DNA of 64,000 nt from Rebecca billardiae RCC1528 (GCA_965240325.2 OZ251234.1:1922001-1986000), one strand, 5' to 3'; positions 1-64,000 are shown, numbered from the stretch's first letter. The notes: generated by a model not told the origin, from the letters alone. Made by a program: numbers and translations.

Positions 1-1152
1 CTGCAGCCCACCGACGATGTGTCGACTGTCGACAGGCGTGTGGCCGTCAATAAATCCCCCATTGGCACGACGCGCCCTTGCCAGATGCGCGAGTGCACTC
101 CCCCGGACCGTCATACACACTGGGCTGTGAGCCCCGTCATCTGTGCTCCCTCTGTAGTGATCTCTGCTGAGAATACGGGTACACTTCATCAGAGAGCAGT
201 GAGCCCATGTCGGGGTGAGCTGCTGATTAGTAACGGCTGCCACCAGCCCTCGGTGTTTACTGTTTATCGCCGCCCCAGGCCCGCCGCCGGGCTAAGGCAG
301 CTAAGGACGCCCAGGCGGGGCAGGGTGCCACTGGGTGGGATTCAACCGATATGCTTCAATATATGTCACATGGGCATGCCGTCTGACGATGATCATGTGA
401 TGCCGAGCAGGCGACTGATAAGTGATATATCGGGGCCGTCATCTGGCGCCCACCGCTGCCGTCACTCTTTAAAACCTGTACGACCAGTACCGGCAGCCTG
501 TAGTAGTAAAGTAGTAAAGCAATAACGAACTGGGCACGCGCAGGACTGGCGGGCGGCGGCTGCCTCTATTAGTCTATAAGTATAACAGTTAATAACACGA
601 CGACATTCTGGCGACGCCGACGACAGCAGCCGAGTCGCGCCATAACCGGAATGGCGCTAAAAGTGATATTCTGGCCGTATAATTGCGACTGCTTTATTAG
701 GCGTTGCAGTCAGTTGCTATATATAATAATATTTATGGTCGTATTATTACAACGGCTACGGTAATAAGCTAGTTAGCTACCGCTAGCAGTTATTCCGGTA
801 CCTGGCTGACAAGCTGATGCCAGCAGATGATTCAGATTATATTGGCAAATACACTTTCAGCACTAGATTGGCACTGCAAGTCACTCGGACTCACTCAGTC
901 GAGTCAGTCGGGAGTGACCGACTGCTAAGCTTTATTTTTACTAATATATATTAATAAATTATATATATATTCAAAATACGAATGTTCGGCGCTCATTGTT
1001 ATAAATAATAATACTATTAGTTACAAACAGCTCTAGCTTATAGCTGATAGCTACGGACGGTGTCGACTGAATCCGACTCAGGTCCAGGACGAAGGCTCCA
1101 TGGAGATTCGGATAGTCGTCGGAGATTGACTGATAATATAATCCGATGCTGC

Positions 1153-3104
1153 TTAGGCGTGGATGTCCAGGATCTCCTGAGCGAGGTGCGCAGCCGTGAG
1201 CGCGGCGTGCGTCGGGACGAGCCACGGGATCTCCTCGCGGAGCGACGGCAGCATGTACATGCCGCCGAAAGTGAGCAGGGCGCCCAGCGCCATCGGGTGC
1301 GGCAGCACGCCGTAGGGGAAGCCGCCCGCGCGCGTGGGCTGGCACGCGCCCATCTCCGAGCCAAAGTAGGCGCGCGTGGGGCCGAGGCGCGCGAGCGCGA
1401 GCGCGGAGAGCGCGAGGCCGCCGCACACGAGCGCGATGGAGGCGGTGTCCGATGGCTGCACGTGGCGTGTGTAGTGGTAGCCCAGCTGCGAGAACGCCAC
1501 AAGCTGTGGGTCGTCGCGGCGTGCATCGCGGCACGCGGCACGCGCGCGTGAGGTGTGCAAGAGGGGGCAGGGCGCGCTTGCTTGCTCGCGCACGCGCTGC
1601 CGCGCACCTTGAACGCAATCGAGTCGCGGATGAACTTGCCGAGCGAGGCCTTGTTGCGGTGGTAGTACGTGGCGATCGCCTTCACGTGGTGCAAGAAGGA
1701 CGTGGCCGCCAGGAAGAAGCGCGAGCCTGCACGCACACACGCGCACACGCGCACCGCGCGCGGCGCGGCAGCGCGCCGCCGGACGTGTGAGCTATCGCGC
1801 GGGGGCGGCGCGAGGCGCGCGCGGCGGCGCGTACCGGCGAAGGCGCTGATGGCGCCGAGGCCGAGGAAGAAGACGATGTTGTTCAGCCCCATCAGCTGCT
1901 CCATCCGGAACGTCATCTCCGTGCCGAGCAGCACCATCTTGGTCATGAACTGCCAGAAGAGGTTGGCCGCAGAGATGGTGTTCACAAACAGGTAGCGGAA
2001 GCCCTGGTTGTACTTGGTGGTGAGGTGGCCGAGGTAGCGGCCGACGGGGCCGAGGCACTTGGGGTACACGACGTAGTGCATCTTGCACGTGATCCGGCGC
2101 TCCGCGTTCGGCCGCGCCGCGTCCGACTCGATCCGGTGCACCTCGCGGTGGAAGTCGAGGCCGATCACCTCGCCGTCAGAGATGGCCACGCGGAACGGCT
2201 GCATCGGGAAGACGGTCGAGATCTGCGTGTTCGTCGTGATCGCGACGAGCGTGCGGTAGACGTAGCAGAAGGGGTACAGCATGTACGGCCCGTCGACGTG
2301 GTCCATGAAGAACACCGTGTCCGAGTTCTTGTTGTGCACGATCGAGGCGACGTAGACCTCGTTCATGCCGGGGAGGCACTCGACCGCGTACTGCGACGCG
2401 TCAAAGCGGCCGTGGAACATGGCCTTCATCTCGTCGGACTGCGCGATGGCCTCGAAGGCGGCCTTCTCCGGCGCGGGCAGCTCGAGCGCCCACCAGTGCG
2501 TCGTGCACGACTCCGACGGCTTCTGCGCCACCACCCAGTCGCGCAGCTGCTTGATCGATGCGCGCACGCTCGCCTCGCCCAGCTTGGTGAAGAGCACGTC
2601 GTTGCGCGGCGTGAGCCAGAGGAGGACGCCCGACCACGCGCGCGTGGCGTGCACCGCGTCGAGGACGAGGGGGAGCAGGTAGTACGTGTGCTGCATGAGC
2701 AGCGCCCAGAAGTCCTCCGACTTCTGGTACGACGACTGGTACGTGGCCTCGCCGGTGACCCAGTGCGCGAGGTCCTGGCCAAAGTAGCTCAGCGCGATGA
2801 GGCCCAGGCTCGCGGTCCAGCCGAGCGCGAGGCGGGCGGCGAGCACGGCCAGACCGGCCGTCGCGAGCCCACTCGCCACGACGAGGCCCGCCGGCAGCAC
2901 GAACGCGAGCGACGCCGCGTACACCGCCGCGACGCCGACGGCGACCTCCGTCGAGGTCGCGTTCGCGATCAGGCCGAGGCCGCCGAGCAGGCCGGCGGGC
3001 GAGAGCCCCGCGTGTAGCAGCACGTTGAGCGTGCCGCGGTGGAACTTGAGGAACCCGAGGCGGTGCTGCTCGTACCCCATGCTCGCGGCGTCGGCCGATG
3101 CCAT
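1153..3104 (-). CDS. Three-domain membrane protein: Mpo1/DUF962-like N-terminus + 2OG-Fe(II) oxygenase-like core + PEMT-like methyltransferase C-terminus (3 exons; introns 1727-1834 and 1504-1607)
   Basis: ATG at 3104. Mpo1-like motifs FHRGTLNVLLH and QDLAHW. Oxygenase-like DHVDGP...FHREVH...RIT. PEMT-like YFGSEMG...GFPYGVLPHPM. Two GT...CAG introns (108 and 104 nt) join ORF 1038..3308 to ORF 1153..1746 in frame. Confidence 0.75.
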
Positions 3105-3416
3105 GGCGAGCGGTCCCGTGCGCGAACGCGGCGCCAGCTGCAGGAGCCTCCAGATGCACCGCCGCCCACGCTGCCTGGTGCGTCGACCAATCAGAGCTGG
3201 CCTCCCGCGTTTTCGCGGGGAGTCCTGGAGCGTGAGATGTTTGGGCGGTGGCCCTTTCCGGACTGCTTGTCCGGGCGCGGAAGCCATCACGGCGAGGGAA
3301 GCGACCACAACTGGGGCGGTGGCCGTGTCCTCTGCAGTGGCGAGCAGCAGCTTCGCCGAGAGGCCGCTGGGTGCGGCGCGGGGGCTGGTGGGTGCTCACG
3401 CGCCGCCCGGCCCCAG

Positions 3417-6407
3417 ATGGAGCAGCCAATGGACCCGCTCGAGCGCTTCCTCGCCCGCTTCGATCCGCTCGGCTCGCCGCCGACGCACCACGACGCGTGC
3501 GGCGGCGGGACCGTGCCCAGCGGCAGCGGCGCGAGCACGCCGCCGCAGCCGCCGAGCGCATGCACAGGCGGCGCCGCCAGCACCAACGGCAGCATCAGCC
3601 CATATCGGACCCCTGCTCGCCTAACGGATGTCGTTCACGACCTCGCCTCGCGCAGACAATCGCACGCGCAGCCGCAGCACGGCACGCCGCCGCATGCCAG
3701 CGGCGGCGTTCTCCTGCGCACGCCGTCTGCGGCGGGCTCGACGGGCGGCGAGAGCATGGGCGGGAGCGGCGGCTACCCGCACGGTTACGCGCCGCACGGC
3801 TACCCGCACAGCGCGGGCGGCGGCTCGCGCAACCTCTCGCCCTCCGCCTCGTCGGTCGGGCGGCACAGCACGGCGAGCGAGCCAATCCGCTCGCTGCTCA
3901 AGGAGGCGGTGGGCCCGTCGCTCTCGGGCGTGTTCGGCCGCGCGGCGACGCTCACGGTGGCGGCGGGGAGCGCGGCCAAGTCGGCCACCACCAAGGTCGT
4001 CTCCGCCGCGCGCGACCACGCCGCCGCCGCCTCGGCCGAGCGCACGGAGACGCAGGTGAAGCGCGCGATGCACGTCAACGCCGCGCACGTGATCACCTCA
4101 GACTACGTCGCGCTCACCGGCCCGCTCGAGAACGGCGTGCTGCTCACCGACCGCTCGGACCGGCGACTCAAGCTGTTCAAGTCGCTCGCGCACCTTGAGC
4201 CGGGGCACACCTACCTCACCGAGTTCGGCAACACGCTCGAGCGCACGCACGCGCACGTCGCGGTGCTCGGCGGCTCGATCGAGATTGCAATCTCGCCGAG
4301 CGCCGAGTACGACTTCGACGCGGCGCAGGCGGCGGCGCAGGCGGCGAAGGCGGCGAAGGCGATGGCCGAGGCGGCCGGGTCGCCGCCTGCGCTCACGCCC
4401 ACGGGCGGCAGCGCGGTGAGGCGACACTCGCCCCTCGCTGCCGACGCGAATAGCGCGAGCCCAGCGCGGGCGTACACCAGCCCGGCGGCGGCGGCGGCGG
4501 TCGCGACGACTGCCGCCGGCGCGCAGTGCGGCGCGGGGCCACCGAGCGGCTGCCCGATTCCAGGCAGCGCCAGTGGTGGGAGCGACTCGGGCGGGAAGCC
4601 GACGATTGGCGCTCGGCTCGCAGCCTACGAAGACTTCGCCGCGCAGAGACACCCGGTGGATCCGGGCAGCCTCGCGCGCCCACCTCCGCGCTCGGCGGCC
4701 GCCGCGCCGACCGCCGCCGCCGCCGGTACTGTCACACGGCTGCCAGCATGCGCGGCGGCCGCAGCGCCCGCGCCGCCAACATCGGCCGCGGCGGCGTTAG
4801 CGGTGGTCGCCGCCCCGACGCCGCGTGCGCAGGCGCCCGCCGTGGACGCGCAGCCTGCGCCTTCCCCACCGCCGCAACCTCCGCAGCCAGCGACCGCCCT
4901 GGTAGCTCACACGGCTGCGGCGCCGGCCGCGGTGGCCTCGCCGCCCGTGCCGCCGCCGCGCGCGTCGCCACCGCCCGCGGCGGCGCAAGCGGCTGGGCCG
5001 CAGCCGGCGCAGGAGCCGGCTTTGGCGACGCCGGCACCACCGCCAGCGCCCGTGCCTCAGCTGCCGGTGCCACTGTCGCCGCCGCAGCCGCCGCCAGTGC
5101 CCTTGTCGGATGAGGGTCCGGTGCCCGCCTGCTCGGCGGCTGCGGCGGCGCCACAGCCGCCGCCCACACAGCCGCAGCCGCAGGCACAGACGCAGACGCC
5201 GCTGCAGCCGCAGCCGCAGTCAAAGCCGCAGCCGCAGCCGCAGCCGCAGCCGCAGCCGCAGTCGCAGCCGCAGCCGCAGCCGCAGCCGCAGCCGCAGCCG
5301 CAGCCGCAGCCGCAGCCGCAGCCGCAGCCGCAGCCGCAGCCGCAGCCGCAGCCGCAGCCGCAGCCGCAGCCGCAGCCGCAGCCGCAGCCGCAGCCGCAGC
5401 CGCAGCCGCAGCCGCAGCCGCAGCCGCAGCCGCAGCCGCAGCCGCAGCCGCAGCCGCAGCCGCAGCCGCAACCGCAGCCGCAGCCGCAGCCGCAGCCGCA
5501 GCCGCAGCCGCAGCCGCAGCCGCAGCCGCAGCCGCAGCCGCAGCCGCAGCCGCAGCCGCAGCCGCAGCCGCAGCCGCAGCCGCAGCCGCAGCCGCAGCCG
5601 CAAATGCAGCAGCAGCAGCAGCAGCCGCCGCAACCGCCGCCGCCGCCGCCGCGGGCCGCCTCGATCGTGCTTGCGCAAGCCAAGGAGGGCGAGACCGTCG
5701 AAACCGTCGTCTCGGCGGCGGCTGCGTGGCTGGGGCGTGCGTGCGGGGGGCAGAGGGCCACCGAGCAGTCGCGCGCGCCGACCAGTGGGACCACCAGCCC
5801 GCCACCGCACGGCGGCGCGCACGCGGCACAGGTGAACGGCGGCGGCGCGAGCGAGGTGGTGGCGGCGAAGCTCGCGCGCGCGGACGACGCCAACGGCTCA
5901 GCGCGAGAGCACACGCCGCCCGCGGTGCGAGTGGAGGACCACACGCGCGCGGGCAGCACCTCCGCTCCGAGCGACGACGGCGCCTCGTGCGACGACGTCC
6001 GCGCGTCCGCGAGCGCGCCGCAGCTGCAGCACCCGGCTGCTTCGCCCTCACCGCCGCCGCCGCCGCCGCTTCCGGCAGAGAGCGGCCCGCCGGCCCCGCC
6101 GGACGAGAGCGTGGCGCGCGCGGCCGAGCTGCTCGCCGCCGCCGAGGCGCGGCGCGGCGCGCTGGAGCAGGAGCGCGTGCGCAAGCTGGGGGCACTCGAG
6201 GAGCGGCTGGCGGACGTGGACGGCTGGAAGGCCACGTGCGCGGCGGACGCGACGCGCGAGCGGCACATGCGCGAGCAGATGGCGCAGCGGCTCGGCCTGC
6301 TGGAGGAGCGCTTCGTCACGACCGAGTCGATGCTCCACCTGCTCCGGCGCGAGAACGAAGACCTCAAGCGGAGGCTGCAGGCGGCCGTGGACGCGGGCTT
6401 CGTGTGA
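3417..6407 (+). CDS. Pro/Ala-rich hypothetical protein with a long (Gln-Pro)n tract and C-terminal coiled coil
   Basis: Long ORF, likely start MEQPMDPLERF at 3417. Globular-looking segment at about 4050-4320. Heptad-like C-terminus (LEERLAD...LRRENEDLKRRL). Confidence 0.65.
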   Translation: MEQPMDPLERFLARFDPLGSPPTHHDACGGGTVPSGSGASTPPQPPSACTGGAASTNGSISPYRTPARLTDVVHDLASRRQSHAQPQHGTPPHASGGVLLRTPSAAGSTGGESMGGSGGYPHGYAPHGYPHSAGGGSRNLSPSASSVGRHSTASEPIRSLLKEAVGPSLSGVFGRAATLTVAAGSAAKSATTKVVSAARDHAAAASAERTETQVKRAMHVNAAHVITSDYVALTGPLENGVLLTDRSDRRLKLFKSLAHLEPGHTYLTEFGNTLERTHAHVAVLGGSIEIAISPSAEYDFDAAQAAAQAAKAAKAMAEAAGSPPALTPTGGSAVRRHSPLAADANSASPARAYTSPAAAAAVATTAAGAQCGAGPPSGCPIPGSASGGSDSGGKPTIGARLAAYEDFAAQRHPVDPGSLARPPPRSAAAAPTAAAAGTVTRLPACAAAAAPAPPTSAAAALAVVAAPTPRAQAPAVDAQPAPSPPPQPPQPATALVAHTAAAPAAVASPPVPPPRASPPPAAAQAAGPQPAQEPALATPAPPPAPVPQLPVPLSPPQPPPVPLSDEGPVPACSAAAAAPQPPPTQPQPQAQTQTPLQPQPQSKPQPQPQPQPQPQSQPQPQPQPQPQPQPQPQPQPQPQPQPQPQPQPQPQPQPQPQPQPQPQPQPQPQPQPQPQPQPQPQPQPQPQPQPQPQPQPQPQPQPQPQPQPQPQPQPQPQPQPQPQPQPQPQMQQQQQQPPQPPPPPPRAASIVLAQAKEGETVETVVSAAAAWLGRACGGQRATEQSRAPTSGTTSPPPHGGAHAAQVNGGGASEVVAAKLARADDANGSAREHTPPAVRVEDHTRAGSTSAPSDDGASCDDVRASASAPQLQHPAASPSPPPPPPLPAESGPPAPPDESVARAAELLAAAEARRGALEQERVRKLGALEERLADVDGWKATCAADATRERHMREQMAQRLGLLEERFVTTESMLHLLRRENEDLKRRLQAAVDAGFV
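5205..5600 (+). repeat. Coding hexanucleotide repeat (CAGCCG)n, about 66 units
   Basis: Near-perfect CAGCCG array read directly; translates as QP repeats. Confidence 0.95.
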
Positions 6408-6989
6408 CGGCGGCCGCGCCGCCCCGAGGCGGCTGCGTGGGCGCAGCGGAGAGCGCGGCTGCGGCGACGAGTGAGGCAGACACAGAGCCGTACCGGCGTG
6501 GCGGCAGCTGCGTGATGATTGCCGGGGCGCGCCACGACTCGCAAGGCACGGCCAGTGCGGCCGCGCCACGCGGCCTGCCGCGTGACGCTGTCGCTGCGGC
6601 CCGTGGCCGTGCACGCGGCTGATGCCAGGCAGCATGCCACTAGATGCCAGCGCGGTGATCCGCGTGCTGATGCCTGATATGGACGTGCTGCGCATGATGA
6701 TCAGCAGTAGTATGAGTAGATGAATAAGTGCATGAGTAGATCGATGACGATATATATATATATGACCGCGTTCCGCGGTCCTTCCGTAGAACCAACGTAG
6801 TTAGGGGCCCGCGGTGCACCCTCCGTCGGCATATGCTGTCCGTCCAACGCGCGGCCGTAGCGGCAGCAGCAGCGCGGAGCGCCGTCGACGGTCGAGCACG
6901 CGCGGCAAACGAATAATGGAATATTATGCAGCGCGGGCGAGTCGACGGTCTGGAAAATGCGCGATCACGCCACAGCAGGCTGGCAGAGC

Positions 6990-7830
6990 CCGCCCCGAGC
7001 TGCAGCATGCGCCGTAGGTGCTGCCCCAAGCTCTCGACTGCCCGTAAGCGGCGGCATGTGCGGCGGCGCCGGCGGCGGCCATGCTGCCCCGCCGTTGCGC
7101 GCCGCGGGGCGCTGCCAGCCCCTCCGTGGTGAAGCGCACAGCGCTCGAGCCCACAGGGGCTGGCGACCGTCAAACCGACACCCCATGACACGGGCCGGGG
7201 CTGCGTGTGCCAGCTGCACGCACCCCCTGGGCCCACCTGGCCCGCTCGAGCAGCTCGCGCCTTGGGTGCGCACAGCGGCTCGAGTATACTGGTATGGGAC
7301 GCCTGCTGCGGTGCCGCCGAGCGAGCACGTGCGGCCGAGGGTCACGCAGCACGGGCGACTCGACGGCGGCGAGCAGGCGCGACGGCCTCGCCGCGCCGCG
7401 GTAGAGCCTGCCCGGGCTGCAGCACGCCGTAGGAGCAGCCCAGCGCCCTCCTCCGCCCTCCAGCTTCGGCGCGCGCAGCAGGCCCGGCGGCGGACATGCT
7501 GGCGTGCCCAAGCAAGCAGGCAGATGGGCGCTGCCGGCCGCGCCGTCGCAAAGCGCGCAGAACTCGAGCTCGGGGGGGCGGACGGCCGCCAAACTGGCGC
7601 CGCAGGACGTGGCACTGCGTGCGCCAGCTGCGCGCACCCGCTGCGCCCGCGTAACCCGTGCGAGCGCCGCGCCTCGAGCACACGCCGCAGCAGCTCGACA
7701 CAGCCACTGCAGCGCGCACGCAGCCTGCACGGCCAGTGCACGCCGTGGCCCGTCGGCATCTTGCGGAAGCCGCCGAGAGCGTGTGCTTTCCCCGCACGAC
7801 GGCGGTAGCTGCCGCGATGTATACGAGCGT
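6990..7830. repeat. Diverged tandem duplication with a unit of about 420 bp, possibly decayed coding or TE sequence
   Basis: gctgcagcatgcgccgtagg (~6998) recurs as gctgcagcacgccgtagg (~7416). ctgcgtgtgccagctgcacgcaccc (~7201) recurs as ctgcgtgcgccagctgcgcgcaccc (~7615). Confidence 0.4.
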
Positions 7831-8540
7831 GCTGCCGCGCCGGCCGCCGCTGCCCGGCCGCTGCGCCGGCTTCCACTCCGCGCCCGCTGCGCGTCCGCAG
7901 CTGGCAGCTGCGCCCGCCGTCAGCCGGCCCGGTGGCCAGCTGCCGCGCTCGCTGGGCGACCACTCGATGATGCGCGCAGCGTAAAGTGCGCGCTGGGCAC
8001 CTCCTCGTCGCGTGCAATTTCGAGGTAGTCCTGCATCTGCTCCTGCATCAGCCCCTCCCACCCTGCGCGCGGGCGCGGACGGAGTCGCACGCACGCGGTC
8101 CGATCGACGATCGATCGAGGCGCGGGCCGCGGCGCCGGACGGGCGTCGACGCGCAGGTTAGTTAGGTATGGTGCCGGCGCTTCCCGCAGGCGTTGCGCGC
8201 TTGGGGGCGAGTGGGGCGCGTGGGCGAGACCAGCGGCCAGCCAGCCCACGCCACCGGCGCGAGGGCACCGGCGCGGCGCGCACACACACTTTGGGCCGCG
8301 GACCTGGTCGCGGGGCCGCCGCGCGGCTGCGTGACCGGCAGCTGTGAGTGAGCTGATCGAGTGAGCAAGCCGAATGCGCGTCCGGAGGTACCTGCAGGCG
8401 CGCTCGGGGAGGGCCGAGGGCGATAGGTCGAGACCAGCGGCCGGCCGGCACCCGTCGCGCACGCACTCGGTGCGCGCCTTTGAAGGCGGCATCCTCGCTC
8501 GGGCCGATGTCGTCGCGCCGCTCGCGAGCACGAGACAGCT

Positions 8541-8818
8541 GACAGGCGGGTAACTTGGTTGTGACAAGCGCTATTCAAAAGAATATATCTTTCAATATTA
8601 TCAAGGCGGTTCATCCATCGAGGCAAGCGGGTAACTGGCTTTAAATAGCGCTATTCAAAAGAATCTCTTCAATATGATGAGGAGGTTCATCCAACGAGAC
8701 AGGTGGGTAACTTGGTTTAAAAGCGCTATTCAAAAGAATCTCTTTCAATACCATGAGGCGGTTCATCCATCGAGACAGGCGGGTAACTTCTTTTCGCAAG
8801 CGCTATTCAAAAGAATCT
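8541..8818. repeat. AT-rich tandem minisatellite, unit about 77-80 bp, about 3.5 copies
   Basis: GGGTAACT...AGCGCTATTCAAAAGAAT...GGTTCATCCA repeats; the AGCGCTATTCAAAAGAAT core occurs 4 times. Confidence 0.85.
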
Positions 8819-9030
8819 GGCCTCATAGCTGTTTTCGACCCAAAACAATCAAACGTCGCTCGGCAAACTCGTACTCCAGCATACAAGAAGGACAAAAATA
8901 CTCACTTGTTTCACCCCCGGGGTATCTGATCCCACGTCCGTCCATCGACTTATGCGGAATGGCGTGGGCGCGCTTATTTCGTCAAGCGCGTAGTTGCTAA
9001 TGCAGAGCACTATGGGCCAACGTACCCCTC

Positions 9031-9638
9031 TGTTGAGCTGACGCGGCCTGGGGCGCGCATCTCAGCAGATGGCGTCGCCGCTGGGACGTCAGGGCCGGCG
9101 CCGCACCAGGCGGGCCGGCGTCATCAGCTACGGAGCAGTGGCTGGCTGGCGGCGCGCGCGCGCGGCGCGCGCGGCGGCAGGAGCGCGAGCGCAGCAGCGC
9201 TGGCGCGGATCGACGTGGACGCGGAGCGCGGACGCGGCAGCGCGGACGCGGAGCGACACGGACGCGGCGCGTGCGCGGGCGGTACGGCCCGGCGCAGCGC
9301 GACACGGTGACGTCGCACGGGCATGGCCCGGACGCCATCGTGGGAGTCCATCCGGATTTCCACTTTCGGAAAAGTGGGAATCCGGCTGAGGGTGGACGGA
9401 CGAGGACGTCCGGGAGTTACGTCGGGACGGGCGGTTTTCGGGAAGGTAACGCATTCCCCGGAGCCGGCCGCGACGTGGTCACCCCGCGACCAAAAGGTCG
9501 GCGGGAGGTTAGCTTGTCTTCGTAAAAGAGCGAAGGGAAGGAGATTGTCTTCGTGGGCGTCACCGACGACGCGCCCGAGGACGTGCCGGTGAGCTCTTAG
9601 CAGGGCTCGAGACGCTCGGAGCTCGCGTTTACCCAATA
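9031..9638 (+). repeat. 5' LTR (TGTTG...CAATA)
   Basis: Matches 15598-16205; the spurious ORFs in both LTRs translate identically. Confidence 0.95.
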
Positions 9639-9694
9639 TGCATGCAGCGATCGGGAGGGATCGTACGCGCGGCGCTTTCTCATCGATCGCGCCG

Positions 9695-12259
9695 ATGAGC
9701 ACGAGCGGCCGGTACTACGGCTCGGTCGACGTTGGGAGCCTCAACGACAAGGGGATTCAGCAGCGTTGGCTCGCACAATCGGCGAGCAAGCTGGCGGCGC
9801 TTCCGGCGGGGCAAGGTGCTACGATGTCCGCACTGAACGGCATCATCGTGACGCACGGCCCGAACGCGGAGCACCGCATCAACACGCTCGAGGAGTACAA
9901 CTCGACGTGGGAGACATTCAACCCATCCGCGGCGAAGATGATCAAGGTCGGTGCCGAGCGGATGGACCTGGCGCGTGAGAACTACGCGCTGCAGCAGCGG
10001 CTGCTCGACCATCGCCACGAGCACGAGCGCCGCGAGCACGCCGAGCGCCGGGCCGCGGCGGAACGCGCGGCGGCGGCGGCGGCGGGGGCGAGGCAGGCGC
10101 CAAGCTACGCGCAGGCTGCCTCGGCGGGCGCGGGGAGTGGTTTAGCCACTCCGGGCGGCCCGACGGCGACCGGACCGGGTTCAGGTCCGGCGGCGGGCGG
10201 CGGATCCGGAATTTCTCCGGGTCCGGCGGCCGGCACACCCAGTCCGGGTGTGGGCACAGGCGGCGCTGCAGGTGCGCCGGCTGGGACTGACGGCGCGACG
10301 CCTATGGGCGGTGCCGGCGTCGGCGCGGCGCCTACGGGCGGCGCCGGCGGGATGGGTGGCGCGGCGCCCGCGGGCGGCGCTGCCGTGACGCTCGATCCGC
10401 GCGCGCGTGAGCTCTACCGCCGCGAGCGCGAGACCGAGGATCAGATGCATGAGCGGCAGGCGAGCGAGCACGCCATGCTGGACATCAAACTCCGACAGAG
10501 CGTGTTGGAGGCAGCGCCGGACGGCGACGAGGCGGACCCCGCCAAGTACGCCGGGGCGCAGTACGAGAAAGGGACGGCTTTCTTACGCACCGAGCTGCGG
10601 TCGTGGGTGACGGAGGCTGCGTGGCAGCACATCAACCGCCTCATGGAGACGCAGCCGGAGGTGCAGGAGGAGCGCGCGCGCCGGGGCGCACTTACGCCGG
10701 GGCGCGAGTTTCTGTACCTGTGGAAGACGATCCTGCGCATGCGCAAGCCCGACGACATGCGGAAGTACATGTCGGTGCGGGCACGCTGGCATCGGACGGT
10801 CCTGCCGGACTGCGGCAAGGACGGCGTCGGCGCCCTCGAGCTCTTCCAGGTGCTACAGCACAACCACGTGCTGCTGCAGGAGCTGAGTGACGCAGCGCCA
10901 GCGGCGGAGATGCTTGCGCGGCTCATCGAGTTCATTCCGTCGGTGGGCGCGGGCATCGAGATGCGGACGCGGTACGAGTCGAAGGACTACAGGACCGTGA
11001 CGAACTTCGACGTGCAGGAGCTCGTGCACGAGCTCAACGGCAAGTTCGAGGACTGGGACTTCTCCAAGGGCAAGCGGGTTGACCGCGGCGGCCCTGGGCG
11101 CCCAGGGGCGGGTGGCCGCACGCCAGGAGGCGGCGGCGCTACCCGCGCGCACCCAATCGACGGGCTCCGCCTGGCGCAGGCGGCGGCGGCGTCGGCGGGT
11201 GGCGGCGGCGGCGACACGAAGTCGCCGGCTGGCCGTGGTGGCGGCGGCGGAGGTCGTGGCGGTGGCGGCGGCGGCACTGGCCGCGGCGCCGGCCGCGGAG
11301 GCCAGGACGACTCCGACGACGCGCACGGGCCGCGCTGCTACAAGTGCGGCGCCGTGGGGCATATCAAGCGTTACTGCCCGCAGGTGACGCAGGCTGATCG
11401 CGACTCGAACGCTGGCGATGACGCGGCGTCGACGCGGTCGGATCGCAGCCGTGGCTCACATCGGAGCGGCGGTGGCGGTGGCGGCGGCGGTGGCGGGGGC
11501 AGCACCCGCGCCGTGGTCGGGAATGGCAACGGCGGCGGCACGGTCCGCACGCAGGTCGCGTTCGCACCCGAGCAGGGTGACGAGCCCGACGGCGCCGTTG
11601 GTGGCGACGGTGACGCTGACGCCGGAGACGGCGGCGGCGCCGGCGCCGGACTCGGCTTGGCGCCTATTGGCGCGGCTATCGGCGGCAGGGCGCAGCGCGA
11701 CGAGGACATCGAGATCGTCGCGGCGCGGGCGGCCGAGGCACGCGTGGCGCCGCCGGAGGACAACACGCGGGCGTTGGTGTTTGACACTGGCGCACGGAAG
11801 AACATCGCCATGGCCGAGGATTTGACGAATCTCACCCCGGTGGACGGCGCATGTCAGATCGAGTGGGGGAACGGTGCGCGGGAGCGGGTCACTCACCGCG
11901 GGACCCTGGTGGTCAAGCTTGCGGCGGACGACGACAGCGACAAGGTCCTCACGCTCGAGATCGAGGCGTGGGCGTCGCGGCGCGTCACGGCGCCGCTGCT
12001 GTCGGTCGAGCACTGCGCGGACGCAGGCATCGAGTTCCACTACTCGCAGCGCGGCAACACTGCGGACTTTACGGCGCTGGGAGGCGGCGTCGTGCAGCTG
12101 CCGCGCGATTCCACGCTGCGCGCCGAGATCGTACGGCGCCAGGTGGGGCCGGACGTCGGCGATGCGCCGGCGGAGCCGCGCGCACGGCGCAGGGCGCCAG
12201 TGCGGCGCGTGGGCGCGGGGCGGGGGCGCGTTGGCGCTGCGCCGCCCCCAAACGCCTAA
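9695..12259 (+). CDS. gag: Copia Gag-protease polyprotein (ORF1)
   Basis: Zinc knuckle CYKCGAVGHIKRYC. Aspartic protease LVFDTGA...PLLSV. An alternative ATG lies at 9638 on the LTR boundary. Confidence 0.9.
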   Translation: MSTSGRYYGSVDVGSLNDKGIQQRWLAQSASKLAALPAGQGATMSALNGIIVTHGPNAEHRINTLEEYNSTWETFNPSAAKMIKVGAERMDLARENYALQQRLLDHRHEHERREHAERRAAAERAAAAAAGARQAPSYAQAASAGAGSGLATPGGPTATGPGSGPAAGGGSGISPGPAAGTPSPGVGTGGAAGAPAGTDGATPMGGAGVGAAPTGGAGGMGGAAPAGGAAVTLDPRARELYRRERETEDQMHERQASEHAMLDIKLRQSVLEAAPDGDEADPAKYAGAQYEKGTAFLRTELRSWVTEAAWQHINRLMETQPEVQEERARRGALTPGREFLYLWKTILRMRKPDDMRKYMSVRARWHRTVLPDCGKDGVGALELFQVLQHNHVLLQELSDAAPAAEMLARLIEFIPSVGAGIEMRTRYESKDYRTVTNFDVQELVHELNGKFEDWDFSKGKRVDRGGPGRPGAGGRTPGGGGATRAHPIDGLRLAQAAAASAGGGGGDTKSPAGRGGGGGGRGGGGGGTGRGAGRGGQDDSDDAHGPRCYKCGAVGHIKRYCPQVTQADRDSNAGDDAASTRSDRSRGSHRSGGGGGGGGGGGSTRAVVGNGNGGGTVRTQVAFAPEQGDEPDGAVGGDGDADAGDGGGAGAGLGLAPIGAAIGGRAQRDEDIEIVAARAAEARVAPPEDNTRALVFDTGARKNIAMAEDLTNLTPVDGACQIEWGNGARERVTHRGTLVVKLAADDDSDKVLTLEIEAWASRRVTAPLLSVEHCADAGIEFHYSQRGNTADFTALGGGVVQLPRDSTLRAEIVRRQVGPDVGDAPAEPRARRRAPVRRVGAGRGRVGAAPPPNA

Positions 12260-15200
12260 GCCCGGAACCCGCGCAGGTGCGAGCCACAAACACAACCACT
12301 ACGGTATCTGATACCACTACTACTACGGAGGCGGCGCGAGGCGCTGATCCGGCGTGGTTACGCACTTGGTCGGTTCGAACGGGCACCAATGACCAACGTC
12401 TACTCGAGCGCACGCGACGCGTGGCCGAGGGGATGGAGGGGGCGAACGCGCGGCGTGAGCCGCTCGACGAGCAGTCGGCGGCGGGCATGACGCGGCGGTC
12501 GTTCGCGGACGCAATGCCGACGGCGCACTACCCTGGGCAGGTGACGCACGTCGACATCTTCTCTATGGCGCGCATCGACTTACCAGTTGGGGCCGATGGC
12601 GCACGTGGAGGGTATCCTCATGGGATCATATTCATCGATGGGCATTCACGTCGATGGCAAGTGTACGCGCTACGCAGCTTGGATGACGCCGAGGTTGGTC
12701 GGGCATTCCGCTGGTACGCGCAGTTGCTTGGAACAGGGGCCATGCACATGTCGCATTGGGTCCTGGCGTCGGGGTGTACTATGGCGCGACGCCATATTCA
12801 CACCGACGGTGGCTCGACGTTGCTGAGTACGTACGTCGAGGGTGAGCTGGCGAAGCTTGGGTTCTCGTCGACGGTCACGTCGGCGCCCGACTCGCCGAGC
12901 TCGAATGGCGTGGCGGAACGCGCTATCCGCACGCTGAAGTCGAGACTGCGCGCCACGGTCGTTGCGCGTGGAGTCTCGAGGGTCGATTGGCACTACGCGG
13001 CGTGGCACGCATGCGCGTCGCGCAATCGACTGGCGTCACGTGGTATCATTCGTGACGATGGAGACATTGAGTGGCTCACGCCGGATGAGCTGTTCTTTGG
13101 CAAACGTCCGACGTGGAAGCATCACGTGGCGTTTGGCGCGCGCTGCCGCGTGCTGATGCTGGGCGCACGGCGCAATGCATTGGGGCAGCTGAAGCAGCGC
13201 GCACTACCCGGACGTGTCTATCTCTGGGGTGGGCACGGCGTGCAGTGGCGCGGTACATGGCGCTACGTGCTTGGGTACGTATGTCGTTTAGACGACGGAC
13301 GTCTCGTTCACTCACGTGACGTACGCATCGACGAGACCGACCTGGTCGAGGGGGGGCACTCGTCGCTGGGCGCACCTGACGGTGGCGCGTACGTGGGTGA
13401 TGGGGACGGCGCCGCGGTAAGCGGCGGACATCGTCCAGTCGGCGGTGATGCCGACGGTGAGGACGAGGACGGCGACGGCGGCGAGACGCCAGCCGACGCC
13501 GGGAATGACGACGCGACAGGGTTCGACGTCGGGTACGACGACGACGCAGATGCGTCAACGTCGGGGCGCGGGCGCAGCAGCGTGGACGCGGGACAACGCG
13601 GGTGCAGCAGCGCGAGCGCACAGCCGTCGACGCCGACGTCGCAGGGCGGGCGTGGCGGGGCAGGCGCGTCGATGACGCAGCCGGGTCGGCAGGATCAGAT
13701 ACCGCCGACGGAATCACGGCGCGGGGCCGCAGCAGATGCTGGCGGGCCGCCGCGCGGCGCAGACGGTGACGACGGCGTGATCGAGGACGCGCCGCCGCCC
13801 GGTCTGGATATGGGACACGATCCGCTTCGCAGGGATCGGACGTCGCGCCGACGGCCGCAGCTGCTTACTGCCGTCGTCAGCGCCGCGTCGGTGTTCCAGA
13901 AGATCAACGTGAAGGTGCCGACGAACTATCGCGAGGCGATGCGGTCGGCGGAGGCGCCCCAGTGGCAGGGCGCCATGCTCGAGCACTTGGAAGGTCACAA
14001 GTTGCTCGGCACCTCGGAGGAGGTGGTGGTTCCGGAGGGCACGCGGGTGTTGCCGAGCCAGTGGGTCTTTGACGTGAAGTCGAACCCGGAGGGCGAGGTG
14101 ACGCGCTTCAAGGCGCGGTCGGTGCTACTGGGGAACCTACAGCGGCCGGGGATCGACTTTCAGGAGGTCTTTGCTCCGACGATCCGGCCGGAACAAGTGC
14201 GACTACTCGTGGCGATCGCCGCTCAGCAGGCTGGCGCGAGAGTCGACTTGGGTGCAGCGTCGGTTGCGGCGCTGGGCATACTGTCGAAGGGCGACGTCAA
14301 GGACGCCTACCTCAACTCGGAGTTGAAGCCGGATGAGCGGCCTCTCTTCTCATTCCCGCCGGGCTACGTGCCGAGCACGCAGGCGCCGCCGGGGTACAAA
14401 GTCGTGGGCCGGAGCCTGAAGGCGTATCCGGGCCTACGCCAGTCTGGGCGCGCGTGGCATCGCACACACCGCACCCAGCTGCTCGCGCGCGGCTTCTCGG
14501 AGTGTCCGAGTGCGCCGTGCATCTACGTCAAGGAGTCGGCGCCGGGCGAGTTCATCATCGCGGGCGGCTTTGTCGACGACTTGCTGTTTCTCAACCTGAC
14601 GCGCGACGCGCGCGCGGTGGAGAAGCTGGCGGCTGACCTGAAGGAGCATTACGAGATCAAGCTGAGTGAGCGGCTCGATAAGTTCCTGGGCGCCGTGTTT
14701 GAAGTTCATGACGACGGCATCCTGATGCATCTGGGGCCGTACGTCGAGAGCGTGCTTCAGCGGTTCGGTTTGAACGCAAGCACGCCGGCGCGCACGCCGG
14801 AGCCGGCGGCGCGGGCGCAGCTGAGCGACGACGACGAGGCGTTGCTGCAGCGCGCGGAGATTGAGAACTACCAGGCGATGGTGGGATGTCTCATGTTTGC
14901 GATGGTCACGGCGCGGCCGGACATCGCGCACGCGGTGAACATGCTGACGCGACGCATGTCATGTCCGCGGGCGGTGGATCTGGTAAGTGCGAAGCGCGTG
15001 CTGCGCTACTTACGTGGATGCCCGCGATTGGGAATCTTGTTCAAGTTTGCGACAGATTCCGAGCACCCCGACCTACTTGCTTTCGCTGACTCCGATTGGG
15101 CAAGCAATCCGGTGGAGACCAAGGGCAGGTCGACGGGTGGATACATTGTGTTCTACAATGGGGCGCCGGTGTCGTGGCACAGCGGGCTGCAAGGTACAGT

Positions 15201-15561
15201 CTCGCTGAGCTCGACGGAGGCGGAGTACGTCGCGCTGAGCGATTGCTGCCGCGAGGTGAGCTACTTGCGGAGCATACTCGAGTCCATGCGGCAGCCGCCG
15301 CGGGACGCGACGGAGGTGCGAGAGGACAACAAGGGGGCTATCGACCTCGTGGAGAATCCTGTGCACCACAAGCGCTCGAAGCACATCGAGATCAAGCATC
15401 ACTATGTGCGTGACGCGCAGGAGGGTGGCAAGGTGAAGGTGGTCAAGGTACACACCTCACTCAACCACTCTGACATCATGACGAAGGCGACGGACGGTGC
15501 GACGTTCAAGCGGCACGTCGACGCCATCATGGTGGACCGACACCCGACGCGCGCGCGGTAA
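12247..15561 (+). CDS. pol: Copia integrase-RT-RNase H (ORF2, -1 frame relative to ORF1)
   Basis: Integrase DDE (THVDIF, IHTDGG, SNGVAER). RT (WVFDVK, RFKAR, GDVKDAYLN, GLRQSGRAW, GFVDD). RNase H (AFADSDWA, STEAEY, EDNKGA, SDIMTK). Confidence 0.92.
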   Translation, partial: PKRLSPEPAQVRATNTTTTVSDTTTTTEAARGADPAWLRTWSVRTGTNDQRLLERTRRVAEGMEGANARREPLDEQSAAGMTRRSFADAMPTAHYPGQVTHVDIFSMARIDLPVGADGARGGYPHGIIFIDGHSRRWQVYALRSLDDAEVGRAFRWYAQLLGTGAMHMSHWVLASGCTMARRHIHTDGGSTLLSTYVEGELAKLGFSSTVTSAPDSPSSNGVAERAIRTLKSRLRATVVARGVSRVDWHYAAWHACASRNRLASRGIIRDDGDIEWLTPDELFFGKRPTWKHHVAFGARCRVLMLGARRNALGQLKQRALPGRVYLWGGHGVQWRGTWRYVLGYVCRLDDGRLVHSRDVRIDETDLVEGGHSSLGAPDGGAYVGDGDGAAVSGGHRPVGGDADGEDEDGDGGETPADAGNDDATGFDVGYDDDADASTSGRGRSSVDAGQRGCSSASAQPSTPTSQGGRGGAGASMTQPGRQDQIPPTESRRGAAADAGGPPRGADGDDGVIEDAPPPGLDMGHDPLRRDRTSRRRPQLLTAVVSAASVFQKINVKVPTNYREAMRSAEAPQWQGAMLEHLEGHKLLGTSEEVVVPEGTRVLPSQWVFDVKSNPEGEVTRFKARSVLLGNLQRPGIDFQEVFAPTIRPEQVRLLVAIAAQQAGARVDLGAASVAALGILSKGDVKDAYLNSELKPDERPLFSFPPGYVPSTQAPPGYKVVGRSLKAYPGLRQSGRAWHRTHRTQLLARGFSECPSAPCIYVKESAPGEFIIAGGFVDDLLFLNLTRDARAVEKLAADLKEHYEIKLSERLDKFLGAVFEVHDDGILMHLGPYVESVLQRFGLNASTPARTPEPAARAQLSDDDEALLQRAEIENYQAMVGCLMFAMVTARPDIAHAVNMLTRRMSCPRAVDLVSAKRVLRYLRGCPRLGILFKFATDSEHPDLLAFADSDWASNPVETKGRSTGGYIVFYNGAPVSWHSGLQGTVSLSSTEAEYVALSDCCREVSYLRSILESMRQPPRDATEVREDNKGAIDLVENPVHHKRSKHIEIKHHYVRDAQEGGKVKVVKVHTSLNHSDIMTKATDGATFKRHVDAIMVDRHPTRAR

Positions 15562-15588
15562 GCGGCGCAGCTCGCGGCTATGGCTGTC

Positions 15589-15597
15589 GAGGGGGGG
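15589..15597 (+). other. Polypurine tract of the copia element
   Basis: GAGGGGGGG immediately 5' of the 3' LTR. Confidence 0.8.
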
Positions 15598-16205
15598 TGT
15601 TGAGCTGACGCGGCCTGGGGCGCGCATCTCAGCAGATGGCGTCGCCGCTGGGACGTCAGGGCCGGCGCCGCACCAGGCGGGCCGGCGTCATCAGCTACGG
15701 AGCAGTGGCTGGCTGGCGGCGCGCGCGCGCGGCGCGCGCGGCGGCAGGAGCGCGAGCGCAGCAGCGCTGGCGCGGATCGACGTGGACGCGGAGCGCGGAC
15801 GCGGCAGCGCGGACGCGGAGCGACACGGACGCGGCGCGTGCGCGGGCGGTACGGCCCGGCGCAGCGCGACACGGTGACGTCGCACGGGCATGGCCCGGAC
15901 GCCATCGTGGGAGTCCATCCGGATTTCCACTTTCGGAAAAGTGGGAATCCGGCTGAGGGTGGACGGACGAGGACGTCCGGGAGTTACGTCGGGACGGGCG
16001 GTTTTCGGGAAGGTAACGCATTCCCCGGAGCCGGCCGCGACGTGGTCACCCCGCGACCAAAAGGTCGGCGGGAGGTTAGCTTGTCTTCGTAAAAGAGCGA
16101 AGGGAAGGAGATTGTCTTCGTGGGCGTCACCGACGACGCGCCCGAGGACGTGCCGGTGAGCTCTTAGCAGGGCTCGAGACGCTCGGAGCTCGCGTTTACC
16201 CAATA
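15598..16205 (+). repeat. 3' LTR
   Basis: Copy of 9031-9638, followed by the TSD CCCTC. Confidence 0.95.
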
Positions 16206-16645
16206 CCCTCGAAAAATCGAAAACTCACCCCCAACAGCCCTCAAAATCGTCCCCCATCCCCTTTTCTTTGATCAAAAGATCTTTTTGACAACGTAGTGAG
16301 GGCCCCCGGCGGGGCTCCACGCTACGCGCTCCGCCCTGCACCGCGGGCCATGATGACGATAGCAGCGCATCATCATTAGTCGTGACATCACAGACATCAC
16401 TACTGCTAAGTCAGAGTCTGACGTGCTCGGGCCTCGGCTGAGTGAGAGTCGGCAGTCGACGGCAGTGCTGATGCATTACACTCGTCAGTGACAGAGTCAG
16501 AGTGCACTGCAGCATCACCGCGCATGCACAGGCTGCTTATTCATATATCGCGTCTGATCATATCACTGCCATAGGCATCAGCATCGTCAGCACGCATCGT
16601 CGTCGGAGCGCTGCCCCATCGGAGCATCGCGTCACGCCGTCACCG

Positions 16646-19600
16646 TCACACATTGGCACGCGCGTCGTCGTTCTCACGATCGCCGTCGACCCCGTCGTCA
16701 TCCCCGTCTCCGCCGCCGCCGCCGGCTCGCGCGGCCGCGGCGAGGCGCGCGCACTCGCGCTTGTGCCCCGCCTTCCACGCGGCGCGCAGGCACGCGGCGC
16801 CGCAGAACTTGGCCGTCTTGCAGCCGCCGCACGCCTTGAGCGCCCCCGGCTTGGCCTCAGGCGCGGCGCAGTGCGTGCACCGCCGCAGTATGCCGCCGCC
16901 AAAGACGGGCCCCGAGCTGCGCGCGTCGTTCCAGCACTCGGCCGCGCCCGGCGGCTCGCGCGCCACCTGCACGTCCTTGCTCGCGCGTGCGAGGTCCTCG
17001 TTGAACGTCTCGGGCTTGGCCCAGTCGGCGCGCGCGGCCGCGAGCGCGTCCGCCCAGCCGTCGTGCCCAAGCAGCGCGCGCCACAGGCCGCGAGCGGCGT
17101 GCCTCACTCTCTCCCCGCCCCTCAGCTCGAGCTCGGCGACGGCGCGCGCGTCCTCCTCCTCGTCCGTGTAGCCGGGCGCGAGGGCGGCGAAGCAGTCGCC
17201 GCCGAGGCTCGCGAGCGTGCGCACGAGCGCGGCCGAGCGCTCGAGGCCGAGCGCGGCGCGGAGCGCGCGCGCGGCGTGCGGCCAGTTGTTGCACGGGCCG
17301 AGCGCCTCGAGCGCCGCAATCCGCACGCGCTCGTGAGGGCAGTCGACGCACGCGGCCGCGAGCTCGAGCGCGGGCGCGCAGCCGAGCAGCGGGATCGGGG
17401 CGGCGGGGTCGGGCGCGTCGGCGGGGTCGAGGCAGCTGCGCCCCCGCTCGTCCTTCGCGCGGCTCGGTGGGCACAGCAGCCCGCGCGTGCGCGCGCCCGC
17501 GCTGATCAGCGCGGCGGTGAGCGCACCAACGCCGTGCCGCCGGCTGACCGGCCGGATGCGTCGCAGCTTCGGCGCGAGCGGCGCGCGCAGGTCCGCCCAG
17601 CCGCCCCACGTGAGCGTGTGCGCGTGCGTGGCCCACACGCGCCGCGCAAACACGACGGCGAGGTCCTCGAGGGGCGCGCCGCGCGCGGAGCCGCCCAGCC
17701 GCTCGCGCCACGCGGGGTGCGGGGCGCAGCGCGACAGGAGGACCAGAGCGCTCGCGCCCCAGCCCTCCTCCGCGCGCGTAAGCGGCGCGCCGCGCAGCGA
17801 AGGCGCGCACAGCGCCGCCAGGCAGCCGAGCAGCCCGCCCTCGGCCGCGCCGCCCTCTCGCTGCCGCTGCTCGTGCAGCAGCAGCTCGCGACCGTCCTCC
17901 AGCCGGCAGAGCGACGCCAGGATGCGCAGCTCGAGCAGGTGGTCGTCCGCGGACGCGGGCAAAGGCGCAGACGCGGCGGCGGCGGCGGCGGCGGCGGCGG
18001 GCGGCGGCGGCGCGTGGCTGGGCGTCTCCGCGGCGCCGAGCGCGGCGGCGCTCGCGCACGCGCCGTCGAGCAGCGCGCGCACGTACCCCCTGCGCATGAG
18101 CAGCGCGCCGAGCGGCTCCGCGGCGCGGCTGAGCGGCCGGCCGTCAATCCGGACGTCTTCAAACACGGCGCGACTCAGCTTGTGCAGCAGCCGCAGCGCA
18201 GCGGCGCGGAGGCCGTCAGGGATCGGCGCCGGGCCGCCGCCCGCGGCGGGCTCGGCCATGCCGCCCGACACGAACCCCGCCGCGGGGTCGCGCTCCGCCG
18301 GCGGATCCGCCGGCTCCGCCGGCTCAGCCGCGGCCGGGATCGCGATCTCGCCGATGGCCTTCACCAGGGCGCGCCCCTCCAGAAATGGCGGGCCGCCGTC
18401 GCGGTCGGCCTCGGAGGTGCGCTCGCGCCGCTGCTTGCGCGAGTGCATCGCGTCCCAGCCGCAGCCCTCGAAGCCGCTGTCGAACGTCACCAGCTGCTCG
18501 AGCAGCCCGAACGCCCTGCGCGCCGCGCAGAACGCCGCGCCGCGCCGCTCCCACAGTCGCTCCACCTCCGCGTCGGCCTCGGCGGTCGCCTCGAAAGCGG
18601 CGCGCAGCTCGAGCAGCGTCTGCAGCGCGAGCGGCAGGCCGGCGCGTCCGACGACGAGCTCGCGCGCGTGGAGCTCGAGCTCGTCGTCCGGGTCGGAGAC
18701 CTTCTGCAGCGCGGCGCGCAGGCTCTCCCACAGCCCGAGCTTGTCCGCCGCGCCCGGCCGCGACGGCGGCGCGAGAGGCGACACCGCCGCGTCCGCGTCC
18801 GCGTCCGCGGGCGCGGCCGCGCCGGCGCCGCCGTGCGCCGCCGCGCTCTGCTGCCTGCTGCGCGACTTGAGGCCGGAGGCGCGGCGCGTCGAGGCGGGCG
18901 CGCGGCGCAGGTCCTGGCCCACCAGCTCGCCGCTCGTGCACGAGCGGCGCACCTGCGCCCCCCAGCCGAGCACGCGCAGGCTGTCGTCAAAGTACGGACA
19001 CATGAACGTGTCGCCCGCGCCGCCGGGCAGGCTGCCGAGCGCGCCGCCGATCGCGCGCGCCTCGTCCTCGTCCAGCAGGCTCTCGGCGAGTTCGGGCCAC
19101 AGCTTCGGCGAGCCGACGAGCACCGGGATCGCCAGCCGGTGCATCAGCTCGCGCGCCGAGCTCACGCGCAGGCCCGGCACCTCCCACGTCGACAGGGCAA
19201 TCAGCTCGAAGCCGGCCAGCCGAGCGTGCCACGGGCCGCGCGTGCAGAGCCCGTCGCTCAGGCCGCGCAGCGCTTTGTCGATCTTGGCGCGCCACGCGCC
19301 CTGCTGGGCGGGGCTCGTCGCGCCCGCCGCGCCGGCGCGGATCGCCTCGAGCTGCGCGCACACGCGCGTCGCCGTGCTCGCCAGCTTGGTCGCGATGAAC
19401 ACGATCACGCGCAGTCGCTCCGCCTCCGCGGCCGGCTCGAGCGGCGCGCCCGCGCGGCTGAGCGGCTGGCCGTCCAGCCGCCGGATGGCGCGCGCGAGGG
19501 GCGGCGGCACGCCGAGGGAGAGCGGCCCCGTGCCCGCGGCCGGCGGCGTGCCCGAGCTCGCCGCCTCCTCCGCCGCCGACGTGCCGGGCGGCGCGCTCGG

Positions 19601-20767
19601 CGTCGCCGCGCCCGCGCTCGCGGCGCGCTCGGACGGTGCGCTCGCGCCCGCCCGCGCCCAGTCTCCCAGCCTGAGGCCAAACAGCCGCTGGGAGTGCAGC
19701 TGCTGGCTGCGCAGCAGGCCGAGCAGCGGGTCGCGCTCGCGCCCCGGCTGCAGCTCGGGGTGCACGCTCCTCCGCAGCGAGCCCGCCGCCACGCCGCACA
19801 GCAGCTCCTCCGCGAAGCGCGTCTTGGTCCAGTTGGCGCCAGCGTGCCGCGAGCTCGGCGCCAGCGGGCCTGGCGGCGCGCCCATCGCCTCGAGGAGGTC
19901 GACGACGTTGAGGCAGCCGGTGTCGGGGTGCGACGCCTCGCCAAGGGCGGAGAGCTCGAGCGCCACCATCGGCGCGACCACGCCCGCGCGGACCAGCGTC
20001 TGCACCGCCTCGCCCACCGTGCGCGTGAGCACGCGCGGCAGCGGCGGGCTCGGCGGCGCGGGCGGCGCGGGCGGCGGGTCGCCCGTGCCTCGGCGGCGCG
20101 CGTGGATGCCGGCGGGCGCGTCGTGCTCCTCGGCGCCCTCCTCGTCCGAGCTCGCCATCTCGACCGCCTCGACCAGCGTGCGCACGTACCGCGCGTACCG
20201 CTCCTCGTCCGCGCCCACCGGCTTGCCCTGGCTGGCGCGCACGCGCACGTGCACGTCGATGCGCCGGGCGCGCACGGACGTCCATGCGCGCGCAAACGGG
20301 CTCGCGGCGAAGGAGGTCGGCGGGGGCGCGTGGCCGGTGTCGTTGCGCAGCACGCGCACGATCCCGTGCAGGCACGTCATCGTCGCCTGGTGACCATCGT
20401 CGTCCGTGCCGATGCCGGGCTCGCGCGCCAGCCGCCAGAGGGAGTCGACGTGCAGCAGCACAAACCAGTCGCGCACGGCGACAGCCAAGCGACCGCCCGC
20501 GCCGCTCAGGAGCTTGGACAGGAGCTTCTCCATGCACGATGCGCGCACCAGCACCTTCCTGCTCAGCGGGAGCTCGGATGACCCCTCGGTCAAATCATGC
20601 ATCCCTCTCGCCTGCGCAAATGCGAAGAGCATTTCGTCGGGCATGACGGGCATGGCGAGGACGAGCTGGTCGACCTGGGACCAGAGCGCCTGCACCTGCG
20701 GCGGCGCATACTCCTCGAGGGTCTCCGCAGCCTTGAAGTCCAGATCGTCGTCGATGAGCGCCGCCAT
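16646..20767 (-). CDS. Large helical protein with C-terminal MYND zinc finger
   Basis: 1373-aa ORF ending in CTHC...ACGGCKTAKFCGAACLRAAWKAGHKREC. Confidence 0.85.
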   Translation of the reverse strand: MAALIDDDLDFKAAETLEEYAPPQVQALWSQVDQLVLAMPVMPDEMLFAFAQARGMHDLTEGSSELPLSRKVLVRASCMEKLLSKLLSGAGGRLAVAVRDWFVLLHVDSLWRLAREPGIGTDDDGHQATMTCLHGIVRVLRNDTGHAPPPTSFAASPFARAWTSVRARRIDVHVRVRASQGKPVGADEERYARYVRTLVEAVEMASSDEEGAEEHDAPAGIHARRRGTGDPPPAPPAPPSPPLPRVLTRTVGEAVQTLVRAGVVAPMVALELSALGEASHPDTGCLNVVDLLEAMGAPPGPLAPSSRHAGANWTKTRFAEELLCGVAAGSLRRSVHPELQPGRERDPLLGLLRSQQLHSQRLFGLRLGDWARAGASAPSERAASAGAATPSAPPGTSAAEEAASSGTPPAAGTGPLSLGVPPPLARAIRRLDGQPLSRAGAPLEPAAEAERLRVIVFIATKLASTATRVCAQLEAIRAGAAGATSPAQQGAWRAKIDKALRGLSDGLCTRGPWHARLAGFELIALSTWEVPGLRVSSARELMHRLAIPVLVGSPKLWPELAESLLDEDEARAIGGALGSLPGGAGDTFMCPYFDDSLRVLGWGAQVRRSCTSGELVGQDLRRAPASTRRASGLKSRSRQQSAAAHGGAGAAAPADADADAAVSPLAPPSRPGAADKLGLWESLRAALQKVSDPDDELELHARELVVGRAGLPLALQTLLELRAAFEATAEADAEVERLWERRGAAFCAARRAFGLLEQLVTFDSGFEGCGWDAMHSRKQRRERTSEADRDGGPPFLEGRALVKAIGEIAIPAAAEPAEPADPPAERDPAAGFVSGGMAEPAAGGGPAPIPDGLRAAALRLLHKLSRAVFEDVRIDGRPLSRAAEPLGALLMRRGYVRALLDGACASAAALGAAETPSHAPPPPAAAAAAAAASAPLPASADDHLLELRILASLCRLEDGRELLLHEQRQREGGAAEGGLLGCLAALCAPSLRGAPLTRAEEGWGASALVLLSRCAPHPAWRERLGGSARGAPLEDLAVVFARRVWATHAHTLTWGGWADLRAPLAPKLRRIRPVSRRHGVGALTAALISAGARTRGLLCPPSRAKDERGRSCLDPADAPDPAAPIPLLGCAPALELAAACVDCPHERVRIAALEALGPCNNWPHAARALRAALGLERSAALVRTLASLGGDCFAALAPGYTDEEEDARAVAELELRGGERVRHAARGLWRALLGHDGWADALAAARADWAKPETFNEDLARASKDVQVAREPPGAAECWNDARSSGPVFGGGILRRCTHCAAPEAKPGALKACGGCKTAKFCGAACLRAAWKAGHKRECARLAAAARAGGGGGDGDDDGVDGDRENDDARANV

Positions 20768-21002
20768 ACCTGTGCCGCTGCGATTGCAGCTCGTCCTCGC
20801 GGCTGCGTGTCGATCGGGCCGAGGAGTCGGCAGTCGCGCCTCGCGAGCGCGCCGGGCAGACCGTTGGCCGCCTTTACGGTATTCAATCGATCTCGAGGCA
20901 GTGCGCAGGGACCGAGCTGATCAAGATCGAGGCGACCTTTTGAATGAATCCGGTTGGGACTTTCAGCCGGCTTGGCTCTTCCCTGGTGCGGTGGGTCCAC
21001 TA

Positions 21003-21300
21003 GTGCGATGGCGCTTCGAACCCGCGGCCCGCGAGCACCTCGAGACGAGGGCCTTCTCGCACCGAGCCCGACGCGCGCCGGTGATCGCGCGTTAGGCAGC
21101 TGCAGTGCGCAGCACGTGATATAGTGGCTGGTGCGATCGCTCGCCGTGCAAGACGGGCGAGGACTGCTCCGGGTCGCACGACCGTTGCGACGCGCCGAAT
21201 GTACAGTCTCAAAAGTCAAAACAGGTCGATTTCGGACTCCGTTCGACCTGCACGCGAGACGACGAGGGGAGCGATCGCGAATCGGGCGAACATGCCCCTC
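21003..21300 (+). repeat. Diverged internal fragment of the hairpin-ended repeat family (cf. 39483-39690, 46855-47146, reverse copy 61950-62245)
   Basis: Shared gcgatggcgctt...gcaccgagcccgacgcgcg...gttcgacctgcacgcgagacgacgaggg...gcgaatcgggcgaa. Confidence 0.8.
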
Positions 21301-21629
21301 GGCAATCCTCACGTGATAAGACGTTACTGACTCATCGACAGATCTCTCGGCTGACTGCTAGAGGCGGAGATGACGTCGTGTCGTTGGCGGTCAGCCCTGA
21401 CTTTCCGCCGCGCCGCGAAGCGTCGCGCGCTCCGACTACTCTCCCCGAGCGTGCCTGCAGCGTCGGTCACTCCGGTGACGCCTCCGCACGCACAGGCTCT
21501 CAGGTGCTCACTCGAGTCACTCGACACGATTCATGGTCAGCTAGATCATGATAAGCTGAGCCGGCCTGCCGCTGCGGCGGTGTGGCCAGGTTGCCACAGC
21601 CGCCAGGGGTGGCACCCTTCAGTCGTCTC

Positions 21630-22800
21630 ATGGCGGCCGGACGAGCGGGAACTTGATGGACGCGCGAGAGCATCGGGTGTAGGCGCGCCGGGCGAGTGCG
21701 TAGATGGCATTGTCTTTGGATGCCCATCCTCCAGCTCTGAGTCCTCGGCAGCCAGCAGCCGCGCCGGGCGGCGGCGCGACGGGCTCATCATCAGCTCGGC
21801 CGCCATCGCATCGGAGAGCGCCTTGCCAAAGGGCGTCCGGGCCGTTCTCCGCGTCGAAACGTGCCCAGTGCGCAGGCGTCCGCGGGTCAAACGCGTCTGG
21901 GTAGCTCGTCCTGAGCGCCTGATACGCGGGCACGAGAGGCCCGCGGCCGCGAATCAGGAAGTTGTTGGACCTGTGCGGGTACGAAGATACGAAGCAGCGG
22001 TGAATCCCGCGCCAGCGCGGGGCGAGGGCGAGAGGCGCGCGGCGAGGATGGCCAGCTTGACGTTATCCGGCTGCTCGACGTATACGATCGCGTCGAAGAG
22101 CTTGAGCAGGCCCTGCGCCTGCTCAAGCTGCGCCGTCGTCACGCCGCCGACCACCGCCTCCCGCGTCCGCCCGAGCATCGAGCGCACGTAATAGTTCGGC
22201 CACGCGATCGCTCGGAACCGCCCGCCCTGCCGCTTATTGGGCGCTGTCGTGTAGCGGCTCACGTTGTGGTTGTGCACGCATCTCTTGAAGTCGTCGAGGC
22301 GCCTGCGCTTGCAACGGATCTCCAGCTCGCGCTCGTACTGGCTCGCCCATCGCTCAAACGGCCGGCGGAGCGAGGCGACGACTGCGGTCACGCACGTGAG
22401 CGCTGCCGTGATGTGTGGCGTCGGGAAGCTCTCCTCATATGAGCTGGCCCGAGCTGTTAGCAAGCTGCAGCGCCTCGATGACCGGCGCGATGGCGGCCGT
22501 CCAGTTTGCACTGTAGTCGGTGATCTGCCCCCCGCCACTGGAATACGTACTGGATGTCACGCCAAACAGCGTGCGCAGTGCGCACCGGGAGGCTGCTCCG
22601 CCGTCTGACCTAAGACCTTCCACTAGTTCCAGCCCGCGCCGACGAGGTACGACTTGAGAATGAGAGACGTGCCGCCCGCCTTGTGAAAGTGCATGTGCGT
22701 GACGCCCAGCATGCGCCAGTTGCCGTGCTGAAGATGCGCGGCCTGTGCGGCAGCCAGCACTGAGCAGGATGAGGAAGGATCGCCCGCCGCGAGCGAGCGA
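21630..22800 (-). pseudogene. Degraded sulfotransferase (Sulfotransfer_2 / carbohydrate sulfotransferase-like)
   Basis: 5'-PSB-like HMHFHKAGGTSL (~22698-22663) is followed by TAG at 22625-22623. The 3'-PB-like SLRRPFERWASQY and NYYVRSML lie in another frame. Boundaries are approximate. Confidence 0.6.
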
Positions 22801-23121
22801 CGGCTGATGCCGCCCGAGGCCGTGCGAAGCAGTTTGGAATAAATTGATATTTGATGGCACCGTCACCGTGACCGCGCACGCACGCGGTTCTTGCGCACGC
22901 GACGGCCTTCGCCTTCGGCCTTCGGTCAGTTCAATTTGCCTTATTTTTAAAACCGTTAATGGTTCAAACCCAAAGCACAACCGCCACAGACACAGCGGTC
23001 CGACTGCGCCGCCGACCGGTCGAGGAAAGAGGAAACGACTCTGAACTCGGAAGTTCGCGAGACGCGCCGCCACTGAGGGCCACTCCATCGCCGGGCGAGG
23101 CGCGCGCCCGCCGCGCAAGCG

Positions 23122-24899
23122 CTAGCGCCGCGGGCGCATGTGCTTGCCCGGCGGTCGGCGGCGCACGATCATGCAGTTGGACCACTTCTTGGGCTTGCGC
23201 GTCTTGTACCCACCCTTGGTCGGCAGCCCCCACGGAGTCACGCCCGGCCGGCCGCCAGAGGTCTTGCCGTTGCCTGCGCGCCCAGGGGCGGGGAGCAGGC
23301 GCGGTGTCACGGGAGCGCTCGCGCGGGTCCCGGGGACGGCCCCTCGGCCACGCAGGCGCGCGCGCGCAGCGAGCCGTGCGTCCCGTCCCCACCGCGCTGC
23401 CTCTGCGCGCCATCCCACCCGCCGCCGCCCGTGCCAGCCAGCCGCCCGGAGGATCAGAAAGAGAGTTGTATAAATCATCGCGACACTCCTGAACACGGAC
23501 CAAGATGTTTATCCACATTTCCTCCGGCTGCTGCGGCGTGGCGAAGGGCGCGCGCCCGCCTCCCCTCCCGCCCGCCCGCCCGGCCGACGCGCGCGCGGGG
23601 AGTGCTGCGTGCTGTGCGCCCCATATCTATCCGGCGGCACAGCCTCGAGGCCGGCCGGTCGCGTGAAGGCGCGCCGGAGCGGCCGGTGGCGCGCCCCGGC
23701 TGCTGGCTGTGCGGACGCTTACGCGCCCCAGCCCTGGGCGCTCGGAGAGCCGGGGCGGGAGTGGGCGGTGCGCGGTGTGCGCACGCCCCCGTCCATGCGT
23801 GCGACGCGCCGCCTCCCCCGCCACCACCCCGTGCACCCGCGCGCCCGGTGCAGCACGCCTGGCGTGGGAGTGGGGGGCTCCGCCCCGCGCGGCCTCGCGC
23901 GGCGGCGCGCGGCAGCGTAGCGCGGCGCGAGGTGGGCCCGGGGCGCGCGGCGCGCGCGCGCGCGCACGCACCGCCTCCGTGCGGGTGGTCGACCGGGTTC
24001 ATCGCCACGCCGCGGACATGGGGCCTTCGGCCGATCCACCTCGCTGCGCCCGCCTTGCCCAGCTTGCGATGCTTGTGCACCGGGTTCGACACGCGGCCGA
24101 TCGTCGCCCTGCAGCTCGAGAGCACGCGCCTCTGCTCGCCGGACGGCAGCCGCAGCAATGAGTAGCGGCCGTTCTCCTCGTGCGCGATGACGGAGGCGGA
24201 GGTGCCCGCGCCGCGGACGAGCTGGCCGCCGCGGCCGGGGTACAGCTCGATGTTGTGCACCGCCACGCCCGTCGGCATCTGCGCCAGCGGCAGCGAGTTC
24301 CCCGGCGCGATGTCGGTGCGATCGGGGTCGCAGCTCGCGATGATCGTCTGCCCGACGGTGAGCGCGTCCGGCGCGAGGATGTACGACGGCGTGAGGTCGG
24401 GGTAGCGCACGAGGGCGATGAAGCTCGAGCGGTTCGGGTCGTACTCCAGCCGCTCGACCGTCGCCGGCTCGTCCAGCCGATCGCGCTTGAAGTCGATCAG
24501 CCGGTATTTGCGCTTGTTGCCGCCGCCGCGGTGCCACGTGCAGATGCGCCCATAGTTGTTGCGCCCGCCCGACTTGACGAGGCCGACGGTGAGCGACTTA
24601 AGCGGCGCGCCCTTCCACAGGTGCGACTTGTCGACCGTCACCCTGTGCCTCCGGCCCGGGGTGATCGGCTTGTACCGCTTCAACCCGTCGTACCCGCGCG
24701 GCCGCTGCTCGACTTGTCGGAGCGGCGCGATCGACGGCACGATGGAGCCCGGCGCGGCGGCGCTCGACTCGGTGGAGAGCCAGCGGGCGCGTGGGGCCGG
24801 CGGGCCGGCGGGCGCGCGCGAGCGCGGCGCTGCCGACGCGACCGCGCCGCGGGCGAGCCCCACAGGGCGCGCCAAGGCGAGCCTCGCCGCGCCCCACAT
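23122..24899 (-). CDS. MRPL2: Mitochondrial ribosomal protein uL2m (2 exons; intron 23274-23971)
   Basis: [43 protein letters not shown]|[15 protein letters not shown]. Arg/Ala/Ser-rich presequence. The GT...CAG intron restores the frame. Confidence 0.93.
23446..23527 (-). ncRNA. Putative intronic box C/D snoRNA with two LSU rRNA guides (U18-like and U26/U81-like)
   Basis: 8-bp terminal stem CCGGAGGA/TCCTCCGG. Terminal D box CTGA and C'-like CGATGAT. Guides CTTGGTCCGTGTT and AACTCTCTTT are complementary to conserved LSU rRNA AACACGGACCAAG and AAAGAGAGTT. AT-rich island in a GC-rich intron. C and D' boxes are degenerate. Confidence 0.72.
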
Positions 24900-25043
24900 C
24901 AAGCTCGCCAGCGCCGCAAGCAATCGCGGGCTCGTGCCGCACTCTCGTCCGGACGACCGCCGATCGCTCGTCCGGACTGGGCTGACGTCGGGTCGTCGTT
25001 TGCACTCGATCGATTTCAAACACGCGTGGCGGGACGCGGGACG

Positions 25044-26168
25044 ATGACGCCTGGCGAGGCGGAGGCTCTTGGGGCCGACGGAGAGCCCGTCGCCACGCTC
25101 GCCTCGCTCGATGACGCTCTGATCAGTACCATCGCCACCTTCATGCGCCCGGAGGCGATCGCGCACGTGGCGGCGTGCTCGAAGCCGCTCAGACGCGTGT
25201 GCGCTGACGATGCTCTGTGGAGCGGCCTGCTCGAGCGCCACTTTGGGGCGGGCGCTGCCGCGGGCGCGGGGCAGATGGGCGCGCGGCTCGCGTTCGGCCG
25301 CGCCGTCGTCCTTCGCCGCTGGCACCTCGACGCGCGCACCCCCGCCGCCGACGCGGACACGCCGTCGACGCCCGAGAATCGTGCGGTCAACTTGCTCACG
25401 CGGCGCGTGCAGGCCATGCGCATGTCCCTCACGCCGGACGAGCGGAAGGCGCTGCGCCACCTCGACCTGAACATGGACGTGTGCTCGCCATCGCCGGCGA
25501 GGCCTCTGCGCGACGCCTCCTTCGACCACATCCTCCGCAAGCGCCTCGCGCGCGACCTGTTCGAGCTGGTCACGCGCCCCGCCGATGGTCTGACCGCCTT
25601 CCCGGCTTCGGAGGACATGCTGGAGTGGCACGCGACGGTGCCGGGGCGGGCGGGGTACGCGGACGAGGGGCGCACGTTCCAACTCGTCCTCCTCTTCGGC
25701 GCCGCCGCCGTGCGCGACGGCGGCGCCGCCTCCGGCGCGGAGGGCGCGGCGCTGCTGCCGCGCGTGCGCGTCGTGCACCCCGTCGCCCTCAGCCACGCCA
25801 ACGTGGCGCCCGACGGGCGCGTGTGCGAGGAGGCGCTGCGCTGCCGCTGCCGCGCGACGGACTCGGTGCGCGCGATCCTGCTGCGCGTGCAGCGGCTGCT
25901 CGACACGCCCCACTTCGGCGTGCCGCCTCTCAACGAGGACGCCACACTCGCCTGGCTCGAGGCCAGCGGGCGCGTCTCGATCGTCCCGGCGGCCGCAGCG
26001 CCGGCGGACGCGCCGGGCGCGCGCGAGCCGGGCAAGGGCGGCGGCGGTGCGGACGCCGTAATGGCAGGGCTCGACGCAGGCGGCGCTGGCGGGGTGTTGC
26101 GCGCGTCCAGGGGGAGCGGCGGGCTTGGCGGTAGCCCGTCGCTCCTGTACCGCCAGCCCACGGCTTGA
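25044..26168 (+). CDS. F-box-like / ubiquitin-conjugating (E2, UBC) domain fusion protein
   Basis: F-box-like LASLDDALISTIATFM...VAACSKPLRRVCADDALW. UBC: RKRLARDL...MLEWHATV...PRVRVV...SHANVAPDGRVC...ILLRVQRLLDTP...PLN. Confidence 0.78.
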   Translation: MTPGEAEALGADGEPVATLASLDDALISTIATFMRPEAIAHVAACSKPLRRVCADDALWSGLLERHFGAGAAAGAGQMGARLAFGRAVVLRRWHLDARTPAADADTPSTPENRAVNLLTRRVQAMRMSLTPDERKALRHLDLNMDVCSPSPARPLRDASFDHILRKRLARDLFELVTRPADGLTAFPASEDMLEWHATVPGRAGYADEGRTFQLVLLFGAAAVRDGGAASGAEGAALLPRVRVVHPVALSHANVAPDGRVCEEALRCRCRATDSVRAILLRVQRLLDTPHFGVPPLNEDATLAWLEASGRVSIVPAAAAPADAPGAREPGKGGGGADAVMAGLDAGGAGGVLRASRGSGGLGGSPSLLYRQPTA

Positions 26169-26654
26169 CCGCCGTGACCCGCAGGCAGCTGCTGCTGCCG
26201 TGCTGGCGGGCGGGCACTCGGCTGACTTCTCACTCTCAGTCTACGGGCCTCGGGCCTCGGCGGCGCGCGGCCCGCGCCGCCTGCACGCTGGCGCTGCGGC
26301 ATACGATACGCAGCCTGGACCGTGTAAGTGTTCGAAGTCGGATGGCGCTGTGAGTAGATCGAACTTCGAACTGCGGTCGATACTCGATAGACGATAGCCG
26401 TCGTATTCGTAATAGGCTTATAAAATTAAATAGGTATATATAAATAGTCTGAACTAAGCCAGTAAGTAGTGAGTAAGACTCGATACTACTGAACTACATC
26501 ATCGTCATCTTCGCGTTTATATACATCGTCATCCGCGGTTATACATATCGTCATCGCGGCATCGCCTTGTCGGTTCAAGCCTTGCGGCGCCGGCTTGCCC
26601 CGTGCCCGTTCATTCCGTTCAACTATACTTCAAGGCTCGTCTAGCTTCGCGTCG

Positions 26655-27413
26655 TCATCCGCGAACGAGATACGTGTCTACGAGCGGGATGCAGGGCAGC
26701 ACGAAAATCGAGGCGATCCATGTGTACTGCTTGACGTGTGGCGGCAATGCCGTCCCTTTGATGATCGCCGGAATGAAGACGAACATCTGTGCGGCGGATG
26801 CGACCGACACCGTGTCCAGCACAGTCTTGCGCCGCAGCACACGCGATGCGCGTGTCTTTGGTGTTGCCGAGTACAGGAGATGCCCCAAGTACATGCATTG
26901 CATCGCGGCGAAGGCAACCGCGAGGTACCCAAAGAGGTTGCCCAGGCCGACAAGGTGAAGCTGGAGCTTGCCGTATCGGCTGCCGTAGAAACTGTACAAC
27001 ATGTGGTGCAGCCCAATCATGAAGTGGAATGAGCCGTACACATTTGCCATCAGCGCGCCGCGTTTGCCCATGACCACTGTCGGGGCGTCCGACTTCTGTT
27101 TCTGCTTCTTCTGAGAGACGAAACTAGCGCTAAGGAACCAGCCAGCCAGCTGCGCGATCGTGCCGAATATGCCGTACATGCAGAGGTACAGCAGCCGGTA
27201 CGTCGACTCATCCGACGCGGGTGATCCGTCGGCGCCCGTGCCACGCCGCGGGTAGTACGAATCTGGGGTGCCCTTGAACATCTCCTTGATGGCGGGCCCA
27301 ACGACAGGGATTGCACCACATCCTACCGACGTGTGCACGAGCGAGAACAACGCGACGCACAGCGCGCCAGCGGCCATAGGCCGCTCGACTAGGCCCCACG
27401 CGTGGGAAGGCAT
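26655..27413 (-). CDS. Hypothetical polytopic membrane protein (about 6 TM segments)
   Basis: Several hydrophobic helices and normal amino-acid composition. Start at 27413 or 27377. Confidence 0.65.
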   Translation of the reverse strand: MPSHAWGLVERPMAAGALCVALFSLVHTSVGCGAIPVVGPAIKEMFKGTPDSYYPRRGTGADGSPASDESTYRLLYLCMYGIFGTIAQLAGWFLSASFVSQKKQKQKSDAPTVVMGKRGALMANVYGSFHFMIGLHHMLYSFYGSRYGKLQLHLVGLGNLFGYLAVAFAAMQCMYLGHLLYSATPKTRASRVLRRKTVLDTVSVASAAQMFVFIPAIIKGTALPPHVKQYTWIASIFVLPCIPLVDTYLVRG

Positions 27414-27699
27414 CTTGCGCTCGCCAGCCGAAACTCGAAAGTGCTTTCGCCCGCCCGGGCCGCCGGGCGGGCGAGTGCACATGGTCTTCGCCCCCGGCGG
27501 CGAGGGCGCGCGGGGGCGCTGGCTCGCGATCCGAAGGGCAGTCGCTCGCGACCTCGCTTGGGCGGCGGCAGGGGCGCTGTAGCATGGCGTTTGCCATCCG
27601 CGCGGCTGCGTGCGATCGCGCGGTCCCGTTCGTCGCCACGTCGCGCGCGACCGTTCACGCCACGGCCTCATGCTGCACTGCGTGCACGCCTTGCAAGCG

Positions 27700-28018
27700 C
27701 ACGGCCGCGGAGAGCCCAGAAAGGCCGTCACGCGCGTGACTTCTGCGTGGGATAGGCGGCACTGAGATCAATGCCGTCATGCGCAAGCGCGTTGATGAGT
27801 GTCTCCAACATTCAGACCACTCCCTACTGCTGCAAGATGAGTCCTCGTCCGTGCCCACACGGTCCTGACAAGTTGTGGACAGCGCAGCAGCCGTCTGTGA
27901 CCCTCATGGCCACCTCGTGGGCTAGTGCGTGCCTCCGGGAGCCCACATACTCTCCGTACCGCCTATCCCACGCAGAAGTCACGCGCGTGACGGCCTTTCT
28001 GGGCTCTCCGCGGCCGTG
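27700..28018. repeat. 60-bp perfect inverted repeat pair with 199-bp spacer (MITE-like)
   Basis: 27700-27759 is the reverse complement of 27959-28018. No clear TSD. Confidence 0.8.
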
Positions 28019-28699
28019 TAAGCCCCTTGATGACTGTAATCAAGGGAGATAGCCGTAAACGACGGGTCGGACAAACCAACGCGGGTGGGTCGCGAGACTC
28101 AGACGACATGTCTGTCCAACGACCAAGGGGCGTACAAAATACTAGAGAGTGAGCTGCAGCCACCGCTGCACGCCGGCGGCAGCTTCACGACCACCCTCAG
28201 ACGTTGATAGCGGACGCGGTGCGGACAGCGCGCTGCACACTCGGCACTCGCTGCAGACGACGACCGTGCGAACGTGCCAGCCGTGAGGACTTATTGAAAT
28301 GAACTCAGATGGTTAGCTGGCAGCCGGCGTCAAGACAGCTGCCGCTGGTCGTCATTCGTCAAGGTAGCTGCTGCCGGCTACTTGTGTACTAGGGCACTGT
28401 ATGACTACTAACTAGCATTCGGCTCATTGACATCAAATTCAATGCTCATCATTCTGACACAAGTAGCCGTCCTGTATACCTGTACGTCGTTAATAAATCA
28501 TAGACGAATGACGGTATGCTTTCGGCTCCAGTAATATTGTCGGTCAGGGCGGTCTGTCGTCGTCGTATTAGACGCGTAGTATATGTCGTTAATATATATA
28601 TATGAAATAATATATTCGCCCTCTTCATGCCTTTTAAACAGCAATATCTTTAATAACTTTTCCCGCGGCGACCGAAGTCATCAGCAGGGCTGGGAGTTC

Positions 28700-28797
28700 G
28701 TGATCACGTGAGCGTGATATCACGGCGTGATCACGTCACGTGACGCGTCACGTGACGTCACGTCGGCCAATCCCCAATGGCTCAGTCAGCACGTGAC
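28700..28797. promoter_or_regulatory. Cluster of CACGTG / TGACGT palindromic motifs (G-box/CRE-like)
   Basis: At least four CACGTG plus overlapping TGACGTCA/TGACGCGTCA in about 100 bp, and a CCAAT nearby. Function is inferred. Confidence 0.35.
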
Positions 28798-29349
28798 TAC
28801 TGACTGCCACAGTCCGCGGTCGTCGCCTCGTCGGTATGCATGATACAGGCTGCATGTGCCGACCCGGACTGGCTCATCTTATATTTAATAGTTATTCTTA
28901 TTCGTACGTGAGATCGCCGTAGTCCGGTGATGTGACCCCCGGGCCCGTCGGACGAATTCCCACGGCCCCGTCGGCACTACAACTGCGGCACTACTTCGGT
29001 ACTTCCGTCGTCATCGACGCAGCGCGACGCTGTCACGTGCCTGATGATGCGTGCGCTAACCGAGAATCGTCGGACGTATGAGCGGTACTATGAGACTCTC
29101 TCACTCCCCGGATCTCTTTGCGACGGACAGGCGCTTTCCAGTTCCTCCCAACTCACCGAGCCTCCTGGCAAGGTTCCGCCCGAGACTGGTTCGCTCCTCC
29201 CTCAAGGCTCTCGATCTTCCAGCCAATGGCACAGAGCACCCCCCGTGGCTGCCGGGCCCCGCGGTGCAACCGGTGCCGGTGGGTATGCCGGCGGCACCAG
29301 CAGCACCGGGCTCGACGTCTCGGCGGCGTCGTGGCCCGGTGCGAGCTGC

Positions 29350-30555
29350 CTACGCGGCTCGCGTGCGCGCCTGAGGGGCGTCCAGCACAATGCGGTTGGT
29401 CTCGCCGTCGATCGAGGACCAGGGCAGCGTGGGCGCGTCCTCCACGCGCGCGCACACCTCGAGCTCCGGCGGGAGCAGCCGCCTCAACCGGTTGCTCATG
29501 CCGCTCGCGTGCTGCACGGGCTCGTCGGGCTCGGCGGGCAGCCGCCAGTTGTGCCGCTTCTCCACCGCCAGCCGGAGGTCGAGCGCGGGGAGGGCGTGCA
29601 CGGAGACGGCGAGCACGGCGTGCCTCGCCACGTCGATCGTGTTCACGCCCCTGGCGGTGCGCGCCGTCACCCACGGCAGGTTGCGCGCCGCGCGCTCGAT
29701 GGCCGCGTCGTCCTCCTCCCCATACACGAGCAGGACTGTGCGCGTGCGTGCGCGTGCGTGCGTGCGTGCGGGCGCGGGCGCACGGAGGGCGGACGGGGGC
29801 GCGGGGCGGCCGGGGAGGGAAGTGAGGCAGGGCGGCGTCGGATGATCGCGGGCAAGCACCACACGCGCGCGCGCGCGCGCGCGCGCGCGACCGGGCCAGC
29901 CGCGCGCCACGCACCCGAGTGCTTGCCCACCTCGAGCCCGAGCCCGTGCGAGCTGAGTCGCTCCTGCAGCCGCGCGGTCTTGTCCACGCCCGCGCTCATG
30001 CCGTCGAGCACGACGAGCTGCCCGGTGCGGTACTTGGTGGAGAGCGCGACCTTGAGGCCGAGCGAGACGATCTTCTTGGGCAGCGTGTAGCTGTAGTCGC
30101 GCGGCTTCGGCGGGAACACCCGCCCGCCGCCCACCCACTGCGGCGAGCGCCTCGAGCCGTGGCGCGCCGCGCCGCGACCCTTCTGCGGGAACGGCTTCTT
30201 GCCCGTGCCCGACACCTCGCCGCGGGTCTTGGCCGAGTGCGTGCCCTGGCGCTGGCAGGCGCGCCACCAGGTGACGACGGTGTGCACGATGTCTGGCCGA
30301 TGCGGCTGCCCCCACACCTCCGGGTTCAGCCTGCAAGGCGAGCGCGCGAGCGCTTTGGCTTAGCGCCCGCAACCGGTGCGCGCACGCCGGCACAGCGCGC
30401 ATCGGCGAGGGCGCGTGCACGTACCGGACCATGCCAGCGCGGGCGTTGTCGTACGTGGACAGCCAGGCCTCCAGGTACGAGCCGCGCCGTGCCGGTACGG
30501 TCGGCGCCAGCGGCGCGCGCCGCGCGACTGATGACAGGGCGCGCCGCATCAGCAT
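29350..30555 (-). CDS. MRPL4: Mitochondrial ribosomal protein uL4m (3 exons; introns 30331-30424 and 29736-29914)
   Basis: RQGTHSAKTRGEVSGTGKKPFPQKGRGAARHGS...GGGRVFPPKPRDYSYTLPKK and AARNLP. Presequence MLMRRALSS. Two GT-AG introns join the frames. Confidence 0.92.
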   Translation of the reverse strand: MLMRRALSSVARRAPLAPTVPARRGSYLEAWLSTYDNARAGMVRYVHAPSPMRAVPACAHRLRALSQSARALALQAEPGGVGAAASARHRAHRRHLVARLPAPGHALGQDPRRGVGHGQEAVPAEGSRRGAPRLEALAAVGGRRAGVPAEAARLQLHAAQEDRLARPQGRALHQVPHRAARRARRHERGRGQDRAAAGATQLARARARGGQALGCVARGWPGRARARARARVVLARDHPTPPCLTSLPGRPAPPSALRAPAPARTHARARTRTVLLVYGEEDDAAIERAARNLPWVTARTARGVNTIDVARHAVLAVSVHALPALDLRLAVEKRHNWRLPAEPDEPVQHASGMSNRLRRLLPPELEVCARVEDAPTLPWSSIDGETNRIVLDAPQARTRAA

Positions 30556-31043
30556 GGCGCCGTCGACGTGCGGGCTTTTCGCCTTTTCCTTCCCTTTTAT
30601 TCCTTTCCCGAAAAAGTCTTTCTCTCAGGTTTTCGGTTTTAACGCGGTGTCCGGATCGGTCCTGACAATCATGACAGTCCGGACTTCGGATCGCGTCCCT
30701 CAACCTCTTATAGGCGGTATTATAAAGTAGGTATACAGATTCCGCTTGCTTACTCAGCTGCTGTATGGCCTATTATTACAAATCAGAGTGCCCTCCCGAC
30801 GACAACCCATATGATCTTCACGAGATGATAGGCGCCGCTTCGAAGATAGAGCCTCTTTGGTCGGCACTCTGGGTGCATCTCGGGGGTAACCTCGTCATCA
30901 TCTGACACGCGGGGGTGCGGGGGACCCGCCCCCCGATATTGGGTGCCGAGAGTGCGCCCAGGACAACTTTTTGCGCGCACGGCCGCGGGCCGCGGCGCAG
31001 CGGCGGCCTCGAGCGCAGCCGAGCGCCCGTTCGCGCGGGTGCC

Positions 31044-32117
31044 ATGTCGACCATGTCAGCCATGCCGATGCCCATCGGCCCCGCCGACGACAACCGCCGC
31101 GCGCTCGCGTTCAGCGCGCCGCGCAAGCGCAAGGGCGGCCGAGATGAGTACTCGACGTCGCCGCCGCTCACGGCCACGCAGGTGATGTCGGCGACGCACC
31201 TGGCGGAGGACGAGAAGGACCACCTGCTTGACGTTCTCGCCAAGGCCGCCGCCGACGGCGCGTACATCACCCATGACGACGCCGACACCGAGCTGCGCGA
31301 GCACGAGTACTGCAAGCACGTCGTCCGCATGCTCGACGTGACGGGCGACGGCATCCTCACGGCGGAGAACATCGAGACGGCGAGCCACCTGCCGGACGAC
31401 GAGAGGGAACACCTTACCGAGGCGCTGCAGCGGCGCGAGGCCCTCGGCGCCGGCCTCACCGCCGAGGAGGCGCACGAGGCGCTCGAGGAGCACCGCGAGG
31501 TCCGCCGGCTGATGCAGGCGCTCGACACCGACGGCGACGGCGAGCTGAGCGAGGCGGACGTGTGCAACCCCGAGGTGCTCGTCTCGGCGGACGCGCGGCA
31601 GCACATCCTCGAGACGCTGCGCAAGGCGCGCGCGCGCGGCCTCGCCACCCTCTCCATCGACGAGGCGCACTCCGCGCTCGAGGAGCATCGCGAGGTCGTG
31701 GCGATTGTGCACGCGATCGACAGCGGCGAGGGCAGGCTGACCGAGCACAACATTGTCGCGGCGGATGGGATCTCGGAGGACGAGCGCGAGCACCTACTCG
31801 AGACGCTCGGCCGCATCAAGCAGTCCGGCCGCGAGCTCACGGTCGACCTCGCGCACAAGGCGCTCGAGGAGCACCGCGAGGTCGTGGCGATCATCACCGC
31901 GATCGACGCGGGCGGAGACGGTCGGATCTCTGCGCACAACGTCGTGGCGGCGGACGTGCCTGCGGCCGTGCGCGGGTGCCTCACGCGCGCGCTCGAGGCG
32001 TCGGCGGGGCGCGGGGCGCAGCTCACGACGCACGAGGCGCACCACGTGCTCGAGATGTGCCGCTCCGAGTGGTCCGACGGCGACCACGGCGTGGCGGCTG
32101 TCTCGCAATGGCAATGA
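31044..32117 (+). CDS. Protein of about 62-aa tandem repeats, each with an EF-hand-like loop
   Basis: Loops DVTGDGILTAEN, DTDGDGELSEAD, DSGEGRLTEHN and DAGGDGRISAHN, with recurring AHxALEEHREV helices. Confidence 0.8.
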   Translation: MSTMSAMPMPIGPADDNRRALAFSAPRKRKGGRDEYSTSPPLTATQVMSATHLAEDEKDHLLDVLAKAAADGAYITHDDADTELREHEYCKHVVRMLDVTGDGILTAENIETASHLPDDEREHLTEALQRREALGAGLTAEEAHEALEEHREVRRLMQALDTDGDGELSEADVCNPEVLVSADARQHILETLRKARARGLATLSIDEAHSALEEHREVVAIVHAIDSGEGRLTEHNIVAADGISEDEREHLLETLGRIKQSGRELTVDLAHKALEEHREVVAIITAIDAGGDGRISAHNVVAADVPAAVRGCLTRALEASAGRGAQLTTHEAHHVLEMCRSEWSDGDHGVAAVSQWQ

Positions 32118-33321
32118 CAGCCAGGCCGCCCGCGCGCCCTGCCGGGGCGCGCGCGCGCCGCGCACACACACCATCATCAGTCATCCCCGACTCGGCCTCC
32201 GCCCACTCCCGGCCGCGCGCCGCGCTACGCGCGCGCATCCGGCGCGCGCTGCTGCGCCTGCGCTGGGTTCCGGCCCGCGCTCGCCGCGTCCTCTCGCGGC
32301 GCGCGCGACTGCCGATCCTGCGCCGCCCGCCGGGCGTGCTCGCAGCGTGTCACCCTCGGGTCCGCCGCGGCCGGGCCTCGTAAGTCGTAACCCTCGTCGT
32401 CCACGGGCCCAGGCTGCCTCGCGAATCCTCACGCACGGTCGGGGGTCGCGCGGGCATGCGCTGCCAACACTTCCCATGTGTTGCCCTGGCGCACGACTGT
32501 GCCGTGACGAACTCAGTCGTCACGCCCACGGTCGTGATTCTAGTCGAACCGTCGAAGTCGAAGCCCGGATCCGACTGTGTAGTGTGTCACTCACTGACTC
32601 ACTGATGGGCAGCTGATGGCCGATATCGCCTGATGCAGCGCTGGCAGCTGCATTGATGACGCGCATATTAAATTTGACACAGAATTCTCCGCGGAAGCGT
32701 CCGCCATGGCAAACGCTATACTCACTTACTCCGCCAAACGGCCGAGGCGGCCCGCGACCCCGCGAGTGGCGAGTTGCCGAGTCCTCGGTGACGGCAACGC
32801 GACCAACGCCGTACGCACTACGCGCCGGCCTTGGGCTTGTTCAGCCAACCATACTACAGTGATGAGTGAACCACGATAACTGGCACACGTTGAAGTAGAG
32901 CACTGGGGCACCAAGTACGGCCACCCGAAGTAGCCAGTAGGCCCGTAGCCCGCGTAGGCCAACGACGCGAGTGATGCAGACTGATGCAGCAGCCACGAAT
33001 GACCCTGCCGTCACAGCCGTGATGACCCTGTCTCGTCCGATTGAACATGTCAGGCAGCCTGGGCTGCTCACATCTAGAGTCGGTCCGCCAGAGTCTGCTG
33101 TCACAGCTGAACGGCTGACGAGTGACGTGACGCCTTACGGAGTCCCTTAACACGCCGTGGCCGTGGGCTGGACTGTCTGCCTGGACACGATCCCGGCCGG
33201 AAGCTCAGCAAGCTCGAAAGCCCTGCCCTTTGGAACCGCGCGTCCGTGCCCACTGGGGAGCCCTGGGCAAACACGCGGTACGCGCGGACGCGCCCGGCCA
33301 CGTCGCCGCTCAACCCCGGCG

Positions 33322-34060
33322 ATGCCGATGCCGCACGCGGGGCGCGGGCGCCCGCACGGGCGCGGCGGGGGCGAGCCCGCGCGCAGACACGTCGACCGCC
33401 CCTCCTCCGAGCTGATCGCGCTCCTCCGGCGCACGCACGCGCTCATGGAGTCGGGCGAGCTCGATCGCGACGACGCGATCACCGTGGAGACGGTGCTGGA
33501 CGAGGTGGCGGGGCACGAGCTGGCGTGCGCGCGGCACGTGTTCTGCAGCCGCGCGGTGGAGGGGCTGCTCAAGGCGAGCGCCGACGCTCAGCGCCGCCGC
33601 TTCTTCCGCGCCCTCCTCGACGCGGCAGACGCGGAGACGCTGATGATTGACCGATACTGCTCGCACCTCGTCGATCTCCTCTGCAATCTCGCGCCCGCCG
33701 AGGGCGTGGCGCGCGGCGGCGGCGGCTCTGGCGCCGGCACGAAGGGGCAGGGCGCCGAGGGCTCGGACTCGGACGAGCCCACGCTGCACCAGCTCGTCGT
33801 GCGCCTCGCCGACGCCCTCGCCGACGACTCGAAGCTGCGGTTTGGCGTGCTGCATGATCGGTATGGCAGCCATGCTGCGCAGACGCTGCTCGCCACGCTC
33901 TCCGCCGAGCCGAGGGCGAAGGCAGCGGCGGCGCCGGGGCGGGGCCCGCCCGCGCCGCCCGCGCGGGAGCCCAAGCCGCCGCGCCGCGTGCCCGCCGAGT
34001 ACCGTGACGCGCTCATGCGCCTCGCCGTGGCCATGGCGCGCGCGGACGCAGCACAGACGG

Positions 34061-34093
<33 letters not shown>

Positions 34094-34152
34094 CGCGCGG
34101 CGGCGGGCGCGGCGGCGGACGCGGCGGGCGCGGCGGGCGCGGCGGGCGCGGC

Positions 34153-34187
<35 letters not shown>

Positions 34188-35796
34188 CGCGGAGGACGTC
34201 GCCGCGCCGCCCTCCGCGCTCGGTGCGCTCGCCTCGCACAGCTGCGCCGGGCTGTGCGTGCACGCCATGCTCTATGCTCTGCGGGCGCTCTCCGCGCCGC
34301 CGTCCGCGCCGGCCGCCGCCGGCGGCGGCGGCGGCGGCGGCGGCGTGGACGTGCTCACGCCCTTCGTGGCCAGCCTGCTGGCGTGGCCGGACGTGGCGGA
34401 GGGCGGCGCGCCGCCCGAGCAGACCGGCCCCGCGGTGCGCGCTTGGGCATGCTCGGCCTCCGCCTCGCGTGTGCTCGAGGCGCTCGTGGAGACCGCGCCG
34501 CCGCCGCTGCTGTCGGCGGTGTACACCCACGCGCTGCGCGGGCACACGCGCGCGCTCGCGCTCGACCGCTGCGCCAACTTCGTCGTGCAGCGCGTGCTGG
34601 AGCACGCGTCGACGCCGGCGCTGCTCGGGCTGCTCCTCGCCGAGCTGGACGACGCCGCGCCGGAGCTCCTCGCCGCCGGCCACGCCGGCGTGATCTGGAA
34701 GCTCGTCGAGGCGTGCGCCCGCGTCAAATCTCGCGAGCGAGATTGCTTCCGGGTCGTGAGCCGGATGCTGGCGCCGGCGAGTGGCTCGGCGGTGACGCTC
34801 GCACCGGCGATGCTCGGGCTCGAGCCGCGGCTGACGGAGGGCGGGCTCGGCGCCGCGCGCGTCACGCAGCTCGGCGCGCGCCTTGCGCAGGCCTGCCTCG
34901 CCCTCCCGCCGCACGCGTGCCAGCCGCTCGTCGCCTCCTTCCACAAAGCGCCGCCGGCCGCGTTCGTTCGCTGGGCGACGGACGTGGCGGGCTCGCGCGC
35001 GCTCGAGGCGCTGTTCAGCGCGCCGGGCTGCCCGGCGGCGGCGCGGGTGCCGCTGGCGCGCAAGCTGAAGGGCGAGGCGGCGCGGCTGGCGCGCGACCGC
35101 TGCGCCTCGCACGTCCTCGAGCGCTGCTTCGCCGCCGTCGACGTCGACGCCAAGCGCACCATCCTCGATGAGCTGGTCGCGGCCGAGCCGGCGCTCGCGT
35201 CGTCGTCGCACGCGGCGCTCGTGCTGCGCCGGCTGCGCGTCTCGGAGTACAAGCGGCGGCGGGGCGAGGTGCTGGACGAGGCCGCGCACGAGGACACGCG
35301 CCGGCGCATGTTTGCGGAGATCCTCGACGACGACGACGCGCCCGCCGCGCCCGACGGCGGAGCCGACGGCGGAGCCGACGGCGGCGCCGAGCGCGCGCGC
35401 GCGACGGCGGGCGGCGACGGCGGCACGGACGCCGCGCTCGCGCGTGCGCGCGAGCTGGGTGGCGGCGCGCTCGACTCGATCGTCGGCGCGCTGGGCTACA
35501 GGCCCACCGACGGCGCGGCGGCCGCGGCCGCGGCGGAGGAGGCCGCGGCCACCGCGGCGCTGTCGCGCCCCGCCGCCGCCGCCACCGCCACGTCCAAGCA
35601 GGCCGCCGCGCACGAGTTTGCGTTCCTGGCCGACGTGCTCGGCGGCGCGGCGAGCGCCAAGGCCAAGCGCAAGTCTCGCAAGCGCAGCCGCGAGGCAGAG
35701 GCGGCGAAGGGCGGTGCGGCGGGCGCGGCGCAGCACGCGGCGGGCAAGGCGTCCGAACGCGCGGCCGCCAACAAGAAGAAGTTCGCCATGTCCTGA
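33322..35796 (+). CDS. NOP9: Nucleolar protein 9 (PUF/Pumilio-repeat, 18S rRNA maturation)
   Basis: PUF-like repeats CSRAVE, YCSHLVD, YGSHAAQ, ASRVLE, ANFVVQ, GSRALE, ASHVLE. RGG insert and basic C-terminal tail. Confidence 0.8.
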
Positions 35797-36906
35797 CCGT
35801 TGCTTGATCTCGCCGTGGCGGCGCTGTGCCTGCTATGACACGAGCCGACCTCGGCACCTGAGCACGCAGGATACTAGCTGGACACGCGTGCGGAGGCGCG
35901 CATGACGGCGCGCTCTGTCCGAAGAGGTGAGCAGGGCGAAAGGGTGCCAGCCACCCGGGCGGCCGCGGACGACTAGCTGTGACACCAGACCACCACTGCC
36001 CAGCCTGGCGCGAATATTATAAGATGACTCTAATATATTATTTGAGTAACTACTACTACGCTGTCTAGCTTAGCCTTGAGTGTCTACTACTGAGTCAGAT
36101 TTCTACTGTCACTCGGCGGTCTCGTTCTGCGTTGAGAACCGGGTGCAGTCTCAGCGCGGTCAGTGCTGCTCAGGGCTGGCCCAAGGCACGGCGAGTGCGC
36201 CGGCGGGCACGGCACGCGGCGTGGGAGGGTACTACGTGCTGTCTAGCATGCGACCAACCACGCGCGCCGTGTCCGCGGCCGCTGCCGCGGGCACAGGCGG
36301 AGCACGCGGCGTGCGCACGCCACGCGCCGAGGCCGGGACGCCGCCAGGAGACTTAGCCTCGGCTGCGCCGCGAGGGCGCACGAGTTGATCGGTAACCAAC
36401 CTCCGCCCGCTCGCGGCACTGGAAGTGCGCGGCCCTGACCACCCTTGCCGGGCCTGTCACTCAGCCCCGCACGATCCAGCTTAGACCAGTCGCGCACGTC
36501 CCGCACGCGTCGTCTCGGGTGGCACGGCAGTCGAGTGAAGCGGCGCGCCGTCAGTCTGTGCGCCGCTGCCCGTGGCCAGGAGGCGGCGCGCACGCGGCCG
36601 CACGCGGCGTCGAGGGTGATGACAAGGCCGGGCCGCGCGACGGGCGTCCCGCTCGATCAGTGCCACTCTAGCTGCGCGCATTCGGAGACAGAGGCGCATA
36701 GCTCCCCAAGCCATGCGGCACAGGTCGATCGCGTACGCCGCAGCGGCGGCGGAAGGCGCGCGCAGGTAATGTGACGGCGGATTCGACTCATTCGAGCGCT
36801 GCTGTGTGCGTCTCTTATTCTTAGCAGTAAACTGTACGCCGCTACCAGTACGTGTACAAGCGCCGGTGCCCAGCCAGTCGCAACGGGCCCGAGCGCGATC
36901 ACGAGG

Positions 36907-39690
36907 CGATTTCCTTTTTATTTTTCTTTTCTTGTCGTCTTTATTTCCCCGGGCACTACTGTCTGTCTACTGAGTGGCGGGCCTACGGCCCGCCATTAAT
37001 AATTAAACTGTGCCCTGGCGGGCGGGGCGGTCGGCGGGCAATGCCAGTGCTGTCGCAATGTTTCCTCTGCGGGTTCGCGCGTGTGTTCACATTCGCTCGT
37101 GGCCGTGGGTGACGGACAGTCCGAGGGCCGCGAGGACCAGTAGTGACACCTGAACGGTTCTCCCACTGCCGCACTGGGACTGGCGTGTACACGTTTGTGC
37201 GCATCAGCGAGGCCCACAGCACCCACGAGGGATTTGCAGCACGGCGATTTCCTTTTTCTTTTTCTTTTCTTATCGTCTTTATTTCCCCGCGGGCGCACTA
37301 CTGTCTGTCCGTACTGAGTGGCGGACCTACGGCCCGCCATTAATAATTGAAACTGTGCCCTGGCGGGCGGGGCGGTCGGCGGGCCGTGCCAGTGCTGTCG
37401 CAATGTTTCCTCTGCGGGTTCGCGCGTGTGTTCACATTCGCTCGTGGCCGTGGGTGACGGACAGTCCGAGGACGAGGACCAGTAGTGACACCTGAAGTTC
37501 GATCTCCCACTGCCGCACTGGGACTGGCGTGTACTACACGTTTGTGCGCATCAGCGAGGCCCACAGCACCCACGAGGGATTTGCAGCACGCGGGGCGGGG
37601 CGGGTAGCCCGTTGCTCCGCGCGAGCGCGTGTACGCGCTGTATGTGCCGCATCTCGACCGCGATGGCGTATTCGAGCGCCTCGCCGCCGACGAAACCGCC
37701 AGAGTAGATCGTGTGCATGTCCTCCTGGCACCGCCAGCCGAGAGCAGTCGTCGCGAGGACGCTTGCCGATGTCCGCTCCGGGCATGATGGACTCGGCGCA
37801 GGTCGCGTTGACATCGTACACTGCCGCCACGCTGAGCGCTAGCGCGTTGACGTTCACACGGTCGTCGCTCTTCGCCTCTTCGACAGGTCTGGCGCCCGCG
37901 TGTTCGGGCGGCACGAGGAGCTGTTGGTTGTGCGCGCGCGCGCGCACAGCGACAGCGTGTGCCACTCGCGATCGAGAGTGGGCACGAGCTGCTCACGCAG
38001 GCACACGAATCGCAGCGCATCCGTCACCGGCGTGACGACTTCCACCTCGTCCCGCAGCGCCTGCGCCATGGGCGAGGATGGCGCGGCGATGTTGCATGCT
38101 CGACGTTTCATCGCTCTGCAGATGGCATCACGGGCTTGTCTGTGTCGCGCTGCGGCGAGGGTCGCCACCTCGCGAAGACGCGGTTGCTGCCACGGCGACA
38201 GACCCGGGAGATGCGTCCGCTGCGCGTCGTACGCCGTTGGCGCTGCGCTTCCGTCGCATTGGTCACCGTCGACGCCATGCACGCCGGACGTGGGCTTCGG
38301 CTGAGGGACCGCGAGCGACGACTGAGTCCGGTGCGCGGATTCCGGCGATCGAGTTCAGAAGGCCGCGCCAACAGTCTGCAGCCGGACCGTACCGGACCAA
38401 CCCCCACCGAGCGTGGAGGGTCTGAGGCCGGAAGGTAGACATGCTTGTGTTTTCATGGGGCGTGGACGGCCGCGACGTGCTCGCGGACCGTGCGAGCCGT
38501 GGCAGGCGTGCGGGCTCGTCGGGGTAGTAATTCGAGTTCCACAAACATGTGGGCAAGCTCAAACCGACGCGTAAGCCGCCTCTCGAGCGCTTCTCCGCGA
38601 TCCTGCACTGGCCATCACAGGTCGCCCGAGATGGCTCCGAAACGCACGCGTGCCCATTTCTCGTGCGCAAACGCGTGCGCGACACCGAAACCGCTGACGG
38701 AGACGCAGGGCCGGAGCACCCGATGCCCGCCGCCCCACCCGCGCGCCCCGCACCACTCCAAGCTCGCCCGCTGCCGAGCCTGGAAGAGGGCTCCCTGCAG
38801 CCACATGCGCAGGAAGACCGTCATCACGCGCAAAACGAGGCCGGCCCGAAAAGCCGACTCCGCAGTCCTGCGCAGCAACTCTCGCTGGTCGTTTTTCGGA
38901 ATTATCCCGGCGGCCTTTTTTCGAGCTTCGAAAAAACCAGCGAGAGTTGCTGCGCGGGACTGAGCAGTCGGCTTTTCGGGCCGGCCTCGTTTTGCGCGTG
39001 ATGACGGTCTTCCTGCGCATGTGGCTGCAGGGAGCCCTCTTCCAGGCTCGGCAGCGGGCGAGCTTGGAGTGGTGCGGGGCGCGCGGGTGGGGCGGCGGGC
39101 ATCGGGTGCTCCGGCCCTGCGTCTCCGTCAGCGGTTTCGGTGTCGCGCACGCGTTTGCGCACGAGAAATGGGCACGCGTGCGTTTCGGAGCCATCTCGGG
39201 CGACCTGTGATGGCCAGTGCAGGATCGCGGAGAAGCGCTCGAGAGGCGGCTTACGCGTCGGTTTGAGCTTGCCCACATGTTTGTGGAACTCGAATTACTA
39301 CCCCGACGAGCCCGCACGCCTGCCACGGCTCGCACGGTCCGCGAGCACGTCGCGGCCGTCCACGCCCCATGAAAACACAGGCATGCGCACTGCTCCGCCT
39401 TCAGACCCTCCCCCGCTTGTCGGGGGGGGTGTCCGGGGCGTAGGTCCGGTCTGCAGACTGGCCGCGCCAAAATTAATCTTGATGCGTCGCGTGCGATGGC
39501 GCTTCCCGCCCGCGAGACACCTCGTGATGAGGGCCTTTCCGCACCGAGCCCGACGCGCGGCGGTGGATCGCGCGAGGTGGTTGTCGTGCGCAGCGCTCGC
39601 TACTATGGCCCGTGCGAGCGCTCGACGTGCAAGTCGGGCGAGGACCGCCCCAGGCCGCACGATCTTGTCGACGCGCCGAGCGTACGGACC
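36907..39690. mobile_element. Head-to-tail array of a hairpin-ended non-autonomous element (copy A) carrying a decayed orphan ORF on the minus strand
   Basis: The end motif TGGCGG(G/A)CCTACGGCCCGCCA joins the start motif AAACTGTGCCCTGGCGGGC through a TAATAAT spacer twice (36995/37005 and 37339/37350). Homologous to 45467-47146 and 61731-63224. Confidence 0.65.
38372..39460. mobile_element. Foldback / Mutator-like MITE, 1089-bp palindrome with 10-bp TSD
   Basis: Termini CAGTCTGCAG...CTGCAGACTG. TSD GCCGCGCCAA (38362-38371 and 39461-39470). About 450-bp near-perfect inner arms. The homologous copy at ~62248-62262 shows the empty site. Confidence 0.88.
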
Positions 39691-39859
39691 GTACGGTCCG
39701 TGCCGGATTAATGACAGTTCACGACATATGCTGAATCGTCGGGCCGCCTTCGCCTCAGACCTGTCAGACCGGTCTGAGCGAGGGGGCGGATTCAGCAAGG
39801 GGCAGCTAGATTCAGACGGTCTGGCCAGTCTGGCCATGCATGTTAAATTCCCCGCATCA

Positions 39860-41620
39860 TCACTGCTGCTTCCGATTCGGACCAGTGCTCCACAACTTCC
39901 AGAGCGGGGCTGGGATACGCCAAGTGCGCCACAACTTTGCAGCTTCTAGCCCCTGCTCAGGGCGATGCGTGTGCGATGAGTTCGTGCGGAGATTGGCCGC
40001 CAACGCGCCCAGGCCTTTGCGGAACCCGGCCAGCTCCGTGCGCAAGCGGCCCTCTGCGTGGAGTTCTGAGAGGACCATGTCCACGAAGGCCTCGCGGCAG
40101 CCGTGGCAGTAGTAGTGGCGGTTGTCGGTGGTGCAGTCGGCGCGCATGTGCCCCAGGGCGGCCATGTCTGCAACGAGCCATCCGCGGGGCGTTGCAGCCA
40201 GGTGCATAGCGTGAAGACACTCGAGACGCTGGAGCGTGCGGCACAAATAGAAGCCACTCAGCTCACCCCTTCTCCACTGCGTGGGGGGGCTCGTCTTGAG
40301 GACCAGCGCAGTGCCCAGACCAGCGAGCGCACTCGTCCACGCGTTCAGCACCGCGTACTCCGACCGCAAGGCCTCCTCGAGCTTGGACGGCGCCTTCAGG
40401 TGCTCGATGAGGTGGAGCCCGCGGTTGTACACGAGCGCGGAGGGCCCGTGCCTCATGAGGGTGGCGAACACAGCCGGGGGCAAGTAGTGCTTCAGGCACT
40501 TAAAGTGGTCATCTGCGTACGCGCTGCCATTGGCAAAGCCGCGCAAGTCGCTCCACGCCCAGTCGTGGAGGAGGTGCGTGATCAGCACCCTCGCGCGTGG
40601 CACCCAGAAGGCGACCGTGACCTGCTTGCCCAGGCCACACTGCCACAGGTCGGCACTCTGCACCTCGAAGCGCTCCCTCTCCATGAACGCCTGCACTAGC
40701 GTGTACACCGTGGTGCGCATCATGGACATGCCGACAAAGTGCAGCCACCGCCCCCGCAGCGCGCGGATGGGGTCGTCGGGCGACGCTGGCGCACGGGTCG
40801 CGTTCCCCAGCGGCGCCCAGACCAAGGGCGCTGGAGACCTGGCGTCGGCCAGGCTGGCCAGCATCGGCAGGGGCCTCATCCATCTCCCAACACACGTCTC
40901 CCGGAGTCGGCTCCCAGGCCGGCTCGCAAGTTTCCAACCCCAACGAGTCGAGGTGGAGTTCGCGGTGCCAAACGTCGTCGGCGCGGTGGCGACATCCCAT
41001 CCACGCGCTGCCCGCCACGCCGCGTCCTCTTTGAGCGAGCTGCGCGCCACGTGCACGCGGTAGGGCGTGCCGTCGGCACTGCGAACCGGTGTGAGCTCCA
41101 GCCAGGTCTCCTGCACCTTGCAGGCGGTGGTGCTCCTGCACTGGTCATACTCCAAGGCGATGAGCAGGTCGTACACGCCCGCCAGCCAGCCAGAGTGGAA
41201 GACGACCCCGTACGTCCCGTCCATGTTATCGAGCACCCGTGCGGGGAGCATGGCGGGGCCGACAAGGCCCGCGCGGAAGCTCGCGCCGCCTGTCGTGCAG
41301 GCGCTTCCATTGGCCGCTGCGTCGGCGGCGACGAGGGTGAAGCGGGCGGCTGCGCCCAGCGGCACGCGGGCCGGGTCGGCGGTGTTCGCCGGCGACCGCA
41401 GCTCGCGGAGGTAGCTTGCGGATGCATCCACCTTGCACAGCTGGGTCGAGTTGGTGGTGGCGCACATGTAGAAGGGTGCGCACTCATCGAGGCGCAACGG
41501 GTGGACCGGCAAGCTGCTGGTTGAGTCGCTCGGCGTGACCCAGCACGCCAGCACCAGAAGCCCCCAGGAGGTCGCGCGCGGCGGCCGCTCGCCAGGCCTC
41601 TCCTTGCTCGGTCGGCTCAT
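39860..41620 (-). CDS. NXPE / PC-esterase-like protein (Ig/filamin-like domain + SGNH-type O-acyltransferase/esterase domain)
   Basis: N-terminal hydrophobic segment. GGASFRA...VLDNMDGTYGVVF...GVYDL. RGRWLHFVGMSMMR (GDS-like). C-terminal DNRH (DxxH). Confidence 0.75.
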   Translation of the reverse strand: MSRPSKERPGERPPRATSWGLLVLACWVTPSDSTSSLPVHPLRLDECAPFYMCATTNSTQLCKVDASASYLRELRSPANTADPARVPLGAAARFTLVAADAAANGSACTTGGASFRAGLVGPAMLPARVLDNMDGTYGVVFHSGWLAGVYDLLIALEYDQCRSTTACKVQETWLELTPVRSADGTPYRVHVARSSLKEDAAWRAARGWDVATAPTTFGTANSTSTRWGWKLASRPGSRLRETCVGRWMRPLPMLASLADARSPAPLVWAPLGNATRAPASPDDPIRALRGRWLHFVGMSMMRTTVYTLVQAFMERERFEVQSADLWQCGLGKQVTVAFWVPRARVLITHLLHDWAWSDLRGFANGSAYADDHFKCLKHYLPPAVFATLMRHGPSALVYNRGLHLIEHLKAPSKLEEALRSEYAVLNAWTSALAGLGTALVLKTSPPTQWRRGELSGFYLCRTLQRLECLHAMHLAATPRGWLVADMAALGHMRADCTTDNRHYYCHGCREAFVDMVLSELHAEGRLRTELAGFRKGLGALAANLRTNSSHTHRPEQGLEAAKLWRTWRIPAPLWKLWSTGPNRKQQ

Positions 41621-41749
41621 CGCCGAGGAGGAGCATCGTCCTTCTGGACCCCCCTCGGCATAAAGCTGTGTTCACCAGAAAACTGTAGGCTTTTTTTAGC
41701 GGTGCCGCGCGGTAAGTCGCTCATCGAGTCCTTGGCCTCTGACTGCGGC

Positions 41750-43492
41750 ATGGCGCCAATCACGCCGGCGGCCACGCGCAGCGCCGCCCGGGGCCGTCGC
41801 CGGCTCGTCGGCGTCTTCCTGTGGAGCGTGGGCTCGGCGGGGCTCCAGCTGCCGCGGCTGCTCTCGAACAACGCGGTCCTGCCGCGCGCGCCGACCGCGC
41901 CGCTGCTCTGGGGCCACGCCGGCACGCCGGGCGAGCGCGTGCTCGCGGTGCTGCGCGGCGCGGGCGGCGAGCCGGTCGAGAACGCGAGCGCCGTCGTCGA
42001 CGCGCGCGGGCGGTGGAGCGTGAGCCTGTCGCCCCGCCCCGCCTCCGTCACGCCGCACGCGCTGCATATCACGGCGCCCTCATGCCCGCGCGGCCTTCTC
42101 GTTGAGAACGTTCTCTTCGGAGACGTGTGGCTGTGCGCCGGCCAGTCCAACATGGAGATGTCGTACGACCAGGCGCTGCACGCGGCGCGGGACTGGCGCG
42201 CGGCGCAGCGCGTGGCGGTGTGGCGTGGCGTGCGCGTGCTCGGCGTGACCTTCGCCGCGCGCGACGAGCCCGCGGACGACGTCCGCACTGCCGGCTGGCA
42301 GCTGACGCATAACATGCGCACAGTCCGCCATTTCTCGGCCCTCGGCTTCATGGCGGGCTGGCGGCTGTGGGAGGCGCTCGGCGGGCGCGTGCCCGTCGGG
42401 CTGATCCAGGCGACGCGGGGCGGGCAGGAGATCCAGTGCTTCGCGCCGCCCGCCGCCCTCGCCGACCGCACCTGCGGCGGCACGCGCGACACGGCCGGCG
42501 GCCCGCCGGCTGCGGCGGCAGCGGCGGCGTGGTGGCTCGGCGGGGCGGATGGGGGCGCCGACGGCGGCGCGGGGAACGGCACGGCGACGGCCGCGCTGCC
42601 AGCGGTGAACCGCACGCGCGCGTCGAAGATGTGGTTCGGCATGTTCCACCCGCTGCGCGCCCTCGCCCTCTCCGGCGTGCTCTGGTACCACGGCGAGGCC
42701 GACCATGCGCGGCCGCGCGAATACAGCTGCACGTTCCCCGCGCTCGTGGCGGCGTTCCGGCGCGAGCTGCGGCACGCGCGCATCGAGGGCGGCGCGGGCG
42801 CGCTGCCGTTCGTGTTCGTGCAGCTCGCGGCGTACGCGCCGCTCGACTTCAGCGCCGTGCGCCTTGCGCAGCTCGCCGCCCTCCGCCTGCCCGCCGTTGG
42901 CTACGCCACCGCCCTCGACCTCGGAGACCCGAGCGCGCCGCTCGGCGGCGCCACGTTGATAGGCATCCACCCGAGGCACAAGCGGCCGCTGGCGAGGCGG
43001 CTGCTCGCGGTGGTGCTCGCGGTGGCGTACGGGCGGCGTGGGGTGCTGACGTCGGGCCCGGTGCTCGCGCGCGCGAAGCGCACGCCCGAGCGCGACCGGA
43101 TCACCCTCCACTTCCTCCCGGACTCGGCGCGCGGCGGTTTGCGCGCGGCGGGCACGCTTGGCTGCGACGCGTGCTGCGGCCGCAGCCCGTTCGAGGTGCT
43201 GCCGCGCGGCGAGCGCGCGGCGTGGGCGCGCGCGCCGTTCGAGCTGGTGGCGGAGCCGTCGGGGAACGGCTCCGCCGTCGTCGTCTCCGGCGCCCGGAAC
43301 GCCGTCGCGCTGCGGTACGCGTTCGAGCCGTACCCGCAGTGCGCGCTCTACAACGGGCGAGGCACACCCGGGCCCAACCACACGGCCGGCGAATTCGCCG
43401 CCGGGCCGTTTGTGCTCGAGCTCGAGCGCGACGGCCCGACGGGGAGTGTGATGCCGCTGGGCACGGTCTCGGACGTGCAGCGGAGGGCGTAG
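41750..43492 (+). CDS. SIAE: Sialate O-acetylesterase (SIAE/SASA family)
   Basis: LPRLLSNNAVL...LWG, NVLFGDVWLCAGQSNM, FSA, VPVGLI, LWYHGEAD, PFVFVQLA, IHPRHK, LRYAF. Confidence 0.85.
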   Translation: MAPITPAATRSAARGRRRLVGVFLWSVGSAGLQLPRLLSNNAVLPRAPTAPLLWGHAGTPGERVLAVLRGAGGEPVENASAVVDARGRWSVSLSPRPASVTPHALHITAPSCPRGLLVENVLFGDVWLCAGQSNMEMSYDQALHAARDWRAAQRVAVWRGVRVLGVTFAARDEPADDVRTAGWQLTHNMRTVRHFSALGFMAGWRLWEALGGRVPVGLIQATRGGQEIQCFAPPAALADRTCGGTRDTAGGPPAAAAAAAWWLGGADGGADGGAGNGTATAALPAVNRTRASKMWFGMFHPLRALALSGVLWYHGEADHARPREYSCTFPALVAAFRRELRHARIEGGAGALPFVFVQLAAYAPLDFSAVRLAQLAALRLPAVGYATALDLGDPSAPLGGATLIGIHPRHKRPLARRLLAVVLAVAYGRRGVLTSGPVLARAKRTPERDRITLHFLPDSARGGLRAAGTLGCDACCGRSPFEVLPRGERAAWARAPFELVAEPSGNGSAVVVSGARNAVALRYAFEPYPQCALYNGRGTPGPNHTAGEFAAGPFVLELERDGPTGSVMPLGTVSDVQRRA

Positions 43493-43515
43493 GCCGCGGG
43501 TGCGTCGCGTGGCCA

Positions 43516-44612
43516 GCGTCATCTGGAAGCTCGTCGAGGCGTGCGCCCGCGTCAAATCTCGCGAGCGAGATTGCTTCCGGGTCGTGAGCCGGATGCTGGC
43601 GCCGGCGAGCGGCTCGGCGGTGACGCTCGCACCGGCGATGCTCGGGCTCGAGCCGCGGCTGACGGAGGGCGGGATCGGCGCCGCGCGCGTCACGCAGCTC
43701 GGCGCGCGCCTTGCGCAGGCCTGCCTCGCCCTCCCGCCGCACGCGTGCCAGCCGCTCGTCGCCTCCTTCCACAAAGCGCCGCCGGCCGCGTTCGTTCGCT
43801 GGGCGACGGACGTGGCGGGCTCGCGCGCGCTCGAGGCGCTGTTCAGCGCGCCGGGCTGCCCGGCGGCGGCGCGGGTGCCGCTGGCGCGCAAGCTGAAGGG
43901 CGAGGCGGCGCGGCTGGCGCGCGACCGCTGCGCCTCGCACGTCCTCGAGCGCTGCTTCGCCGCCGTCGACGTCGACGCCAAGCGCACCATCCTCGATGAG
44001 CTGGTCGCGGCCGAGCCGGCGCTCGCGTCGTCGTCGCACGCGGCGCTCGTGCTGCGCCGGCTGCGCGTCTCGGAGTACAAGCGGCGGCGGGGCGAGGTGC
44101 TGGACGAGGCAGCGCACGAGGACACGCGCCGGGGCATGTTGGCGGAGATCCTCGACGACGACGACGCGCCCGCCGCGCCCGACGGCGGAGCCGACGGCGG
44201 CGCCGAGCGCGCGCGCGCGACGGCGGGCGCCGACGGCGGCACGGACGCCGCGCTCTCGCGCGCGCGAGAGCTGGGTGGCGGCGCGCTCGACTCGATCGTC
44301 GGCGCGCTGGGCTACAGGCCCACCGACGGCGCGGCGGCCGCGGCCGCGGCGGAGGAGGCCGCGGCCACCGCGGCGCTGTCGCGCCCCGCCGCCGCCGCCA
44401 CCGCCGCGTCCAAGCAGGCCGCCGCGCACGAGTTTGCGTTCCTGGCCGACGTGCTCGGCGGCGCGGCGAGCGCCAAGGCCAAGCGCAAGTCTCGCAAGCG
44501 CAGCCGCGAGGCAGAGGCGGCGAAGGGTGGTGCGGCGGGCGCGGCGCAGCACGCGGCGGGCAAGGCGTCCGAACGCGCGGCCGCCAACAAGAAGAAGTTC
44601 GCCATGTCCTGA
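43516..44612 (+). pseudogene. NOP9: 5'-truncated duplicate of the NOP9 3' half (similarity continues into the 3' UTR to about 44740)
   Basis: Near-identical to about 34688-35796, with a few substitutions and one fewer GGAD repeat. No ATG and no 5' half. Confidence 0.85.
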
Positions 44613-45169
44613 CCGTTGCTTGATCTCGCCGTGGCGGCGCTGTGCCTGCTATGACACGAGCCGACCTGCACCTGAGCACCGGCAGGATACTACTGTAGCT
44701 CGGGACACGCGTGCGGAGGCGCATAACGCCGCGCGCTCTATCACTAGAGGTAGTGATGATTGAGCAGGGCGAGGCCGAGAGCGGAGAGGGCGAGACTCCC
44801 GACGGCCGCGCCGGGACGCCTCGAGCTCGGCTCTCATGCCTCTGTGCAGGCTGTGCTCACGGACAGCGGAGTCGCTGCGCGACTGCTTGCGCCTTGCTGC
44901 CGCACTGCCAGTCGGCGGCCAGTCCCAGAAGTCGGAGCGGCGTCGTCAGAGCTGCGCCTGCGCAGTCGCTGATGATCAATCATCCTCACAGTCACACTCT
45001 CAGCCGCTGCGCCTGCGGTAGCTTAGTGCGGTACCGAACCGTACGACTAGGGCGGTACTGCAGCTGCTGAGTGCTGGTCCGTAATGCCTCGCCCTCGGGT
45101 CCCGCGCCACTCTCAAGCCTCGCCGGGACCCATCATGCTGCCCGTCGGTACATATTGGAATATGGTAGA

Positions 45170-45304
45170 AATTATATTATTATTATCCGTATTATTATCC
45201 TTATTATCCTTATTATTATCCTTATTATTATCCTTATTATTATTATTATAAATCCTTATACTTAGTATAAGTATTAGTATTAGTATTAGTATTAGTATTA
45301 GTAT

Positions 45305-45366
<62 letters not shown>

Positions 45367-45466
45367 TTAGTATTAGTATTAGTATTAGTATTAGTATTAG
45401 TATTAGTATTAGTATTAGTATTAGTATTAGTATTAGTATTAGTAATATTAGTATAATTATAATAAT
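45170..45466. repeat. Compound microsatellite (TTA)n/(TTAGTA)n/(TAG)n
   Basis: Read directly from the sequence. Confidence 0.95.
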
Positions 45467-47146
45467 AAACTGTGCCCTGGCGGGCGGGGGGGTCGGCGGG
45501 CCGTGCCAGTGCTGTCGCAATGTTTCCTCTGCGGGTTCGCGTCTTTCTACAGCATTCGCTCGTGGTCGTGGGTGACGGACAGTCGGACCAGTGACACCTG
45601 TGAAGTCGTTCTCGGACCACGTGCGGTACGCGTCCGTGCGCATCGGCAGCGAGGCCCACACCCACGAGGGAACGTGCAGCACGCGGAGCGGGGCGGGTAG
45701 CCCGTTGCTCCGCGCAAGCGCGGGTACGCGCTGTATGTGCCGCATCTCGACCGCGATGGCGTAATCGAGCGCCTCGCCGCCGACGAAGCCGCCAGAGTAG
45801 ATCGTGTGCATGTCCTCCTGCCGCCAGCCGAGAGCGGTCGTCGCGAGGATGCTTGCCGATGTCCGCTCCGAACATGATGGGCTCGGCGCAGGTCGCGTTG
45901 ACGTCGTACACGGCCGCCACGCTGAGCACGAGCGCGTTGACGTTCACGCGGTCGTCGCTCTTCGCATCTTCGACAGGTGTGGCGCTCGCGTGTTCGGCGG
46001 CACGAGGAGCTGTTGGTTGTGCGCGCGCGCGCGCACAGCGACAGCGTGTGCCACTCGCGATCGAGAGTGGGCACGAGCTGCTCACGCAGGCACACGAATC
46101 GCAGCGCATCCGTCACCGGCGTGACGACTTCCGCCTCGTCCCGCAGCGCCTGCGCCATGGACGAGGATGGCGCGTCGATGTTGCATGCTCGACGTTTCAT
46201 CTCTCTGCGGATGGCATCACGGGCTTGTCTGCGTCGCGCTGCGGCGAGGGTCGCCAACTCGCGAAGACGCGGTTGCTGCCACGGCGACAGACCCGGGAGG
46301 TGCGTCCGCTGCGCGTCGTACGCCGTTGGCGCTGCGCTTCCGTCGCATTGGTCACCGTCGACGCCATGCACGGCGGACGCGGGCTTCGTTCGGATGAGGG
46401 ACCGCGAGCGACAGTCCGGTGCGAGGATTCCGGCGATCGAGTTGTTGCGCCAGCTGGACAGACGCTCTCCGGTCTTTTCAGATCTGCGCTTTTCAAAAAG
46501 AAATGTTCCGCGCTCTGTCCCACGGCAAAGCGCGGCGGATGGCCCCCTAGTGGCCGCGGCATGGGCCCCAGCGTGCAGGCGGCACGGCCACGCCGCTCGG
46601 CCGCGGCGACCGATCTCGCACGCGTCCTTGCGGCGCGAAAGGGCATCCCAGCTGCGGTCATTCGCCTTGTGCGTCGGGAGAGAGCTGCACGGCGTGCACA
46701 CACGTCGCCCGCCGCGCGGCCGGGCGTGCGCCGAAAGCGGCACAGCGAGAGAGGGCCCCGATCCGAGTGCAGGTCTCGCCGGGGCCCTCCACAAGTCCAA
46801 GGATCCTGGGTCTTGGGTCCTTCGCGTTTGTCCAGCTGGCGCAACGCTCCGTTGCGTCGCGTGCGATGGCGCTTCCCGCCCGCGAGACACCTCGTGATGA
46901 GGGCCTTTCCGCACCGAGCCCGACGCGCGGCGGTGGATCGCGCGAGGTGGCTGTCGAACGCAGCGCTTGATGCTATGGCCCGTGCGAGCGCTCGACGTGC
47001 AAGTCGGGCGAGGACCGCCCCAGGTCGCACGATCGTGTCGACGCGCCGAGCGTACCTCCAAACGCGTCGACTTTGGCCCCCGTTCGACCTGCACGCGAGA
47101 CGACGAGGGCAGCAATCGCGAATCGGGCGAAAACACCGTTCGGGAA
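45467..47146. mobile_element. Hairpin-ended repeat family, copy B (truncated at the right), with decayed orphan ORF
   Basis: Starts AAACTGTGCCCTGGCGGGC after the TAA-rich tract. Colinear with 37350-38360 and 39483-39690. Confidence 0.75.
46444..46845. mobile_element. About 400-bp insert with 22-bp terminal inverted repeats (MITE-like)
   Basis: GTTGCGCCAGCTGGACAGACGC ... GCGTTTGTCCAGCTGGCGCAAC (1 mismatch). Absent from copies A and C. No TSD seen. Confidence 0.65.
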
Positions 47147-47381
47147 TTTCAGAAATTGCCGCCCGCCATCATTCTCGGCGAGGTGCCTCGGCGTGCTTCG
47201 AACGCCCCGGTTGCAGGGCCCTTGTGCCGGAAGGTTGTCTCCCATTCGTCGACGGCTCGTCGTCTTGATCATCAATAGAGGGGCGTCTGGCCAGGTCTGG
47301 CCTGCCCGTGCGGTGCTGCCCCGCCGCCGCCGCCGGCCGGCTCACGATATTGTTGTGTGGACGGCGCGCACGCCCGCGTCC

Positions 47382-47919
47382 ATGGACGAGTGGGCCGAGC
47401 GCTGCCCCGCGCCGCCGAGCCGCAAGCACTGCGGGCTCGCGGCGAGCACGTGGACGCCGAATGACTTCACATCCCCCAAAGAGCCAGCCTGGGTCGGCGC
47501 GCAGCACGCCGCCGAGCACGCGCGCGCCGCGCTCGCGGACGCGCAAGCACTGATCAGGTCAGCTGTCGCGGCCGGCGGCGGCGGCGGCGACGACCGCCCT
47601 GGCGGCGTGGACGCCGCGCTGCTCGCGCGCAGAGACGCGCTACGTGCAGACCTCGCCGCCGCGCTCGAGCACCTCCTCGCCGCGCTCGAGAGCGGCGGCG
47701 CGGGCCGCGCGCCGAGCAAGGCGGCGGCCCCGTGCGCAGACGCTGCGGCGGCAGAGCTGCGCGCGCTGCGTGCGCTTCCGCCCGCAGAGCGGGTGCGCGG
47801 CGGCGAGCTGCGCGAGTGCGAGGAGGCCGTGCGCCGCGAGCAGCGCGCGCTCATGCGCGCCCGCCACGCGCTCGAGGACGCCGAGCTCGACGCGGCCGAC
47901 GGCGGCGACGACGACGACG

Positions 47920-47954
<35 letters not shown>

Positions 47955-50417
47955 CACAGCTCCGACAGCGCCGCCGCCGCCGGGCTCGAGGCGCTCCGAC
48001 GCGGCGTGGACGCGGCGCGCGTGAGCGCGCAGCGCGCGGCGCGCGCGCGAGAGGCGGCGCTCGACCGCCTCTTCGAGTGGGCCGCGGGGCCGTGCCCGGA
48101 GCTGCCGGCTCTACTGCCGCGCGTGTTTGGCGGCGGCGGCGCACTTCCCGTGCGCGCGGCAGCGGCGAGGCTGGGCGGCGAGGGGCTGGCGCAGTTCGCG
48201 GCTGCGGAGTGGCCGCCGGGCGCGGCGCCGGGGCCGACGCGGCACCGCGTGCTCCCCCGCGCGCGCGGCGCCCAACGCGTCGTGCTCAAGGAGTACCCGC
48301 TCGGCAGCGACGCCGAGCGCAGCCGGCTCGAGCGAGCGGTTGCCGTGTCGCGCGCCAACGCGCACCCGCACGTTGCGCGCGTGCTGGGCGTGGTGCTGGC
48401 GCGGGGCGAGGCGGGCGGCGGGGCGTGCGACGGCGGGCGCGCGTACGTGTGCATGCCGCTCTACTCGGGCGGCACGCTGCGCGCGTGGCTCGACAGCGAC
48501 GCGCGTGCCTGCGCGCCGGCCGACGCGGTGCGCGGCGCGCCGCCGCTTGCGTTTCTGGACCCGCGCCACCCGGCAGTCGCTCCGGTGCGGGTGCGCGCGC
48601 TGCGCGAGCTGCTGAGCGCGCTGGCGCACCTGCACGCGCGCGGCGTGGTGCACGGCGCGCTCACGCTCGAGAACGCCCTCGTGCAGCTGCCCGGTGACGA
48701 CGACGGCGACGACGACGAAGGCGGCGCCGCGGGCCCGGGCGGAGGCGGCGACGGCGGCGGCAGCGCGCTCGCGCCGGGCGAGAGGTTCCGCGTCGTGCTC
48801 AGCGACTTTGACCTGGCGCGCGCGGACGACGACGCGAGCGGCCGCGCGCCCACGCCGCCGCGGCAGACGGAGCACGCGCCCGGGGCGGACGCGCCCGCCG
48901 ATGCGGGCGCGGACGATGACGCCAGCGGCCGCGCGCCCGCACCCGGGCCGCAGCAGCGCGCGGCCGCGCCGGCGGGCACGGCGGCGGCGGGTGCGCGCTC
49001 GGGCGGCGGCGCCGCGGCCGATCGGCTCGTGCCGCCGGAGCTGGCCGGCGGCGCGGCGCGTGCGAGCGCGGCGTCCGACGTGTTCTGCTTCGCCGTGTGC
49101 GCGCTCAGCGCCCTCGCCGCCGACGCGCCGACCCGCGCCGAGCTGCTCCGCTCGCTCGAGGGCGCGCGCCGCGCCGCGGCCGCGCTCGGCGAGCCTTTGC
49201 TGTGCGCCGCGCTGCGCGCCGAGCCGGGCGCGCGGCCGAGCGCGGACGCGCTAGAGAGCGCGGCGCTGTTCCGCGCGGCGGACGACGCGCTGGCCGCGGC
49301 GGAGCGCGCGCGGCAGGCGGCTGCCGCGGCGGAGCGCTCCGCGCGGCGGGAGTGCGTCGTGTGCTTTGACGACTTCTCGCCGAGCGCGGGCGCGGACTGC
49401 GTGCGCGCCGAGGAGGAGGCCGCGGCGGGCGGCGCGGGCGCGGCGGCGGCGGCTGAGGCGGGCGCGGCGGGCGGCGAGGCCGGCGAGGCCGCGCCCTCGC
49501 CGCGCCGCGGCCACTTCGTCTGCGACGAGTGCCTCTCCGCGCACGTCGAGGCCGCCGCCGCTGCCGACGGCCGGCTCGGCGCCGACGGCCGCGTGCGCTG
49601 CGTCGGTCACTGCTGCGACCGCACGTACTCGCACGCGCAGCTCGCGCGGCACGTGACCCGCGGCGCGTTCGGCGCGTACCTGGCCGCGCGCGAGCAGCTG
49701 GCGGAGGCGAGGATCGCGTTCGAGATCGGGCACGACGTCGAGGCGCGCGTGCACTCGGAGGTCGAGCGCCTCTCCAAACTGCCCGCCGCCGAGCGCGCCG
49801 CGGCGATGCGCCGGCAGCACATCATCGAGTGCCTTCTGCCGCTCGCGTGCCCGCGCTGCGGCATGGTGTTTGCCGAGTGGCTCGACGGCACGCGCGGCTT
49901 CCAGGGCTGCTGCGCGCTCGAGTGCGGCCGGCGCGGCTGCGGCTGCCACTTCTGCGCGTACTGCCTCGCCGACTGCGGCGAGAACGCGCACCGCCACGTG
50001 CGCAACTGCGAGCACGGCAACGGCACCTACTTCGCCTCGCGCGCCGAGTTTGAGGGCGCGCAGCAGGCGCGGCGCGTGCGCGAGCTGCGCCGGTACGTGC
50101 GCGCGGAGGCGGCGGAGGACGGCCGGCTCGGCGCGGCGATCGTGCGCAGCGTGGAGCGCGAGCTGCGCGACCTGGGCGTCGACGCCGACGCCGTGCTCGC
50201 CGGCATGCACGCACCCGCGCCGGGCGCGGCCGAGCCGGGCGCGGGCGCGGAGCGCGGCGGCCCGTGCGATGCACGCGGCGGCGGCGGCGGCGCCGCCGCC
50301 GCCGCGTCTGCGTCCGCCGACGGCGCGGGCAGCGCGGCGGGGCCCTCGCGCGCGGGCGGCGGCTACGCGCACCGGGGCAGCCGCGCCGGCGCCTCCTCCT
50401 CGTTCCAGACCGGCTGA
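47382..50417 (+). CDS. Pseudokinase fused to RING1 and Rcat(RING2)-like domains (RBR-type E3 ligase-like)
   Basis: Kinase motifs VVLKEY, HPHVARV, LHARGVVHGALTLENAL, VLSDFDLA, PPE, SDVFCF. RING1 CVVC...HFVCDEC...RC...C. Rcat CPRC...GCCALEC...CHFCAYC...H...C. Confidence 0.78.
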
Positions 50418-50707
50418 TCAGCAGTGCCAGCTCAGGTGATGAGCAGTGGGGGCCGCCAGTGGGCCACATAGTGGTAGCTCCGCAGGTTTCGGGATGCGCT
50501 ACTCGGGCTGCGCTTATGACACTAGTTCTACCACGGCCCTGCATTCGGTGACGGGCCGCCGCGGCGGGCAGGTACTAGGTAGGCACTGACCGAGCGCGCG
50601 GGCTGGGCCGGCGGGCGGATCTGTCCGTGCCGACAATCATCCGCGTGACTACTGACTCATATTCTGAGGCTGACGGGCGGCTGATGAGTGATGGACCTGC
50701 CTGCCTG

Positions 50708-50708
<1 letters not shown>

Positions 50709-50783
<75 letters not shown>

Positions 50784-50822
50784 ATCTATCTATCTATCTA
50801 TATATATATATATATATATATA
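50709..50822. repeat. (CTAT)n + (TA)n microsatellite
   Basis: Read directly from the sequence. Confidence 0.95.
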
Positions 50823-53365
50823 TTACCGATTTTGGGCAACTGAAAACATGAAACTGCACTTTTTTGAAAAACGCACTTCAAAAAGTTTCATCTTTTGAAA
50901 ACCGGATTTAAAACATGTTTTGTTTTGTTTTTGGAAAACAAGTTTTGCCAAAACGAAACAAAACATGAAAACGTTTTTCAAAACCTGTTTTCAAAACGTG
51001 TTTTCAAAAAGTGCAAACCTGTTTTCTCTTTTTCAAAAACGTTTTCACTTTTTGTCTTCTTCCAAAAAGTGACGCTCGAAAACACACGGTGAACAGAATG
51101 GCGGCCAAATGTCTACTTCACGGTGGCCGCCGCGCGACGCGGGCCGGCGGCCTAGTAAGAACCCTGAGCCGGCGCGGACGGGCACTGGCAGGTGCGCAAC
51201 CACCCAATACATGCTCCAGACACCGCTCACCAGCCCCTGCCACTGCGTCTCCTCGTCTATTACTGCCCGCGACACGCGCGAATGTCATCTCAATCGCGGC
51301 TGCGTCGCGCGACCGCGCGTCCGCGCGCGCATGCGGTGCGCAGGCGTCAGATGGCGGAGGTGGAGATGCGGTGCGACGCGCATGGACGATCTCGCGCAGA
51401 CGCACCTCGCTCGCAGGCCCGCTGCCACTGGATGCGCCCGGCTGCACCGTCCGTTTGCTGCGCGCAGTCGCAGCCGGCCGTTCTTGTCAACGGTGTTGGT
51501 GCGCTTCTTCATGATCTTGCCCACGATCACCTGCTTGGCGGCCTGCTCGACGCGGCCAGCTCGCGGCATGCTCGTGCCGCGTCTGTTCGAGCTCAGCCCG
51601 CCCGCCCGGCACGTGCGGTCGCGGAACGTGTTGCCGATGATCTTGCCGTCGTGCTCCGACGCTTGTGTGCTCGCGCGGTGCAGCGCGCCGCCGAGTCGCA
51701 CGATGGCGCGAAGGGCGATGGCGACGACCACGTGCGGGTAGCACGCGACCGTGCTCGTCCACCGCTTGAGCTCACGCACATACGCGCACCTGGCGTTGAG
51801 CGCAGCAAGCACCATCACCTTCACCTCCGCGGCGGTCGTCGGACGCCGCCGACGAGTTCGCGCACCGCCGCCAACCACAGCCGGCAGAAGTCCTCACGCG
51901 TGAGCTGCGGCTGCTGCGGTGCCTGAGCAGCGTTGGCGTAGCCCTCGCACGGCACGTTGGCGTCACGCGCGTGCTGCATCCTCTGCTGCCCGCCGTCACC
52001 GGCGTGGCCCTGGCGGTACCTGGCCGCACGCGGCGCGCACTACGACCTCGTCGTGTCCGCCGACTTTGCGTCTGCCGACGGCTCGGTCCACACTGATCGT
52101 CAGCCCTGGGCTCCGCGGGGCCCCGTGCAGCGCCACTGCTGTGCGACGATCGCATCGATATGACTCACAGCGACTCACGCGTACTTGTGTCGTAGTAGCA
52201 GTATGGCAGCGTCATGCAGGGCATCAGACGACTGATAATGACGCTGAGGGCTCCTGCCCGAAGCGCACGGGCCCGCGGAGGGATGAAAGTCGAAAGACAT
52301 GATGATGATGATGATGAGTGAATTGAGTGATGATCGGCTCGCGTCCGGACGCGCGCATCATCACGCTGCTCGTCGCGCCCAGATTCCGCTGCTCGCCATG
52401 ATGACGAACGAAGCACGGACTCCTGCAGGCCGATGTGCTCAGCGGCGCGCTTACTGCGTCGGCGACAGGATCCTCCATCAGCTCCCGCCCCTGGCCCTGT
52501 CGCAGCAGGGCACGGCTGAGGGTCACACCCGCTGATGGCCGGGCGAGACCAAGCATCAAGCGCGCACGCATGCGCGGTCGCCGCGGCGCACTTGCGCGCA
52601 CCACCGGAACCTCAACGGTCTTCTTGCGCGTCATGCGGATGACCTGCATTGCCCTGCAGACGGTCGGCTCGCTGACGCTCAGGCCATACCACAGCGCAAG
52701 GCGTGCACACGTTTGGGCCAGCGTGTCTCGCGAGTACATCGTGACGAGTGCTTTCAGCAGGAAGAGCTGGGGCAGGTCAAAGATCGGCGGGCCAGAGGAC
52801 GCGACGCCACCCGACTGCGTGCTCACGATCTGCTGCGTCGCGAGGTACTCCCGCACCCACTTGAACACGGTCGATTTGGCGACGCCCGTGAGTCGAGCGA
52901 TCTCGTCGTACGTGCACGACGAGTTGCCCGCGCGCAGTCGGAGGGCAGTCCCCACGACGCGCTGCCGAAGGCACACGTCGTAGCTCCTACCCTGTCGGTA
53001 CACGCCGTTGTGCGCGTTGACTGCGATCCGCGGCCGTGGCTCGCGCGGCATCTCCTGTCGCCGCCGATGCCCGCCGCCGCGCGACGCGGTGGGCAACGGT
53101 CTTTCTTTCCTCTCCAAGAAAACTTTCAAAACAAAACCTGAAACACGTTTTGAAAACTTAAGTTTTGTTTTGTTTTTTTGAAACACGTTTTGAAAACTTG
53201 TTTTCAAAACGTGTTTCAAAAAAACAAAACAAAACAAGTTTTTCGAAAACATGTTTTCAAAAAGATTTTTTTCCAAAACATGTTTTAAAAAATGAAAAAA
53301 GTTCAAAAAACAAAACAAAACTTGCAAAAACGAAATGCATGTTTTCAGTTGCCCAAAATCGGTAA
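50823..53365 (-). mobile_element. Non-autonomous IS630/Tc1-mariner-type DNA transposon inserted in (TA)n
   Basis: Perfect 28-bp TIR TTACCGATTTTGGGCAACTGAAAACATG. TA flanks. About 250-bp AT-rich subterminal repeat arrays. Internal transposase N-terminus. Confidence 0.88.
52600..53051 (-). pseudogene. Transposase N-terminal DNA-binding part (paired-like HTH + winged helix); no DDE domain seen
   Basis: GVYRQGRSY...LRQRVV, TYDEIARLTGVAKSTVFKWVREY, VSEPTVCRAMQVIRMTRKK. Confidence 0.75.
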
Positions 53366-53391
53366 TATATATATGTATGTATGTATGTATG

Positions 53392-56300
53392 CGCTGCGTT
53401 TTTCCACGGGCCGGTCCGCCAGACCGCGAAACAATTCACGCATTTTCAGAGCGAGTCGCGGCTCCGCCTTCCCATTGGTCGGTTGGGGGGGGATCGAAAA
53501 ATGAGCGGTCGCCAAAGTGAGACATATTATCTCAATACCATCAGGCGAAAGACTGGAATCAGGAAGAAAACGAGCCAATGGTCGTCCCGGAAGGCATGAT
53601 GGCTTGGCCGCAATCTCCTTAGCATCTCAGCAATCTTCGCTCCTTTTTTGTGTCCTTCTCCACCCTCCACGAGGCCTGGACGAGATCGCTTGCGAGCGGA
53701 AGGGCTTCGGGTCGAGACTCGAGTAGAGCGCGTCAAAGCGAGGGAGCCGCTGGCTCGCTGGCTCCGTGAGGTTCAAGGCAGCTAGCCGCCGACGCTGATG
53801 GCGAAGACGGCGGCTGGCCAAGGGCCGTAAGGGCACCCAACTCCCAGTGCGGCCAGCTCGGAGGTTGAGGTGCCTCTGTCTGTCTCGTGGCCTCGCGACT
53901 CGCGTCCGGCCGGCGTGCTTCAAACGCTGCGCGAGGGCGCGACGTCGAGCGCTCTGCCTGGATGACTGGCGGCGATGCCGAACCCGGACGGCTCGCCGCT
54001 GAGCGGCGCGGGTCAAGGCTCTCCTGACACGCGCGTGAGTCCGCCAGGCTCGCCTCTTTCGCCTCTCGGCCCGTGCAATCGGCAGTTGCCAACGCGGCGC
54101 GCGAGCTCACTCGTGCCGTGCGCGCCAGCAGCAAACGGAGCGCTCGGGCTGCTTGCACCGGGCACGCAGGGGCAAGCGTGGGCGCCCGCCCGCACTTTGG
54201 CTTGTAGGCCCCTACGGGCAGCCTCCATGTCCGCCTGACTCACTTCCGTTCCCGGCGGTCGGCTGCTCGACTCGTCGCGCGTCCGGTGGCCTCAGCCGAG
54301 CTGCGCTCGGCTCGCCCCCACCTCCGCCTCCACCTCCGCCTCGCCATCAGCACTGTCCGCCTCGCCCGCCGCGCGCCGCCCGCCGCGCGCCGCCCGCCGC
54401 GGCGCCCCGTCATGCCCGCACCCTCGCCTCCCGCGTCTTCGGCGACGGGCCACTCACCGCGGGCACTCACGGCGGCGAGCACAACAGAGGCGCCCCAACC
54501 TCCGCACTGGGAGTTGGGTGCCCTTACGGCCCTTGGGCTGGCGATGGTCGCAACTCAAGTGGGATTGGGGATTGGAAGATGGGCTGAAAGACCAGGCATC
54601 GTATTCAACTCCAGCCGACCAACACTGCAGCTCTGTGATGCGGGCCCGGCCACTGGTCTGTACACGGCAGGCCCCGGGCTTGCGTCGCGCCGCAGGTTGG
54701 GGTCGCCGGCCTTCCTATAGGCGCTCACCACGGCTCTTGCGACGGTGACGGTGACATGGATGAAGACGATGGCGACGCCTTTCACGACGCTGCCTCTGCG
54801 TGGCCAGACTCGCTGCGCAGTCGATCGGCCGGATGCACATCAAAAGGGTGGTGGCGGGCCGGTCCGCGGCGGGCAAGCTCATCATGTCGTTAGGGCCTGG
54901 CGTCCGCGGCATGTGCCGTTTTCACCTCCCGCAGGTCGCATTTGAGCTGATGGAGTTATGCGGCGACGTCCTCAAGACCGGGCCAGAGGATCACAGCGTG
55001 GAGTGCAACGCTTGTTCTGCCGGGCGGTGAGCCGCGCGTGTTGATTCGCCGCGAATGATCGCTCGGCGACGACGACTACCGGTCGTCGACTATACGGGAT
55101 TAACGGCCGCGTACGTACTGCTATAATAACGGCGGTATAACTATCGGACCGTGTAGTAGTACCGGCGGGCCGTGGCGCGCCGCCGAGTCGTGCCGATTCC
55201 AGGACGTTATTCCGCCTATTCGTTCCGACGACTCATCCGACGTCGGGCCCGCGCGCGCATGTTAGCCCGTTATTATTACTCGTCGTTGTTCACCTACTTC
55301 CTGAATTCCTCATCCCGATCCGAGTCCGACTCAGAAGTCAGTGTCAGATCCGGGCGCTGCGCCATCAGTGCGGGCGGCGTCACCACTTCTGTCGCCGCCG
55401 GCGGAACGTCTCCGCCGCCGGTCGGACCGGCGCTAGAAGTCGTAGCAGATGAATTACTGGCGCTATTATTGCTAGATCCGAGTATCCGTGACCGTCAGAC
55501 GGTGATGCGGCACCGTGTCCCGTGATGCGGGACATGAGTCTGGTCCGGCGGCGGCACTCGCCAATCGCGATAGTTCGACACGCGGTGACTGCATGCTCTG
55601 ATGATGATCGTCATCTGTATATTGAGTGACTGGCGGGCAGCAGAGTGACGACGACGCCCACCGCGCTGTCGTCCGTCTAGTGCCAAGCTCCCAAGAGTCA
55701 TCGTCGCGGGCCTTTGACGCGGGGCGCCGTGCGCACCGGCGCTGCAATAACTCGCCAACTCGGCATCGTCACGAGTCTGCACGGGCCTCGGCCGATTTGG
55801 TGAACCCAGCGGCGTGCACTGCCGCGAGCGTGCTGCCCGGGCTGACCTTGGATTCGATGCCAGAGTGATAAGACATGACAATTCCATAGTCTGTGCTTGC
55901 CCTCCCCACTACCCGCGTACGCCGCGAGTGCCTCCGTACGAGTTCATGGCCGCGTAGAACGGCGCACCGTGCGGCGGGCGACGAGGCCGCACTCGTGAGC
56001 TGCATGCTGCATCCAGGCAACGCCTTGGACGCGTACCTGTGCTTCCTGAGAAGGCGGGCCTCACGCCTGGCTGCGCTGGTGTCGGTGGACGCCCTGAGCT
56101 TCACCGCAGCCAGCCCACCCTGGGCGTCGACAACCTTGTTTACAAACCGTGCCGTGCAGGAGCCCGCTCCCACAAGCTGCTCTCACAGTGAGCCGCAGCT
56201 GGGACATCCATCTGTTCGGCCTCCTCGCTGGGGAGCGTCAGGTCGAGCGCCGGAACTTCCGACTTGCGCGAGCCCAGCAGCCGGCCGAGCGGCGCCCAGC

Positions 56301-56870
56301 CGCGCGCGCTCTCCCCCTCCGCGCGGCGCAGCGTGAATGAAGGCGGGCGCGCACGACGTTGATTGAGAAAGAGCTCCTCCTCCTGCACGCGCAGGCTCCA
56401 CAGCACAAGCGCGCCCGATGCGAAGAGGAAAGCATCGAAGGGTGCGGGCAGCGCGTCAGCTCGTCGCGCTCCCACTGAGAGCGCGACGTGGGCAACGTGA
56501 ACGTCACGTGCCGACGGGCGTCGGTCAGACGACGTGGACGGGAGGCGAGCAGCGCGGCGGAGGAGACGTGGGTGCCAGTGAGCGTGCACGGCGCGGACGG
56601 CTCCCCGCCGCAGGGCGGCGTCGTGTGCTCGCCCGCCGGCCGCCTGCTCCAGGATCCTCAGAATCCTCAGAAGTCCGCCTCGCCGGGCCGCGTTGAGAGC
56701 CCCAACTGAAAACTCCCAAGGGGGGCTTCCAGGTCTTGCATCTGAAGACCACGATCTCCGTCCGATCTTCGTTTAGTCTATTGGTGCGACGAAGCAGGAA
56801 TATGATTTTCTTTTGTCCTCCGCGTGTCGATCTCGCCGGCTCGCAAGCCAAGCCTTTCAGAAACGCGGCG
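53392..56870. mobile_element. Putative 3.5-kb TIR element inserted in (TATG)n, carrying decayed gene fragments
   Basis: Imperfect 12-bp TIR CGCTGCGTTTTT / AGAAACGCGGCG with TATG on both sides. Internal kinase-like (~55790-56170) and DUF155/RMD1-like (~56340-56510) fragments on the minus strand. Confidence 0.45.
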
Positions 56871-57196
<326 letters not shown>

Positions 57197-57210
57197 TTTC
57201 AGTAGTGGTA

Positions 57211-57884
57211 CCTGGTGGATTTTCAGCCACCGGGATTCGGACATTTCGACTTAAGGCGAGACGGCGAGCACCGAACCGTTTCCCTTAAGAAGAGCTGTAC
57301 CCACCTGGTCGCATTGCACTATTCACGCGGCGCCTTCTGGGGCTTCGGGTCATTTTTGAGACTAGGACTTCTGAGCGGCTGTGAATACTTTCGTAGGCCG
57401 CAAACGGCGCGGCTGGTATGGGTTTCCGACGGAATCTTACCTGTGAAGCGTGTTTCCAATAGTGTCCGCCACGCCGCCGCCGTGAAGAAGGTATAAGGAG
57501 AACGGCGCGGCTCGTATTGGGTTTCCGACGGAATCTTACCTGTAAAGAGTGTTTCCAATAGTGTCCGCCACGCCGCCGCCGTTAAAAAGGTAAGGAGCTT
57601 ACCTTCTTCACGGCGGCGGCGTGGCGGACACTATTGGAAACACGCTTCACAGGTAAGATTCCGTCGGAAACCCATACCAGCCGCGCCGTTTGCGGCCCAC
57701 GAAAGTATAATCACAGCCGCTCAGAAGTCCTAGTCTCAAAAATGACCCGAAGCCCCAGAAGGCGCCGCGTGAATAGTGCAATGCGACCAGGTGGGTACAG
57801 CTCTTCTTAAGGGAAACGGTTCGGTGCTCGCCGTCTCGCCTTAAGTCGAAATGTCCGAATCCCGGTGGCTGAAAATCCACCAGG
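57211..57884. mobile_element. Foldback MITE (arms about 280 bp, TA flanks)
   Basis: TA|CCTGGTGGATTTTCAGCC...GGCTGAAAATCCACCAGG|TA. The spacer is a direct duplicate of the inner ~95 bp of the left arm. Confidence 0.85.
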
Positions 57885-57894
57885 TAGTGTCTGG

Positions 57895-59262
<1,368 letters not shown>

Positions 59263-59263
<1 letters not shown>

Positions 59264-60519
59264 TATTTCAGTGGCGTGTCGACAACCCATGACAACCCGT
59301 GCGCGGTGATGAGCTCTGCACTGCCAGGGGCAGGATCCCAGCCCACACTTTCTCTCAAGCTGCCTCCTTTAACGAGCCACCAGGTCCGTGCTGACTTGGT
59401 CAGCATGCCTTCTTTGGTCACGTAGGTGGATGGGTCGTAGCCCTGAGACTCGAGCGCACTCTCCACAACCCTCATCCAGTAGCCCATGGTCACTCGAGAC
59501 TTGGCCGCCTGCATGATCGGCGCGAGCAACTCGTGACTGGTCGCCAAGCGGTCAGGCCGCAGGTCCTCCCACTCGTCGACCACCACATGAGGGAAATGCC
59601 AGTTGTAGAGCGCTTTGCTCAGATGGCTGCGCTTGACGACTGGGATGGTGCCCAGGATGATGGACTCGTAGAAGCGATGCGTATCGAGACCGTTGCCCTC
59701 TGGGCAGAGCTCGAAGGCGTACTTGCCGTGCGCTGTGTACGTATCCGGCCTGGAGAGTCGGGGCAGGAAGTCGATGTAGCTGCGGTTCTGCAGAGCCAGA
59801 ACCATGTCCAGCCTGGGAAACAAGCCGAGCGCGGATTTCGAGACAACCGGCTTTCTGCCCTTGGCCTGCGCCGAGTGATGCGAGGTCGAGAGCACGCGCG
59901 GGCTGCGCTTCGCAGTGGGCGGCAGAGATAGCGCAGCCTTTGCCATTTCTGCGAAGTCCTTGCTTTGTTTCCAATGGACGGCCCTGGACTCAAGGCCTAT
60001 TGGCAACACAGTGAGCTTCGGGTGGTTGGCGATCGGGTCGACCCAATCCTCAGCGAAGAGCTGGACGAGGTCAGGGTCGTCCAGGAGTTTCATCGGCTTG
60101 CCGTTTGGGCCCAGCTTCTTCATCGGCCAGTTGTACGTCGACCGATCGGAGGAATGGTACGCATCGTCAATCACGAAGAGGACGTATGGCATCCCGGAGA
60201 TCGGCTTGGACAGGAAACCGGCGATCTTGCGCTTAGCCATTACAAGCGTCTTGACGCCAGGCACGGCCACCGCAGAGAAGGCAAGGCGGTAGTAGAGTCG
60301 AGCCGCGGGGAAGTGCCAGAGCTCAGCACGTAACGTGTTGTACGAGGTGCGCCTCGCTGTGCCGATGACCGTGACGGTCTTGGCGAGGGTTCGCTCTGTG
60401 CGATTAGGCGTGGGCGAAGCTGCCAAAGAAGCAGCGCGCGGCTCGCAGCGCACCGAAGGCGATACGCCCAGCAGCACCGCCACGACGCCTCCCGTCCAAG
60501 CGACCGTCCTCGGCTTCAT
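59263..60519 (-). CDS. Exostosin (GT47)-like glycosyltransferase
   Basis: N-terminal hydrophobic anchor. LPIGLE and [30 protein letters not shown]...VVVDEW. Intronless and lower GC. Confidence 0.75.
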
Positions 60520-61730
60520 GAGGCATAGGCGCTCCGCGGGCTCGCGGCTGCCCACCGTCACGGCTGTCTTGACGAACCAGAGTCGGCTCAGTAGTTGGAG
60601 GAATGCGGGCGGGGAACTAATCGGCCGAGAGTGATGACGGTGCGACCAACTTTTGTAAGCCCCGGCAGCCAGTGCGCAGCGCGGCAGAGGCTGGGGAAGA
60701 GGCAGGTCGCCGCTCGCCAGCACTGGCGAGCGGCGACCTGCCTCTTTGCTGCCTCTTCCCCAGCCTCTGCCGCGCTGCGCGCGCCGCGATGTGCGTCCGT
60801 CTGACAATGATGTGTTGGTCAACACATGGGGGCCCTGAGATTGAGGCAGACCCTGCTGCTGGCAGTCACACTGGTAACGGAGCTCACAACGGCATTGCAC
60901 AGTCAGACACTGGACAGCAGGCCGCACAGCCACCTGCTGGCTCTGCCAGGCCACTGGCAGCCCCCAGGCGCAGGCCGCCTCCTCCTCGTCAAGCTCAGCA
61001 AGACAGCCCCCCGTCCAAACGACACTGCCCACCCCGCCAGGCAAATGTGCCTATCCTAGCACCAACTGGCAGGCAGGCTCAGCCTGCGCAGCGGAGCACG
61101 CTAACCCCTGCAAAGAGCAGCAGGAAGAGGGCGAGGCGCGCAAACGACACCTCCCCAGGCGTATGCGGTATGAGCCAGAGTGTGTCGCCACCACTCTGCT
61201 TGCGTCCTACAGCGGCCCACGCCCTGACTTGATGCCCGATGAGTCGCACCGTGACATGTCTGACATGACTGACCCCTCTGCCTCCATAGCCGCACGAGTG
61301 AAGTACAGGCGCCTCATGGCCAGGGCCAGTGGCCCAGACCCCTGCCCAGCCGTACTGGGCTCGCTGATAGTCCCCTCCGTCCCCTTCCCCGCGCAGGGAT
61401 CGGCTAGTGGCTGGCCCTCTGCCCACACTGGGGCACCCTAGGGGGTGCCCCGTCTGCCGACTCGGCTCACACGCGATGATCTCGAATTGCAAGGCAGTGC
61501 TAACTGCTTGTACCTGGGACCACCCCACAGTGTTGGGCTTGTATGCTGCTGGCAATGGCATACCCCCGCCCCCTCTGGAGGCGGGCTGTCCGCAGTGGAG
61601 TGGTGTCAAGGCACTAGGTGTCTTGGTCAGTGCGGTTTGAGGTTGGGTGAGGGTGGTGGTTGGTTGGGGGCTGGCCAGGGTAGGGCTGGAGGCTTCGGCC
61701 GCCAGTCTGATCACCCGGAGCCCGTTATTA

Positions 61731-63224
61731 TGGCGGGCCGTAGGTCCGCCCCTTGTAGTGCCCGGGAAAAAGATAAGAAAAAGAAAAGGAAAAATAAAAT
61801 CGCTCGCTAAGAAAAGAAAACTCGCTTCGCTCACTACCGGGCGCCCTCGCAGCTCCCACTGGGGACGCTCGGCCGAAAACAACTTCCGGATGGCGCGGAG
61901 CGCGTGGGCCGCGCGCGCCGAATCCAACGCCGGCGCGGACATCGCGCGAGGATTCCCGAACGGTGTTTTCGCCCGATTCGCGATTGCTGCCCTCGTCGTC
62001 TCGCGTGCAGGTCGAACGGGGGCTATATCGACGCGTTTTGAGCGGTACGCTCGGCGCGTCGACACGATCGTGCGACCTGGGGCGATCCTCGCCCGACGTG
62101 CACGTCGAAAGCTCGCACCGGCCATAGCATCATGCGCTGCGCACGATGGCCGCCTCGCGCGATCCACCGTCGCGCGTCGGGCTCGGTGCGGAAACGCATT
62201 CATCACGAGGCGTCTCGCGGGCGGGAAGCGCCATCGCACGCGACGCAAGCTTTGGCGCGGCCTTCTGAACACCATAACCGGAATCCACACACCGGACTGT
62301 CGCGTGCCCCGGTTGGCAAGGTCGGGCGCATGCAAATCCGTTTGCTACGGTCGGTGGTGTTCCAGGGCGAGCGATCATCTTTCGCGCTCGCGAGCTCGCT
62401 CGGCGCCCGCTCGGCGCCTGACGGTGAGGGCCCACGTCCAGCCTGCATGGCGTCGACGGTGGCCAGTGCGACGGAGGCGCAGCGCGAAGCGGCGTACGAG
62501 GCGCACCGCACGCACCTGCCGGTTCTGCCGCCGTGGCCGGAATCGCGTCTTCGCGAGTCGGCGACTGAGGCGACAGCGCGCTATCACAAATCCCAGGTGC
62601 GCATCTGCGCCGAGATGAAACGTCGCGCGTGCAAGATCGCCGCGCCATCCTTGTCCATGACACGGGCGCTGCGGGACGAGGCCAACGTCGTGAAGCCGGT
62701 GACGCATGCGCTGCGCTTCCTGTGCCTGCTCGAGCAGCGCGTGCCCACCCTCGATCGCGAGTGGCACACGCTCTCGCACTGCGCGCGCGCGCACCGCACT
62801 TCCAGACGACCTAAACAAATGAAACATGACATCACACTCCGCCACCACTGTTTAGCTCCGAGGACATTGAACCGTCACCGTCAGGCGTCACAAGCAAGCC
62901 GCCGTCGCACGCCAAGTATTAAGTAATCAATCAGTTGGCAGTGCGTGCGCGCAGTCGACGGCTCGGCACGATGACGAGTAGCGCCGTGGGTGCACGAACA
63001 CACGCGCAAGATTCACACTGTCGGTGAGATCACCAGAGTCATCTGTCGCGTTATTATTCGTCAGTGAGTCAGGTAGCTCACCATCATCTTCAATCTGTGT
63101 GTCGCATTGTTATTCGTCATCCTGCCCGTCAAAACGCTAAATAAAAGGCGCGAACCCGCTGGGGAAATATTGCGACAGCACTGGCACGGCCCGCCGACCC
63201 CCCCCGCCCGCCAGGGCAGAGTTT
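61731..63224 (+). mobile_element. Hairpin-ended repeat family, copy C (inverted, both termini present)
   Basis: Begins TTATTA|TGGCGGGCCGTAGGTCCGCC and ends GCCCGCCAGGGCAGAGTTT|AAATAA. ORF MASTVASATEAQ...PTLDREWHTL starts at 62447. Confidence 0.75.
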
Positions 63225-63399
63225 AAATAAAGGGGAGAAAAAAAAAGAACTGGCTGCAAGGGGGTTCAATCAAGGATTGAACCCCGCTGGCTGTTGCGGA
63301 CCCTGTCGCTGGACACCCTTGCCCTGGACAGATCCACACCCTTGCTCCAAGTTCAAAGTAGCTTTCGCTCTTCGAGTGCTGACACGCGGATTTGGACCC

Positions 63400-63965
63400 T
63401 CCCGCGCGCGCGGCGTGCTGCGCAGGCGAGGAGGGCGTCCCGTGTCCGCGGCCGGCGAAGAAGAGGTGCAGGGCACCGCCTGCGCCACCGCCGCCGCTGT
63501 GCACCGCCCTCGCCGGGCCCGGCGTGCCGAGAAGTCCGCCGACGCCGGCGCCGCTCACGAACGGTGCGCCCGCTCGGATCTGACTCTATCTGACCTGCGC
63601 GTGCGCGCGTGCGCGTGCGCGGCGAGGCGCGGGCGGATTGCGGGATCGGGCTTCGTAGCATTGCTCCAGGGCCATGCCCCCACCGTGCCCGCACGCGTTT
63701 AGCTCGCTCAGCCCTCCACAGCGCTCCAGTAAACTCGCCAAGTGGTTTGCGCTCGCGGATTGGTGACGCGTCGACTCACACGTGGAATCGCCCGCTCCCG
63801 CGCGCGCGGCGTGTTGCGCAGGCGAGGAGGTCGTCTCGCGTCAGCGGACGGCGTGGCAGAGGTGCAAGAGCCCGCCCGCGCCGCCGCCGCCGCAGTGTGC
63901 CGCCCGTACCACGCCTGGCGTGCCGATGAGTCTGCCGACGCCGGCGCCGCTCACGAACGGTGGGC
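63400..63965. repeat. Diverged direct repeats of about 170 bp (63400-63566 / 63796-63962)
   Basis: cccgcgcgcgcggcgtg...caggcgaggagg...gacgccggcgccgctcacgaacggtg occurs twice. Confidence 0.7.
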
Positions 63966-64000
63966 TTGCGCCGTTCGTCGCAACCACCCGCACGCACACT

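Follow-up and report, generated by a model that had tools for sequence, protein, structure and literature searches.

Does the AT-rich island within the single intron of a gene for a mitochondrial ribosomal protein in Rebecca billardiae RCC1528 encode a functional small nucleolar RNA (snoRNA), and which nucleotides of the large-subunit (LSU) rRNA would such an RNA select for methylation? The island lies in a 64,000-nucleotide stretch of DNA that was analysed as a whole and is referred to below as the window. An initial annotation had read it as a box C/D snoRNA, degenerate in its C and D' boxes, that combines a U18-type guide with a guide resembling those of SNORD26 and SNORD81, and had proposed that its placement in an organellar ribosomal protein gene couples the biogenesis of two ribosomes.

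The host gene resides on the minus strand and encodes a protein with Ribosomal_L2_N and L2_C domains. Exon 1 (23972..24899) comprises 309 codons plus the first base of a split codon, and in its product the L2 N and C domains are preceded by an N-terminal extension rich in Arg (Pfam PF00181, 9.5e-31; PF03947, 1.4e-47). The single intron (23274..23971; 698 nt, GT..AG, phase 1) splits the sequence as HPHGG/G NGKTSGG, and exon 2 (23122..23273), which ends in PRR and a stop codon, yields tblastn matches to exon 2 of the corresponding genes of Diacronema lutheri (L017) and of a contig from Logan run SRR30664517 (L018). In protein searches, conducted separately for exons 1 and 2, three eukaryotic matches were followed by alphaproteobacterial L2 proteins, as expected for a nuclear gene of mitochondrial uL2 (uL2m). 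The nearest named relative is from D. lutheri, a haptophyte of the Pavlovophyceae (64% identity), and the position of the intron is shared with L017, L018 and a further contig, L019. A divergently oriented gene upstream of uL2m (24180-26168, plus strand) is 35–61% identical to the neighbours of uL2m in Diacronema and L019, which show weak UQ_con or F-box-like Pfam matches; the head-to-head gene pair is therefore conserved and the loci are orthologous.

The island spans positions 23446..23527 on the minus strand. In DNA form, it starts with CCGGAGGA and ends with CTGA followed by TCCTCCGG; as an RNA, it would read CCGGAGGA-A-AUGUGGA-UAAACA-UCUUGGUCCGUGUU-C-AGGA-GUGUCGCG-AUGAUUU-AUAC-AACUCUCUUU-CUGA-UCCUCCGG, that is, an 82-nt box C/D snoRNA of the U18 type with two guides. 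Its GC content is 47.6%, compared to 83% in the remaining intron and 68% in the window. The 5' arm of the terminal stem (CCGGAGGA; 23520..23527, RNA residues 1–8) pairs perfectly with the 3' arm (UCCUCCGG; 23446..23453, residues 75–82), giving rise to 8 uninterrupted base pairs, and box D (CUGA; 23454..23457, residues 71–74), which can be read directly in the sequence, abuts the 3' arm. The D' guide (UCUUGGUCCGUGUU; 23492..23505, residues 23–36) is followed by box D' (AGGA; 23487..23490, residues 38–41), which Rfam aligns with the CUGA of SNORD18, by box C' (AUGAUUU; 23472..23478, residues 50–56), in which the UGA core is conserved, and by the D guide (AACUCUCUUU; 23458..23467, residues 61–70). 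Both internal boxes are present in degenerate form, which is common for boxes in this position. The fold energy of the island is no better than that of shuffled sequences (z -0.29), as is usual for C/D RNAs and hence uninformative.

Box C (AUGUGGA; 23512..23518, residues 10–16) matches RUGAUGA at five of seven positions, with a U at position 4 in place of the normally invariant A and a G at position 5. The normal A at position 4 takes part in one of the kink-turn's two sheared G-A pairs, and substitutions of it are very rare. AUGUGGA stands in the canonical box C register (stem, then AAU, then G...), in which the G-A at positions 3-4 reads G-U; against CUGA, it would form the pairs G-A, U-G, G-U and G-C, whereas the usual series is G-A, A-G, U-U and G-C. 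An alternative register, GGAUAA, keeps the GA and leaves a 6-nt bulge. The variant is also present in a separately assembled Logan contig (run ERR14847148), which shows no difference over 4311 nt, a stretch that includes the RNA, and is therefore not an artefact of this assembly.

Potential targets were sought in the organism's own LSU rRNA, encoded by rDNA on contig C20 and numbered according to the Rfam LSU match. Copies of the LSU rDNA lie at about 124, 180, 262, 287 and 355 kb on this contig (L001-L004), 25–80 kb apart and one of them inverted, so that the rDNA units look dispersed rather than arranged as one tandem array. Both TTGGTCCGTGTT and AACTCTCTTT-CTGA are present in the island and are complementary to this LSU, over 13 Watson-Crick pairs plus one G-U pair for the D' guide (LSU 692-705) and over 10 Watson-Crick pairs for the D guide (LSU 380-389). 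In the D' register, which follows from the Rfam alignment and is conserved in all homologues (see below), the fifth nucleotide upstream of the box pairs with A695 in AAAC[A]CGG. The fifth nucleotide upstream of box D pairs with A384 in AAAG[A]GAGUU, within the AAGAGAGUU region of the LSU rRNA, making A384 the predicted target of the D guide. The island, its 8-bp stem, the terminal CTGA, the 698-nt uL2m intron and the two guide sequences all stand as initially described.

The D' half of the RNA recalls U18/SNORD18 (RF00093, clan CL00047; yeast snR18; AtU18, RF01159). The two have UGGUCCGUGUU as guide core in common and point to one and the same adenosine, which lies within GAAAC[A]CGGACC in LSU domain II (human Am1313; Am1326 in newer numbering). 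The order of the boxes and the size (about 70–80 nt) agree as well, and U18 is intron-encoded in vertebrates and yeast, as is the RNA described here. Unlike in U18/SNORD18, box C (AUGUGGA) and box D' (AGGA) are degenerate, the D guide hits a second, distant LSU site through a region that aligns weakly with the Rfam SNORD18 consensus, and a gene for a mitochondrial ribosomal protein serves as host. The U18 site is reported as Am1313 in human, Am649 in yeast and A661 in Arabidopsis and as conserved in Dictyostelium, and published surveys describe U18 and its target as shared by plants, fungi, animals and Amoebozoa (PMC3511168, PMC8053127, PMC8817022).

Rfam at its gathering thresholds gave no match in the whole window. 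At relaxed thresholds, SNORD18 aligned with the island over its full length (1-71; 23.8 bits, E 0.033 for 401 nt searched), with stem, C, guide, D', C' and D all in order. The gathering score of 41, a curated operational cut-off derived for the most part from sequences of animals and fungi, was likewise missed by the Diacronema RNA (25.8 bits) and by the metagenome homologues described below (28.5–34.5 bits), all of which align over the full length. SNORD26 produced a weak, partial alignment (14.8 bits, E 2.8) covering the guide and box alone, and SNORD81 produced no match. The Tetrahymena RNA TtnuCD18 (RF02294), a protist C/D RNA with an GUCCGUGUU guide, aligned across its whole model with 20.3 bits, far under its cut-off of 55; the second guide region of that RNA is unrelated.

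DNA searches of the genome found the island as a single copy, and a covariance model built from five homologues scored 81.5 bits at the locus and had no second match in the 72 Mb of the genome. To look for another U18, the eight further copies of TGGTCCGTGTT outside the rDNA were inspected, and none is accompanied by boxes or a stem. A genome-wide SNORD18 search, in which 59 of 2644 candidates were scored and the locus was not among the matches, returned a low-complexity match on C20 that we consider false. Elsewhere in the assembly, a 171-nt stretch of the 95-kb contig C41 (L016, at about 37.5 kb) is very AT-rich, unlike nuclear contigs, and this contig may be an organelle genome.

The uL2m gene of Diacronema lutheri contains an intron of 1798 nt (L017, 4130-5927) at the same phase-1 position after HPHGG, and this intron harbors a SNORD18-like RNA on the coding strand at 5600-5683. 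The two introns are similar only within the RNA; the flanks are unalignable, being a CA-rich microsatellite in Diacronema and GC-rich here. From the 3' end of the RNA to the acceptor site downstream, the distance is 172 nt in the window and 244 nt in Diacronema. The two RNAs agree fully in both guide cores, and the terminal stem, GUGUGGA/UCCACAC in Diacronema compared to CCGGAGGA/UCCUCCGG here, differs in sequence with pairing kept. The Diacronema box C, AUGACGA, is placed opposite a box D that reads CCGA, turning the usual U-U pair into C-C. The stretches of the L017 intron read outside the snoRNA consist largely of a CA/CACGCA microsatellite, with a short CCCTAA telomere-like repeat near 5876-5892. 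Conservation in orthologous introns, which the initial annotation had put forward as a check, was therefore found in Diacronema and not in L018, whose uL2m is 67% identical and whose intron at the same phase-1 position (L018:3854-3935) is only 82 nt long and lacks the snoRNA; the L019 contig stops 165 nt into the shared intron.

A pattern scan of metagenomes for the two guide cores within 15–45 nt of each other returned 23 contigs. Three of these (L022, L025 and L033) carry clear homologues; the others lack boxes and were set aside as chance or unrelated matches. The three metagenome homologues have AUGAUGA or GUGAUGA as box C, CUGA as box D and a D' box in the same column. Across the four homologues other than the window RNA, box C reads AUGACGA, GUGAUGA, AUGAUGA and AUGAUGA, with the A at position 4 kept in all four, and the D' column reads CCGA, CGGA, CUGA and UGGA, with an invariant GA. 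Among all five homologues, UG..GA of box C, an 11-nt core of the D' guide, GA of box D', C.GA of box D and residues T51, G52 and A53 of box C' are invariant. Moreover, RNAalifold found the terminal stem unaided in the five homologues, with compensatory changes in five of the six aligned pairs. The dual-guide architecture read from the window alone is thus borne out by relatives that keep both guides.

The D half of the RNA likewise has a recognizable counterpart. Through AACUCUCUUU-CUGA, it pairs with AAGAGAGUU in LSU domain I, a stretch likewise recognized by human SNORD26, which directs methylation of 28S Am398 (old A389), and SNORD81, which directs that of Am400 (old A391) (PMC11550049). 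The Rfam consensus of SNORD26 places the box two nucleotides further from the shared AACUCUCU than is the case here, and its guide lies upstream of D', two nucleotides out of register; the D guide therefore picks the adenosine two nucleotides downstream of that of SNORD26, namely the one targeted by SNORD81. Indeed, the adenosine of SNORD81 lies opposite the fifth nucleotide upstream of box D. The part of the initial annotation that named a SNORD26/SNORD81-like guide thus holds for the paired region, with a register that is specifically that of SNORD81. Judged from sequence comparison, the likeness to SNORD81 and SNORD26 is one of mechanism and target, not of family membership. These are separate RNAs in human, and carrying two unrelated guides on one RNA is normal for C/D snoRNAs, so that joining guides that are separate in vertebrates is not unusual in itself.

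Could the D' guide alone work, with the match of the D guide to LSU 380-389 being fortuitous or targetless? Ten base pairs, seven of them A-U, are near the lower limit for guiding, and a CTGA preceded by a 10-mer rRNA complement and enclosed by a stem of at least 5 bp arises about 1.4 times per shuffled window and three times in the reversed window. The adenosine equivalent to A384 is also absent from the list of 2'-O-methylated (Nm) sites in Arabidopsis 25S rRNA, the first of which are U44, U48, U144, G399 and A661 (PMC8053127), and from the Dictyostelium LSU list (PMC8817022). Yet the 9-nt core of the D guide, AACUCUCUU, which lies next to box D, is invariant in five of five homologues while the adjacent spacer varies in both sequence and length. 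The other four D guides possess 2–4 additional nucleotides that match the UUAAA adjoining the paired stretch in this genome's LSU, and their pairing would reach 11–14 bp if their own LSU matches the one analysed here; it is only in the window RNA that one U-to-C change limits the guide to 10 bp, and in Diacronema a G rather than a U stands next to box D. Together with a register that coincides with a proven human site, these patterns lead us to regard a single working guide as unlikely.

The chance rates just quoted also bear on how the other features of the island are to be weighed. An AT-richness like that of the island is seen in 6% of 82-nt windows, and the GC-rich window contains about 14 places with a 13-mer complement to rRNA, about twice the naive expectation. 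No single feature of the island is significant alone; it is their conjunction, together with conservation in other species, that carries the case. A second C/D candidate from the scan of the window (53534-53626, minus strand), in which a 10-nt complement to LSU 937-946 (GCGAAAGACU) precedes CTGA and a 7-bp stem flanks the segment, lacks a recognizable box C and an Rfam snoRNA match and was discarded as falling within the chance rate. Nearby, positions 53139-53259 form a long, AT-rich, near-perfect palindrome that attracts dozens of spurious matches to miRNA families.

The variant box C invites a different reading, according to which the island is a U18 orthologue by descent that was recently disabled: the change from AUGA to AUGU would block kink-turn formation and Snu13 binding, the RNA would be degraded together with the intron, and the LSU sites would be unmethylated or guided from elsewhere. 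The deviation does affect the one normally invariant A that all four homologues have kept, and the D guide is three pairs short of those of its homologues. However, no other U18-like locus is found in the 72-Mb genome, while methylation of the U18 target has been reported for all eukaryotes surveyed (PMC3511168, PMC8053127, PMC8817022). In addition, the guide cores, box D, the UGA of C', the GA of D' and the perfect 8-bp stem are all intact, and the persistence of a 48% GC island in an 83% GC intron argues for continuing selection. We therefore think it quite improbable that the copy is a disabled one. That the island is not an RNA gene at all, and instead a patch that is AT-rich by chance, a fragment of a repeat or a regulatory element of the intron, is barely credible: an Rfam score under the cut-off, an unexceptional fold energy and the frequency of AT-rich patches in the window would fit such an origin, but the island is single copy, has a conserved counterpart between unalignable flanks in the corresponding intron of a second genus, shows compensatory changes in its stem and has homologues with canonical boxes.

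With the anatomy of the sequence, its complementarity to the organism's own rRNA, its single copy, its orthology and conservation and the compensatory changes in its stem established, we suggest that the island is, with high probability, a functional, two-guide, single-copy and intron-encoded orthologue of U18/SNORD18. As for other members of its class, splicing would free the uL2m intron that contains the snoRNA. Debranching and trimming by exonucleases would then proceed up to the RNP assembled on the C/D motif and the 8-bp terminal stem. The RNA would assemble with Snu13, Nop56, Nop58 and fibrillarin despite its variant box C, and the resulting RNP would 2'-O-methylate LSU A695 via the D' guide during pre-rRNA maturation. 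Via the D guide, the same RNP would be expected to 2'-O-methylate LSU A384, the equivalent of the position that is methylated by SNORD81 in human.

The proposed coupling of two ribosomes through the host gene fared less well. As described above, the same intron is 82 nt long and carries no RNA in L018, and tblastn detected no homology to uL2 on the contigs of the three homologues whose boxes are canonical (L022, L025 and L033). Among the open reading frames flanking these homologues, Pfam returned a leucine-rich repeat (LRR) on L022 as its sole match. Two of the three are accompanied by snoRNA-like matches a few hundred nucleotides away: a snoR1-like sequence on L025 (1778-1857; 42.1 bits, cut-off 49) and a snoR11-like sequence on L022 (377-443; 26.1 bits). 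In the organisms represented by L022 and L025, the U18-like RNA thus seems to reside in a snoRNA cluster rather than in a uL2m intron. These data give no support to a regulatory link between the biogenesis of mitochondrial ribosomes and that of cytosolic ones.

The island is a routine, previously unannotated snoRNA of the well-known and ancient U18 class. Judged by titles and abstract openings, none of the papers listed by a full-text literature search deals with haptophyte snoRNAs, and the present analysis contributes a checked snoRNA annotation for a lineage that has almost none. It adds the pavlovophyte branch to the deep conservation known for U18 and its target, documents a snoRNA that has been kept in one host intron across at least two genera and provides two predicted methylation sites, LSU A695 and A384.

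Two further implications are tentative. Methylation by the D guide would fall on the SNORD81 position, which in the surveyed rRNA lists is recorded for human and missing from Arabidopsis and Dictyostelium (PMC8053127, PMC8817022). Separately, lineages of the pavlovophyte type may tolerate C/D kink-turns that depart from the usual rules. If the RNAs with AUGUGGA/CUGA and AUGACGA/CCGA are functional, Snu13 binding or kink-turn folding would accept a residue other than A at the second sheared pair, and such tolerance, if true, is perhaps aided by the unusually long terminal stem. The variant box C would in this way represent a natural test of how much deviation a C/D snoRNA can tolerate.
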